Of a stretch of 64,000 bases of DNA, positions 1-64,000 are shown piece by piece. The stretch's first letter is position 1. Each line of letters begins with the position of its first letter. Location of the stretch: positions 2,071,405 through 2,135,404 of the forward strand of contig MU057640.1 in NCBI GenBank assembly GCA_013265495.1, in the 5' to 3' direction. The position numbers were made by a program, and so were the translations under genes. Below the pieces are notes generated by a model. That model ran no database searches, was not told the origin of the DNA, and saw only the letters and a list, made by a program, of their open reading frames with translations. This stretch comes from Vicugna vicugna (lineage: Eukaryota).

Positions 1-54
1 TGAAGTGGCTGCTTCCTCCATGTGTTGTAAAGTGAGCTTGTGTATGTGTGTATT

Positions 55-1960
55 TTAAATAACAGCTTTATTGAGATATTATTCATATACCATAAAGGTC
101 ACCTTTTAAAATGTATAAGCCAACGGTTTGTGGTAAAGTTACAAAATTTTACACTAATCATCGTTGTTACTAGTTTCTTAAGGCAGCTGTAACGAATTAC
201 CATAAACCTCGTGGCTTAAAACAATGGAGATGTGCAGTCCAGAGGCCAGAAGTCTGAAACAGGTGTCGGCAGGGCCGCATTCCCTCCAGAGACTCAAGGG
301 CAGGTTCTCGTCCAAATAAGGAGTCAGGGTATTAGGAGATGGACATACCTCTTCAGGGCCACCATTCAACCCATGACAACCACTAGCGATTTCCAGAATA
401 TTTTTATCACCCAACAAACTCCCAATACCTATCAGCAGTCATTCCCCAGTACCCTCTACCCTTACTGCTACCCCTGCAAAACCACTAATTTACTTTCTGT
501 CTCTATAGATTTGCCTATTCTGGACATTTCATGTAAATGGAATTATGCATACAGTATATGGTCTTGTGTGACTGGCTTCTTTCATTCAGCATAATGATTT
601 CAAGGCTCACGTATGTTGTGGCATATGCCAGAACTTCGTTTTTTTAAATAGCTGAATAATATTCGATTGTATGGATGTACCACAATTTGTCTATCCATTC
701 ATTAGGTGATGGAAGTTTAGGTTGTTTCCCTTTTTGTCTAACGTGAATAATGCTGCTATGGACCAGTATTTTTGTGAACAGATGTTTTCAGTTCTCTTGG
801 GTATATACCTAGGAGTGAAAATTCTGAGTCATATAGTAGTTCTGTATTTAACCTTTTGAGGAACTGCCAAACAGTCTTTTACCACAGCCATGCCATTTTA
901 CATTACCATTACAATGCATGAGGGTTCCAGTTTCTCCACATCTTCTCAACACTTGTTATTTTTGACTATAGCCATCCTAGTGGATGTGAAGTGGTATCTC
1001 ATTGTGGTTTTGATTTGTATTTCCCTAATGACTAATGATGTTGAGCATCTTTTCATGTGCTTATTGGCCATTTGTATATCTTCTCTGAACAAATGTTTAT
1101 TCAAATCTTTTGCCATTTTAAAAATTGGATTGTATATCCTTCCATTTGTACACTGGAAGAGTTCTTTATATATTCTGGATACAGGTCCCTTATCAGCTGT
1201 ATGATTTGCAAATATTTTCTCCCATTCTGTGGGTTTTCTTTTTACTTTCTTGATGGTAAGCTTTGAAACACAAGCATCTTTAATTTTGTTGAAGTCCAGT
1301 TTATCTGTTTTTTCTTAGATTGCTTGTGCTTTGGTTGCCATATCCAAGAAACCAAGGTTGTTAAGTTTTATACCTGTGTTTTCTTCTAAGAGTTTTGTAA
1401 TTTTAGCTCTTATATATAGGTCTTTGTTCCATTTTGATTTAATCTTTGTGGTCGGAGGTAGGGGTCCAACTTCATTCTTTTGCATGTGGCTCTCTAATTG
1501 CCCCTGTACCATTTGTTTAAAAGGCTATTTTTTTCCTCATTGAATTGTCTCAGCACCCTTGTCAGAAAGCAGATTACCTCAAATGTGAGGGTTTATTTCT
1601 GGACTCTCAATTCTACTCCATTGATCCATGTGTCTACTCTAATGCCAGCACCACCTGTTTTAAGAACCTTAGCGTTGTGTTAAGTTTGAAATTAGGACGT
1701 GTGAATCTTCCAATTTTATTCTTTTTCAAGATGATTTTGGCTATTCTGGGTCTCTCGAATTTCCATATGAATTTTAAGGTCATTTTGTCAATTTCTGAAA
1801 AATAGGCAGCTGGGATTTTGATAGGGATTGTGTTAAATCTATCAGTCACTTTGGGAAATACTGCTATCTAAATAGTAAATCTTCCAATCCATGAACATGG
1901 GATATCTTTCTATTTATTTAGACCTCCTTTAATTTCTTTCAGTGATGTTTTGTTACTTCT
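55..1960 (-). mobile_element. Old L1 LINE, 3' part (ORF2 C-terminus + 3'UTR), interrupted by an MLT1 LTR at 165-378
   Basis: Minus ORFs 1634-1849 (RFNTIPIKIPAAYFSEIDKMTLKFIWK...PRIAKIILKKNK) and 1315-1512 resemble L1 ORF2; antisense L1 3' end 'cagctttattgagatatt' near 63. Confidence 0.9.
165..378 (-). mobile_element. MLT1 (ERVL-MaLR) LTR remnant, internally deleted
   Basis: TG...CA bounded; 'tagtttcttaaggcagctgtaacgaattaccataaac...ggcttaaaacaa' and 'ggccaccattcaacccatgaca' match MLT1 termini. Confidence 0.75.
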
Positions 1961-2164
1961 GTATATTGAATCTTATTTCACCACACATTAATTACAGGGT
2001 GAAGTAGCTATTGTCAAGAAAGGGGTTTCCTTTCCTTAAGATATCTGACCCACTCTCCTTAGGTTGAGCTGTATACTTGCATCTGACTGCTTTTGACCCA
2101 CAAAAACAGTAATTTCATACACCTCAACATAACACTATCATTGCTTGACTGTAGGCTAATGAGA

Positions 2165-2345
2165 TTAGTTAATATAGTAATTAAGCTAAGCTGCTGTTAC
2201 AAAGAGACCTACAGATGGTAGAAGTGTATTTCTTTTTCAAGGAGCAGTCCAGCCTGTGCAGGCTGGTGGGGCAGCTCTGCAACGTGAGATCATTCAGGAA
2301 CTCAGATTCTTACAGGGCTCCTCAGCATATGGTTCTGTCCAGATG
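2165..2345. mobile_element. Old MaLR (MLT1-like) LTR fragment
   Basis: 'gctaagctgctgttacaaagagacc...gaagtgtatttctttttc...ggctggtggggcagctctgc' resembles old MLT1 subfamilies. Confidence 0.4.
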
Positions 2346-2469
2346 GCTACATCTGAGTGACAGTTACTTCTGCAGAAGTATTATAATTATACTCTACAGA
2401 AAATGGGGGGAAGATAGCTTATCCACGGCAAGCAGCTTGTCTTTAATTTGGAGATGACTACAAAAGTAG

Positions 2470-2580
2470 ATATTATTATTTTCATTTTACAGATGAGGTA
2501 ACTGAGGCTTAGATGATTTAAGCCAGTTGTTTCGGTTCACCCAGGTGTTAGAGGTAAAGCTGTGACTTGAACTAAATATG
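2470..2580 (-). mobile_element. MIR SINE fragment
   Basis: MIR core 'cattttacagatgaggtaactgaggctta'. Confidence 0.7.
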
Positions 2581-2627
2581 TATCCCTTGAAACTGTGCTT
2601 TGTAGCCGTGTCACCATCTATATACTT

Positions 2628-3240
2628 GTTTTTAAATCGAAGTTTAGTTGATTTACAATGTTGTGTCCATTTCTGGTTTACAGCATATTGATTCAGTTAC
2701 ACATATATATACAAATATTCTTTGTATTCTTTTTCATTATAGGTTATTGTAAGATTGAATATAGTTCCTTGTGCTAAACAGTAGGATCTTGTTGTTTATT
2801 TTATATGTAGTAGTTAGTATCCGCAAATCCCAGACGCCTAATTTATCCCCCTACTCTGCCTTTGCCCCCCTGGTAACCATAAGTTTGTTTTCTATGTCTG
2901 AGAGTCTGTTCCTGTTTTGTAAATAAGGTCACTTGTGTGTGCCGTTTTTTTTAGGTTCTACATATAAGCAATATCATATGGTGTTTGTATTTCTCTGACT
3001 TACTTCACTTAGTATGATAATCTCTAGTTTCATCTATGTTGCTGCAAATGGCATTATTTCATTCTTTCTGGTGGCTGAATAATATTCCAGTGTGTGTGTG
3101 TGTGTGTGTGTGTACCACATCTTCTTTATCATTCATCTGTTGATGGACATTTAGGTTGCTTTCATGTCTTGGCTACTGTACATGGTGCTGCTGTGGACAT
3201 TGGGGTCATGTGTCTTTTTGAATTAAGAGTTTTCTCCAGA
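2628..3240 (-). mobile_element. L1 3' end (cetartiodactyl-type) with internal (GT)n
   Basis: Antisense L1 tail 'gtttagttgatttacaatgttgtg' through 'gttgctgcaaatggcattatttcattc' and 'gatggacatttaggttgctttcatgtcttggct'. Confidence 0.85.
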
Positions 3241-3434
3241 TCGCCTGTATACTCTTATTCCTGTACTTTGGGCACCCTCTTCCAGAGTGATTGGCCCATC
3301 ATGTTGGGGACCCAGCTGGACATCCCAGAAAGGACCAAAACATGCCTAGGAACTTGCAGCAAAGCTGGTTCCCAAATTGACTTGTTAATTCATTTACTCC
3401 TGCAAGAACTGTTTGTTGAATACTTACTTACTCT

Positions 3435-3820
3435 GTGTTGTGGGCTCATTGTCCACTGCACAACAGAAAGGCCAAACACCAAGGCAACAGTCTCCTGCAG
3501 AAAGAAAAAGGATTCATTGCAGGGCAGCCAAGTAAGGGGTCAGGAAGCGAGGCTTAGGTCTGTCTCCTCAGTCTATCGCTGTTGAGTGGGATATTTACTG
3601 TGGAAGTATGGAATAAGAGGGGGAGTGGGCTGGGAAACGTTTGGTGGAAAGTAAGTTTTAAGTTTCCGGAGTGCTCTGTGTAGGCCCGGCTGTTCATCAT
3701 GCCACTGCATGCGCCCTACAGGGGCCGTCAGCAGGTTGTTCCATATCTGCCGGTTCCCTGGTGTTCTGCAAAACAAGCTTGGTGTTCTCCACAGATCATT
3801 TCATTTCTATCTTCCTTCTA
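3435..3820 (-). mobile_element. ERV1-class LTR-like element
   Basis: Begins 'tgttgtgggctc'; 'ggattcattgcagggcagccaagtaagggg...ggcttaggtctgtctcc' resembles antisense MER4/MER21-group LTRs; boundaries approximate. Confidence 0.45.
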
Positions 3821-5059
3821 CCTTATGGGCCCTGATGTGTAAAGCACAGAGGTGGTTTCAGTGTCAGGTACTGGGCTAAGAAGCCCCCCCTCCCCGCCCC
3901 GGAACTCATCCAGGGCCTCGGGCCTCTGGGCCTCTGCTCTTGCGGGGTGCCCAGGGCCAGCTGAGTCTGACTGACTGTTCTTCTCTGGGCCGCCTCCATC
4001 CATGCTGTGATAGAGGCAGGGTGGGAATGGCCCAGATCCTCAACGACAGAGCTTCCCAGTCTGCTTGGATTTCAGACCGCCTCAGGGGGAGCCTTCCTTT
4101 CCCTTGGGTTGTGCTGTGTTGTGCGTGTGCAGGGAGAGCCGTGGTCACAGCCAGAGGCCGTCGTGCTGTAGTGGCTTCCTGCCTGTTGTGTGTGGGTCGA
4201 GGTGGAGGCATTTGCATTTTGAATGTAGCACAGCAAGAACGTATTGCCATGTGAATAGGTATTTATTATGTCAGTAAATACATTAATGTACATATTACAT
4301 AAATAAGTTAATAAATATATCATCATCAGAAAAGCCATCCTGGTCCAGCACAGGCACAGAATTGCTGCACCTTCAGTTGGAAAGAGTTGCTATTCATTCT
4401 CATGTTTTTCTTGACTTTGAAAATTAAAAACTACCCCTCCCCCACCTCTGACATTACCAGCCGGTGGAGAGGATCAGTGCACCTCTCGGGGTGGTTAATT
4501 ATTGACACAGGGTTTGGGGTTAGGCCTTGAGGACTTGGGAAATCACTGGCAGCACTGCGGGAGCCGCTGGTCCCCTCCCAGGCAGGGTGGCCACATGGTA
4601 AGGACTCCGAGGCAGTTTTAGCTGAGCTGGTACTTTGGAGCTGTTTGTAAACAGTCTTGAACCAGGAAGGCAAGAAAGTAGGCTAAACCCAAGGTAAATC
4701 ATGCGGACTTCGACTGTCCCCCTCTCCCTGGGGCTCAGACCCATCTAATGTGTATTTCTCCAGCCCTGTTTTTGGACTCTGTTCTGCCAAAGGGACATCA
4801 AGCCTCCATTTACATCACCCACCTTGTGTTATAAAAATCCAGAGGAACGTTGGCAAAGGAACACCTTGGCTGTTTAGTCATCCCGAGAAAGGCTTCTTCC
4901 CTGAGTGCCAGCCCTCCACGGGGCCCTCACCACACACGTTCTCATTTCAGCCCTTTCCAAGGGGAAGCTCACAGTGTTTACCAGCCAGAGGTGGCAGTTT
5001 CAGGATGAAGAGTAGTTACTGTTGTTCATTCCTGCAACTAACTGTTCCGTGAGGTAGGG

Positions 5060-5172
5060 GTTGCGGTCTCTGCTGCACAGATGAGGAAACTGAGGTTTGG
5101 AGAGGCAAACTTGCTTTCCTGGGGTCACGCAGCTGTAAGGGGTAAAGCAGGCATTTGACTCAAATCTGAGTC
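5060..5172 (-). mobile_element. MIR SINE fragment
   Basis: 'acagatgaggaaactgagg...ggggtcacgcagctgtaag...gcatttgactcaaatctg'. Confidence 0.7.
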
Positions 5173-5359
5173 TTTCTTGAGCAGCAGTCCTCCCGCTGCC
5201 CTTTGCTGTTGAGCCCTTCAAACAGAGTGGAATGCCCTGAGCCAAAGAACACGCCAGGGGAGAGCAGAGCTGGGAGCAGAAGGTCCCCTGGCTCCTCCCC
5301 CTTCCAGGTGGCCTGAGACATCTCCACTGCCTGGGGCTCCGCGTGAAAACCATCACAGA

Positions 5360-5526
5360 CAGCTGCCTTGTACAGGGAAGTACATCCAACACCTTGTAAG
5401 AACCTATAATGAAAGAGAATTTGGGAAAGAATGTATACTCATGTATAACTAAATCACTGTGGAGCACACCAGAAACTAACACAATGTTATAAATCAGCTG
5501 CACTTCAATAAAAATAAGAAAAAAGA
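5360..5526 (+). mobile_element. 5'-truncated L1 3' end with 15-bp TSD
   Basis: L1 tail ending 'cacttcaataaaaataagaaaaaa'; GAAAACCATCACAGA at 5345-5359 and 5527-5541. Confidence 0.85.
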
Positions 5527-7822
5527 GAAAACCATCACAGAGGGGACACGAGGACACAAACAGGTCACGTGTCTGCACCTTTGAAAACACCTTGTCTTAC
5601 CAGGCAGTGAGGCTTGGGACACTGGCTGTCTCTTCCTGGCTGGAAGAAAGGGGTTTGGGGAACCTTGGGGTTTTGTGCCTCGGGCTGGGGGTGGGCACTA
5701 ATGCCACGAGCAGGTGACTGAAGATGGGAGTTGCTCTAACCTGGAGTCGAGTCAGCAGCGCTGAGAGCTCTTACAGCTCACTGGGCGGAAGCTACCCAGC
5801 ACGACCGCTGTCTGGACAAGTGACGTTAAAGGTTTGGCAGGAGGTGTCCTGGCGCAGTTATCTGGGGCTTACTCTTGGGTACCCAGTGCAGCTCGCAGGA
5901 CCGTTTAACTGTGCACTCACTCCTCTGCCCACCCACCATCTCATTCACTGGATGAGGACCTACACCACCAGAGCCTGGGCAAGGCCTGAGAATGCAAAGA
6001 TTAAAAGCTACTGCCCTTTGGGAGCCCATGGGCCAGTAAACAAACAACTAGGATACACGGCAGCCCAAACGAGGGCTTAGTAACACGTGGGGGTGTGAGG
6101 GAAGGCTTCCTAAAGTGTCTAGTCGTTCCTGTCAGCCTCAGACTAACATCCAGCTTCTTGTCATGACAAGACCTGCAACTGCCAGTCTACCACGCTGGGC
6201 TTTTTTTTTTTTTTCCTGTCAAAATACATAAAGAAAATGGTAGTATTTGGAGGGCTCACTGGGGGAGGGCCATTGTCCAAGGAGACAGGCGAGTCCACAC
6301 TGAGGGTCTATGTGTAGAGACTCCTGGGATGCCCTGTCATGTCGGTGGGCACATTCCTCTCCTTTGTGTCTGCTCAGCCCTGTCCCTGGAGTGCTGGCCC
6401 TTCTCTCACTCAGCAGTCACGGTTTTGCTCAGTGTTTAGCTGCCCCCTTCCCCCATCCTGGTCTGGTCTATGTGCCCCTCCTCGGTGCCCCGTAGTGTCT
6501 CTGTTGTGACTCCTCTCTCCAAATTCTAATTGATGCTTTTTCTATTCCTTCCACTCATCTCTTTTTGGATAAGGTCTGTGTCTTTTATCCTGTATCCCAG
6601 TGGTTGGCATTGAGTCTGACGCATAGTAAATATTTGGTAGTTGTTTAAAATGAATGAATAAATAGTGGTGCATTTGAATCAGATCTTGAAAGAGGATTAT
6701 AGTTTGCCAGCAGAGAAATGATAGAAGGGCATTCTAGAGGGAAAGAATTGAGAATTGGTTCAGGTCCATGATGATTTACTCTGTATATTCCCTTAATACA
6801 TGTTGCTGAACCTATTTAAAACTTGCTTTCCTCGTCTGCAGAATGATGATAATACTTGTCTTGCAGGGTTTTTGTGGGGATTCAAGATGATGTTTGCAAG
6901 TATCTTAGCATGCTGCACATACAAGGTGCCGTAATAAAATAATTACTGAGTGTTAAAACTAATATGTCTTCTTGTTGGTTGTAAACTATGGATAAGTATT
7001 ACCAAAATGTTGAGGTTTGTGTTGAAAATGTAAGGAGAGCCACTCTTCCATCAGTTCATGGCCTTATGATTACTGGTCCTGACTTATTCCTAGAAGGAGT
7101 CAGCGCTACATGAGTTTGCCTGGTTCTAATTTTGAATTTGTAGAATAGTTATTCCACTAAGCTTTGTACTCCCCATTCTCTGCCTCAGGACATGTGAGAA
7201 CTTCTTCATGTGGACTTGAAAGATCGGGCGATGACTCTGAAGCCCTCACAGCCAGCCGATGGGCCGTTCTGTCCATCAATACACCCTTGTGAAATTTTCC
7301 CTTTTGAATTAGACAGAGGTCACCATGAAGGATGCACTCATGCTGATCGGGGGCAGGAATCTGCTGAACCGAACAGGTGTTGAAAGAGATCTTTCACAGG
7401 AGCAAAATCTGTTTGTCCTAGGTGGTCATCTCTCTGCTCTCCTAAAGCTAAAAGAATGTGTCTGTAGCTGCAGCTGAAGTTTTCTTGAAGCAGGAAAAGC
7501 ATGTCCCTGGGAGGCTGCCTCTTCTCCCAGCTCATTACATTCACAACAGCAACAACGAAATCGCTGTGTCCGTCAAGCACTAATTTAAGTGCTAGAGTAG
7601 TGCATTTAATTTCTTACGACAACCTGGTGAGATGGCTCGAGTTACTTGAGCTTTGCAGGTGAGGAATTTGCGGAACAAGACTGAAACCCAGTGTGCTTGA
7701 CTCTGGGGTTTTTGCTTACAGCCAGTAGACCTTATGGTCTCCCTTTTGTGTTACCTCAGTGCATCCGGTTTGTTAGTGTCCCTCCGTGTTGGAGAGGAGG
7801 TGGGATGCTCGTCAGAGCCTGA

Positions 7823-8038
<216 letters not shown>

Positions 8039-8901
8039 TGACTCCCTGGCTGGAACAGGACTGGAGACTGTTTACCTTTGTGCCAGCAGTTGATAGGTTT
8101 CTGGCCAGTTCTGCAGGATCAGTAAATGGAAGAGGAGATGAAGTATTACTCACTCCGGGAGGAACCCCATGGGTGGCTGGAAAGAGCTGCTTTGAGACAG
8201 TGTCAGCCCCTGCAGCACTGATGTCCCAGATGTCGCTTCTGTTCATCTGTAGTGACCGTAGAACTTACCCTAGTGACTAAAGCCTGCTGTCCAGAACTTC
8301 AGAATATTATTACTTAATACAAAGTAAGAAGGTAGAGCAGCTTTTATTTTGGGACCTCTGAGTGTCTTCCTTGTGGAAACGAAGAACATTTGAGAAGAAA
8401 GGAGTTCTAAAAGTCATCAAGTCAAACCCTGTCATTTTCTAAGTGAGGAATCCTAAGCTGTGAGTAGCTGAATGGATAGGTGGCTGTTCCTTTAGTTAGT
8501 GGCTGAGCTGAGAGCAGATAGAATTCACTTTTCTTGACTCCCACACCAGGGCTTTCTATCCTCACCTTCTCATCAGCCCGTTGAGGTGGGAAAGGGTAGC
8601 TCACTTATTTATGGGAAACTGCGGCCCAAGGTGTAGTTCCCCGTTGTCAGGGCTGGAATCACATAGCAACTTGATAAACTGTGGTAGTTGTACTTGACGC
8701 GAGAAAACTCTCGGGACTTGCTTTTCTTGTGCTAACTGAATGGTCAGAATGGGACGGGTGCAGAACTGTTGTGTTTTGCTTCCAGTTTCACTCTGGATGG
8801 TTGTGATGCTGGGCAGCTTGCTTTATGTCCTGAGCCCCGTTTGGGGTTCCCTAAATCCCAGTCTGTGTTTCTAGAAGGAGAAATGAGAGGTGGTTTTCTG
8901 A

Positions 8902-9318
<417 letters not shown>

Positions 9319-10089
9319 TGACCTGAGATGATACAGAATTCTTTCTTTTTGGGAGGTGGCAGGACTATGTAGGGTGAGTCATGAGTCCAGAGCTCTCCTC
9401 ACAGAGCGTCTGCTGGGCAAGTACCCTGAAAAGACTAGAGGGTGCTAGAAAGGGTCTTGGTTCTGCAGCGGACTTCTGGATGGGGGTTAACCTGATACAG
9501 GGATACTTCAGCCTTGAGAGCAGTTGTCAGAATATCCTGCCAGTGTCTTTTGGTATCAGAATCAGAAACAGCATATAGGCTAAAAATACCATGGGCCTGA
9601 AATTGTTTGGCATTTTTCATGTTTTTATGAAAAGGGCTCAAAGTCTAAACCAGCTGAGGAGGTCAGAGACTCGTAGCCCACTAGAGACCTGCCTTGTGGT
9701 TGGGTGACCAGCCCCCAGATGGCTCCTCTCTACACCCAGACTGTCCAGCTAACGGTCAGTGTCCACACAGATGAAGTGCAACAAAGCAGCTATGTCGCTT
9801 AAACTGCAGGGCCTGTAGCTAGAGGCGCGAGGGATGTCCATGGATATAGACCTGGTTCATTTCTTCCTTTCCTTCTCACTCCCCACTGTGGGAATTTGGG
9901 AAGCAACATGATAATACTGGCATCTAAAATTATCTTTATGACCTCCCACAATTAATATACATGATAATAGTAGTAGCTAAGACTGCCTTTATGGCTTCCC
10001 AGTTCTTTCACTTGGAGCTTCTGGTGAGACGTTTTCGTCCTTTTTATTCTGGAAGTCTTATGGTCCCTGCTACCAGCTTGTTTGGCAGG

Positions 10090-10200
10090 TGCTATTGTCT
10101 TTTTCATCTCAGAGGTGAGGGTCAGTGACTTGTCTAAAGTCACACAGCTAGTAAGTGAGAAAGCAGAATCTGGAATCAGAGTCTTCTGATTCCCAGACCA
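10090..10200 (-). mobile_element. MIR SINE fragment
   Basis: 'gtgacttgtctaaagtcacacagctagtaagtg...agaatctggaatcagagtcttctgattcc'. Confidence 0.7.
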
Positions 10201-11651
10201 TCTTATTTCCAGTATCATTGTTGTGTCCCTAAACAAATGACTTAAAAATCATATCTGGAGCTGACTGGAAAATGAAAGTCTTTTGATGCAACGCAGCAAT
10301 CCTAAATCTGGTTCTGTTTGGCAAGTCAAGGATCACTTCTGCAGGGGAGTGGAATGCACTTATGACAGTTCTTCAGGGACCCAGCAGGAGAGGAGGTAGA
10401 TCTGCACTGATCATTGGGTAGAATGATTAAAAGGGGCTATTCCTATTACTAATTCTAGTCCAACTAGAAAAACCCCAGAGTTCCTGGCTTTTTTGTTTTT
10501 TTAAGATTGCTAAATCACTGACTCTTGGCTATTTCTTTTGATTGATGAAATTATAAAGATACCAGCGAATAAGAAAAATGAAGATTGGATTTTGTCAGTA
10601 AGTAGTTACTAGGAAATGTCAAACTCATGCTCATAATAGCTAACATTGTAGAGCATGTACCATGTGCCATGCTCTGTTATAAGTAATTTGTATGAATTCT
10701 TATATAACCTTACATAATAAGATAATAATTATCTTACGTAATACAACCCTGTGATTTTGGCGCTGTTAACTCCATATTACATATGATGCCCCTCCATTAT
10801 AAGGCTCGGAGTTGAGCAATAAGGGTAAGATGAATAATGAGCTTTCTCTCTGGAGAGCATCCTCATAAATCACTGTATGTGGAAGATACGGGTTGCATAC
10901 TATGAAATTGATCCCTAACTGGATGTTTCACAAGAGGGGGATTTACCATGTTGGAGGGTCTTCCAGGTGTATGGTGTCATAGGCAAGTACTCCATAAATG
11001 TCCTGGTTCCCTGTGTGACACAGTTCATCCTTCAGGTTGGCTCAGCCTACTGCTTCTACGTATGTGATGGATTGGCCTCTGGGCTGGGGTTCGAGTTAAC
11101 TTAGAGGAAGGAGCTTAGACCCAAGCCATTCCTCAGACACGAGCAGGCAGGAGCGAGGATGTAGGAAGGCTGAGATTAGCTTGAACTTTCCCACTTTCCC
11201 ATTTAGCAGCAGAATTAACCAGCCAGGCATAGTTTTTCTAAATCTTCCGTGTGGTTTTATTCTCCTGCTGGTGAAAACAAAGCAGTAGGCCAGGGAAGCC
11301 AAGTACTTAAAGGGCACACAGGAATGAATCTCTTTGGGGCTTATTTCATCAAAGAAAGAAAAGTTCAAAAGTTCAAGCTCATTTCTCAGGCACTTGTGAT
11401 GAATCTGTGTTCCCATAAAGAAGGATTGCATTTATCAAATTGTCTTCTTTCTCCTTCTTCCTTTCATTCATTGGCTCAGCAGTTATTCAGCAACTACCGA
11501 GCACCTACTGTGTACCAGGCAGCTTTCACGGTGCTAATCCTTTTCTCATTTCACTTCTTTCTATCACTTTCCTAGTTATTTTGATATTCTCTTGAGAATG
11601 ACGAGCGAGTCAAATGAAAAACTGCTTTCGTCAGAATATTTTATTCTGAAG

Positions 11652-11740
11652 TGGGGGGTATAGCTCAGTGGTACAGTGAATGCCTAGCGTGCACGAGGTC
11701 CTGGGCCGCAGCACCTCCATTAAAAAAATAAGTTAAAAAA
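11652..11740 (+). mobile_element. tRNA-derived SINE (camelid vic-1-like), partly deleted
   Basis: 'ggggggtatagctcagtggtacagtgaatgcctagcgtgcacgaggtcctggg' plus A-rich tail. Confidence 0.8.
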
Positions 11741-12095
11741 ATTTTTTTAATGGTATTTTATTTCCATTTTATCTGTGTTCTGTCTTGGGCTCTCTCCCTG
11801 CTGTTGTGCTTCTCCGTATGTGTTCACTTACGTTTTTTCTAACTCGAGGTTCCATTTCTATGACATTTTGTTTTACTCCAGAATGACTTCCTAGAGCCGA
11901 GCGTTTCACTGAGAGTTTTAAGTTTTGACCACAGACGTGTTGCTCAGGTTGCTTTATTGAAAAAACTTCCCACTTTTTAGACGTGGTTCTCTCCGGTTAC
12001 TGACGTGAAAGCGTCAAAAGTTCTGGTCCTCCTCTCCCACCCCACTTCAGTCCGAAGCCTCGGGGAACCAGGGGTAATGGTTTAGAGTCCAGGTT

Positions 12096-12505
12096 TGGTT
12101 TTTGTTTTGTTTTGTTTTGTTTAATTGGGGTATAGTCAGTTTACAATGTTGTGTCAATTTCTGGTGTACAGCATAATGTTTCCGTCTTACATATACATAC
12201 ATATGTTCCTTTTCATATTCATTACTACAAGATATTGAATATAGTTCCCTGTGTGTACAGTAGAAACTTTTTGTTTCTCTATTTTATATATAGTCATTAG
12301 TATCTGCAAATCTCAAACTCCCAATTTATCCCTTCCCACCCCCTTCCCTCCTGGTAACCATAAGTGTGTTTTCTACGTCTGTGAGGCTGTTTCTGTTTTC
12401 TAAATAAGTTCATTTGTGTCCCTTTTTTAGATTCCACATATGAGTGATATCATATGGTATTTTTCTCTCTCTTTCTGGCTTACTTAGAGTGACGCTCTCC
12501 AGATC
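12096..12505 (-). mobile_element. L1 3' end with (GTTTT)n tail and 13-bp TSD
   Basis: TAGAGTCCAGGTT at 12083-12095 and 12506-12518; sequence similar to the 2628-3240 copy. Confidence 0.88.
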
Positions 12506-13414
12506 TAGAGTCCAGGTTCTTAATTCTTATGCACATGCTTTGTTCTCTTTCCTGGGTTCTCTCGTTTCCTGATGCCATAGCCCCCGCCCCTTCCCAGGAC
12601 CTTCATGCTGAGCTCACGTGCAGATTCATGCGGAAGGACCAAGGGCAGCAGGGAAGAGGTTCTGCCCACCTCGTGTGGTGCTGCTTCTAGAGCAGGTGCC
12701 TGGCAAAGACTTCAGGAAATGTTCTCTCTTCTCTTTGCTGTGCTTTCTCAATCCTTCCAGAGCAAATGGTTATCCTTTAAGAAGAAAGTTTAAACCACAC
12801 GCCTCAGTGGATTCAGTCACCAAGTGAACAAAGAATTAGACGACATGCCTCACTAACCTTCTGAACAACCACCCTGGAAATATGTTTATTTTTATTTGAA
12901 TGTTAGGTGATGTCTGGAGGGTGATTCATTTACAGCAGGCCCAATTTAAGCTAGATCACATTAAGTTGGCCCTGGGTTTCTTTTTTCTTCTTTTTTTTTT
13001 TAATCTCCTTTACGTAACAGGGGAAAAAATCAAAATAGAACCAAGACAGTAAAATATAAGTACACGATTCTGTTTTCACCCCAGACCCCCATCTTTTTCC
13101 TGGTCATAGGTAATCAATATATCAATAAATTTTAATCAGTAAATCAAGGGGCACTGGGGACTGTCAGCCCTTGTGGCTACTCCAGCTATATCCTCAGGAT
13201 GGCTCTTCTGAGCCTTCCTTTCCTTACCGGTCAGGGTGGTCAGGTGTTCAATTGCCAGCTAACTGTTGAGCTCCCCCATCTCTGCCGGGGACTTGAAGTG
13301 GGGGGCATTGGAGGAGAGCTCTCCAGATTGCCGGGGCACTGCCCCGCCTCCCCGGAGGCTAGCCCCCTTTGCACGGAGCGCCCCACTCCTCTCTGATGTT
13401 CCCCGTGCCGGCAG

Positions 13415-13655
13415 GAGCTCCGCACCTGGGAGGAGGAGCTGACACGGGCCGCGCTCCAGCAGAAGAACCAGGAGGAGCTGCTGCGGCGCCGGGAGCAGGA
13501 GCTGGCCGAGCGGGAGATCGACATCCTGGAACGTGAGCTCAACATCATCATCCACCAGCTGTGCCAGGAGAAGCCCCGGGTGAAGAAACGCAAGGGCAAG
13601 TTCAGGAAGAGCCGGCTGAAGCTCAAGGACGGAAACCGCATCAGCCTCCCTTCCG
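13415..13655 (+). CDS. MAP3K9: MAP3K9 coding exon: leucine zippers, basic stretch, first half of CRIB (ELRTWEEEL...[10 protein letters not shown])
   Basis: ggcag acceptor, G|gttggt donor, 241 nt; read directly because the ORF track misses this frame. Confidence 0.96.
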
Positions 13656-15149
13656 GTTGGTGGCCGGGGAGCTGCCGGGAGCGGGACGCGGGGCTGCTGG
13701 GCAGGGTTTGTGGGAACCAGGGCCCGAGCTTGGGAGCATGAGACGCTGGGTCTCAACGTGGAGCTTGTTGGAAACGGGCCATGGGAAGACTGGCCTGCCG
13801 AAAAGCTCCCCCATTCCAGGGGCATTTTGGAGCGAGACTGTACACATTGTGAAGGGAAGACAGTGACTGTGATGGACCCAACGGGCAGGCGCGGTCCAGG
13901 ATGCTGGAAGCACGGTCATCACGCAGGCACATCTCACTTTAGGCAAACCTGGAGAAGGAAGCATGTATTTGGGAGGGAAAAAATCCCAGGGTGTGTTGTG
14001 GGTGTGTGTGACAAGAGAGCTCTTGGCTCCGCAAAATAATTCATCTCAGGATTTCTTTAAATCATTAGTTTTCTGTGTGCAGTTGAGATTAAGATTAATG
14101 TTTAAGAACTTGATTTACACATAACCTTTCCAAAAGATAGCTAAACAGAGGTACATTTGTGGTCTGGACAGCCTTGGGAAAATGCAAAGAATGGGAATGC
14201 ACGAGTTAGAATCTCTGTGGGGTGTAATGTACCCGTGGAGGGAGGGGAGTACTCAAGTGTGTGTTTATGGAGATAAAAAAGTTCATTGTGTTCTGAGTTT
14301 GTAAGGCCCCAGGAAGCAAGCTTATTAGAAGTGTGGGGAACCAAGGGAAAGCGGTTTAGTAGGAGCAGTAGTGGATGGTTTTAAGCACTAGAATGGTGGA
14401 TTAGGTACAGACGGGGGAATTCATTTAGTGTAATTCAGTGAATGTGTTCCTATTGGTGCACAGTTTTTTCTTTTCAGACAACACAGTCTGTAAGTGCCCC
14501 TTGAGCACCTAGGACGTGCCAGCACCTTGCTGTATGTGGGGGAAGCAGACAGAAAAGCCGGAATGCCCACCTTCAGGGAGATCGCAGTCTAGTTGGGGGA
14601 CCTAGGTGCAAACATGCAGCGTTTATCATACTCCTTTGACAGACAAGGAGAATGAAACTCGGAAACTCAGAGCTGGGCGTTTTACATTCCTTATACTACC
14701 CTGGAAGTGCCTTTGGGACAAGTCAGGATTTGGACCATTAACCGCATCTCCCTCACTTCCTAGTTTCCGTGGGTTAGTCCTTTTACCCTGCACTCAGTGA
14801 GGGCCATGAGCCTCCCTGCTTTGGCCCCTGAGAAAAGAAGGCACATACTAATAGATTGAATGAGATGGAGAATTTTAAGTTAAATTTCCTAGAATAATCG
14901 ACACAGTCTCCTGATGTTACCAAAAAAAAAAAAAGAAACTTCTGAATATGTGCTTGTTACACCTGTGTACATCATATAGACAGCTTTATGAAATGAATTT
15001 TTCTTCTCTTCATATGTCCATCTTGCCACTTCCCTGTGGGAAAAAGGAATGATTCTGAAAGAGACCATTTCCCAGGTGAAAAGGAGCTTCTCAGGAAACG
15101 GGGCCTGTCCCTCGAGCCTGCCAGGAAGAGTCGGTTTTCTCATAGGGAC

Positions 15150-15289
15150 TTTTTTTTTGAGGCATAGCTGATGTACAATGTTATATAAGCTTCAGGTGTG
15201 CAAAAGGGATTCACGATTTTTAAAAGCTACATTCCACATATGGTTCTAAAACATTGGCTGTGTTCCTGGTGTTGTGCTAGATACCCTTG
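15150..15289 (-). mobile_element. Short L1 3'-end fragment
   Basis: Poly-T then 'gaggcatagctgatgtacaatgttatataagcttcaggtgtgcaa'; CTCATAGG flanks both sides (15139-15146, 15290-15297). Confidence 0.75.
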
Positions 15290-15354
15290 CTCATAGGCAT
15301 CTGGATATGGGGAAATTCTACCGCACACACACGTGTTTGCCTTTCCTCATGCAG

Positions 15355-15477
15355 ACTTCCAGCACAAGTTCACGGTGCAGGCCTCCCCCACCATGGATAA
15401 AAGGAAGAGTCTCAGCAGCAGCCGCTCCAGCCCTCCGGCAAGCCCCACCATCATCCCGCGCCTCCGCGCCATCCAGT
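15355..15477 (+). CDS. MAP3K9: MAP3K9 coding exon, second half of CRIB (DFQHKFTVQASPTMDKRKSL...PRLRAIQ)
   Basis: catgcag acceptor, T|gtgaga donor, 123 nt; joins to give ISLPSDFQHKFTV. Confidence 0.96.
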
Positions 15478-16786
15478 GTGAGACTGCTTCCCATGTTAGC
15501 TGGGGCCAGCACACTCCATGGGCGCCCGTCCCTGCTCAGTCCCGCCACCTGCTGGTCCAGGCTTGCTCCACCCACAACTTCCGCCACCTCTCTTCCACGA
15601 TGTGTCTATATGTGCACACGTGTACGCAGACCCTTAGCCCCGCCTTGTCTCTCTCCATGAACTTGACGCTGCCTCCTCTACCTCTCACTCTTAGTCAAGT
15701 ACCAGCAGAGGGGTTTGGGGGATTGGCGGGACCTTTAGTGACTCACAGAGCAGTTTGGCCTGTGATGTAGGTACCCTGGCCGGAGGACCCTGTGTGATCT
15801 CTGCCATGTTTAGGGCATCGTGGTTTTTCTTTTGCCCCTGCTTCCCAGGAAAGGGCTTGGTCAGAATGCAGATCCTAATGAAATTGGCCAGAAACTTTAT
15901 GATAGGCCGAATCTGAACCAATTTTATTTTTTGGCAGTGTTTATTTAAAAGAATTTATACATACACAAACACACATGTGTACATTTGTATATTGCGTGTG
16001 TGTGTGCATGCCCTAATTTAACAATAGAGAGATTTTATTCAAAAAAATCACCCAGAATGTGGATTTCTGGCTTTCTTTGGAAAATCAAATCAGTGGATTC
16101 CCTTTTTCGTGTGCTGTGTTTTGCCCAAGTCTCCTCAACTCCCTGTTTTTTGGTGACTGGCTCACTCCACTCATTTATGGTATAAGCCCGGTCTCTGAAG
16201 CACTGGGTTTCAACTCTTGCTCTGAAGTATCAGGGTCAGAAAAAGGTTCCTCCTCTCCTGTCTGTTATGTTTCCCCAGGCCTGTTCTTCACCCTCTCCTC
16301 CTACCCCTGACTTCCTTCTCCATAGTCTTGAGATCCTGATTTTCTTCCTTTCTAGCACTTTCTTATAAATATTTCTGTACTTCCTCATCTTCCTTGCCCC
16401 TTACCTTTTTTCTCTCCTACCTACTTCCTCACCTCCTCCTCCCGCCTCTGCCCCCCCCCAAGCCAGTTGCACCCAGCAACACATTCCCTACATTGGATCT
16501 GCTTGAAGCTCCAGTGACTGGCTGGCCTGAGCTCCTGCTGTGTGTGGGATTCGGGCCAGTCTGGGAGGTCTTCCCACACTGGGTACTTTGAGGGCTGAGT
16601 GAAGGGTGGCTGAGAAGTCCCTTACTTGCCTGGCTGGCTCCACTCAGGCCCAGAATTTTTAACAGGGTCCAACTTCCTCCCTGCAGCTCCAGATGTATGC
16701 ATGTGTGTGTCTGGTCGGGGAGAGGCTAGTTTTGGGGGGCGTCTCTGTCTGTTTTCCAGATTGCATCCGACCTTTGTTATTCACAG

Positions 16787-16940
16787 TGACACCAGGTGAA
16801 AGCAGCAAAACCTGGGGCCGGAGCTCTGTCATCCCGAAGGAGGAGGGGGAGGAGGAGGAGAAGAGGGCCCCGAAGAAGAAGGGACGGACGTGGGGGCCGA
16901 GTTCGCTCGGTCAGAAGGAGTTTGCCTCGGGAGACGAAGG
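16787..16940 (+). CDS. MAP3K9: MAP3K9 coding exon (LTPGESSKTWGRSS...KKKGRTWGPSSLGQKEFASGDEG)
   Basis: ttcacag acceptor, GG|gtaagt donor, 154 nt; MLK-type KGRTWGP motif. Confidence 0.96.
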
Positions 16941-17118
16941 GTAAGTGCCAGAGGATGGGAAACTCTTTCCCATGGAAAGATGGGTGCACCCTTTAAAAAA
17001 TAGGATGTGAAGTACCTTTTCCTCTGTTGTGTGTTTCACTGCCTTCTAAGAAATTGCAAGCTTCTTGATCTTTATTATAGGGTTTTCCAATCTCCTTGTT
17101 CCCTGGAACCTCCTAGGA

Positions 17119-17309
17119 CAGGGTCAGCATACTTTCTCTGTAAAGGAGCAGATAATAAGTATTTTTGGCTTGGTGGGCCACATGCTGTCTGTAGTAAATA
17201 ACTAACTGCAAGCCCACTGTGGTAGTGCAGAAGCAGCCGTGGCCAGTACGAGATGCAAACAAGTCATGGCAGGGTTTAGCCCCTGAGTTTTAGAGTTGGC
17301 CGACCCCTG
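17119..17309. mobile_element. MER58A-like hAT-Charlie MITE
   Basis: TIRs 'cagggtcagcatact' and 'agttggccgacccctg'; internal 'ctgtaaaggagcagataataagtattttt'. Confidence 0.75.
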
Positions 17310-17704
17310 GAGGCATCCTATGCACCGTAGCAAGTAGCCCAAGCATTCGCCAGATGTGAGCAGTTCTGCTTGGGCGTCCTATGTGTATCTGGCTCTTCCC
17401 CTTAAAATGCCTGCCCGGGGAAAGAGAAGGAAGAGCAGAGATGGCAGGCTTCTTGACTGGAGGCTGACTCTGAAGCAGAGGCAGGCAGAATAACCCAGCC
17501 CTGGCGGTGCAGGCAGCCCTGACCCCACCCCATAACCAAGCTTACGAATGTGAGATCCCCCTCTGGGCAAAGCACACAGCGCACCTTGGTGCCTGGGATG
17601 TGGCTTGTGTCCTCGCCGTGGGCTTGTGGCCTGGGGGTCTGGATCCTTCACAGACCAGTTCCTTGTAGCGTAGTGGTGGAGAGCGTGGGTGCATCCTGGC
17701 TCCA

Positions 17705-17860
17705 CCATGCCTAGCTGTCAACCTTGTTTTCTCATCTATAAAATGGGGATTATCTCTGTACCCACCTCGTGAAGTTGATATGAGTGTTAAGGTGGTCTTT
17801 GGGAAGTCTGTAGAAGATGGGCTGGCTCGTAGTAAGCATGTGTAAATACTCGCTATTACT
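17705..17860 (+). mobile_element. MIR SINE fragment
   Basis: 'gttttctcatctataaaatggggattat...acctcgtgaagttg'. Confidence 0.65.
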
Positions 17861-19139
17861 TCCGTGCCTCTCATACATTCTAGTTCCGATCCCCAGGAAT
17901 GCATGTAAGGGGTTGTAGTTCTTATTCTTGGGGTCAGAATCGAGAACTATGTTTCTTGACTTTTCCAAGTGTGAGAGTGAGCAGCAGCCCCCTTCATCCT
18001 TTTCAGTGGCTTTCTAAAGAGCTTCTAAGGTTGACCATTAGACTTAGAAGTGCCCTGAACCTGTAACTGGCCTTGGTATTTCTCCAAATACTAAGATCTC
18101 ATGTCCAAAATCTGTTTGCCCGTGTCAGATCTGACCTGAAGGTGAAAATAACAGTTTGGTTCATGAAGGATGGACTCTTTGAAGCCAGGCTTTGGAAATC
18201 ACTAGCTATCTTGGAATAGATGATTTAGATATGTAGGGCAAACTGCCTAAGCTCTGCAAGGATTCAGTGACTGAATCCTCGGGGACGGCCAATTGCTCTG
18301 CTGTACTAAGTTCAGTGGGAGTAGGCTCTCCTCAGTTTGTCCTTTGAGCCTTAGACTGGAGTAGGGTTGAGCTGAGGCTGAGGACCTCAGTCAGCCTGAG
18401 TGCTTTAGTATTTCTGACATTAGGGTGATTCCAGATGGGTTTTACCAGGTTGGCTCTGGATCCCAGTAGTTTCTATGGCTTTGCTTCATTTAAATGTCTT
18501 TTTAAATGTTTCTTTTTGTCTTGCTAGTAAATCAACTTTATTTTGTATTAAACAAAACATTAACTTTGGAGTTTTCTTCCTCCTTATGTAGATTTGTCCT
18601 CAAAACTTTTGAAGCAGTTCAAAATGTGTGACTTAATTTTTCATGATTCTTAACTCCTATTGAAGAAATAAGGAAAATCCACCCAGTCTTCAGAAAAGAC
18701 TTCTTGAATGTTGGAAATTTTTGAGAACCTCTCTATGATCATATTTCTAATTTTAGTCCCTGTTGACTGAAGAAACAATGTAACGACAAAAAGCTATATT
18801 AAATTCAGGAATGTTAAGTGAATTTGCATCTCCATCCTTTTAAAAAATAGTACATATCCGTAGGAAACACATGCACTGTCTGTAGACGGCTTGGGTCCCC
18901 TGTAATTAAGCTGTGGCTGCCCAGGGATGTTTGTCCCACAGGATGGGAGGTCCTGGGCCCGTAGCAGGGCCATCTTGTTAAGATTCTTTCATGGTGTGGG
19001 CTTTGCCAAGGGGACCAAGGCGGAGGGGAGGGGTGGCTGGCGACGTAGTTGGAGCCCAGCCTCAAGGATTCTCGCGTGGGAGAGGCTGAGTTGCATGTAC
19101 CCACTGTTGCCTGCTACTGATTCTTTTTATTCATTGAAG

Positions 19140-19208
19140 ATCCCCTCAGAGACGCGAGAAAGCTAATGGTTTAAGTACCCCATCAGAATCGCCACATTTC
19201 CACTTGGG
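19140..19208 (+). CDS. MAP3K9: MAP3K9 69-nt symmetric coding exon (SPQRREKANGLSTPSESPHFHLG)
   Basis: ttgaag acceptor, GG|gtgagt donor, phase 2-2, open frame; peptide recalled from human MLK1. Confidence 0.9.
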
Positions 19209-20617
19209 GTGAGTCTAATCATCTTCACCCCTTTGTCACGTGTACTGGTGATAATCCTCCTTCCATTTCCTCTTTCTCACAGCACATCCCGTAGAGCCAA
19301 GCCTCATTATTGCCAGGGCCATGCTGATTTGTTTTTTTTGGAGCAGTACCATTGTGCACCTTGGGAAAATTGCTGTGTTGATCTGACTTTCCAGTTCCTT
19401 GCTTCCCTGACCACTCCTATTGTTGGGGTTCTCCTGGTGCCCTTAGTTTTAGGGAGACAATTATCCTTTGGTCTTCAGCACTGGCTTTGACTTTGTTAAT
19501 CTGGATTCCTCACCCAGAGCTGGACATGATGTTATAAGATTTTCAGTCTGAAGTCTCAGGCAGTGGGGTTTGGCAGCATGCTTATCTCTGGCTGTGTATT
19601 TTGGTTGAAAACACTGGTGGCTGGAATGCACTTTAATTTGTTGGTATTTCTGATGGCACTTGAAACAGATCTGAAGTCAGAGAGAAAATTGGTCCTTCTC
19701 CCTCCCTTAAGATGGGCTGTGGAGAGTGAATGGGCTTTCGTTGGATGGCTCTCTCTAGCCCTAAAATGAGTGCCACTGCTGGTTCTAATCCTGGTGTCTC
19801 CAAGGCAGTCAAAGCCCACAGATCCCTCATTCCTCCCTCTTTATTGTTCTTCAGGGAAAGGACCAGTGCTTCTGGGCCTCTGATTCTCCTCTCCTATAAG
19901 AGAGTTGGTGGGGTGCCCAGTCTGTGTCCTTGGCTTGCTGTTGTGAGCTGATTACAGGGATCTGAAAGCGAGCTCCTGTCCTTTTCCTCTCCATTCCCAG
20001 ACAGACCGAGGGTCCAAGTCCAGCATTGTGTACTGCCCACATAGGTCTGTCCCATAGTGCACTGGGTTGGGCAGCTTTGTTGGTTGATTTTTTTTGTTTG
20101 TTTTTGAAAAGCTGATGGCTTTGAAAGTGGCCTAAGCATGCCGTAAGCTGGAAAGGAGAGATTGAGAAGTGGTGTGAGCGGCGTGGCCCAGCCCCTCTCC
20201 GCTAGCTCATTGCCCGGTGCTTGCCCTGCACTGCAGATCTCAGCACTGCAGTGTTTCTGATGTCACCAGTGTGTTGTATTCAGCGTCTGTGGATTGATTG
20301 CTTGTCCCTTGAGTTGGGCTTAGGCAAGACCCTGGCCGGTGCTGCCAGTCCTCTTGCCAGCCTCCCAACAGGTCCGCCCACAGCTCCGTAGCAGCATGTG
20401 AAGGGTGGGTCATGTCATCGCTTTTCTCTCCCTAGAGCATGTGCACTTTTTTTTAATGACGCAGGTAGCCTGGGTGAGGCTTGTTGCCTGTCCCCCAGGG
20501 TTCTTGGGCTTTGGCGTAATTAAGCAGTCAGGGAGAGGCATATCCAGGGGTCCATGGAGCTGAGGGTGGAGTCGAGGTAGTAACCAGTTCTGAGTTTCCT
20601 CATTTCCTCTCATTCAG

Positions 20618-20730
20618 CCTCAAGTCCCTGGTAGATGGATACAAACAGTGGTCGTCCAGTGCCCCCAACCTGGGGAAGGGCCCTAGGAGTAGTCCAGCCC
20701 TACCAGGGTTTACCAGCCTTATGGAGATGG
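20618..20730 (+). CDS. MAP3K9: MAP3K9 coding exon (LKSLVDGYKQWSSSAPNLGKGPRSSPALPGFTSLMEM)
   Basis: cattcag acceptor, G|gtaagc donor, 113 nt; KQWSSSAPNL is an MLK-family motif. Confidence 0.95.
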
Positions 20731-21692
20731 GTAAGCATTGCCTTTGTCTTGACTCTCTCCCTGTTCCCTAGAAATTCTTGACCAGGCCTCTAGGACTCTC
20801 TAAGGACCCCTAGTACTACTTCAGGGAGGTTGTTTCCTCTTTCCCTCGAGCCCTGGTCCCCCACCCTGTTCCCTCTTAGTTTGCTCTACTCGCATTCCAT
20901 TAAGTCTTCCCAGATCACGACTCCTGCCACGGAAGCTGTCCTTGGCCTCCTGTCCCAAGGGGCTGGATGTAGCCTCCTTAGGGCAGTGCAGAAGAGGGAG
21001 GCCTGGAAACAGGCGCTTCCCTTTCCTGGGTCTGTTTTCCAAGTATTTTAATGTAGGGAATCTGCAAAATTGGAGATGGTGATAGAAGACACCATCACAT
21101 CACTCAGTCTTCCTTCAGGGAAGCTTTTCCAGGGTTGCCCGGTGATTACTGAATGGGGCAGGCTTTCTCCAGGCTCCTCCCCCTCGTATAGTACTCTTCT
21201 CTTTAGCATTCCAAGGTCATAATCGGTCAGTCCGTAGAGGAGATTGGCCTTCACCCATGCAGGGGATTCTAATCCTTTGCAGGAGACCAGCCTTAAGACA
21301 AGTCTGTAGGCCATCACTCTAGAAATCCAAGGTCCCTTCCAAATTCAAGTTGTAAAATGATTAGGGATCTTTCTGTTCTAGGACACTCATACCGTACCTC
21401 TCCAGTTGAGGGTCCCTGTGACAAGTAGCAAATTAGCGGATCCCCTTTTCTGCAGTTAGGAGAACGGGCTCTGGGATGGAGCGTGATTTCCCCGTGTTGG
21501 TCACGGTCGAGTATGGAAGAGTGAAGTCCTGTTGGTTCAATGCCCTGTTCCTTTTCTTGTGCCTTAGACCATTCAACCTCTGCATCCCTGACCCTAAGCC
21601 AGGGGGCCTAGGGTTGAGGAGAACAGCCAGATTCTTACTCTTACTCATCATTCCCACTTCCTGTTTCCCCTCCACTCCTCTTACCCTCACAG

Positions 21693-22496
21693 AGGACGAG
21701 GACAGTGAAGGCCCACGGAGTGGGGAGAGTCGTCTGCAGCAGTCACCCAACCAGTCCTACCTCTGTATCCCATTCCCTCGCGGGGAGGATGGGGACGGCC
21801 CCTCCAGCGATGGCGTCCACGAGGAGCCCACCCCAGTCAACTCAGCCACCAGTACCCCGCAGCTGACGCCAACCAACAGCCTCAAGCGGGGCAGCCCCCA
21901 CCACCGCCGCTGCGAGGTGGCTCTGCTTGGCTGTGGGGCAGTCCTCGCAGCCACAGGCCTCGGCTTTGACCTGCTGGAAGCTGGCAAGTGTCAGCTGCTG
22001 CCGCCGGAGGAGCCAGAGCCTCCGGCCCGGGAGGAGAAGAAGAGGCGCGAGGGTCTATTCCAGAGAGCCAGCCGTCCTCGTCGGAGCACCAGCCCCCCAT
22101 CCCGGAAGCTCTTCAAGAAGGAAGAGCCCATGCTGTTGCTAGGAGACCCCTCTGCCTCCCTCACGCTGCTCTCTCTCTCCTCCATCTCCGAGTGCAACTC
22201 GACCCGCTCCCTGCTGCGATCCGACAGCGATGAGATTGTGGTGTACGAGATGCCCGTCAGCCCGCTGGAGGCCCCGCCCCCGAGCCCCTGCACCCGCAAC
22301 CCCCTGGTCAACGTGCGAGTGGAGCGCTTCAAGCGAGACCCTAACCAGTCCCTGACCCCCACCCACGTCACCCTCACGGCCCCCGCACAGCCCAGCGCTC
22401 ACCGCCGGACTCCTTCCGATGGGGCCCTCAAGCCCGCGGCCCCCTCAGCCAGCAGGAGCCCCTCCAGCAATGGGCTGAGCCCCAGCCCCGGAGCAG
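21693..22496 (+). CDS. MAP3K9: MAP3K9 large penultimate exon (EDEDSEGP...GLSPSPGA)
   Basis: ctcacag acceptor, G|gtgaga donor, 804 nt, phase 1-1; lies within ORF 21476-22864. Confidence 0.96.
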
Positions 22497-23609
22497 GTGA
22501 GACCTGTCCTCCACCTCCTCCCTCTTTCTCTGCTTCGAGCCTTCCCCAGGAGTGGAGATGTGGTAGTAAACTCCACTTCTCCTCCGACTCAGCCAATCAA
22601 GGCAGACTGCTCTGGCCTGCGGGAGGTGGCCGACTCCTCTGCGTCTGGGCCCCCTGCCCAGGGGTTCTTCCAGGAGGAGGGAAAGAAGACAGGCAGGTTC
22701 TTGGAAGAATCCACACCAGGACTCCGGTGGGATCCCAGGCCCTGGGTCGGGGAGTGCATGGAGCAGTGTTTTCAGGGTGCAGCAAGGGCAGGAGTGCCGC
22801 TGTTTGTTCCCTGAAGAGGGGACCACAGTTACCTGCACATGGGAGCGTATTTCCTGCCACGTAGCCCGGCTCTCACCTCTCATTACAGCTTGAGTGCAGA
22901 CACACTCACAAGCAAGCTTCCGCCCGGGCAGCACGCCCTCCATCACTCATCCCTTACTCCCTCGTGACTCAGACCTGGAGATGTGTCCAGACAACCAGCG
23001 CCTCTGCGCCTCTGCGCATGCGTGCCTTCTCCGTCCGCCGTCGGAGTCACTGGCATACGCGCATCCTGGGTCTTCCCCGCCACCTTCCCTTGTCCCCTAG
23101 AAGACCTCAGTCTGACTTAGAAACCGCCTCAATTCCGGTAGGAGAGGGCATGGCAGTAGCCTTTCAGAGAGAGTTGAGTGTATGACAGTTGTATTTTACC
23201 AGTCAGCTCGCCCCTCCACTCTGTAGACTTTTGGTTGCAACCAGGTAGGTGACCACTTCGGAAAAAAGAGACCCCTAGAGTACTGGTCTTTAGATTCCTG
23301 ATACCTAGCTTTGCTCTTGTCACATGTTTATTAAATGGACGGGCTGTGAGTGAACAGGCATTTCCTTCATTGTTTCATCACCAATACAACCCCCACCTGT
23401 CCCATTATTACCAGAATCAGGGATTGTGGCCTTGTTGTTGACCATTTTAGCCCTAGTGCTTCCCAACACACTGCATGCACATAGTGGATGCTCATTGAAT
23501 GGTGGTTGTCCATGTTACCCCAAGTGAACAGGGCTGTGGCAAGGCGGGAAGGATGTAATGTATATCTGGCCCAGAAATGTGATGCCTTTCCCTTTGTCTC
23601 TTTGATCAG

Positions 23610-24094
23610 GAATGTTGAAAACCCCCAGCCCCAGCCGAGACCCAGGTGAATTCCCCCGCCTCCCTGACCCCAACGTGGTCTTCCCTCCAACCCCAAGGCG
23701 CTGGAACACACAGCAGGACTCTACCTTGGAGAGACCCAAGACCCTGGAGTTTCTGCCTCGGCCACGCCCTTCTGCCAACCGGCAACGGCTGGACCCTTGG
23801 TGGTTTGTGTCCCCCAGCCACGCCCGTAGCGCCTCCCCGGCCAACAGCTCCAGCACGGAGACGCCCAGCAACCTGGACTCTTGCTTTGCCAGCAGCAGCA
23901 GCACCGTGGAGGAGCGACCTGGGCTGCCAGCCCTGCTCCCATTCCAGGCGGGGCCGCTGCCCCCCACCGAGCGGACGCTCCTGGACCTGGATGCAGAAGG
24001 CCAGAGCCAGGACAGCACCGTGCCGCTGTGCAGGGCAGAACTGAACACACACAGGCCGGCCCCTTATGAGATCCAGCAAGAATTCTGGTCTTAG
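23610..24094 (+). CDS. MAP3K9: MAP3K9 terminal coding exon ([15 protein letters not shown]...EIQQEFWS*)
   Basis: gatcag acceptor, TAG stop at 24092-24094; the nine exons sum to 2314 nt with continuous frame. Confidence 0.97.
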
Positions 24095-26945
24095 CATGAA
24101 AAGGTTTGGGGGTGGGTGGAGTGGGGGAAACAGGAGGAGAAGGGGGGAGCTGGCTGGCACAGCCCTCCCTCAGAATGGGACCCCCTGAGATCCAGCCCTA
24201 CTTCTTGCACTGAGAATGCACTTTGAAGATGGAAGGGGTGGAAGCAGGGCCCTTCTTCCCGTGTCCACCAGAGGGGCTGTGGCCGTCAGCTCTGGCTGTG
24301 TAGGGGAGGGAGGGGTGCGTGCATGTCCCCCCACCCCTCCTCAGTCTTCCTTGCCTTCAGGGTGACCCTGCAGAGTCACTCAGCCGAATCTGTCTGCTGC
24401 TCCCCCTCTGCCCCCCGGGGTCCCTCTGTTAGCCCTGAGTTCAGCCTTCCCAAACACCAGTGTTGGATGCTCTGTGGTTGACTTTGCTCCTCTTCCACAT
24501 TCCTCCCTGACACTCACGACTCAGAATCTCGTTGGTGTGAGATGCGTGCTCCTCCACGTCCTGAGCCCTTTGGTGTCAGCTGGGGACTGAAGGCAAGCTG
24601 CCCAGTGTCGGGCACAGGAATTGATGGAGGTGGGACCACCTGCCTGCACTTCCAGGAGCCCCACTTAATTATTTGAGCCAATGTTCAGTGGTCAGGGGTC
24701 GTGGACCTGTCTCCGTGAGAGCTGGGGGAAGGGAGGGAGTTAGGAAATACAGTCGAGTTGCAGTAAAGAGGGTAACAGAGTCTGTCTGTACTCATTCCTT
24801 TTGTAAACATTCAAATAAGGGCAGAAACCAGCACATGTTGACAGCACCCTTCTCCTACCTGGGCCCCAGACATAGTCAGACCAGGTTCTGATTCAAACAC
24901 ACGCTCATCCCAGGAAGAGTTCCTAGGGAGACTCACTGGTGCCAGTTCTGAAGCCCGAGATAGTTCCTTTATTTGTCCCTTTTGTCGTCTGATCTGTGTG
25001 TGTTCTTCCTTTCCCTTGAGCTTTCCTTCTGTCCCTGGAATGAGTGGACGCGGGGTTGTATGTGTGGTTGGGAGACATCTCTGTACTGCACCAGGACAGC
25101 ATGTGGGCGTGGGTCCTGGGCACTGGGAGCTGGGCCTGTGGTGAATCCTCATCCAGTCATCCATTCTGTGATGCCTTTGAAGTAAAACGGAGCCATCAGT
25201 AGAACCTTCCGTAAATGGGCATGGTGAGGTGATGATGTGTGTAAGAGGCCCAGTGAGCCCGATGTGCAGTGACCTTCAAGTCCCAAGCACTGGAGACCGG
25301 CCAAGGCCTCTTGTCTTCGTGCACGGACAGCCCCCTGTGCTGGGCTCTGGACCGTGAGCTGGGGTAGAAAGGACAACAGAGACCCACCCCAACTTTTCTG
25401 AAATTTGTTACCTTAACTAGAAGGTTAAGCTTCTTCTGGAGCGTTCTCACGTGTGTCTTTGCTGTTCCTCTTACCTGGAGCCTCCTGTGTCAAGTGTGAC
25501 CAGTTGTCTTCATGTGGGAGTAACAACTTGCCTGGGAGTCGAGCCCCCCTCCCCAAGCCGCTCGCCCTGTCGCTGCACTGTCCTTCATCCTGGAATATTT
25601 CTCTGGAGGCGCTGGAGGCCCCCTTTCAGGTTCCTTGTGTTTGCTGCCTGGATGCCAGGACAGGAGAGGTGACACTGGTGCGGGGGGTGGGGTGGATTTG
25701 GTCCCTCCTCTCTCTCTGACTCTGATAGATGCCCTGCCCTGAGGATGACCCAAGGAGTGACCGTGGTTTTCAAGTTGTTCCTGGTTTTATGAGCCGACTG
25801 GCAGGCACTTTAGCTCAAGGGCTTCACCTTATCTCGGGAGGGGAGGCACTGTTGGTTTTGTTGCCCAGGGTTTTGTTATTGAATCTCATCTCTCTGTCTC
25901 TCTGTCCAGCAAAGACAGTAGGTAAGAGGTGTTTTCCCCCCATCCCCCATTCTTCGGCTGGAAGGATAGGAAGTCTGAATCCCATCAGCAGTCCTGGCCA
26001 ACCAAGGGGCTTCTTCATTTCTGAAGGGGAGAGGGACGTGGTCTGTTCTGTGCCCTTCCCTCGGACTCTCCGTAGCCCTGAGGCCTAAGCCACCGAAATG
26101 TCTATAACCCTGGGCCCCACTGAACTGCCCTCTGGTGGATGCAGCCTACAGCGTGATCCAGACCACACTGGCTCAGTGCTCTGTGGTGTGAGGCAGGGGT
26201 TCTTCCTCTGCTCACTTTCTCCTTTTGGTCACTTTGTTAGATTGCAGCCATCTGTGTTGGAAGTGATAGTGTCGCTGATGTGGTGTAACCTGAGTAATGG
26301 CTACTTGCTGTTGAGTGAGAGGTTACACCCAGTTCTTCCTCATCCATATTTGGGGAAGAGATGGAAATGCTGCGGCTCTGCTAAGGACAGAATTTACCTG
26401 CAAGAGGCAGAAGCAGAGTTATTCTGAAGATTCTTCTGTGGGCTTCCATGAAGATGGAGGAGTTACCATCTCTCAGCTCCTTCAGACCAAGTCTCCAAGG
26501 GGCCCCTGCCTGCCACACTCTCTCCCTGTCGGGCAAGGCTAGGGTGGGGTGAGTATCCTACATAGTGACAGGTTTGGGTTGCTTTCTGTGCATTCATCTT
26601 CCCTCACCTCCAGGGTCGTGGGCAGGGTCAGAGCTTGGAGCGAGGGCCCAGCCTCTGCAGCGGCATGAGCTGGTAGTCCCTCCCCTTTCCTCAGACGCTT
26701 TCCCACCGCCCTTGGCCGGTGCTCCCTACGTGGAAGATGGTGGTAGGAAACAGAGACTGCCCTCTGCCCCTTCTCCTTGGCTCCCTCAGCTCCTCCCACT
26801 GATTCTACATAGGGCGATCCTCTGTCCTTGGGGATCCAGGACACTGCCAGGGGCTGAGTAGATGTCCCAGTTATCTTTGTATGTTACACCTAGAAGGTTT
26901 TGACAGATGCTCTTAGCATCATATCCTTCAGTATCCCTGAAAGTC

Positions 26946-26948
26946 TGG

Positions 26949-27000
<52 letters not shown>
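26946..27000. repeat. Compound trinucleotide microsatellite (TGA)n(TGG)n
   Basis: Seen directly. Confidence 0.95.
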
Positions 27001-27001
<1 letters not shown>

Positions 27002-29659
27002 CCTCACATTTGGACGGCTCAGAATAGTGCTCACCTTTCCTCCTGACCTTTACAAAATTACATCGTCTTCCTCCTGCATTTGATATACTTGCTGGTAGAC
27101 AAGGGATATGCTTAAAGTTGAAGATTCGAGTGAAGAGAAATGGAAAAGCTGCCTGGACTGATTGATTGCTGAGTCGGTACCAGGCTCTGAGACCTGAACA
27201 GATTGGCTCTATTCTCCACTGTGCTTTTGTTGTTTGACTTCAGGCTAGTCTCTTAGCCGCTCTCAGATTTCCTTCTTGTAAAAGCGACCATCACCTGCTT
27301 CCCTCACAAGGGCAAGAGAGTGTGTATCAGAGCAGGTCTGTGAAGCCTGTGGCTCCCTGCCAGCGACTAGGATGAACTGCTGAAGTTAACAGTGTGGTTC
27401 TCACCACCTTTGCCTCTGGGCGGTATGCCTACTATTTCTTCCTTAGGCTTGTGGAAGAGGGGTGCTGTGGAGTTGGCTTAGCATGACTAATGGGGGCTAC
27501 GGGCAGGCACATGCTCTTCTGCTGCATTTATGTAGCACCTGGTGTTTACAAGCATCCTTCCTAATTCCCCCACTTAACTAGTCAGGCCGAACATCCCTAC
27601 CATTAATGTCTTACAAAGGAGGGAATGGGAGGTGGGGAGCTGGAGGCAGCATCACAGTGACAGTTTGGGGGTCTGTCATTTCTTGGAGTCATTCCTAGAG
27701 TCTGATTTGTTTAGAGACCGGAATCACACCAGTGCCTGGAAGAATCTTTGGAAGGGGGTCTGCTGGCCCTTGAGACATGTCATGGTGTGGGGTTCCTCAC
27801 AAGGTCCCCTTTGCCTCAGGCTGCAGTTGCTCAGGGACACAACAAACACCCCAAGGGCACCCAGGCCTGACTTTGTGTTAACACTCTCGTCCACAGCCCT
27901 CCCCCCATTAGAGGCTCCTTCCCCCCACCCTCCCCCATGCGGAGGGAGACATACTCCTAACTCTTCAAATCACAGGGCAGCGGATCCTGAAGATTGGGTG
28001 GCTGTGAATGGTACCCTTCAGGGTTGAAAGATCCATCCACAGGCTCCTCCTGAATACAGAACCTTGACTTTCCCGCATGTGTTTCATGAAGCCTGTGCCT
28101 TTGACTCAGGTGTGTGAGGGCCCCATTGGGCAGGTCAGACACACCATTGCCTCTTGAAGGATTTGGGGGGAGAAGCAGGTGCTGCCACTTCTGTAGTGCC
28201 AGGCTTTTCCTGAGGGCTGTGCCAGACACTGGAACAGGGTCAAGGAGAGAGCAGCCCACAGCACCTTGTACGTGAACGTGGCAGCCTGAGTGGCTGGAAT
28301 CTGGTGATCTGAGCTGCCCACCTACTAGCTGTGTGAAGTTGCAGGCATCGCTCCCGCTGTCTGGACCTCTGAGCCCAACAACTGTGAACTGAGGATGATG
28401 CAACTTTCCCCCCCTGAAACACGAAGACTTTCTAGCTCGAAACGTGTGGTCCTGGGGCCCCAGGTCCCGCACTGGTAAGCCTCCCCTTGCTAGATTGCTT
28501 CTGTCTGTGGATAAATGTGTGCGTGTGGTTGGGGGTCAAAAACAGTCGAATGTTGGTGGTTTCATATGGTTTGACCTGCTGGATCCCCTGCCTCTCGCCT
28601 AGGGTTCAGGCCTGAGATGACGTCAAGCTGCAGTTACTGTGAGGAGCACAGTCCCACATCTCTCCCGTTGAACAGGTGGTTGTTATCTTAGGTAAGGAAT
28701 TCAGATTAGTAAAAATCCACATGGGAAGGGGAAACCCACTTCTACTGCCGGGGAGTCCTCAGTCCTGGGCTTTTCCCCGGCCCGGCCGCCTGGGTGCTCA
28801 CCACCTTAGGCATTGGCTTTGAAGGCAGGTGGTGGAAACTGGAGTCCTGGCTGATTAAGGCAATTAATGAGGCTGGGGGGGTCTACTTAGGCTGACCCAG
28901 CCCTGGGCTTCTGCTTGGCTGTGCAGACAACGTGAGCCTCTCACCCGCTTCTCAGACTGAGTATTTTCCATTTGTCCTGATGTGCTATTGACAGGCCCCA
29001 CCCCCTGCTTCGTCCATTTCTGGTCTTGGGCCTGGAAGCACCTGGCCTCCTTAGGCTGCTGGGTGAGCCCGCCTGATCTGTTCTTCCGAAGGTTAGGCTG
29101 CTCCTTGGTCTGGAGCCAGTGAGACTGGTCCTTCCCGATTCTTTCTGGCTGTGATTCCCTGCATCCCCTGCCTTTGGCCTTGTTTTGGGTCTTTTGTTCC
29201 TGACTGCAGCTAGAAATAGAGAAGAGCCTCGGGGCCCAGATGGTTTCCAGAGCCGAGAGCTTTTCCACACCTCTCTTTGTTTCTCTTGGAAACAGACTTG
29301 CCTTTCCCCTGACCCAGCCTCCCTCCTGATGGGTCTGACCCACCCTCCCTACAAACACCCACAGCCCAGTCTTACTACACTGATTGGCAGGCATGGATCT
29401 GATAACTGGATAAATGTATCAGGACAGCACGTGGAGTACAGTTCCTGAGGTTCAGAGACAAGCCTTTGCTGTTGGGATGAGTGGGGTGGACATCCAGGAG
29501 ACCTGAACCCAGAGGTCAGACTGGTTTAACCACAGCGGTCCTGGCGGATGCTGGCCCCTGTGGGTATGGCAGTCTTGCCGTACACTTCCTGAAGTCCAAG
29601 ACCAAGTTTCAGAAGAAGTATGTTGCCCACGTTCCTAAAATCCTTCACCCCTTTGCACC

Positions 29660-29862
29660 TGCTTTGACAGATCCTGACTTTATTTAAAGTTTGGATATTG
29701 TATTCATCATGGATTTTTCATTAATTTAAATTTTTAAATATGTTGTATTGAAATGTGATTTATCTTGATAACTGAGTTTTTTGGATGCCCCTCGCCCCTG
29801 CCTTGAATTTTACATGGAAGGTGAGTGCCTCACTCACTTTATCCTCGCCTCAGCCCAGCCTG
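29660..29862. mobile_element. MER96B-like hAT DNA transposon fragment in 3'UTR
   Basis: 'atttatcttgataactgagttttttggatgcccc...gaaggtgagtgcctcactcac...cagccc'. Confidence 0.6.
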
Positions 29863-30659
29863 CCCCTCACCCTGATCTGTGAGCAAGCGCAGGCAGAATA
29901 GTGAGGTGGATTTAGGGTTTTTTTCTTGTTGCCCTTCCCCTATGTCCTGAGTCAGGTGGTAGGTAGCTCTCTGGAAGTGTTTGCATTTAAATAGGAATGT
30001 GTTTACCCGACAATAGTGGGACACAAAGGACAGTTTTTGGCCTTGGACCTGTGACTGGAGTGACTTTTTCTTGGTGTCCTCTAGCTTTCTTTCTGCCTCT
30101 GAAACCCTGTAACCGCTTGGAGGGGTGTATGTGCTGTAAGGGAAAGGGAAGTGATTACAGTGGAGAGGATGCTTTAGAGTCTCATCTGAAACCTCCTTGG
30201 GACATCTCTGAATTTCCAGAGAAGCAAATAAATCATTCTGCCTCCCAGTTTCAGGAAGGACTGAAGAGGACGGAAGCATTCTGACTCCCTTGCATGCCCA
30301 GGGCGGCTTCGCTAGCGCTGTGCCTGGCCCTCAGTGACCTTCATAATACCGGTCACATCACCTCCATCTGTACCCTTTGTATCCTTTTCGCTATCATTAT
30401 GATGCTCTGTCTTTGTTTTACTTTCATCTTTTCTCTTTACCTCCAGTCCCAGAAGCCTCACTGGCTAGGGTTCTTTTCTTCATCACTCTCAGAATGGGGT
30501 GTGGGTTTATCCTGCCCTGGGAATGGGGGCTGACAATAAATTATATGAAAGCATTCCATTTCTCCTATGGGGGAGGTGCCATCCTAGACATTTACATTCT
30601 TTTCTCATCTTTTTTTAGACTCTCCGTCATCCTAGGGGGTGGGGTGGAGGTGAGGGGTA

Positions 30660-30770
30660 TTACCTTCATCTAAGGATGTGGAAACAGGCTCAGATGGTTA
30701 CGTGACACGCCCAAGGTGATGCGGCTAGGAGGTGGCGTTGCTGATCTGCTTAGCTCCAGAGCTGCCTCTC
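30660..30770 (-). mobile_element. MIR fragment in 3'UTR
   Basis: 'gatgtggaaacaggctcagatggttacgtgacacgcccaaggtgatgcggctagg'. Confidence 0.6.
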
Positions 30771-31874
30771 GTTTTCCTCTGAGTGTATTTTAGGCCACTG
30801 TTTAGAAGCTTTGGGATAAAATCAGCCTAGCTTTGGTCCACTGAGGCTTTGAAGTGGCTCTTTGTCCAAGGATGAGTTGTCCTACGGCTAACCCATCATC
30901 TGCCTTTGTGACTGGAGGCTCCCAGCGGGACTGGCAGCTGCCCCAGGGCTCAGCCAGCTGCCTCTCTGCCTGGCTGCTTCCTGTGCCACCATTTCCCCCA
31001 TGATCGTTCAGGGACCTGTCCCACGTGAGAGCTGAACATGTCAATCCTGTAGCTCTTCCCAGGACCACCGAAGGCCTGTGGGTCTCTCCACTCTGTTTCC
31101 AGCCCACAGCTGCCCCATTACTGCTCTTTGCCGCAGCTTCAACCCATGTCCCTCCCAGTCTCAAGTTAGGAAGCCTTGACTGTAGCTTCTCTGTGGGAAC
31201 TTGAAATTGGGCTTTTGTCTTTTTATTGTATCGAGCTGTATGCCCTTGGTATCCAGTTGTAGCAAAGAAGGGAGGTGATGATCTTGTCAGCTTTCTCCTC
31301 TAATCTTTCTCACTACCCACCCTAAACACACACACGCGCATGCACACGCACACTCGTGCTTATGCTCACAGACGCATGCACACACACTCACACAGATTTA
31401 GTCTGAGACTGTATCAGTACCTTCTAGAAGGTTAAGGAAAGGAGCCGGAGGTGGGTTTTACTTAATTCGCAGAAAAGATTTCTTTGGGATTTTCCTCCCC
31501 TTTAGAGTCTTTGAGTCTAGGTAAAGTGAAGTTCACACACATGCTGGTTTTGTTCCTCAGTAATTAGCCACGAGTTTCCCTCCCTAGGCCTTCCCTGCTC
31601 CCGTGTCTTGTCCACGTGTGCTGACCTCATGTCCTTGAATTCCCATTTTGCTTTGGGATTTAAGTTATTGTAATTTGTCAACAATATTTAAAAGTAGGAA
31701 AGTCCTGAAGGAAACTTACCAGGGTCTTTTCTTTGGCTTTTTTTTTTTTCAAGGTACTGTAAATTGTTCACTAGGGACGCCAAGCAGGCTTGGTTCAATG
31801 GCTAAACCTCTTATCGTATTACAGTGTAATGCTGATCTCAGCCTGGTCTCACCACCAGAGCACACACAGACTTG

Positions 31875-31880
31875 AATAAA
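31875..31880 (+). terminator. Probable main polyadenylation signal of MAP3K9
   Basis: AATAAA with several upstream TGTA motifs and downstream 'ttctggtttgctgcggtgctttgt'. Confidence 0.7.
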
Positions 31881-33234
31881 ACTGTTGCAACAATGACTTC
31901 TGGTTTGCTGCGGTGCTTTGTAGACTTGTCCTTTCCCCTCTTTCCTTTGTAATTATACAAGATGTCAAGTAACAGTTTCTAGGGAGTTTACATGTGTAGG
32001 GATAAGATAACTGGAGAGAGAGATGGATACGATGCAGGAAAGAAGAGGTGGTGGGGAGCCTCTCTGGAGGTCCTAGAGCCTGGACCACAGGGGCCTTTGT
32101 GAAGCATAGCTCTGGCCGGCAGGAGGGTCAGTCTCTTCTCACAGCTGACTTTCCCTCAGGTCATGGATTTTGGCTTTCAGAGCGCCCAGCAGGTGTGTGC
32201 TGTCTCTCACTCCCTGTCCATATCCACCTTGACATTCCTGGTGAAGCTGTGAATGCGGCTAAGAGGACAAACACACGTGGAGTTGTACACTTGTGGACAA
32301 GATTTGCCAGCCATGAGCCCTGGGTTCCTCATGGTCTTGATACTCTAAATGGCGCTTGCCAGCTGTGTGACCGTGGGCCAGCCACTTAATCTCTCTGGGT
32401 CTCTTCTGGAGTGAGCTGATCACAAAGCAGCCTTTGTGCTCTCACTTTCCATGAGTGTGTTGGATGGGGATGACAGTGAAAGCGGACAGGGGAATCTTGT
32501 TTGGGGCCATTCTTTATTACTTTTGTCCACTATGTCATCAGTCAGCTGCATGTGGAAAAGTGGCTTCTGCAACTTCTGTATTGACCCCCTCAAGCTTTAA
32601 TGCCGTGACCTTTCACTCCCTCCATTCCTCTTAGCCTCTCCCTCTGCAACCCAAGGAGAAGGAGGGGGAGGTTGCTGAATGCTTAGACAGTGAGGAGAGA
32701 GATGACCTTGTACTGAACTTCAGAGTAGGACTGACCAGGGCCACCTAACCTTTGTAAGGCTGACTGGGCAAAGATTGAAAAATCGGCCCAATTCCCTGCT
32801 GGAGAAGATGCCATGAGAGGCATATATATATATATATATAAATTGCTCCATGTTTCTGCAAAGCAGTTTGGCCATATGGCATTAATTTTGTAACAAGGGC
32901 CCAGAAAGTTCATCCAGTAATAACTGGCTGTAACGTGCCAAGCCTCTCTCTGAGACTTGACCTGCATTATCTCATTGACAACATCTCAACATCCTTAAGA
33001 GTAGAGCCCATTCTCTCCATTTTACACCGAGAAGAGTGAAGATCAGAGTCAACTAACAGGAGCAAGGCCACAGAACTATCAAAGTGCAGCTGGGACTTCT
33101 CCGATTCCAGCATCTGCACTCACATCGTAAGAATGAGTCAGATGCAAAGACTTGTTTACCATTCACCCCGACACTATTTGCAGGAGGGTTCTCATGACTA
33201 CAAATGATCCAAGCAAGATTTTAGGGGGTCTACC

Positions 33235-33729
33235 TGTGAACGAAAAATCCTGCAAACCATATCAGTAAACAAAGAATGCTGAAGCCATCAAGTCATCAAT
33301 GGCTGCCATCAGCCCCCCACCCCAGTGAAGACAAGCCTGCAGCCCAGCCTCTGCAGCCACTCACAATGGTGCACTCTGAGGGGGCTCAGAATAAGAAAGG
33401 ACAGGATACTGGCCCAAGATAGCTAGGTGCTTGTCAAAGGAATGAATTCAGCGAGCCCAAATGTTTGCTTCTTCCCATGCACAGAAAAGCACTAAATTCT
33501 TCAACTTGAGATGTCTGGTTTTCTTTAGTTAACTAGTAATCTTTTAATGTTCCAACTACCTGGTCTTTGTTGTAGAGCTCCTATATATCCTAGCTCCTCC
33601 CCTACCTCTTCAGAGCAGTCCCTCAGAGGGATCTCTTAGAGGCTGTCATCCTGGGCTGAGTCCTCAGAATTGTCCACCAAATAAAACATAACTCTCAACT
33701 TGCAGGTTGTGCATTTGTTTCAGTCGACA
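33235..33729 (+). mobile_element. Solo ERV1 LTR (MER41-like)
   Basis: TG...CA ends ('tgtgaacg'...'cagtcgaca'), TATA-like 'ctatatat' near 33581, AATAAA 33680-33685, U5 'actctcaacttgcaggttgtgcatttgtttcagtcgaca'. Confidence 0.8.
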
Positions 33730-33887
33730 ACCTCTACCCTCCTCAGTCAACATGGAATCTGAGAACATGAGAGCATGAAGCCTCTCTTTACAGATTAGAA
33801 ACAGTCTAAGTGCTTGGCAACAGGGAGTTGCTTCAACTTTGCATCTTTCTTTGCAAGGCATTTGTCTATTTAATTTAGCACCCCACC

Positions 33888-33972
33888 TTTTTTTCTAATG
33901 GAGGTACTGGGGATTGAACCCAGGACCTCATGCATGTTAAGCATGGACTCTACCTCTGAGCTATTACCACCC
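33888..33972 (-). mobile_element. tRNA-derived SINE (vic-1-like)
   Basis: 'gaggtactggggattgaacccaggacctcatgcatgttaagcatggactctacctctgagctat' is the reverse complement of the SINE head. Confidence 0.85.
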
Positions 33973-35530
33973 ACCCACCCCACACACACATTTACCGAAT
34001 TTCTTCTATGTGCCAGGTGCCAGCTGGACACGAGATTCACAGCTTGTTCAGGGAGAGCCCTATTCTCCAAGAGTTTATGGTCTGCTGGGAGAGACTGAGA
34101 TATATAGAACTCTGTTTAATGTGGTCAGTGCTGTGATGGTGGATTGATGTTAGCCTGAGCTGGGCCTTCAGAGACTTCATGACTCAACATGTGAATTGAG
34201 TCCTAGGGGATGGAGGAGCACAAAGGCTCAAAGGCATGAGATGCCTTCCTCTCACACCAAGCAGCACATGTCTGTCTCTTCCTTGTGTGAAAATGACCCC
34301 TGGTGCTGTTTCACTGTTGCTTCCTCTCTCTGGTTTTATCATACAACCATATGTGATGCTATGTAGTGATTAAAATTAGATCGTTCAAGAATAATTAAGG
34401 AAATAGGAAACTATTCAAAAGTTAAAAGGCGGGATACAAAAAATTTCAAGAATAACTTGATTCCAATTATATACAGAAAATATATTTCCTTTCCTTTCCA
34501 TCTTTTTAAGAATTACACACCTGATAGGCATAAAAAAGATGGAAAGACAGTTACTGATTTCTTTATGGATAGGTATTCTGGATGATCTAAAAATGTTCTT
34601 TACTCTTTCAAGAATTTTTTTTTTAAACAATGAATATGTGTTACTTTTACAGTCAGCCAAACAATGGTGAATACAGTAGTTTGGGAGTTCTTTCTCATAC
34701 CAGGTCTCTCTGCAGATGTTCCAGAGACCACTTGCTTCAAAGCTGCCCCCTTTGTCCCAAGCAGTACAACAAGGGGACTCCAGAAGCCCTGCCCTTGGAA
34801 GGTAGGTTGGGGGCCAGAGCCAGCTTCCTGGTCCTACTGGAATCTCTTCCTTACCCCTTTCATCTCTTTCTCGCATTGAGACATGGTGTTGGAATGGTGA
34901 GCCCCCTGCACAATGCACGCAGAACCTGGTGAGGATACATGTACGTAGAAAATTCTAAGAGAAGAGGCACATGGAGGGCTCCTAGAGGGCAGAGCTGGTT
35001 GGGAATGTCAGGTCCTGGGCAGGCATGCAATGCACTACAACACATGCAAACACCCCTCCGTGTAAGAGGCTGGGCTGGGCCTAGGTTCACCACACCCTGT
35101 TCACTTGACTATGGAATGTGCTTCATTCGAGTCTGGGATGGATGTGCTAATCCTCTGAGCCCTCCCGTCCCCACCCGATCTGGTCCGACCAGCTCCAGTT
35201 GGAGAACTGTTTTGGCAGAGGAGGTGGGCATCTGCTGCTGGGCCCTGCCCCTCCTCTCAGATGCTGGTCATACTGCAGCCACTCAATCAGGAGGGCCTCC
35301 TGTGCCATCTCAATGGTGGACACTGGAGACCTCTTTGTGATAAGGGGGGGAAAGGAAAGGTTGGGAAGGAAGATCAGCCCTGGGAAATATGCTTGTGGAA
35401 CACAGGTCTGATCACATTACACCCCAGTGTCTGCAGGAAAAGATCCAGATTCCTTAACATGGCCTTAAGGGCCCTTCATGATTGGTCCCTAATCTATCTT
35501 CCCAATCTCTTACCACAATTTCCCTGCCCC

Positions 35531-36025
35531 TGTTGCTGCAAAACCAGCCTCTGTATCCACAAAAGCCAGATTGAGACTCGGAGGCAGAGTTTTGGGAGAA
35601 TCAGAAAGGAATCACTTTATTCCTTTGGAAAAGGGGAGTCACAGCAGGCTAGTGCCTTAGAGACTTTGAATCCATCTTGGGGTTGGGATGTTGAGATTTT
35701 ATAGAAAAACTGGATGGAACAGAGAAGGCGATACAATCAGGGAGTTTTACAGGGTTCTGCGTTCCTCTTAACCTCAATGAATCTTCCTGGCATCCCGGAG
35801 GAACTCTGTATAGATCTGTCCATTCTTCTGAGATTTTTCAGCCCACGACCTCCTTCCTGGAGCACAGCCTCTGGGTTGAAGCTATTCTTGATATATAAGA
35901 ATGTATAGGGAAGGGAGAGGGTAAAGGGGGAAAGTTTGGGGGCTGTTTAGCACAGAAAACAAGGGAGGAAAAGAGCGAGTTGCAGGATGTCTTAGTCAGA
36001 ATGAATCAGAAACAGTTTTAACATC
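35531..36025 (-). mobile_element. ERV1-class LTR (end approximate)
   Basis: 'tgttgctgcaaaaccagcc...gagactcggaggcagagttttgggaga...actttattcc' (antisense AATAAA). Confidence 0.55.
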
Positions 36026-37409
36026 AGGGAGTTTGTTTGTTTCCTACCCTTCTCCCCCAGCCCTTCCCCACACCTAAGACTGTACCCTTCCCTGTTTCCT
36101 GTAAGGCTTGATCTTCCAGGAACAGAGCCCTCCTGCTTGAAGATGGTTATCTTCGTCATGAGCAGATGCTCTGTTTCCTACCCAGGTGTCAAAGCTGTTA
36201 CCTAGTTAAGCAGTTGACAAATTAAGTGGTCAAATTTGGGTTGGGGGTCGGGGGAAGGCAAGGGAGAATTGGACGAGAGAAAGAGGGAAAGAGGAGAAAG
36301 GAATACAGACCAGATTCTGCCCCTAGATGGTCACAGTCTCCTTGGTGAGACCAAATATGCCAGGATGCACTGATGGGGCTTACTGCATAGTGACTCCTGC
36401 AGACAAAGGCAGTCTGTCCTGAGGACCATGGCAAGCGACGGGAGGCCAGTTAAAGAAATGCTGACTCCCACCTTGTTCTGTGCTGTACCAACCTGAAAAG
36501 AGAAGAATTGTCCCTGTGATAAATACATACTGAGGACCTACTCTGGTCTGGGATGCTGGAGGACTGGCAAATTCCAGGCAGGTCAATGAGTGACGCATTT
36601 TTATGACAAAAAGATGCAGTAGTGGAGGGGCTCTGACAAATCCGAGCCACGGCCCATCTAAAAGCATCCGTTGAAAAAAAAAAAACATGTAAATGTTAAC
36701 ACATCCCCTCTGTGTTTTAAACCCCTGAGAGTGCATGAGACAGAGTGGCTGCTCCCATTTTGGAGTTTACCATCTAGTGGGAAAATCAGGTGAGGCAACA
36801 GACAGTCAAGGCACTATGGGAATACGTATACTGTTTCTCTCTCTATGTATATATGGAGAGGAAGAGGGAGAAATGGAGTCACAGGGAGGGAGAGAGAGGC
36901 AGGGAGAGAGAATGAGAGGTGGGAACTGATGTCTAAATTGAGATCTGAAAGATGAGTACGCTGAAATAGTGATTTGGATGGTGAAGGTTAAGAGATAAAG
37001 GGAATTCTTGTCCTCTGCCAGGTTGCTTATCTTGCATTCCTCGTCTCAGGGGTACTTTGTTCTTGTATCTTTCTTTATCATAGTGTTAAGGTTAGGTGAT
37101 AACTGGGAGAGAAAAAGAAAAGACACATTGTAGACTAGAGGGAGGTGGAGTGGGTGCTTCCAGCTGGGTTCCCACCTGGCTCTTCAGTCTGTGCCCCCCC
37201 ACCCCACCCCAGGGTGGGGAAAGAGTCTGTCTCTAAAGAGACTCTCTATGAGGAATCCGAAGAGGGTGCCAGCAATGGGAATAACATATGGGGTGAGGGG
37301 TTTAGGAGATGGGCTCTGGGCATGGAGGTCTTTTTCTTGACCCTATTTCTGAGCAAATGGTATTAATGACCAGTTATAACAGCCCCTCTCTCCTTCCTCC
37401 TGCAGCCCA

Positions 37410-38895
37410 TAGAGTAATGGTTTTCAAAGTGTGGTCCATAGGTCCCTGAGGGTCTGTGAGATCAAAACTATTTTTCCAATAATATTGAACTGTTGTTTGC
37501 CTTTTCGCTGTGTTGCTATCTGCACCAGGGGCTCAAAGCAATAACGGGTAAAATTCCTGGCACTTTAGCCCATGCCACGGTAGTGACCCCAAACTGGACT
37601 GAACTCTCTGTATTCTTCACCACTATGCACTTACAGTAACAGAGGTGCCAGTTTCACCTAAGAACATCCTTCGTAAAATGGTAAACATTACTAACTTAAT
37701 GACATTTTGACCCATGAGGTCACCTTTTTACATTCTGCGTGGTGAAATATGAAGTTCACATAAATCACATCTGATGCCCACGGAAGTACAAGGGTTGTCT
37801 GGAGGGAAAGCACATATGTAATTGTGTTCCTAGCAAACTAGCTGTTGTTTTTGTTTTTTGTTTTTTTTTTATCTTCTCCCCCATCAACCCCCATCCCACA
37901 CACCTTAACGGAGGTACTGGGGATTGAAACATGTGCTCTACCACTGAGGTATCCCCCCGCCACCAGCTGCTTTTTGTTTTTATAGGACACCATTTTTACT
38001 CAAGAGAATCTTTGTCCAGCAAACTATGGCTATTTGGCCTTGAGTATTCGGCAGATATATTCTCGAAAATAAAAGTGAGACTGTTAGTTCAAGGAAAACA
38101 ACTGACGGTGTTTGTTCTGAATGATAAAATTCAAACTTTGAAGGAAAAAGTAGGATTTTGGAAAACTTGAGTCTGTCATGAGCTTGACAGCCTGCCAATG
38201 CTTAAAAGATTTTTCTGATGAGTTTGGTAGGAATATTGAGTGTGACTATTTTATATCCTAAAGTGAAATGTGTCAACATGTAGAAGTTCTGCATAATTCA
38301 GTGGACTAATATTTTCCATATAACAATGAATAAAGTAACAAAAATCAAGCATTTAAAAATCCACTCCAAGCCCGAGATAGACCAATGGATTCTAATATAG
38401 CCTAGTATATAAAGTTCATGGATATGGTTTCAGATTCCACATTCCAACTAACCTTTAAGGAACTATAACTTATTGCATTTTGGCATAGTATCAAAAAAGA
38501 ATACCCACAATTATCTGAAAATCTATTAAAATAAGCCTCTCTCTTCCAACGACATATCTGTATGAGGCCAGATTTTCTTTGTATTTGTCAACCAAAACAA
38601 GATGTTGAAACAGACTGAACACAGAAGCAGATATGAGAACTTGGTTGCCTTTTATTAAGCCAGACGTTAAAGAGACGTGCAGAAATGTAAAATAATGACT
38701 CCCTTTTCATAGAATTTTTTGAAAATACGGTTATTTTTCATTAAAATATATTATTTATGTTTAAATTTTAAAGTTTATTATTGTTATTTTTAAATGAGTT
38801 AAATTGAAATTTTTGAGTTGTTTTTTTTTTTCTAATGCTATAGATAGAATGCACGTATGCACACAGGCACTCTGGAGGCTTCAATAATTTCTAGA
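37410..38895 (+). mobile_element. Charlie1-like hAT DNA transposon with degraded transposase
   Basis: 5' end 'ggttttcaaagtgtggtcc'; ORF 37931-38170 (LEYSADIFSKIKVRLLVQGKQLTVFVLNDKIQTLKEKVGFWK) resembles Charlie/Buster transposase. Confidence 0.8.
37848..37960 (-). mobile_element. tRNA-derived SINE inserted into the Charlie element
   Basis: Poly-T tail, 'ggaggtactggggattgaa...tgctctaccactgaggtatcccc'. Confidence 0.75.
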
Positions 38896-38913
38896 AGTAC
38901 TAGAGAATTTTAA

Positions 38914-38932
38914 TGACCACCAGATGGCGCTG
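38914..38932 (+). promoter_or_regulatory. CTCF-binding motif
   Basis: TGACCACCAGATGGCGCTG fits core CCASYAGRKGGCRS without mismatch. Confidence 0.65.
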
Positions 38933-40360
38933 GTGAGAATAAAAAGCAAATTTTGTCAGAAAATCCAAGTGGAATTTGCCACAGTGCGTTTTATGGTATG
39001 AGATTTCCTAATAGCAGTGTATTTGTGGACTCCATAGGAAAAAAGTGACAGACCCAGGACTTAATCAGTGCGTTTTCACAATCTAAATTAGTTAGGCAGA
39101 TTTATGCCAAGTAATATGTTGGACTTTTTTTTTTTTTTACTTCCTCTAACAAAAGCCAAGCTCATTCCTTGGAGAAGCTCCCTGCAGCCTCGGAAACTAA
39201 GCAGATTAAACTGAAAGAGCTCAGTCTTTTCCATTTTGTGTTGCTAATAAAATAACATTAATCTCTGGGGTTTAGGAGTGAAATTTAGGCAGATCCATTC
39301 CAGTAAGGACTGCATTGTAGTCCTCACAGCCTGCAGCTCCTTCCCACAGGAAGCCCTGAGTGGGGGAGGAGGTAATTAGGTTGGAAGTTACTGGGAGAGG
39401 GGGGATGGAGAGAAGGTCACCTTTGAGAGAGTTAGCTGGCCTCTGGATGACAACATAGTATAAATGTCTGGGCTTTGTGTAAGGAACTGTAAATGGGCGT
39501 TTGGAAAATTTGAAGCCAAATTTATTTTTCCTTCAAGAGCAGTCTCAGATAGCTGACAAAGGACAGAATTCTCTTCCAGAGGTTAAATGCTTATCGGCAA
39601 TGCTCTTTTAAAGGTCACCAATGAAAGGAACTAGAGTGTGAACTGGGGGCTGGCTTTCTGAACGGGTTTATGAGTTGCCAGAGAAGTGGGTGTAATGTGT
39701 ATCGCCCCTCCCTCCCCTCTAGGCTGGGGGTTTCTGGGAGGCCTCCTCTGATATTTATTCATTCATTCACTCGTTCAGAAACATCATTAGGGACCTACCA
39801 CCCATGCACTAGGCCCCATGCAGGGTGCTGGGGCTACATTCGAGCCTGAAATGGACATGGCTCCTACCCTCCGGGACTTGTTTGAAAAACAAAAAGTTAA
39901 TACTGAAGAAATCTGGACATCTTCATGCTACCATCCACCACAGGCTTTTAAAAATGTTTCATATCCACTAAGCTTATTCTCTAGTAAAATCATCAGTACA
40001 ACTGGCCGAGTTGAATGGAAGGTTTTCCACATGAAGATGCGGGTGGGCAGGATACTGCAGGGGGCTCAGAAACAGTAGGATGCTGTGTGGTCATGACTGC
40101 CCTTCCTCCTTCCCTTCTTCCCTCCCTTTCTGTCCTTCTTTCCACGATATTTATTGAGCATCTTCTAAGTGATAGGTGCTGAGGCAACAAAGCTGAACAG
40201 GACATTCTTGGTCTCTAACCTGGTGGCGCATACACGTATGAAAACAAAAACAAAAACATATTGACAGACTGTGGTCAGTGATGTGAAGGACAATGGGGGT
40301 GGGAACCAACTTTAGATTCAAATGGTCAGGGAAGGCCTCTCTGAGGAAATGGATTTAAGC

Positions 40361-40780
40361 CAAGATGTCTCAACCTCAGCGTCATTGATATTTTAGGCCA
40401 GACATATCTTTGTATTTTGTTTTTGTTTTTGTTTTTAAATTTTTTAAATTGAACTATAGTCAGTTTACAATGTTGTATCAATTTCGGATGTGTAGCATGG
40501 TGTTTCGGTCATATGTATACATTCGTGTGTTTGTTTTCATGTTCTTTTTATTATAGGTTACTACAGAATATTGAGTATAGTTCCCTGTGCTATGCAGAAT
40601 AATGCACTTCTTTATGATGGTGACTGTCCTGCATGTTGTGGAATGTTTGGCAGCGTCCCTGGTCTCTGCCCCCTAGATGCCAGTAGCACCCTCTGCCCCC
40701 ATTTGTGACAACCAAAGAATGACTCCAGACAGTGTCAAGTGTCCCTTGGGACCAAAATTACTCCGGACTGAGAACCACTG
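40361..40780 (-). mobile_element. MER20 DNA transposon split by an antisense L1 3' fragment (~40415-40600)
   Basis: 'tctcaacctcagcgtcattgatattttaggccaga' ... 'gatgccagtagcacc...tgtgacaaccaaagaatgactccagac...tgagaaccactg'. Confidence 0.8.
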
Positions 40781-43489
40781 ATTTTAGCTGAGAAAGATGA
40801 GGAGCCCATCAAGAGAGGATTGCACTGGGGGTCTTCTAGGCTGCAGAAAGGAATTTGGACTGTAGTCTAAGTAGAACGAAGTCAATGCTTTCAATCATGG
40901 TTGCCAACATCTATGAATTTGGCAAAGACCCTTCAGGCTGTGGAGCAGAGGGTGAATCAGTTGGAGAAACAAAGTCACAGCTGTCAGCAGAGGCCATTGC
41001 CCAGGCAGTGATGGCAGCCAGTCCTGGAGGTGAAGGAAAGGACAGGAATGGCTGCCATTTTTGAAGTAGAACCCCCAGGTCTTGCTGATGGATTTGATGC
41101 AGAGATGCCATCCCCAAGTGTACCCCACGGGGCCTCCTTTGCTCCCTGGAGAAGTGGCAGCATTTACTGGGCAGGAGTGGGGTGGGAGGGTGGGGGTGCG
41201 TCAAACTTCAAGCCTGACCAAGTCACTGCTGGTTAGGAGCTCTCATGAGAATACGTATTTGAGGCTAACATTTGGTTGGGACGATGTCTGGAAGTGAGTG
41301 TGCCAGGTTCAGGCTTCTCTGTCCCCTGTGATTCTGGCTAATGGTGAGCGTCTCTTAGGCACTGATTTCCACTCCTAAGCCTGGAAAGTCAGGAAAAGCA
41401 GAGCTGATTAATGCATGGAGGCTCATTGAGGCTGGATGCCCAAGTCTCACTTTCAACTCTCAAAGCCAGTGATGATGCAGTCAGCATCCCCAACTCAGTC
41501 CAGGAATCTTGTGTTCCTTAATCGGGAAAAATGGAAGCACGGTGACCTGGGAGCTCAGGCTGGGAGTCAGCAAGGCTGTTGTTTGAACGGCACCTGCCTG
41601 TGGGCCTCTTGTCTGAAGTCGGAGAGTGACGGACAGGCATTAGGGGAACAGGGCGCTGAGGCTGTTTGTGTGAAAAGCCTTAAGTGTTACCAGGGTAGTG
41701 GGGGAATAGCAGAACCAAATTCTGACAAAATACTAGGGGGCAACGAAGGCCTGTTTGTTAGTTTGTTTTTAATTGCATGGAACATGGTTGCCAGGATTTC
41801 AAATTGCCGTGCTTTAGGTATGTAATTAAGCGAGAGGGCTTGGTTGGCACCAGCGGGAATGCCAAGTTGTTGATGCTGCTTATAATCTTCTGATACTAAA
41901 ACGCAGGGGCTGAGTGTGTGTGTGTCCCTCCCCTCCTTGTATGGCATGCTTGTATGCTTTTCCCCTGGGCCTCCAAGCTCCACGTAAAAATGACCAGCCC
42001 CACCTCGTGTGTTCTGTTTAAGCGCCTGGATGAAGACCCCATCTAGGTCTCAGTCTGTCCTGTGGCAAATAATGAAGGGGTTTCTGGATCAGACACAAAG
42101 ATGGATCATTTTAGCCCAATCATGAGCCATCCCAGCCATTAAAAATGCCCCCGTGCAATTTCTTCTGCTGCTTAACATCACAGAGTTTTCGAGCTGAATG
42201 CGAACTTGGCAATGGTCTTCTCATTTTGTATATGAGAACTCTGAGGGCCAAGGTCGTGCAAGGACTTCCTCAAGGTGGCTCAGCTGATGGGTGGTCTCGG
42301 GAAATGCCCAGGCTGAAACCTGGGCCCAGGGTCCTGTCTGGCGCAGCCCTGACACCCCTCCTGTAGTTCTTAGCTGTCTCTTCTTCCCCAAACCCTGCGC
42401 CTGTCCCAACCTTCTCCAGTGTGAATTCCCACACTCTTGAAACGCTGTTATCCTCTCAAGCCTTTCTGCCAGAAGTATGGCAGCCCTGCCACGGATGCTT
42501 CATGGAGAGAGAAGAGGAAGTTCATAGCCCAGGTTCTGAAATGCTTTGTGAAATGGTAGGAGATAGTTCACTTTTCAAGTCACAAGGGAACCATTTCACC
42601 TTGGCAAAGGCGACTTACTTAGTGGACCGTAATGGCCTGGAAGAGTGCCTGCCCCTCCCCAAAGTGAGCAATTTCCTCCGTTCAGCTCTGCCGGCACAGG
42701 CCCATTACATCACAAAGACACTGTGTGTTTACCTGGCAATTACCTGGAGTGGGAGCCAGGCCTTTCAAGAGATCCTCTTTGATCCTTCCTAGCAATACCC
42801 TCAGATGTGCGGAGGGTGGGGACAGATAGAGGTCCTCTTCCAGGGGGATGAAAAGGAAGGCACACAGAGGGTCCTGAGAGTGACCAGAAGTCAGGACCGG
42901 GCCTCTGGACCTCCAGGCCACCCCTCCTGCATGCTACCTACTGGGACCTTGCTGCTAGTGCAGCAGAGAGAGGATTTGAAAGAGTCCCAGTTTCCCCTTC
43001 TGGGGCCCAGCCAGGGGAGGAGTTTTGTGGGTGCTCCTTGTTGCAGGTGGATAAAGGAGAAACAACTAAGGCTTTTGGGGATTGAAAAGCATTTGCACTC
43101 GTTAAAAGTGACCATGTCCTGGAGGTCTTGGATGGCCTGATTTCATGTATTCTGTCGTAGCCTCTTGGTGAGTTCATATAAGTACCAAAATGGATATTCT
43201 CATTTTTGGTTCTGAAGACAGAGACGTTATTCTTACATGGAAATGGATTTCTTCACCCTCTTCCTGGTATCTGACTTTGAACCACACAAAGAACAGAACC
43301 AACAGCCCCCAATCACACCAGCTAATCCTCAAGGGAGCCTGTGATGGGACTGAGCGGAGTAGGGGAGTGAGAAGTGTGAGTCTGGGTTTGGGAATCAGTT
43401 CTGGGTTCAAACCCCAGCTCTCAGCATCATCATTTCCAACATTTTATAGGTTCATCTCCTACTTCTTCTCCCTGCACTCCTGTTTCAGA

Positions 43490-43900
43490 GCATCAGCCTC
43501 CAAGTTGTCCCTCTGATCTTTGTGCCTGCCTCAGGGCCTTTGCACTTGTGCTTCCCTTTCTCTGAAATGCTCTTCCCTCAGAGATCCACATGCCCACACT
43601 CCTGCCTTCTTCAAGCCTTTGTTCAGTGTGATCAGGTGGTGGACTTTCATGGGCGCTCTCTCAAACTGCAACCCCCACCCCCACACCTTGGCTCCATCTC
43701 CTTCCTTGCTTTGTTTCTCCATAGGACTCATCACCCCCATCACATCCTACAATTCACTTACATTTCTTGTTTATTGTCTGTCTTCCCCCACTACAGTGTG
43801 AGCTCCACCAGGGCAGGGATTTTCATCAGCATTGCTCACTGCTAGATCCCCGGGGTCTAGAACAGTGTCTGGCTCTCGGTAAGAACTTAACCAATATAAC
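43490..43900 (+). mobile_element. L2 LINE 3' end
   Basis: 'gcctcagggcctttgcacttg...tgtgagctccaccagggcagggatttt...ctagaacagtgtctggc'. Confidence 0.75.
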
Positions 43901-45124
43901 TGGTTATATGAGCCTCTGTCCACCCTCTCTTAAAGGATGGAGTGAGAATTCAAGTGCCCAATGTGGATTGTTTAGTTTGCTCCTCCCCCAAATCCTATGG
44001 GGTATTCTTTTTATCTTCATCTTACAGAAGAAGAACCTGAGGCTTAGAGAAGCTGAGTCACCTCTCCAGGGTCACGCACAATTCAAGTCCGTATTTGTTT
44101 GGACTCAGCACCAGCACCCTTCACCATGACGACGTCCTGCACAGGTATGTGGCTGTGGCTCAGCCGGTGCTAATCTCCTTCTCCGATCACGAGTCACCCA
44201 GCGTGTGACCCTTGTGGCCTGCCTGCCCCACTTCTGTTGGGAGCCTGTCCCTCCCACCGGGACCTGGCATCTCGGAAGCCTCCCCTGTCCTTGGGAGGCA
44301 GCAGAGTGTATGTAGCCATGAGATGGTAGGTTTGTTCATTGGGAGACCTTGGTTCTGGCCCCTCCTTTGCCACTAACTTCCTGTGTGACCTTGGGCAATC
44401 ACGTCCCCTCCCAAGTCCCCGGATTCTACAGGTTTGATGAGGTCTCTCCGAGCTCTAACAGCCCCCAGGAGCGTGGGAGGACACCACAGGATGTGTGGTG
44501 TGTGACTCTTCATGGAGGATCCTGCCCACAGGCGGGCGTGGCCTTCATCCCATTCTCTTCAATAATACGGTCTGTCCTGTTTTGACAACTGCTGGCCTTT
44601 CCCCCTCACACCTCTTGAGCTTGAATTTCTGGCTCCTGGGTTTGAGTGGGAGGAAGGAGGAAGTGACATATCCAGTGATTTTCTAAGCACTTCTCTGTGG
44701 GTGAGACCAAGGGAAAGAAAAGGAAGGTTTGGAAGCCTGTCCCACCCACAGTCACTGCCTGGGACAGAGTCACTGCGGGACATGGCCTTCCCTCGGGGGG
44801 CTGACGGCAGGATATGCCCAGCCCCCTGCAGGCCCCGCAGAAGAGCTTGTAGACTGCTCGCGCAAGACTGCATCCACCCAACAGCTCCTTTCCGGTTTCC
44901 CACCACACCTCCTGCCAAAAGAAGCCCCAGGATCCCTGTCTCTGCCAACCCTAAAATGTCTCCTTTAGTTCCAGGTTCTAAACTGGGATTTCTTTCCCCT
45001 CCTTGTGAAATGGAGGTGAGATGGAGGTTGATAAAGCTGAGCTAGCCAGTGGCTTGGGATGCTTTCCTCACTTCATCCACTCATTCATTCATTCATTCAA
45101 TATTTAGGGATTCAAAGAGGAAAT

Positions 45125-45525
45125 TAGTCAGGCCCTGGCAAACTTCAGTTTGGCAACTGGTAATTTGAGGAGAGCTAATTAAAGAGACTTCAAAAGTGGA
45201 CAGAGTGTAGGAAAACAAAGGATGGTGTAGTACCCTGGAGCTAGTACCATCAGGAAGATATTATCAACCCTAGGCTGAAGGCATAAAAGGAGAGAAAATT
45301 CCCAGAAGGAGGGAGCCACGTGGAGAGGGCCCCCTGGCAGGAGCTGTCTGTGACCTTTGGTTGAAGGACTCATCTAGCTGGTGCAATGAAAACCTTGACC
45401 TCCCTCACTTCCTTCTGTTGGCTGATCCCCGTTGATGGAGTTGGGATGAGTCAGCCTCTTGGGGCTCCCAGCAGGGCAGAGAAGAGCAGAGTGGGGATTT
45501 GGAAGCACAAAGACTCCCTGCACAG
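45125..45525. mobile_element. ERVL LTR (LTR33/LTR41-like) within L2 remnants
   Basis: 'gtagtaccctggagctagtacc...accctaggctgaaggc' and 'cttctgttggctgatccc' motifs. Confidence 0.5.
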
Positions 45526-45529
45526 AAAT

Positions 45530-46930
45530 CAGACACAGCCTCTGTCCTCAAGGAGCTTGCGTATGAGAAGGGGAAACAGAAGTGCCAAAGTAATTTACAG
45601 TGTGATAAATGCTTTAGTAAAGACATGAACAAAGGACAAGAGGATCCCAGGGTTAGGAAATGAAATCTGCCAGGAAGGGTGTTAATGTGTGTGAAGGTTG
45701 GAGGAGGCTGGTTCCTGGAAAGGGGATGCAGAGGAGTTGCTTCTCAAGTGATGAGCAAGCTTCTTGGAGGAAGTAAGGTCTGAACGGAGACCTGAAATAT
45801 GAATAAGAATTAGCCAGAGAAGGAGAGAAAGAAAAGGAGTCCAGGCAGCGTGAAAAATATGCATAAAAGCTGGAGGCAGAAGGAGAGTGAAGTGCTCTTT
45901 GGGAAACTGTAAGTAATGTAATATGATAATGTAATGCGATAAAGTCATGTAACATAAGAGTATCGAGGGGGATGGTTGAGTGATGAAGCTGAATAGAGAA
46001 GCGCCCAGAGCATGAAGATTCCTTTTGCCAGACTAAGGAATTTGGGATTTTGTCTAAGGCCAGTGTTAAGTCCCTAACAGTTCTTAATCAGGGGAGTGAT
46101 ACATTATATTTATGTTTTAGAAAATTGCTTTGGTTGAAGAGGAGAGAGTGGATTAAAGGCAGAGAGATTGGAAAGAAGGTTGTTTTTGTAATTTAAGTGG
46201 GAGATGACAGTGGCCCAAAGTAGATGAAATAAGAAGTATTAAGAAGGTAAAACTTAGGGGGGAGGGTATAGCTCAGTGGTAGAGTGCATGCTTAGCATGC
46301 ACGAAGTGCTGGGTTCAATCCCCAGTACCTCTAATTAATTAAACAAACCCAGTTACCTCCCTCCCTGAGAAATAAACAAATAATAAAAAAAAAAAGGTAA
46401 AACTTGGTGGGATTTATGGATTGGATGTAAGAGGGAGGGAGAGTTTAGTCCTGAGGAGATGGTGATACAGTTCACCAAGATAAGGATCTTTGGAGAAGGA
46501 AGGACATGTGTGTGTGTGTGTGTGTGTGTTGGGGAAGATAGTATATCATGGTGAAGAAGATAGAGGGATTGATAAATAATCCAGTTTGGGGCATTCGAGG
46601 TGATGGCACCAGTAGGATGGCCAAATAGAACTTGGTGCTTTGAATGAGTTGTTCAGAAGAGATCTTGGTGGAAGCTATGGATCTGAGGAACTTCAGGATG
46701 CAAAGGATGATTGCAGTGGTGGAGTTCATGCGATCACCATGGACAGAGCTTAGCGTTAGGAGGAAAAAACACCAATGAACAGAGGGTAATAGACGTAGAG
46801 GAACTCACAAAGGAGATGAGGAAGGAGAACTAGGGGAGAGTGGGATCATGGAAGTCAAAGAGAATATTGAGTTCTAAGAGGAGGTAAGTGGAGAATTAAG
46901 TATGTTGACCATCACTGAGAGGTCCTGGGC
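45530..46930 (-). mobile_element. Degraded L2 LINE
   Basis: Purine-rich antisense L2 motifs ('gccagactaaggaatttgggattttgtctaaggc', 'caggggagtgatacatt...gttttagaaaa'). Confidence 0.6.
46256..46393 (+). mobile_element. Full-length tRNA-derived SINE (vic-1-like) with 12-bp TSD
   Basis: A box TAGCTCAGTGG, B box GGTTCAATCCC, A tail; AAGGTAAAACTT at 46244-46255 and 46394-46405. Confidence 0.92.
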
Positions 46931-47022
46931 ACAGGAGATAGTTAACAGTATGGTTGTTCTTTCTCCACCCGTGTCTTTCAATCAGATAGATAAGAAATAT
47001 TTCCTGAGCATCTATGGTATAG

Positions 47023-47388
47023 TCGTTATGGCTGAATTGTGTCCCTCCCCAAAGCTATGTTAGGGCCCTAACCCCTAGTACCTGAGAATAGGACTGTGTT
47101 TGGAGATAGGGCTTTTTAAGAGGTAATTCAGGTGGAATGAGGTCATATGGGTGGGCTCTAATTCAATAGGACTGATGTCCTTACAAGAAGAGGAGATTAA
47201 GACACAGACAGGCACAGAGAGAAGACCATGTGAGGATGAGAAGATGGCCGAGGCCTCCAGAAGAAACCAACCATGCCTATGCCTTCCTGTCCAATATCTA
47301 ACCTCCAGAACTATAAGAAAATCAATTTCTGTTGTTGAAGGCATCCAGTCTGTGGTCCTTGGTTATGGCAGCCCTAGAAAATTAATGT
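47023..47388 (+). mobile_element. MLT1A/B-like MaLR LTR
   Basis: 'gttatggctgaattgtgtccctcc...tttggagatagggc...ggttatggcagccctagaaaattaat'. Confidence 0.85.
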
Positions 47389-47809
47389 GGTGCTTTACAT
47401 AGGGATTAGAAAAAGCAAACAGCATGGACTAGGGCTCTCAAAGAACTTACGACTCTCTGAGGAAGAGAAGAAGCACATGGACTGGTAACTGGCCCTTCCA
47501 GCCAGTATGACTCAGGCGTGGGTAATCAGGTTGTGACTCAAACCTGCTGGAGTTTAGAGAAGCCAGCACTTGCTCTGGGTGGGGAAATCTGGGGTGGTTT
47601 CAAGGAGGAGGTGGGATTGAGCTCAGCCTTGAAGTGCGTGCAGGACTGAGGTTGGCAGGAAAAGGGGAAGGGAAGCCCCTGTGGGAGGATGGAGCTCACA
47701 AAGGGGTGGAGAGGAGGAAGTGGGAGGGAGATAGTGAGTAGTTCAGGCTGGCTGCAGGGGCAGCTCTTCCACTAGAATTGTGGAGGATGGGGCTCTAGAC
47801 AGAGACTAG

Positions 47810-48285
47810 CATGGCTATAGGTCCTCCTAAGATCTGTTCTTTCATCCACGCTGATCGAAGGTTTAGCCGAGCACATGGCTGCCTGGCCAGACACTTCCTT
47901 TGCCTTTAAGTGTCACCATGTCTAGGTTCTGGCCAGTAGAATGTGAGCAGAAGTGATGTGGCCAACCTCCCAATTGTATAATTGTCTAAAATAAGGAAAG
48001 AAGTGTATCCTCCCCTTTCACCCTTCTTTCCTTATCCCTGGCTGGATGTGCAGACACGTGGTGGTGGGAGTTGGAACAGCCATCTAAAACCACAAGATGG
48101 AAGCCTCGTGCTGAGAGTGGCAGGAGTAACAGAATAGACAGAGCCTGGATGCTGATGACACGTGGCCACTGTATCAGGCCTGGACTGCTCTTACTTGGGC
48201 TGTTATTTGAGAGAGAAATGCCTATGTTGTTTAATCCATTATTTTGTCTCTTATAGTAACAGACAAATGGATAGCTAACTAACAC
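47810..48285 (+). mobile_element. MLT1J/I-like MaLR LTR
   Basis: 'ggttctggccagtagaatgtgagcagaagtgatgtg' ... 'ctaactaacaca'. Confidence 0.65.
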
Positions 48286-48622
48286 AGGACAGGGCAGAAT
48301 GGCAGAGGAGACTCTAGTTTGTACTGTATACAGTGGTAACTACTAAAGTCTCTTGGATGAGAGGATGGAGATGGGGAAAAGAAACAAATATTTGCTGAGT
48401 GCTTACCGTGCACTAGGTCTCAGGTTTAGGTACGTGTTATGTGTTAGCATTATTATTTAATTCTCACAGTGGCTCTGTAAGGTAAATATTATAAACCCTG
48501 TGTTAATATCAAGGAAACTAAAGGTTCAGATAAGTTATGTCTCTTCATATGCTTCTCCAAACATCACATCACCAAGGGAAGCCAGTTAGTAGGTGACAGA
48601 GTCAGGATTTGAATCTAGGTCA

Positions 48623-48849
48623 CTGGGTCTTAACTGGAGGCAATTTTGTCCCCCTCTCCCTGCTCCCCGGGAGACGCTTGGCAAGCCTGAAGAAACTTTT
48701 GGTTGTCGCAGGTTAGGGGAGGGAGGGTGAGAATGTGCCACTGGATAATGGGAATGCTGCTAAACATGCAGAAATGCACAAGACAGCCCCTCCGCAGTAA
48801 AGAAATGTCTGGCCCCAAAAGTCAACAGTGCTGAGACGGACAAACCCTG
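48623..48849 (+). mobile_element. MER20 DNA transposon
   Basis: 'ggcaattttgtcccc...ttttggttgtcgca...atgctgctaaacat...ggccccaaaagtcaacagtgctgag...aaaccctg'. Confidence 0.8.
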
Positions 48850-51800
48850 AGGTCTAGTCTACAGAAAGCCCATGCTCTTTCCATGACACCAAATTGGGTG
48901 GTGGGAATTGAAAGGGGGGTTATGAAAAAATTGATGTAGCAGGATAAAAAAGTCTTGAAAACGTTCGTTTAGGAAGGTTAATCCTAGAGTGGAGAAAAGA
49001 AAGAAGTGCAGACACATGGTGGAGATGGGAGAAGTACAGAGACTAACGGAGCTAAGGTCCAGGTAAGAGGCAGGGAGGATCTGGAGGGGTGGGCGGTGGG
49101 GCCGATGAAGAGAAGTGTCAGTGGCAAGAACTTGCTGACGGAGAGCATATTGACGATGAGACAAGAGAACTGAAGACAGGCTAGTCAACGCAGATTCCAA
49201 CTCTCCTCCCACTCCTCCCCTGTCATCCCCCTCCTCTTCCCCCTCCATCCCCACCTCCTCCTTGCTCTCCTTCTTCCCCATCTCTCCTTTCCCACCCGTC
49301 CTTTTCCCTCCAGCCCGCGCCCCCATCTGTTCTGCTGCTCTATCTTCTTTCCTACTAACTCCTTTCTCTAAAGATCTGCTGTTGTCCCCTGGCCCCCAGT
49401 TCTAGGCTGGGGCGCTCAGCTTCCACCCCCATCAACTAGGAAATATCTGGGTTTCCTCTGCTCTATCCCCTGTGACAAGACCCAGCCACAGCGACAGACC
49501 CTGATGCTTCCTTTCCATCTTGCTTCCTTCCCCTTTCCTGTTTGTGGGGTGGCTGAAAAACTTTGACAGGCGTCTAGGATTGTTATACAGACAGACCCAT
49601 GGTTCCTGGAAAGATGCTGAGGGAATTTCTGACATGCCAGAGGAGGAAGGAAATCCTCTGTCTCATTTTTGCTGTTTTCTCTGCAGTGTTTTCCAAGGGA
49701 TGCTGGCCTGGCGACAAGGTATCCCAAGGGCCTTGGGGGCAGCCTTCCTCCTTTCCTTGGCGCCGGCTTTGCCTGGCCTGGCAGCCTGCAGCCTGCTTCA
49801 GGGCCAGGAAACTGGCACTGCGGGGCATGGCCCGAGCCCTGCTGGCAGAAGGATTAGTGTTCAGTCTCCATCTCTGCTCCCCTGGTCCTCTCTTCCCCAA
49901 GACCTGGGGAGCCCTGTTGAAAGGTCACTGGTGTTTCTTATGCCTTTGGAAAAACGTGGTTAATAAGAAGGCTACCATGATGGACTGAGTGCTTCCATGC
50001 TTTATGGCTAAAGTCTGCGACTGCCTGGCTGGGCCCTGAATCAGCGATCCAGGGGCCAATGGAGGGGGAACACTGGTTCCCCAGCTCCTCCTCCCACCCT
50101 GCTTCTGGGATATACTGTATCCATCTCACCACTGGTCTCAGCCCGCCCGCCCACCTTCCTCGCCTTGAGGGCCCGTCTGCTCACTTACTCTCTTTCCAGT
50201 TCCTTCCTCCTCTTCTCACTCCCGTCCCTCTCTGTACCATCCCCCATGGGGCCAGATCTTGGGGAACAGAAGAGCAGGTCCCGGTTCCTCTTTGGCTCCA
50301 GGCCCCTCCCTGCTTTCTTTCCCCTCCCTCTTTCAGGTATCTGCCTCCTCATACGCTTCTCCGTCCACCACAGCACCACCATTTTGAGGAAAGAATTGGG
50401 TGCCAGTCCTCCGTACCTTCAGTGGCCTCATGGCTTGATGTTTAGGAAAATTCCTGCAATCTGGAGTTGAATATCTTGGGGTGGGATCCAGGCTCTGTTC
50501 CTCACCTGCAGCTTTGGGTGTGTTAGCAAAGTTTGATGCTCCAGTTTTCTCAGTCCATAAACTGGGGGCAGTGATAGTCTAGCACTCATGGAGTTGTGAT
50601 GCTTGAATGAGTAATGCATGTAAATACAGTGCCTGGCACCTGGGAAGTTTTATAAAAATTGGGTGTTATCTATATGAATATGAATCAATGTGCTATAGCT
50701 CACTAAGAGATCATTTGTGTGTGGGAGAGGCTGCCTCCCAGCCACGGCAAGATGAATCAAGGACCGTGACGGGGTGACCAGGCTATGAGGGTGGCCAGAT
50801 CAGTGTCTCCTGCCATCAGAGTGGCCAGGCCAACCTCGGTGATGCCCAGGGAAGGCTGAGCCAAATCCCCAAATCAGCACAGTTGGCTGGAGACATGGGA
50901 TCCGCAGATGAGAAGAAGAACTGAGGCAGGGAATGGGAAGTGGGTTTCACAGGGCAGAGGTGACATCATTCCAGCACTCACAGAGCATCAGGCCAGCAGT
51001 GGGGAAGGGAGCAGAGACCATGCGCCACTGCAGGAGGGGAGGGGTGGGAGGAGGGGGAGAGATGGCCAATATGGAAAACTCGCACATTTCCCTAGGAACC
51101 TGTGAGGTTGGGCAGGCGGGAGGCACTGCGTGCCGAGGGCCAATGTACCAATAAAGACCATTTTAATTGTTGCAACCCCCCTCCCCTCCATTTCCTGCTC
51201 CCCTTCTCCCTTGTTCAGGTCCTCGATGCCATTCATGGGCTCTCCTCCCCCCACCAAGGGAGACCCCTTAGAAAAGCCCCTGGCAGCAGCCATAACTGAG
51301 GGTGAATATAAGGTCTTCTAAGTTTTCTCTATGGGAGGGATGGAAGGCTCTGACTTTTATTAAAGAAACAATATTTTCACCCAGCAAGAGGGCAGATATT
51401 GGAGGGCCAGGCTCCTTCCTGACGCTCCCTGGCTCAGGGGCGGGACTGTCTTCCCAAGTGAGGGGCAGCACGTGGCAGGCAGGGCCCCGGGAATTCAGGG
51501 CTTCGGGGTGCATTCATCCTGGAGCACCGCTCACATCTGGCCTCTGGACTTGCCCCTGGCGCCTGGCCTGGCCAGGGACTCTGTCTCAGGATCCCTTCCT
51601 CCCTGATCTTGGTTCTCTTTTGTGAAGGGCTGGGCTTGGTGGGAGGGGACTGTGGGAAGGAGGAGGAATCAGATTGAAACGCAGGATGGAGAGAGGCTGT
51701 TGCTTGGGGCAGGAGGAGGGAAGTTGCAGCAGAGGGGAAAGCAGGTCTCAAGTGTCCACCTCCCCTCGCCTCCCCTCCTGTCTGCCTTGTAGAGGATGCA

Positions 51801-52534
51801 CCAGGAGCTAGGCAAGGAGCAATGGCCAGCCACCAAATCCTGCTCTCCACTGGTTCTTTAGGAAGAGAAATGACAGAGCCAAAGCTGCCAGAACCAGCTC
51901 TTTAGGATTGTTTTTTTTCTGGCACCTTCATCACCAAGCTGATGGAGGGGTCAGGGATATCTGATGCTGAGAGCAACAGGAAAGCCAGGCACCCACAATC
52001 AGGTGTGTGCCCAGTGGGGTGGCAGTGCCTGCTGCCCTGATATGGTCCCTTGTGGTCATCCTGGGCTCAGGAAGGAACCTTCTCTGGGTCTGTACCTCAG
52101 ACCCCAAAAGAACACAGCACATGGCTGAACAGGGCTGCCACCCCAGTGACTCAGCCGGAAGAGAGTTCCAGGCAATGAATGTGTCCTCTCTTTTGCAGGG
52201 ATCTCGCCTGGGGAATATCTGAGGCCAGAGCGTAGTGGTCGGGTCTGTTGGCTTTTCACACACTGTTCAGCCATGACCCTTCCCTCCTCCCCCATTCGTC
52301 GACATAATTGTTGTGTTTTCCCATCTTAAGAAAAATGCAATGCAAAAGCATCTTTAAGCCAAGTCCTGTAGCCCCAGGGGTGATTTTCAAAATAGTGCCA
52401 GACATGAATCCTTTTACAGCCAGAAGTCAGGGAGGTCCACGGCTTCCGGGGAAGGGGCTTTGGGTGGCTTGGGGCAGTGCCAGTTACCACCTGCAAGAAG
52501 AGCACTTTAATGTATTTTGAGGGGCGATAGTCAT

Positions 52535-52840
52535 GCTTTTTGTTCTTTATTGTAAAAAACACATAATATTAAGTTTACGATCTTAACCATTTAAAAAGTA
52601 TAGTTCAGCAGTGTTAAGTATATTTATATTGTGCAGCAGATCTCTAGGTCATTTTCATCTTGTGAAACTGAAACTCTATACCCACTAAACACAAATTCTC
52701 CCTCTTCCCCAGCCCCCGCCCTTGGCAGCCACCTTGTTACTTCTCTACATATTTGATTTTGACGACGTTCGATACTTTGTAAGAGTGGATCTGGACAGTA
52801 TTTGTCCTTTTATGACTTAGCATGATGTCCTCAAGTTTCA
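52535..52840 (-). mobile_element. L1 (L1MA-like) 3' fragment
   Basis: 'catcttgtgaaactgaaactctatacccactaaacac...cccttggcagccacc'. Confidence 0.75.
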
Positions 52841-53181
52841 AAGTACATGAATATTTTAATACCCTGTGTTTACGCATGTGTGTTGGCTGAATGTCAGCCC
52901 TGCCCAGCCCCCACTAAACTTAAGCCTTGTTGTGCAGGAGTTCTGAAAACTACTCTTGCCTGTATATTAAAGAAATCACATTCATCATCCCTAAATCCTT
53001 ACTGTAGTTCCTTTCCCAGTGCAAGTTCCAGGAGATTCTTGGAGTGTGAGAATCTTGCTGCTTTGGCCAGATTTTTGGTCAAGACCTCATTTATTGAACA
53101 CCGGTGTGTTTTCTGTTTTCTTTCTAGCTGATTCCCAGCTATTTCCTTTCATACATCCCATAGTATCTAAATGGAACTTCT

Positions 53182-53353
53182 CGTGGGGAGGGTATAGCTA
53201 AAGTGGTAGAGCGCATGCTTAGCATGCATGAGGTCCTAGGTTCAATCCCCAGCACCTCCTCTAAAAATAAATAAACCTAATAACCTACCCCCCACCTCAA
53301 TAAAATAATTCAGTAACACAATAATACATAAATTAATTAATTTAAAATAATAA
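53182..53353 (+). mobile_element. Full-length tRNA-derived SINE (vic-1-like) with 14-bp TSD
   Basis: TAAATGGAACTTCT at 53168-53181 and 53354-53367; tRNA head plus AT-rich tail. Confidence 0.92.
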
Positions 53354-54114
53354 TAAATGGAACTTCTTGCTATTTTTTTTTTCCAAACACATCCTAAACT
53401 TCCCTATCTTCTTGCCTTTGCTCGAGCAACTTCCTCTCCGTGGGGACCATTTTCGCTTTTGTCCTTGAGTCTGACTTATACCCAACTGCTAAGGCCTCCT
53501 CAAACGACACCTTCTCCACAAAACTCTCCAACTACACCCCTGTTCGGAAAGGATCTCTTTCCTCTGACCTTGACACACTTCCTCCTAGAACTTTACTGTG
53601 GCCCTGATAATTGCACCGTCATCTCATCACTTGGCATTGTTTGTTGAGAATCTATTGTGTGTCATGAAAATATTCGGTGCTTTACAGTCTCATTTGCTTG
53701 TTTAGCTTGTTGGGCAGTTATTTACGCGTGTCTTCTTCCTTTCTAGCTTATAATCATAAAGCAAATGAGATTTTGACATCAAACTTAGGCTTGGACCCTG
53801 GTTCCGCTGTTGGGTAGGACTTTGGGCAAGTTAGTTAGTGTCTCCAACCTTCAGTTTTCTTGCTGGGAAAGCCCAGAGAACAGTGCTTCGTGTCAGGTAG
53901 TTGCACTGCGTGAGGTAATAATAATAGCCAGTATTTGCAGAATGCTCAGTCTGTGCTCGGCTGTGCACCAGGCACCTGTTCTGTATTATCTTATTTACTA
54001 ATTTAAATCCTTTATTACAACCCTATTTAGTGAGTTTGCAGAAGGAGAATCTAAGGTAAGGTTTAAGCCAGAAAGTAGATGAGCCAGAATAAAAACTTTG
54101 ACTATAGAATCCTT

Positions 54115-54270
54115 CCTCTTTATTTAAAAAGTTTTAAAATTGTAGTACAGTTGATTTATATTGTGTTAGTTTCAGATGTATAGCAAAGTGATTCAGTTAC
54201 ATATATATATGTGTTATATATTATATGTTCTTTTTCAGACTCTTTTCCATAAGAGGCTATTACAGGACTG
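54115..54270 (-). mobile_element. Short L1 3' end inside a MIR
   Basis: 'tgtagtacagttgatttatattgtgttagtttcagatgtatagcaaagtgattcag'; GAATCCTT on both flanks. Confidence 0.75.
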
Positions 54271-55462
54271 GAATCCTTAGTCTCAGTCATTGCCAACGAC
54301 TGCCTCTCTTGGTGGAGAACGTTCAGTGCCGGCTGGGTACATCTCTGTGTACTGCTTAACCCAGCACCGGCAGGTGGCCCCTCTTCTTCTCATTCCCATT
54401 CTTACTACGGAGGGCTGGGGTCTCTCCTGGGCAACTCTATGTCCCCACAGCACCTCATAGTAGTAGTAACTAGGATTTGTTCAACATTTTCCATGAATAT
54501 GCATTGACCAGACATTGTGGGACACCTCTAGCCCTAGCAGAGTTAACAAATGAGTGACCGAATAAACCGATGAATGAAAAGAGAGGACAAAAACTCTTGG
54601 ACAACAGGCAAAGCCTGTCTGAAGAGAGGGGTCATCCCTGCTGGGTTGTGGGCCAGGCAAGAAGACACGACAGCTGAGGAGAGGCCTCCCAGGGATCTGA
54701 CTTGTGCACAATATTCATCAGTGTTTTCATTAATGACGCAAAAGATGGAGTCACTAATCCAATTGGAAAAGCCTGGGAGGTGGGATAGACGCTGAGCACT
54801 TAGGAGGCAAGCTCGAGCTTGCAGACAGTACTTGACAAATTAGAGAAATAAACAGACTCAATAAACAGAGCTCCAGGAGCTGCAGACTTCAAGTGGCTCC
54901 GAGGGAGCAGCTGCCTCTAATGGATCTGCCCAGAGAAGCCTTTGGCCCACTTTTCTTTGAGCTTCACCTGGCTTGCTTGCGTATTTGGGGCAAGTGTGAA
55001 TGTAGTTCTCTTCACGAGGGATTTGGGCCTGGAGGCTTCATGGACAAAGGCTCCGCTGCAAACACCAAGCTGTCCCCATACTCCTTCCTGGCCTCTCCCC
55101 TCCTCGCTCTAGCTGTCTGCTTAGCTGGGTCTCATGGAGGGAAGGAGGTGGTTCCACCTGCTCCCCCAAAGACTTGGCAAAAACATCAATTACCCCATGA
55201 TGCCTCCTCCCTACCCACCAAAGCGGTGCTGCCCTTTTCCACCTCCTGTACATCCTCATCATTAACTAATTTCCTTTGCCCTTTGAGGCTTCCCTGGAGG
55301 TTACTGTGACCTCCATTTCCCTTGGGAAAATGTAATGGGTGTGAAAGGAGGGACAAGGAGACAGTGCAACCTGGTAGGGACTGCCCCACAGATGCCCTGC
55401 CAGCCTCTGGGAAGAGGGCAAAGCCTGAGTGGTTTGGCAGTTACAGAAATGTGTGGGCTTTG

Positions 55463-56019
55463 CAAGACATGGAAGAACCCTAAATGTCCATTGACAAATG
55501 ACTAGATAAAGAAGATGTGGTCTAGAATATGCAATGGAATACTACTCAGCTATAAAAAAGAATGAAATAATGCCATTTGCAGCAACATGGATGGATCTAG
55601 AGATTATTATACTAAGTGAAGTAAATCAGACAGAGAAATACAAATTTCATATGATATCACTTATATGTGGAATCTTAAAAAATGATACAAATGAGCTTAT
55701 GAACAATCTGGAAATAGCCTCACAGACATAGAAAACAAACTATGGTTACCAAAGTGGTAAGGGGTTGAGGGGGTGGGAAAAATTAGGAGTTTGGGGTTAG
55801 CAGCAGATACAAGCTACTATATATAAAATAAACAACAAGAATCTACTGTGTAGCACAGGAATCTATATTCAGTATCTTGTAATAACCTATAATGGAAAAG
55901 AATCTGAAAAAGAATATATATATGTACGTATTTATAACTGAATCCCTTTGCTGTACACCTGAAACTAACACAACAGTGTATGATCAACTATTCAATTAAA
56001 AAAAGGAAAAAAAAAAAAA
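55463..56019 (+). mobile_element. L1 3' end (ORF2 C-terminus, 3'UTR, polyA) with 18-bp TSD
   Basis: [51 protein letters not shown] at 55445-55462 and 56020-56037. Confidence 0.93.
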
Positions 56020-56999
56020 AGAAATGTGTGGGCTTTGGAGCTCCTGCTTCATCCTTCTGGGGCTACGTGGCATTGGGCACATTACTTAGCTTCTCTGAGT
56101 CAAGCCCCTTTAGTTACAAATAATTGAAAGCCACTCAGTTTATCTTAATCAAGATGGAGTACTTAATTGGAAGACTAAGAGAGATTCTCAGAAAAGCTGG
56201 GAGCCATTGGAAGAGCCTCTGTGGACCGTGGCATGGCCTCTTCCTTCCTCTTCCTTCTTCTCCAGAGTTGCGAAGTTCTCTGCTCCTATGTTGCCCAACA
56301 CATCTGATTCTTTCTTCTTCCTCGACTGGCCTCCGTGGTACACATGACCACACACTGATGTTCCAGTCCCACCTTCATGAAGGGCTGTACAGTGAGGACA
56401 AATGTCTCTATGTCCAAATCTACATTTCTGGGGAAAAGAAACTGACTCTGCCCTTCTGGGATCGAGTTTCCATCTCAGCCTGAAGAACGGGTTCATGCTG
56501 GGTACCAACATGCCAGCAAGGACCCACCTGTGTGGGTAGGTGGCAGGTTCTCAGAGAAGAGAAAAAAAGTGAAAATCACCCAGTTGGGTGTTCAGTGCCG
56601 TCCCTAAGCTTTGGTGTTCTCATGTGGAAGCGGGAATGATGTTACTGACCTTGAGGTATTAAGAGAAATACTGTTTGTAAAGTGCTTATCGTTGTGGCTG
56701 ATACACAGTCCATGCTGCCTCTTGGGGAACAGTCGCTCCTGTTCAAGATGAGGTTCACTGGACTTAGTGGGTGGATCTCTGAGGTGGGATGGACCTGGGT
56801 AGCAAAGGAAGCTCAGAGGGACAGGCTGAAGGGATGGGGTAAGAGGAATGTGACTTTATCCATCACCTGTTGGGGGAGACAGAGTTGTAAACAGAGGGGC
56901 ATGGGGATGCTCAAATGTTGTTATTTCAGGAGAACTGACTCCTAATTCCCAGCTGGAGGGCAGAGCAGTGCCACCATGTTATGGACACTCAAACCATCC

Positions 57000-57765
57000 T
57001 TTCCTTCATTCTTTCTTTTAACCAAAGTCCATTGTATACCTACTGTGCTGGGTACTGTTCTGGTTGCTGGAGATACAGCAGTGAACCTTCATGGTGTTTG
57101 TCCTCTAGTGGGAGAGGAAGACAATAAATATAATAAATAAAATATGTGATATGTCACTGGCAGGTGCAAAGGAGAAGAAATAAAATGAGAAAGAGATATG
57201 CAATGTCAGCTGGGTGGGATGAATGTTTACATTTTCAGTGGGGGTAGTCAGGGAGGGCCTCACTAAGAAGGTGTTTTTTAATTAAAGACCTTGAAAGAAG
57301 TGATAGAGCTAGTCATGTTATCATAAGTCAGGGCAGGGAAGGGGCAGAAGAGAATTCCAGATAGAGGAAACAGCCAGTGCAAAGGCCCTGAGGTGGGCAC
57401 CATGAGGGAATCACAGGGGGGCCAGTGTCGTTGGAGCAGGTGGAGGGCGCTAGGTGATAAAGTCAGAGGCTATAGGTCCAGATCATGTCAGATCCTGTTG
57501 CTCATAGTAAGTAGTTCACAGTTCAGCTTTTACTCTGAGAGAGAGAGAAGCCACTGGAAGGTTTTGAGTGAGGAGTTACATGATTGGAATCAAGTTTTAA
57601 CAGACTCACTTTGGACTAGACTATGAGAGTCAAGGCCAGGAGGAGTGGGTCTAGTTAGAGAGTGTTGCTCAGGGAGCTAGCTTTTAGCTCTCAGACCAGA
57701 GTGGAGGAGAAATGGAAAGAGGTGGTCAGATTCTGGGTATATTTTGAAAGTAAAACTGACAGACT
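57000..57765 (-). mobile_element. L2 LINE
   Basis: 'gtactgttctggttgctggagatacagcagtgaac', 'cagccagtgcaaaggccctgaggtggg', 'gtggtcagattctgggtatattttgaa'. Confidence 0.8.
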
Positions 57766-57984
57766 TTGCCCTGCTCAACTACTGCTGTGTTCTGCTAGCA
57801 GTGACATAAATTCCACTTCCCACCCCTCAAATGTAACTCAGCACATGGTCCTCCCCGCCCGCCAATCCTTCCCACACATGCATGCATGCATGCATGTCCC
57901 TGCCCAACATGTTCCCTTGCCACGGAGACCTAAGGCGTAGAGGACTGCTAAGACGTCTAAGGTCACAGCCGTGGCTCCTAGGGT

Positions 57985-58072
57985 CGGGAGTACCATTCCG
58001 CAGTACCTCTGTTAAAAAATAAATTAATGAGTAAATAAAACCTAACTCCCTCCCCCGCCAAGACAAACAAAA
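57985..58072 (+). mobile_element. 5'-truncated vic-1-like SINE
   Basis: 'cagtacctctgttaaaaaataaattaat...aacctaactccctccccc' matches the 3' half of the 46256 and 53182 copies. Confidence 0.6.
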
Positions 58073-59203
58073 GTACCAAACTCAGCCTCCAAAGGAAATG
58101 GGATTTGAGTCCCAGCCCCGTCATCTTGGGCCTCAGTTTCTTTATAAAGGGTTCAATTAGATAGGCTCCTTTTGAGCTCTGAAGGCCTGTGAAGTTTATG
58201 TAATAAAAGCATTTTGTTATCTGAGCTACTTACTTCTCTGCCTTTGGCTTCTTCAGAGTCCTCATTCTTTTAAGATTAGCCTCCCACCCATCAGGAGAGC
58301 TAGGTGGATGACATTTTGCTTGATGACAGAGAGGGTGCCTTCAAGCTAGACTACCAGGCTAAGGCTTGGAAAGCTCATCGCCCTCCTATCCACAAGCCTC
58401 ACTTGGCAGTTGGAGCGGAAGATGCTCATCTTTGAGGCAAGAAGGCGTGAGTCAGCAGGAAGGAGGGGCGGGGGAAGGTGACGCCTATGGAGTTTAGTTT
58501 CCTTGTTCCCAGTTGTCTTTATTCTCAGGTTTCTTGTGAGCTATCTTTCAGAAAGCAAAGGAACCTTCTCCATCAGCCCGAGGGCTGATGACAAGGCATG
58601 GAGTTGTGGAGAAGTGGCCCATCATTTCTTGGGTGTCACCAGGTCACCCTTCCCTCACTAGTTCTGTTTGGGGTCATCAGTCTGGTAGGAAGGACTGTAG
58701 AGAAAAAATTTGAGCTCCCCTAGCTTTGGACAGGAGGACACTCTGTTTCCTGGTGACACAGCCTGCCAGCTGTCTTGAAGCCAGCTTGGGAGCTATTCCT
58801 TCAAGCCAATGATGTGAAAGCCCAAATTCTCCCTCAGATCTTCCTTAACTGGTCACCATCACCCTTAAGTCTATGTTTCCTAAATGACCCTTAAATGAAT
58901 GACACGTTTGCTGGTTATTCTGTATGGGGTTATCGGAGGAGTAGTCATATATACAAGCCCCTAGATTAACACCAAATCTTCGCTCACATCCTGCCCAAGG
59001 ACAGCCAGGTAGTCTGGGGCCTCAACGAGCTCCATCATCACCCCAGATCAGCAGGAAGTAGAGCGGTTGCTCAATGTCCCCAAGATTTGGGGTCTGATGA
59101 CTAGAAGGGAGAATCTCAGGTAGCTTAGATAGAAATGAACATTGGGCAAAGGGAGAGAAAGGGGAAAGGAAAAATCCAGAACACAAGAAACCTGAGCTGT
59201 CAA

Positions 59204-59581
59204 CTATTTACAATAGCCAAGAAATGGAAACAGCCTAAATGTCCATCAGCTGATGACTGGATAAAGAAGATGTGGTATATTTATACAATGGAATACTACT
59301 CAGCCATAAAAACCGACAACATAACACCATTTGCAGCAACATGGATGCACCTGGAGAATGTCATTCTAAGTGAAGTGAGCCAGAAAGAGAAAGAAAAATA
59401 CCATATGAGATCACTCATATGTGGAATCTAAAAAAAAAAAAAAAAAAACCAAAAAGAAAGCATACAAAGAGAAAAAAATGTGACAATGAATATATATATG
59501 TTCATGTATAACTGAAAATTTGTGCTCTACACTGGAATTTGGCACAACATTATAAAATGATTATAAATCAATAAAAAAAAA
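59204..59581 (+). mobile_element. Young L1 3' end with 19-bp TSD (1 mismatch)
   Basis: LFTIAKKWKQPKCPS...MEYYSAIK...SLICGI*; AAGAAACCTGAGCT(G/C)TCAA at 59185-59203 and 59582-59600. Confidence 0.93.
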
Positions 59582-59676
59582 AAGAAACCTGAGCTCTCAA
59601 TCACCCAGAGCTAAGGAAAACTGAGTTGTAAATCAAACAATCAATCAGTCAACCAACCAACCAATCAATCAATCAC

Positions 59677-60453
59677 AAGGCCTGGGGGTGGAGGCGCACC
59701 CCATGTCATGTCTCTGAGATGGGGTGCCCCTCCACCCCTAGGCCTGGGGGTGGAGGCCCAGTGCACTTTTGTCATGTGTCTATGTAGCCAGATGCCTCTC
59801 CAACCCCAGGCCTAGGTGTGGCGGCCCCATGCACCCTTATCATGTGTCCATTAGCTGAGATGCCTCTCCACACACATGCCTGGAGGTGAAATTCACCCAT
59901 ATCGTGTGTCTTAAACTGGTGTACATCCATACACAGGTCTGGGAATGGATGTGCCCTCGTGTCACATGTCTGTTATACAAGGGTATACCATTACACAGGT
60001 CTGTGTATGAATACATATATATATATATACACAATATGTGTAGTTATATATATATAAATATAGAATATAATACATATACATATGTAATATGTATATAATA
60101 CATATACATATGTAATATTTATATAATACATGTGTATATCCATACACGTCAGTGTATGAATATATATAGTATATTTATTACATATACTTGTGTCTGTGTA
60201 TGGACATGTATATATAATATGTATATTAAATATGTGTATATATTCACATATAATATATACATATATAGTGGTGTATATCCATACACATGTCATTGTATGG
60301 ATATATATAACATATATATTATATATACACATATCTGTACATGATTTGTATATATTTAATATGTATATCATATAATATATGTGTATATATACATTTAATC
60401 TACATAGATATATAATATGTATATTATATATTTGTATTTCCATACACATGTCA

Positions 60454-60494
<41 letters not shown>

Positions 60495-60675
60495 ATATTA
60501 CATATTATATATACACATGTCTCTGTATGGTTATGTATGTATATAATATGTACATCATATACTATATGCATATATATAGTATAAAATATATGCACATATA
60601 ATACATACATATATAATATGATATATATCCATATAAAATATGGATATTGTATTGGTGTACATCCACCCAGGTCTG
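59677..60675. repeat. Palindromic ~60-68 bp minisatellite grading into TA/GT-rich microsatellite
   Basis: Unit centres (AGGCCT/ATGCCT/AGGTCT) at 59678, 59740, 59808, 59876, 59935, 59997; derived centres near 60148, 60290, 60450, 60636, 60669. Confidence 0.85.
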
Positions 60676-62551
60676 ACTCACTGAGACCTCAGCTCATATT
60701 GGGGACCAATCATCTTTTTTGTTTGTTTGTTTCAGTATAGGTAGAGTTACTTAGAGATCCATCAAGAGGCAAGAGAAAGGCCTTGAGGTGTGGGGGTTAG
60801 GTGCTCAGAGTTGAGTAAAAGTAGGTACACAATCCATAGACAGTGCGTGCTGTGTCCGAAGAGGGAGAGAGAGGGGGCTGCGGCCTTGGAACAGTCTTGG
60901 TGCCTGTGGGCATGTTGTTCACCATGCTAATATGTTACAATGGTTGTATAATGGAGGTCAAGGTCTACTAGAAGTCAAATCTCCCACCATCTTGAGCCTC
61001 AAGGCCTCCTGGGGGTTGACTCTCTTGCCATTCTGGTGTTAATTGCTGTGTTATGCCTTGAGTGGCTGTGCCCTGCCCCCTGCCTATCTCATTCCCCCCT
61101 CAGAGATTTTACTCCCATCGTCTTCTTACAGGGCTGTAGAGGGATGATGGTCCATCTTCTGAAACTACTTCCAGGCTGAGGAGGGGCGTTGACCCTGCCT
61201 ATCAGGGAGTAAAAAACCTCTGAATGCTTAATCTAGGGGCCCCAGGAGCACGACAGCCTTTTGTTTTTGTGTCCAGAGTGCTGAGGGCAGGGGCCATCAT
61301 TTGATGTGGGACTATTATAATCCACTGTTTCCACTGACTTCTGATGAACGTTTTTAAAGATGAAGCACTTTTGTAACAACTTGACAGTCTGTAACAACAA
61401 AAAGGCTTAAAAGGCATGATTAAACATCTGTAATTGATAGAGATTTGTTTTTAATTACTAGAATTATGATTGATTATATTTAACTTAACATATTAAATAA
61501 TCCTAGTTAACTTAATATCTGAGATGTCTCAGGTTTTCTTGAAAGCATCTTAAAGTTAGCTCGGGCTACAAAGAACTTTGTTAGATATTTAAAATCTTGA
61601 TTATGTATGAAACCTTTTTTTTTTCCCCATAGTTTTTTTTTTTTTATGAAACTCTTACTGAAAACATACATCTTACTTTCCCACTGTATACTGAAATACT
61701 ACTTTAGGAGCTTTAATTGCATATATTGTCATTTTAACCCTCAAAAACCGTACATCTCTGGCAAAAACCAAGAAGCAAGCAACTGTGAATTGGCTGTCAT
61801 ATTGCCGTTTCCTGACTGGAAACTTATGTTTTAGGTTTTGTTGTTTTTTTTTTTTTCCTAGGTAGATAAACTTAGATCTGCCCAGCAATTAATGTTTTAA
61901 GATTTTATAAATGACACAGATAGTCAGTGAACTTTTTAACTTAGGTTTAAGTAGCAAAATTTGGAGAGACAATTTTAGGTAGATACTTTCAAAAGAAAAC
62001 TCCTATAGAGTTTACCCCAAATCTCTTATTTTATTTACTTTTTGAAAGTTTTTTTACATTGAGTTACTTTTTTCGTTGACAAATTTGTAACATATAGTAA
62101 AGTTTTGCTTGCCCTCTAGTAAGCCTGGGCACAACCAAAGTATTATACTTAACACTGATGTCTCTAAAGACATGTTTCTATTAATTAAACTAACAAGCTT
62201 AAGCTAGCTTCAATACCAATACCAGTGGTGAATCCTTTTAAGATAACGTGAACCTGAAATTTATTTTGGCCAGTTTTCTCTATGTTTGAGTATTTATATA
62301 AGTACTTAACTTCCTTTCAGCCGATTAAAGAGCTCCTTTACCACTTAATCATGCCAATACCATACATCTATGACATACAAACCAGACACCTTACAGTTTT
62401 CATTTTAAAATTTTAGTCATGAATCAGATATAACAAAGTAAAACCAAAAGAGGTTGGATTTAAGCTGGGGGTTTTGGCAGATAGAACAAATCAAAGTTGC
62501 CCATCTAGATGGCTAAGCCTTTTTATTAATATTTATGAAAAAGAGATAAAA

Positions 62552-62610
62552 TTTTTTTTACATTTTTTATTGATTCATAATCATTTTACAGTGTTGTGTC
62601 AAATTCCAGT
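62552..62610 (-). mobile_element. 59-bp young L1 3' terminus inserted in the ERV
   Basis: Reverse complement resembles the tail of the 59204 L1; AAAGAGATAAAA at 62540-62551 and 62611-62622. Confidence 0.75.
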
Positions 62611-63199
62611 AAAGAGATAAAAATTTTTACCTGTCCTTCGCAAATTAAGTTCCAAATTATTTATAAACCCCCCCCACTTTTTTTTTTTAATTTGCATTTT
62701 TCAAAGATGGTGAGATCAGAGTTCCTGGAGAAGACAAGGTAGAATATTTGTATCTCCAAGGCATAGGAAAGCAAGTTTCTCCTAGAAAGACTGTTCTTTA
62801 AAGGCCAGAAAAAACTCTCTTTAAATACTTGTCTAGTAAGATAAATACATAGGGGAGGTTTGGGGTGTGGTAGAAGGATTGCTGGGCTTTGTATCCTTTT
62901 TGGAGCCACACCTCTGGTCCTGTAAAGACTAAATTTGTAAAACAAAGACAGCTTAGTTTTGGTTTTCCTCATTTAGCTTAGGGAAGACTTTTCCAAAAAA
63001 TTTTTATTAGGCTCCAAATATTAGCTATGGTCAGTTTAGTCCAACCGACGGCCTCCCATTTGGCCATCTATTTACAAACACATTTGAGGAGCCTTCCTGG
63101 GTTTGAGAAGTTTTTTGATTAAGGCTCTTGGTTTGGCCTTAATCTGAAGAGCCTTGCCTGTAGCCTCACATGGTCCCATTTCTGATGATAAGCTGACAA

Positions 63200-64000
63200 T
63201 AGTAGCTCTGGCAGGGACCCCAGTTTCCCAGGCAGCAGGGTTGACTTGAGAATCAATATGGGGTGGAAGGGAGAGCTCTTCTGGCTTGGGACTGAGGCAG
63301 GCCCTCAAAGCCAAGAGTAGACATTCTGGGGGGTGCATGTCTTTCCTGTAAGGGTCTTTGAATTGGATTACTTCTTGGGATTTACTGAGCAAGTAGGTCC
63401 CTTCCCAATGAGGGGACGGGGCACTCAGCCACCAGCAAAAACTCCTGTGTAAAAGTCAATTTTTAGTAAGCACCTTGTTTGGGGTCTTCTATTGATCCCC
63501 GTTATTACACAGGATTGAGAGGACAAGGGTCCAGGGAAATCAGTCAGCACAGAGCAGGTGACTCCCTTATCTAATAAGACAACTTTTCTCCCTGCCACGT
63601 CAAGGGTTCCCCAAGGCTCTGCTGGAGAAATGACCCGGTGTCCTGTGGGAGCCAGGGACGGTCCCGGGCCCCGTCAGTCTTTAGTCATCTCAGCTGTCAT
63701 TGGTTTGGGAGCCCCAAGCCCCCTTCAGGACTGGGGGCAGTCCTGCTTCCAGTGGCCTTTTTGTTTGCATATAGGGCAGGGTCCTGGTGGACTTTTCCTG
63801 TACATGGGGCATTTTTTTTTTCAGTGGCCCTCCTGGCTGTACTTAAAACAGGTTCCTTTTTGGCGTGACAGTGGCTCTGATGCAGGCATCCTGGATCCTG
63901 TCCTCGCCATGGGTCTTGGTGGAGGAAAACTCTGAGGTGGTGCGGAGATGTAGGCTGTCGCTAAGAATTGTGCCTTTTGCTGTTGTCCCTGAACACTTTT
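63200..64000 (-). pseudogene. Degenerate retroviral gag (NC) - pro - start of pol
   Basis: Manual translation: CFKYSQEGH*KKKC (63850-63809), [14 protein letters not shown] (63778-63737), KD*RGPG, EPWGTLDVAGRKVVLLDKGVTCSVL, EFLLVAECPVPSLGRDLL, QVNPAAWETGVPARA; contains stops and frameshifts. Confidence 0.88.

Follow-up and report, generated by a model that had tools for sequence, protein, structure and literature searches.

Tandem repeats are found in the U3 of ERV LTRs and have given LTR-derived minisatellites, as in PERV, MLV, ERV9 and the mouse MaLR-derived repeats, and the number of units varies among the copies of one LTR family, as it does here. The human Y minisatellite MSY1, as described in the available part of its report (PMC2599865), is AT-rich (75% A+T) and highly variable, and consists of many near-identical 25-base units of constant length with a predicted hairpin and with variant units in ordered blocks. 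According to the accessible sections of three reports, template switching gives compensatory changes without selection (PMC5453318; PMC8794818) and acts in VNTRs with AT, GT and AC runs, the latter two paired (10.1101/2021.11.26.470150); such mutations appear as linked changes that make two arms reverse complements, and they are identified either by comparing two alleles or from a rooted history. A two-base periodic AT-rich patterning beside CA/TG seeds has been described as convergence around (AC)n, a statistical effect over 25–50 bases in thousands of loci (PMC509290, available part). Flex1 of FRA16D, in the available excerpts of PMC12972899 and PMC11797062, is TA-rich, self-complementary and hairpin-capable, and has an (AT)34 tract.

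Here, we describe an array, located in a window of 64,000 nucleotides (the whole stretch of DNA that was analyzed), that resembles each of these systems in part. With MSY1 it shares the AT-rich composition, the predicted hairpin unit and the block order of unit types. Unlike MSY1, it has about 10 units of 33 to 189 bases with cores 38–88% alike, starts at 60% GC, lies inside an LTR-like repeat and gives no sign of high variability within the compared stretch, the TA block lying outside that stretch. Linked changes between arms are present as in template-switch mutations, but the comparison is between paralogous units rather than a before/after allele pair, the best arm has 8 bases of only three kinds, and a composition shift occurs in addition. 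The two-base periodic patterning extends over 640 bases, much of it spread by tandem duplication. In contrast to the long uninterrupted tract of a cruciform-prone (TA)n fragile repeat such as Flex1, no pure run here exceeds (TA)9 and no perfect arm exceeds 12 bases. A partial literature search, covering few subscription papers, did not turn up any description of an LTR array of palindromic units that passes into a TA block. A link between meiotic hotspots and TA-rich insertions was also considered but not found: the accessible text of PMC7615360 contains neither "AT-rich" nor "TATA" and gives only an about 2-fold bias of tandem-repeat insertions at hotspots, and a literature search on this link yielded a single paper, on plants and unrelated.

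TA-rich low-complexity tracts are common in mammal genomes, usually without a traceable ancestor; in this window, the units lead back step by step from a 640-base tract at 19% GC to a palindromic repeat of 60% GC, and earlier unit types survive in other copies of the element. The matched arm changes are for the most part few and old, and other copies appear to have them too, so that the array looks like a well-preserved, non-functional example of known repeat decay and not like a new process: the mechanisms are known, and the record is unusually legible.

Judging from its surroundings, the array appears to sit in a terminal repeat left by an ancient retrovirus in mammalian DNA (Table 1). We take the purine run and the element from about 59114 to be an LTR, going by our general picture of ERV1 anatomy, and the fragment at 59199–59581 is presumably L1. 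The host LTR is interrupted by this L1-like piece, and its right side is cut at about 60697 by a second ERV. Among four stop-free stretches of the minus-strand ERV that were scanned, one gave a Pfam zf-CCHC match above the cut-off (63728–63820, E 1.6e-4), and the other three gave no Pfam match. Interspersed copies elsewhere in the genome, as for an ERV1-type LTR, were present among contigs of four runs, and no second copy of the element was found in the 64-kb window (blastn queries 58600–59200, 59584–60010 and 60640–61300). Exact-pattern scans gave 0 matches in viral contigs and 0 in metagenome contigs (two scans). Camelid ERV1 elements are numerous, and many are short and non-autonomous (PMC8605555, available part). 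We also noted that the insertions at 59114–64000 are nested, an L1-like tail and a minus-strand ERV both lying in one plus-strand LTR.

Table 1. Features of the array and its host element (positions in the window).
Feature	Position	Strand	Basis or remark
Purine run like a polypurine tract	59103..59113	+	Sequence; directly 5' of the inferred host-LTR start (~59114)
Host LTR-like element, left part	59114..60696	+	Boundaries inferred; many contigs of other loci 80–95% alike on 59681–60009
L1-like 3' fragment with poly(A) end, inside host LTR	59199..59581	+	14-base direct repeat at 59185 and 59582
(AATC/AACC)n microsatellite in place of the left arm of the first dyad, A0	59631..59675	+	TRF period 4, 11.2 copies; A0 pairs 5/12
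U0: AGGCCT centre, GC right arm, second hairpin B0	59677..59724	+	Inverted repeat 59669–59708 / 59715–59754, 83%
U1 and U2: 68-base GC-type units	59725..59860	+	TRF period 68, 77%; A1 centre 59740, 10/12 paired; A2 centre 59808, 6/12
U3: mixed unit	59861..59916	+	Inner left arm CA-alternating, right arm not; A3 centre 59876, 5/12 paired
U4: AT-shifted type	59917..59980	+	A4 centre 59935, 10/12; outer 8 arm bases all paired, inner columns 2 and 4 unpaired
U5: TA-swollen spacer	59981..60130	+	A5 centre 59997, inner 5 arm bases paired; core 59968–60009
U6, U7, U8: TA-rich tandem copies of 138, 162 and 189 bases	60131..60619	+	TRF period 141, 75%; A dyads 60148, 60286, 60448
U9: hairpin with 9-base outer arms of A7, 5-base centre replacing the 12-base centre	60620..60652	+	Arm comparison
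U10: terminal half-unit; array end	60653..60675	+	Near-copy of U4 start (59918–59941), GC-type inner arm; blastn 88% over 25
Second ERV remnant cutting the host LTR	60697..64000	-	LTR-like part ~60697–61091 (limits inferred), gag zinc knuckle 63728–63820, many stops

The dyad centres from A0 onward lie at 59678, 59740, 59808, 59876, 59935, 59997, 60148, 60286, about 60448, 60635 and 60669, giving spacings of 62, 68, 68, 59, 62, 151, 138, about 161, about 188 and 34. All six motifs quoted in an earlier sequence-only reading of this stretch were present (59729–59756, 59923–59952, 59992–60007, 60274–60305, 60625–60647 and 60657–60675). The units are head-to-tail homologues, as in a minisatellite, according to TRF (periods 68 and 141) and shuffle tests, with the distal units exceeding 100 bases. 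Hairpin B0 (59696–59727) has perfect 9-base arms (59696–59704 and 59719–59727), and each of U6–U8 carries a second motif 46–70 bases past its A dyad. The same reading had described a (GT)n tract in one right arm and TA runs in the spacers, and both were found: (GT)12 at 60454 and (TA)9 at 60477, the longest pure TA run, lie in the A8 right arm as a 24-base insertion relative to the neighboring unit, and the U5 spacer is TA-swollen. Within U5, a 28-base palindromic unit occurs in 3.1 copies at 89% (60046–60131, TRF); this triplication has the design of the large array at a smaller scale and is probably the youngest duplication. At the other end, the (AATC/AACC)n microsatellite abuts the array and may have grown from the A0 left arm.

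The GC-type cores were not directly similar to the TA block: 999 of 1000 shuffles scored as well as the A1 core and 977 of 1000 as well as the A2 core, and whole U1 and the B1 and B4 motifs were likewise at chance level against it. Similarity to the TA block was instead carried by the intermediates, as the score of the A4 core was reached in 0 of 1000 shuffles, that of A5 in 2 and that of A3 in 12. Against U4, the score of U1 was reached in 0 of 1000 shuffles, that of U2 in 26 and that of U3 in 23. U5 was similar to U6, U7 and U8 (1, 0 and 5 of 200 shuffles reaching the scores), and U6–U8 are tandem homologues of one another (0 of 200 shuffles for each pair), with landmarks in the same order; U6 and U7 differ at 17 of 136 aligned columns, and U7 and U8 at 27 of 159. 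All four CC dinucleotides of the TA block lie in one left-arm context (4 versus 0.40; 0 of 500 dinucleotide and 31 of 500 trinucleotide shuffles). The stepwise chain from U1 to U4, from U4/U5 to the TA block and through U6–U8 therefore argues that the TA block is a descendant of host-LTR units by way of U4/U5. Thus, the proposed homology of AT-type and GC-type units was borne out through the A3, A4 and A5 cores and U1–U4, whereas it failed in direct comparison. Core identity to A1 falls along the array (81, 69, 59, 47, 38, 41 and 44%). U9 as a whole unit was not more similar to U6–U8 than shuffles were (47–64 of 200). The second motif of U6–U8 did not fall clearly into the A or B type, its scores being reached by 1–17 of 500 shuffles at best for some pairs and lying at chance level for others. 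The centres of the A dyad and the second (B) motif were seen to converge from U4 onward (59935–60523), which may hint at a half-unit period of about 31–35 bases or at conversion between these motifs.

Contigs of four runs were compared with 59681–60010 at 80% likeness, a stretch that ends before the TA block. In these runs, 18, 19, 22 and 23 contigs were placed, 16, 15, 20 and 20 of which were less than 95% alike, most of them on the A1 unit; contigs of other loci were 10–15% diverged from this copy. Among the contigs listed, one of 137 letters joins 59763 to 59894 cleanly (5 + 13 differences), so that a GC-type unit is followed by a U4-type unit (13 differences in 84) in a copy 130 bases shorter than the present one. 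This is the one clean joint of four, the other three having unknown letters between and giving no proof of fewer units; variation in unit number was observed between loci alone. Again among the contigs listed, a long contig that occurs in two runs matches 59905–59950 with 6 differences in 46; it also seems to match 59749–59782, with unrelated sequence before 59749, and therefore belongs to another locus. Three listed contigs match 59967/59968–60009 with 4–6 differences; all three stop precisely at 60009, an ambiguous observation. When the stretches covered by these contigs were placed on GC-type sequence, the best placements had 23 of 46, 24 of 42 and 50 of 84 mismatches (13, 12 and 39 for placements of any type). 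The contigs are therefore far closer to the U4 and U5 stretches and represent the U4 and U5 types, an assignment made from difference counts rather than from the compensated bases themselves. For one of the U4/U5-type loci, the sequence might come from the partner LTR of this provirus or from a segmental duplication. In two runs, the loose ends that follow 59745 are similar to 60672–60685 (12 of 14 bases by eye), from which it follows that some copies would end after a GC-type half-unit.

These comparisons also bear on whether the array is real. An assembly artefact or a chimera of low-complexity reads is very improbable in our view. The TA block is of low complexity and, among the contigs listed, none spans the whole compared stretch in any run. 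Nevertheless, 20 runs from 8 studies with 4 organism labels contain 0.82–0.95 of 111 sampled words of 59584–60760, an interval of which the TA block occupies 55% by length. Such words do not prove order, and the best-scoring run could be the sample from which the sequence came. The list comprised 24 runs, and the 0.00 share in its four added runs (X21–X24) is no evidence of absence, nor are the uncovered bins of the contig comparison. In addition, one contig is identical over 59687–60010 and runs 25 letters further, and the U6–U8 landmarks keep their order. Misassembly is thus unlikely. The sequence-only reading had proposed that the array records the birth of a repeat from an LTR tandem repeat. 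Its place in a repeated LTR-like element (18–23 contigs per run) and the descent of the TA block from the units of that element stood, whereas "birth" fits poorly with long units 12–17% apart and with one contig identical over 59687–60010. The differences between the long units are about those between paralogs and this copy (10–15%), which points to an old array, even though low-complexity DNA may diverge faster.

The GC content per unit, in array order, is 0.65, 0.60, 0.59, 0.48, 0.47, 0.19, 0.22, 0.18, 0.22 and 0.18, with 0.57 in the terminal half-unit, whereas the 24 arm bases of A1–A8 contain 19, 17, 12, 11, 8, 7, 7 and 10 GC. The arms therefore lose GC gradually while the spacers switch in one step at 60010, where unit length also jumps from 56–68 to 138–189. 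The change from GC-rich to TA-rich was confirmed in this sense (0.60 to about 0.19 per unit), although as a step rather than a smooth slope. In single-strand folding, both halves of the array were more stable than dinucleotide shuffles (GC half, z -4.69, 0 of 100; other half, z -3.12, 0 of 20). The TA block had no general hairpin excess, with 19 axes of at least 10 pairs of 12 observed against 17.4 (122 of 300 shuffles reached this). Perfect 10-base arms numbered 8 against 1.7–3.2 expected (4, 30, 6 and 9 of 500 shuffles for k = 2, 3, 4 and 5), two of the eight coming from the one 28-base triplication, while perfect 8- and 12-base arms were not clearly in excess (42–226 of 500, and 28 of 500 at best).

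Hairpins of this kind might in principle be a source of small RNA of the mir-297/mir-466 kind, since the mouse families in question derive from simple repeats, SINE and LTR (PMC3059204, available part), and Rfam gave weak matches to mir-297 (36.4 bits, E 4e-4), mir-3149 (31.2) and mir-568 (30.2). However, none of the 20 Rfam matches, most of them to microRNA families that resemble simple repeats, came near its gathering score (64–101), the best, mir-297, having 36.4 bits against 90, and the matches reflect composition. The hairpins thus fall below the gathering threshold for mir-297, mir-466 and mir-3149 precursors, and a small-RNA origin seems highly unlikely.

We then consider whether the two arms of the dyads change together. 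In A1–A8, 10, 6, 5, 10, 7, 11, 11 and 7 of 12 columns pair. The earlier statement that successive units keep the dyad therefore does not apply to A2 (6/12), A3 (5/12) or A8 (7/12); only well-paired units had been quoted. Between A1 and A7, 7 of 12 columns changed on both arms with 6 still paired, and no column was broken on one side. Five of the eight C:G columns changed, the identical five on each arm, and all five still pair. The chance of this same-column coincidence is 1/56 if all changes are forced to pair, a figure computed on the best unit after looking, and about 6e-4 with a draw of A/T only. In the seven steps between neighboring units, a change on one arm broke a pair 19 times and restored one 12 times, with 3 further single changes, and both arms changed in 4 compensated and 2 unpaired cases, so that single-arm changes (31, part of which at A5 may be a register shift) outnumber compensated ones (4). 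When arms were paired within their own unit or at random, all eight units together gave 67 pairs against a mean of 57.3 (0.021 of 40320 permutations). No excess was found within the AT types (46 against 45.2, 0.55 of 120 permutations) or within the GC types (21 against 22.0, 0.83 of 6 permutations); pairing is in excess only across types, rather than unit by unit as in an array of co-varying hairpins. A reading centred on B (right arm n with left arm n+1) gave 68 pairs against 67 for the A-centred one, with neither frame preferred. Together, these results indicate that the arms change together between unit types, as in A1 versus A7 and the permutations, and not unit by unit, and that the arm coupling is a difference between unit types reducible to two or three events.

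One event is seen at A4, where columns 5–12 (the outer arm) pair without exception and the right arm departs from A1 at 3 of these columns. In the four-point model, a template switch is called from at least two changes that a single reverse-complement copy of 8 or more bases accounts for, whereas here units of one array are compared. The 8-base right arm of A4 consists of A, T and G only, whereas a filter that we took from the available part of 10.1101/2021.11.26.470150 requires all four bases in the copied piece of a template switch. A second event concerns the inner arm: in A3 and A4, columns 2 and 4 of the left arm are already A, and a matching right arm appears only from A5. The left arm of A4 pairs with the right arm of A5 at 9 of 12 columns, and A6 reads as left A4 plus right A5. 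In A8, the right arm became (GT)12 and the left arm did not change. A9 keeps the 9-base outer arms of A7 with a 5-base centre, and therefore represents loss of the centre rather than new co-variation; its form (60625–60647) is as expected from the loss of a hairpin tip. Template switching would be the simplest cause of the arm coupling.

Arm copying would be unnecessary if strand-symmetric mutation had acted on an inherited palindrome, through CpG decay and through slippage from mirror seeds, CA on the left and TG on the right, that leads to an alternation of purines and pyrimidines. Four of the six compensated columns (2, 4, 10 and 12) are changes that make each arm alternate, and the other two are transitions. 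The 19 breaks and 12 fixes on single arms against 4 compensated double changes between neighbors fit this explanation, as does the conversion of the A8 right arm to (GT)12 beside an unaltered left arm, and periodic AT patterning around (AC)n has been described (PMC509290, available part). The pair 59703:59720 in B0 is A:T here. In other loci, 59720 is C in 4–6 contigs per run and the counterpart of 59703 is G in loose ends, each within a CpG; this compensated pair likely arose by two ordinary CpG transitions, although the contigs with C and those with G may not be the same. However, symmetric mutation leaves the coincidence of the same five of eight columns, at 1/56 even if changes are forced to pair, and in the 47% GC unit of A4, which alternates weakly, 8 columns pair perfectly. 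We thus regard symmetric mutation without copying as unlikely.

The matches to U4 and U5 types at other loci imply that the arm shift probably predates this insertion. It therefore follows that copying or selection during the mobile life of the element is at least as likely as local cruciform repair. In the local version, each new unit would have become more TA-rich than the last as arm-to-arm copying or cruciform repair recurred at this locus, which would have produced a polar gradient. The ordered fall in arm GC (19, 17, 12, 11, 8, 7 and 7 of 24), the drop in core identity with distance from A1 (81 to 44%, lowest 38%), the lag of right arms behind left arms and the lost centre of A9 all agree with such a gradient. 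Against it are the presence of the U4 and U5 types at other loci, the lack of co-variation within types, the GC drop as a step at 60010 in an array that ends in a GC-richer half-unit, and a longest pure TA run of only 9 units; moreover, for MSY1, the authors considered it unlikely that cruciform mismatch repair brings about the change of repeat type (PMC2599865, available part). We consider a gradient built at this locus quite improbable. Accordingly, of the polar gradient with arm-to-arm copying put forward by the sequence-only reading, the coupling of the arms beyond simple chance (1/56; about 6e-4) remains, whereas the local gradient is not supported, as the coupling is at the level of types and U4/U5 types occur elsewhere.

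The presence of the coupled types at other loci also means that they were possibly exposed to selection. Selection in the active retroelement could have kept the dyad during drift, as a DNA or RNA stem or as a site for a U3 palindrome-binding protein, with neutral TA swelling. The GC half folds far better than shuffles, and GGGGGTGGAGG and the AGGCCT motifs look to us like zinc-finger factor sites, which we count in favor of selection as an assumption of our own. A2 and A3, however, are poorly paired, the unit number differs between loci (one clean joint), and a protein would hardly go on binding a site of which 6 of 12 columns have changed. Selection as the keeper of the dyad is accordingly given a low probability.

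The account that we favor, with modest confidence that it is correct, is a history in two stages: a palindromic LTR array already had GC, U4 and U5 types before insertion, and its AT-shifted end was later duplicated and swollen. In the first stage, before insertion, the LTR family would have carried a palindromic minisatellite with units of 56–68 bases delimited by self-complementary AGGCCT-type sites; copies would have differed in unit number, and three or more types would have followed a fixed order (GC type, U4 type and U5 type, then the terminal half-unit). The AT-shifted types would derive from two or three coupled arm changes, affecting the outer arm in A4 and the inner arm in A5, in which one arm changed first and the other was most likely rewritten from it by short-range template switching. 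In the second stage, presumably at this locus, although paralogs may share the TA block, the AT-shifted end would have been tandemly duplicated about four times as units of 140–190 bases, which would have inherited their paired arms (A6 being left A4 plus right A5). TA and GT seeds would then have grown by slippage, small fold-backs would have added local palindromes, and one hairpin (A9) would have lost its centre. Inheritance by duplication would explain why own-unit pairing shows no excess within types, as expected. This history is built on the homology chain, the unit map, the type-level coupling, the unit types at other loci, the duplication of long units and the GT insertion, all of them shown by the comparisons; the order of events is reconstructed from them, with the direction from GC to AT unrooted.

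An extension of this two-stage history would be a self-reinforcing ratchet, in which a CA or TA seed on one arm is mirrored by fold-back copying and the unit then slips, folds and breaks more, so that TA-rich hairpin arrays would grow from the same end in several family copies independently. We hold this to be speculative and rather improbable. If TA growth from the same end proved to have occurred independently in paralogs, arm-copying could be counted directly against symmetric mutation within the family, and if the ratchet were true, the family would be a replicated natural experiment on the origin of mammalian TA-rich low-complexity tracts. At present, a single locus that looks neutral can be accounted for by known processes, with two or three events of coupling.

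Several minor features were observed elsewhere in the window. Pieces of a tRNA-like SINE lie at 53185–53270 and 57985–58060, and an L1-like tail lies at about 55470–56020; we take the SINE-like and L1-like pieces of the window to be camelid from their appearance. A strong skew of G over C occurs at 45001–48000 (0.29, 0.41 and 0.21 per kb), with no tandem repeat called there, and a perfect (TGA)12.7 microsatellite is located at 26949–26986.
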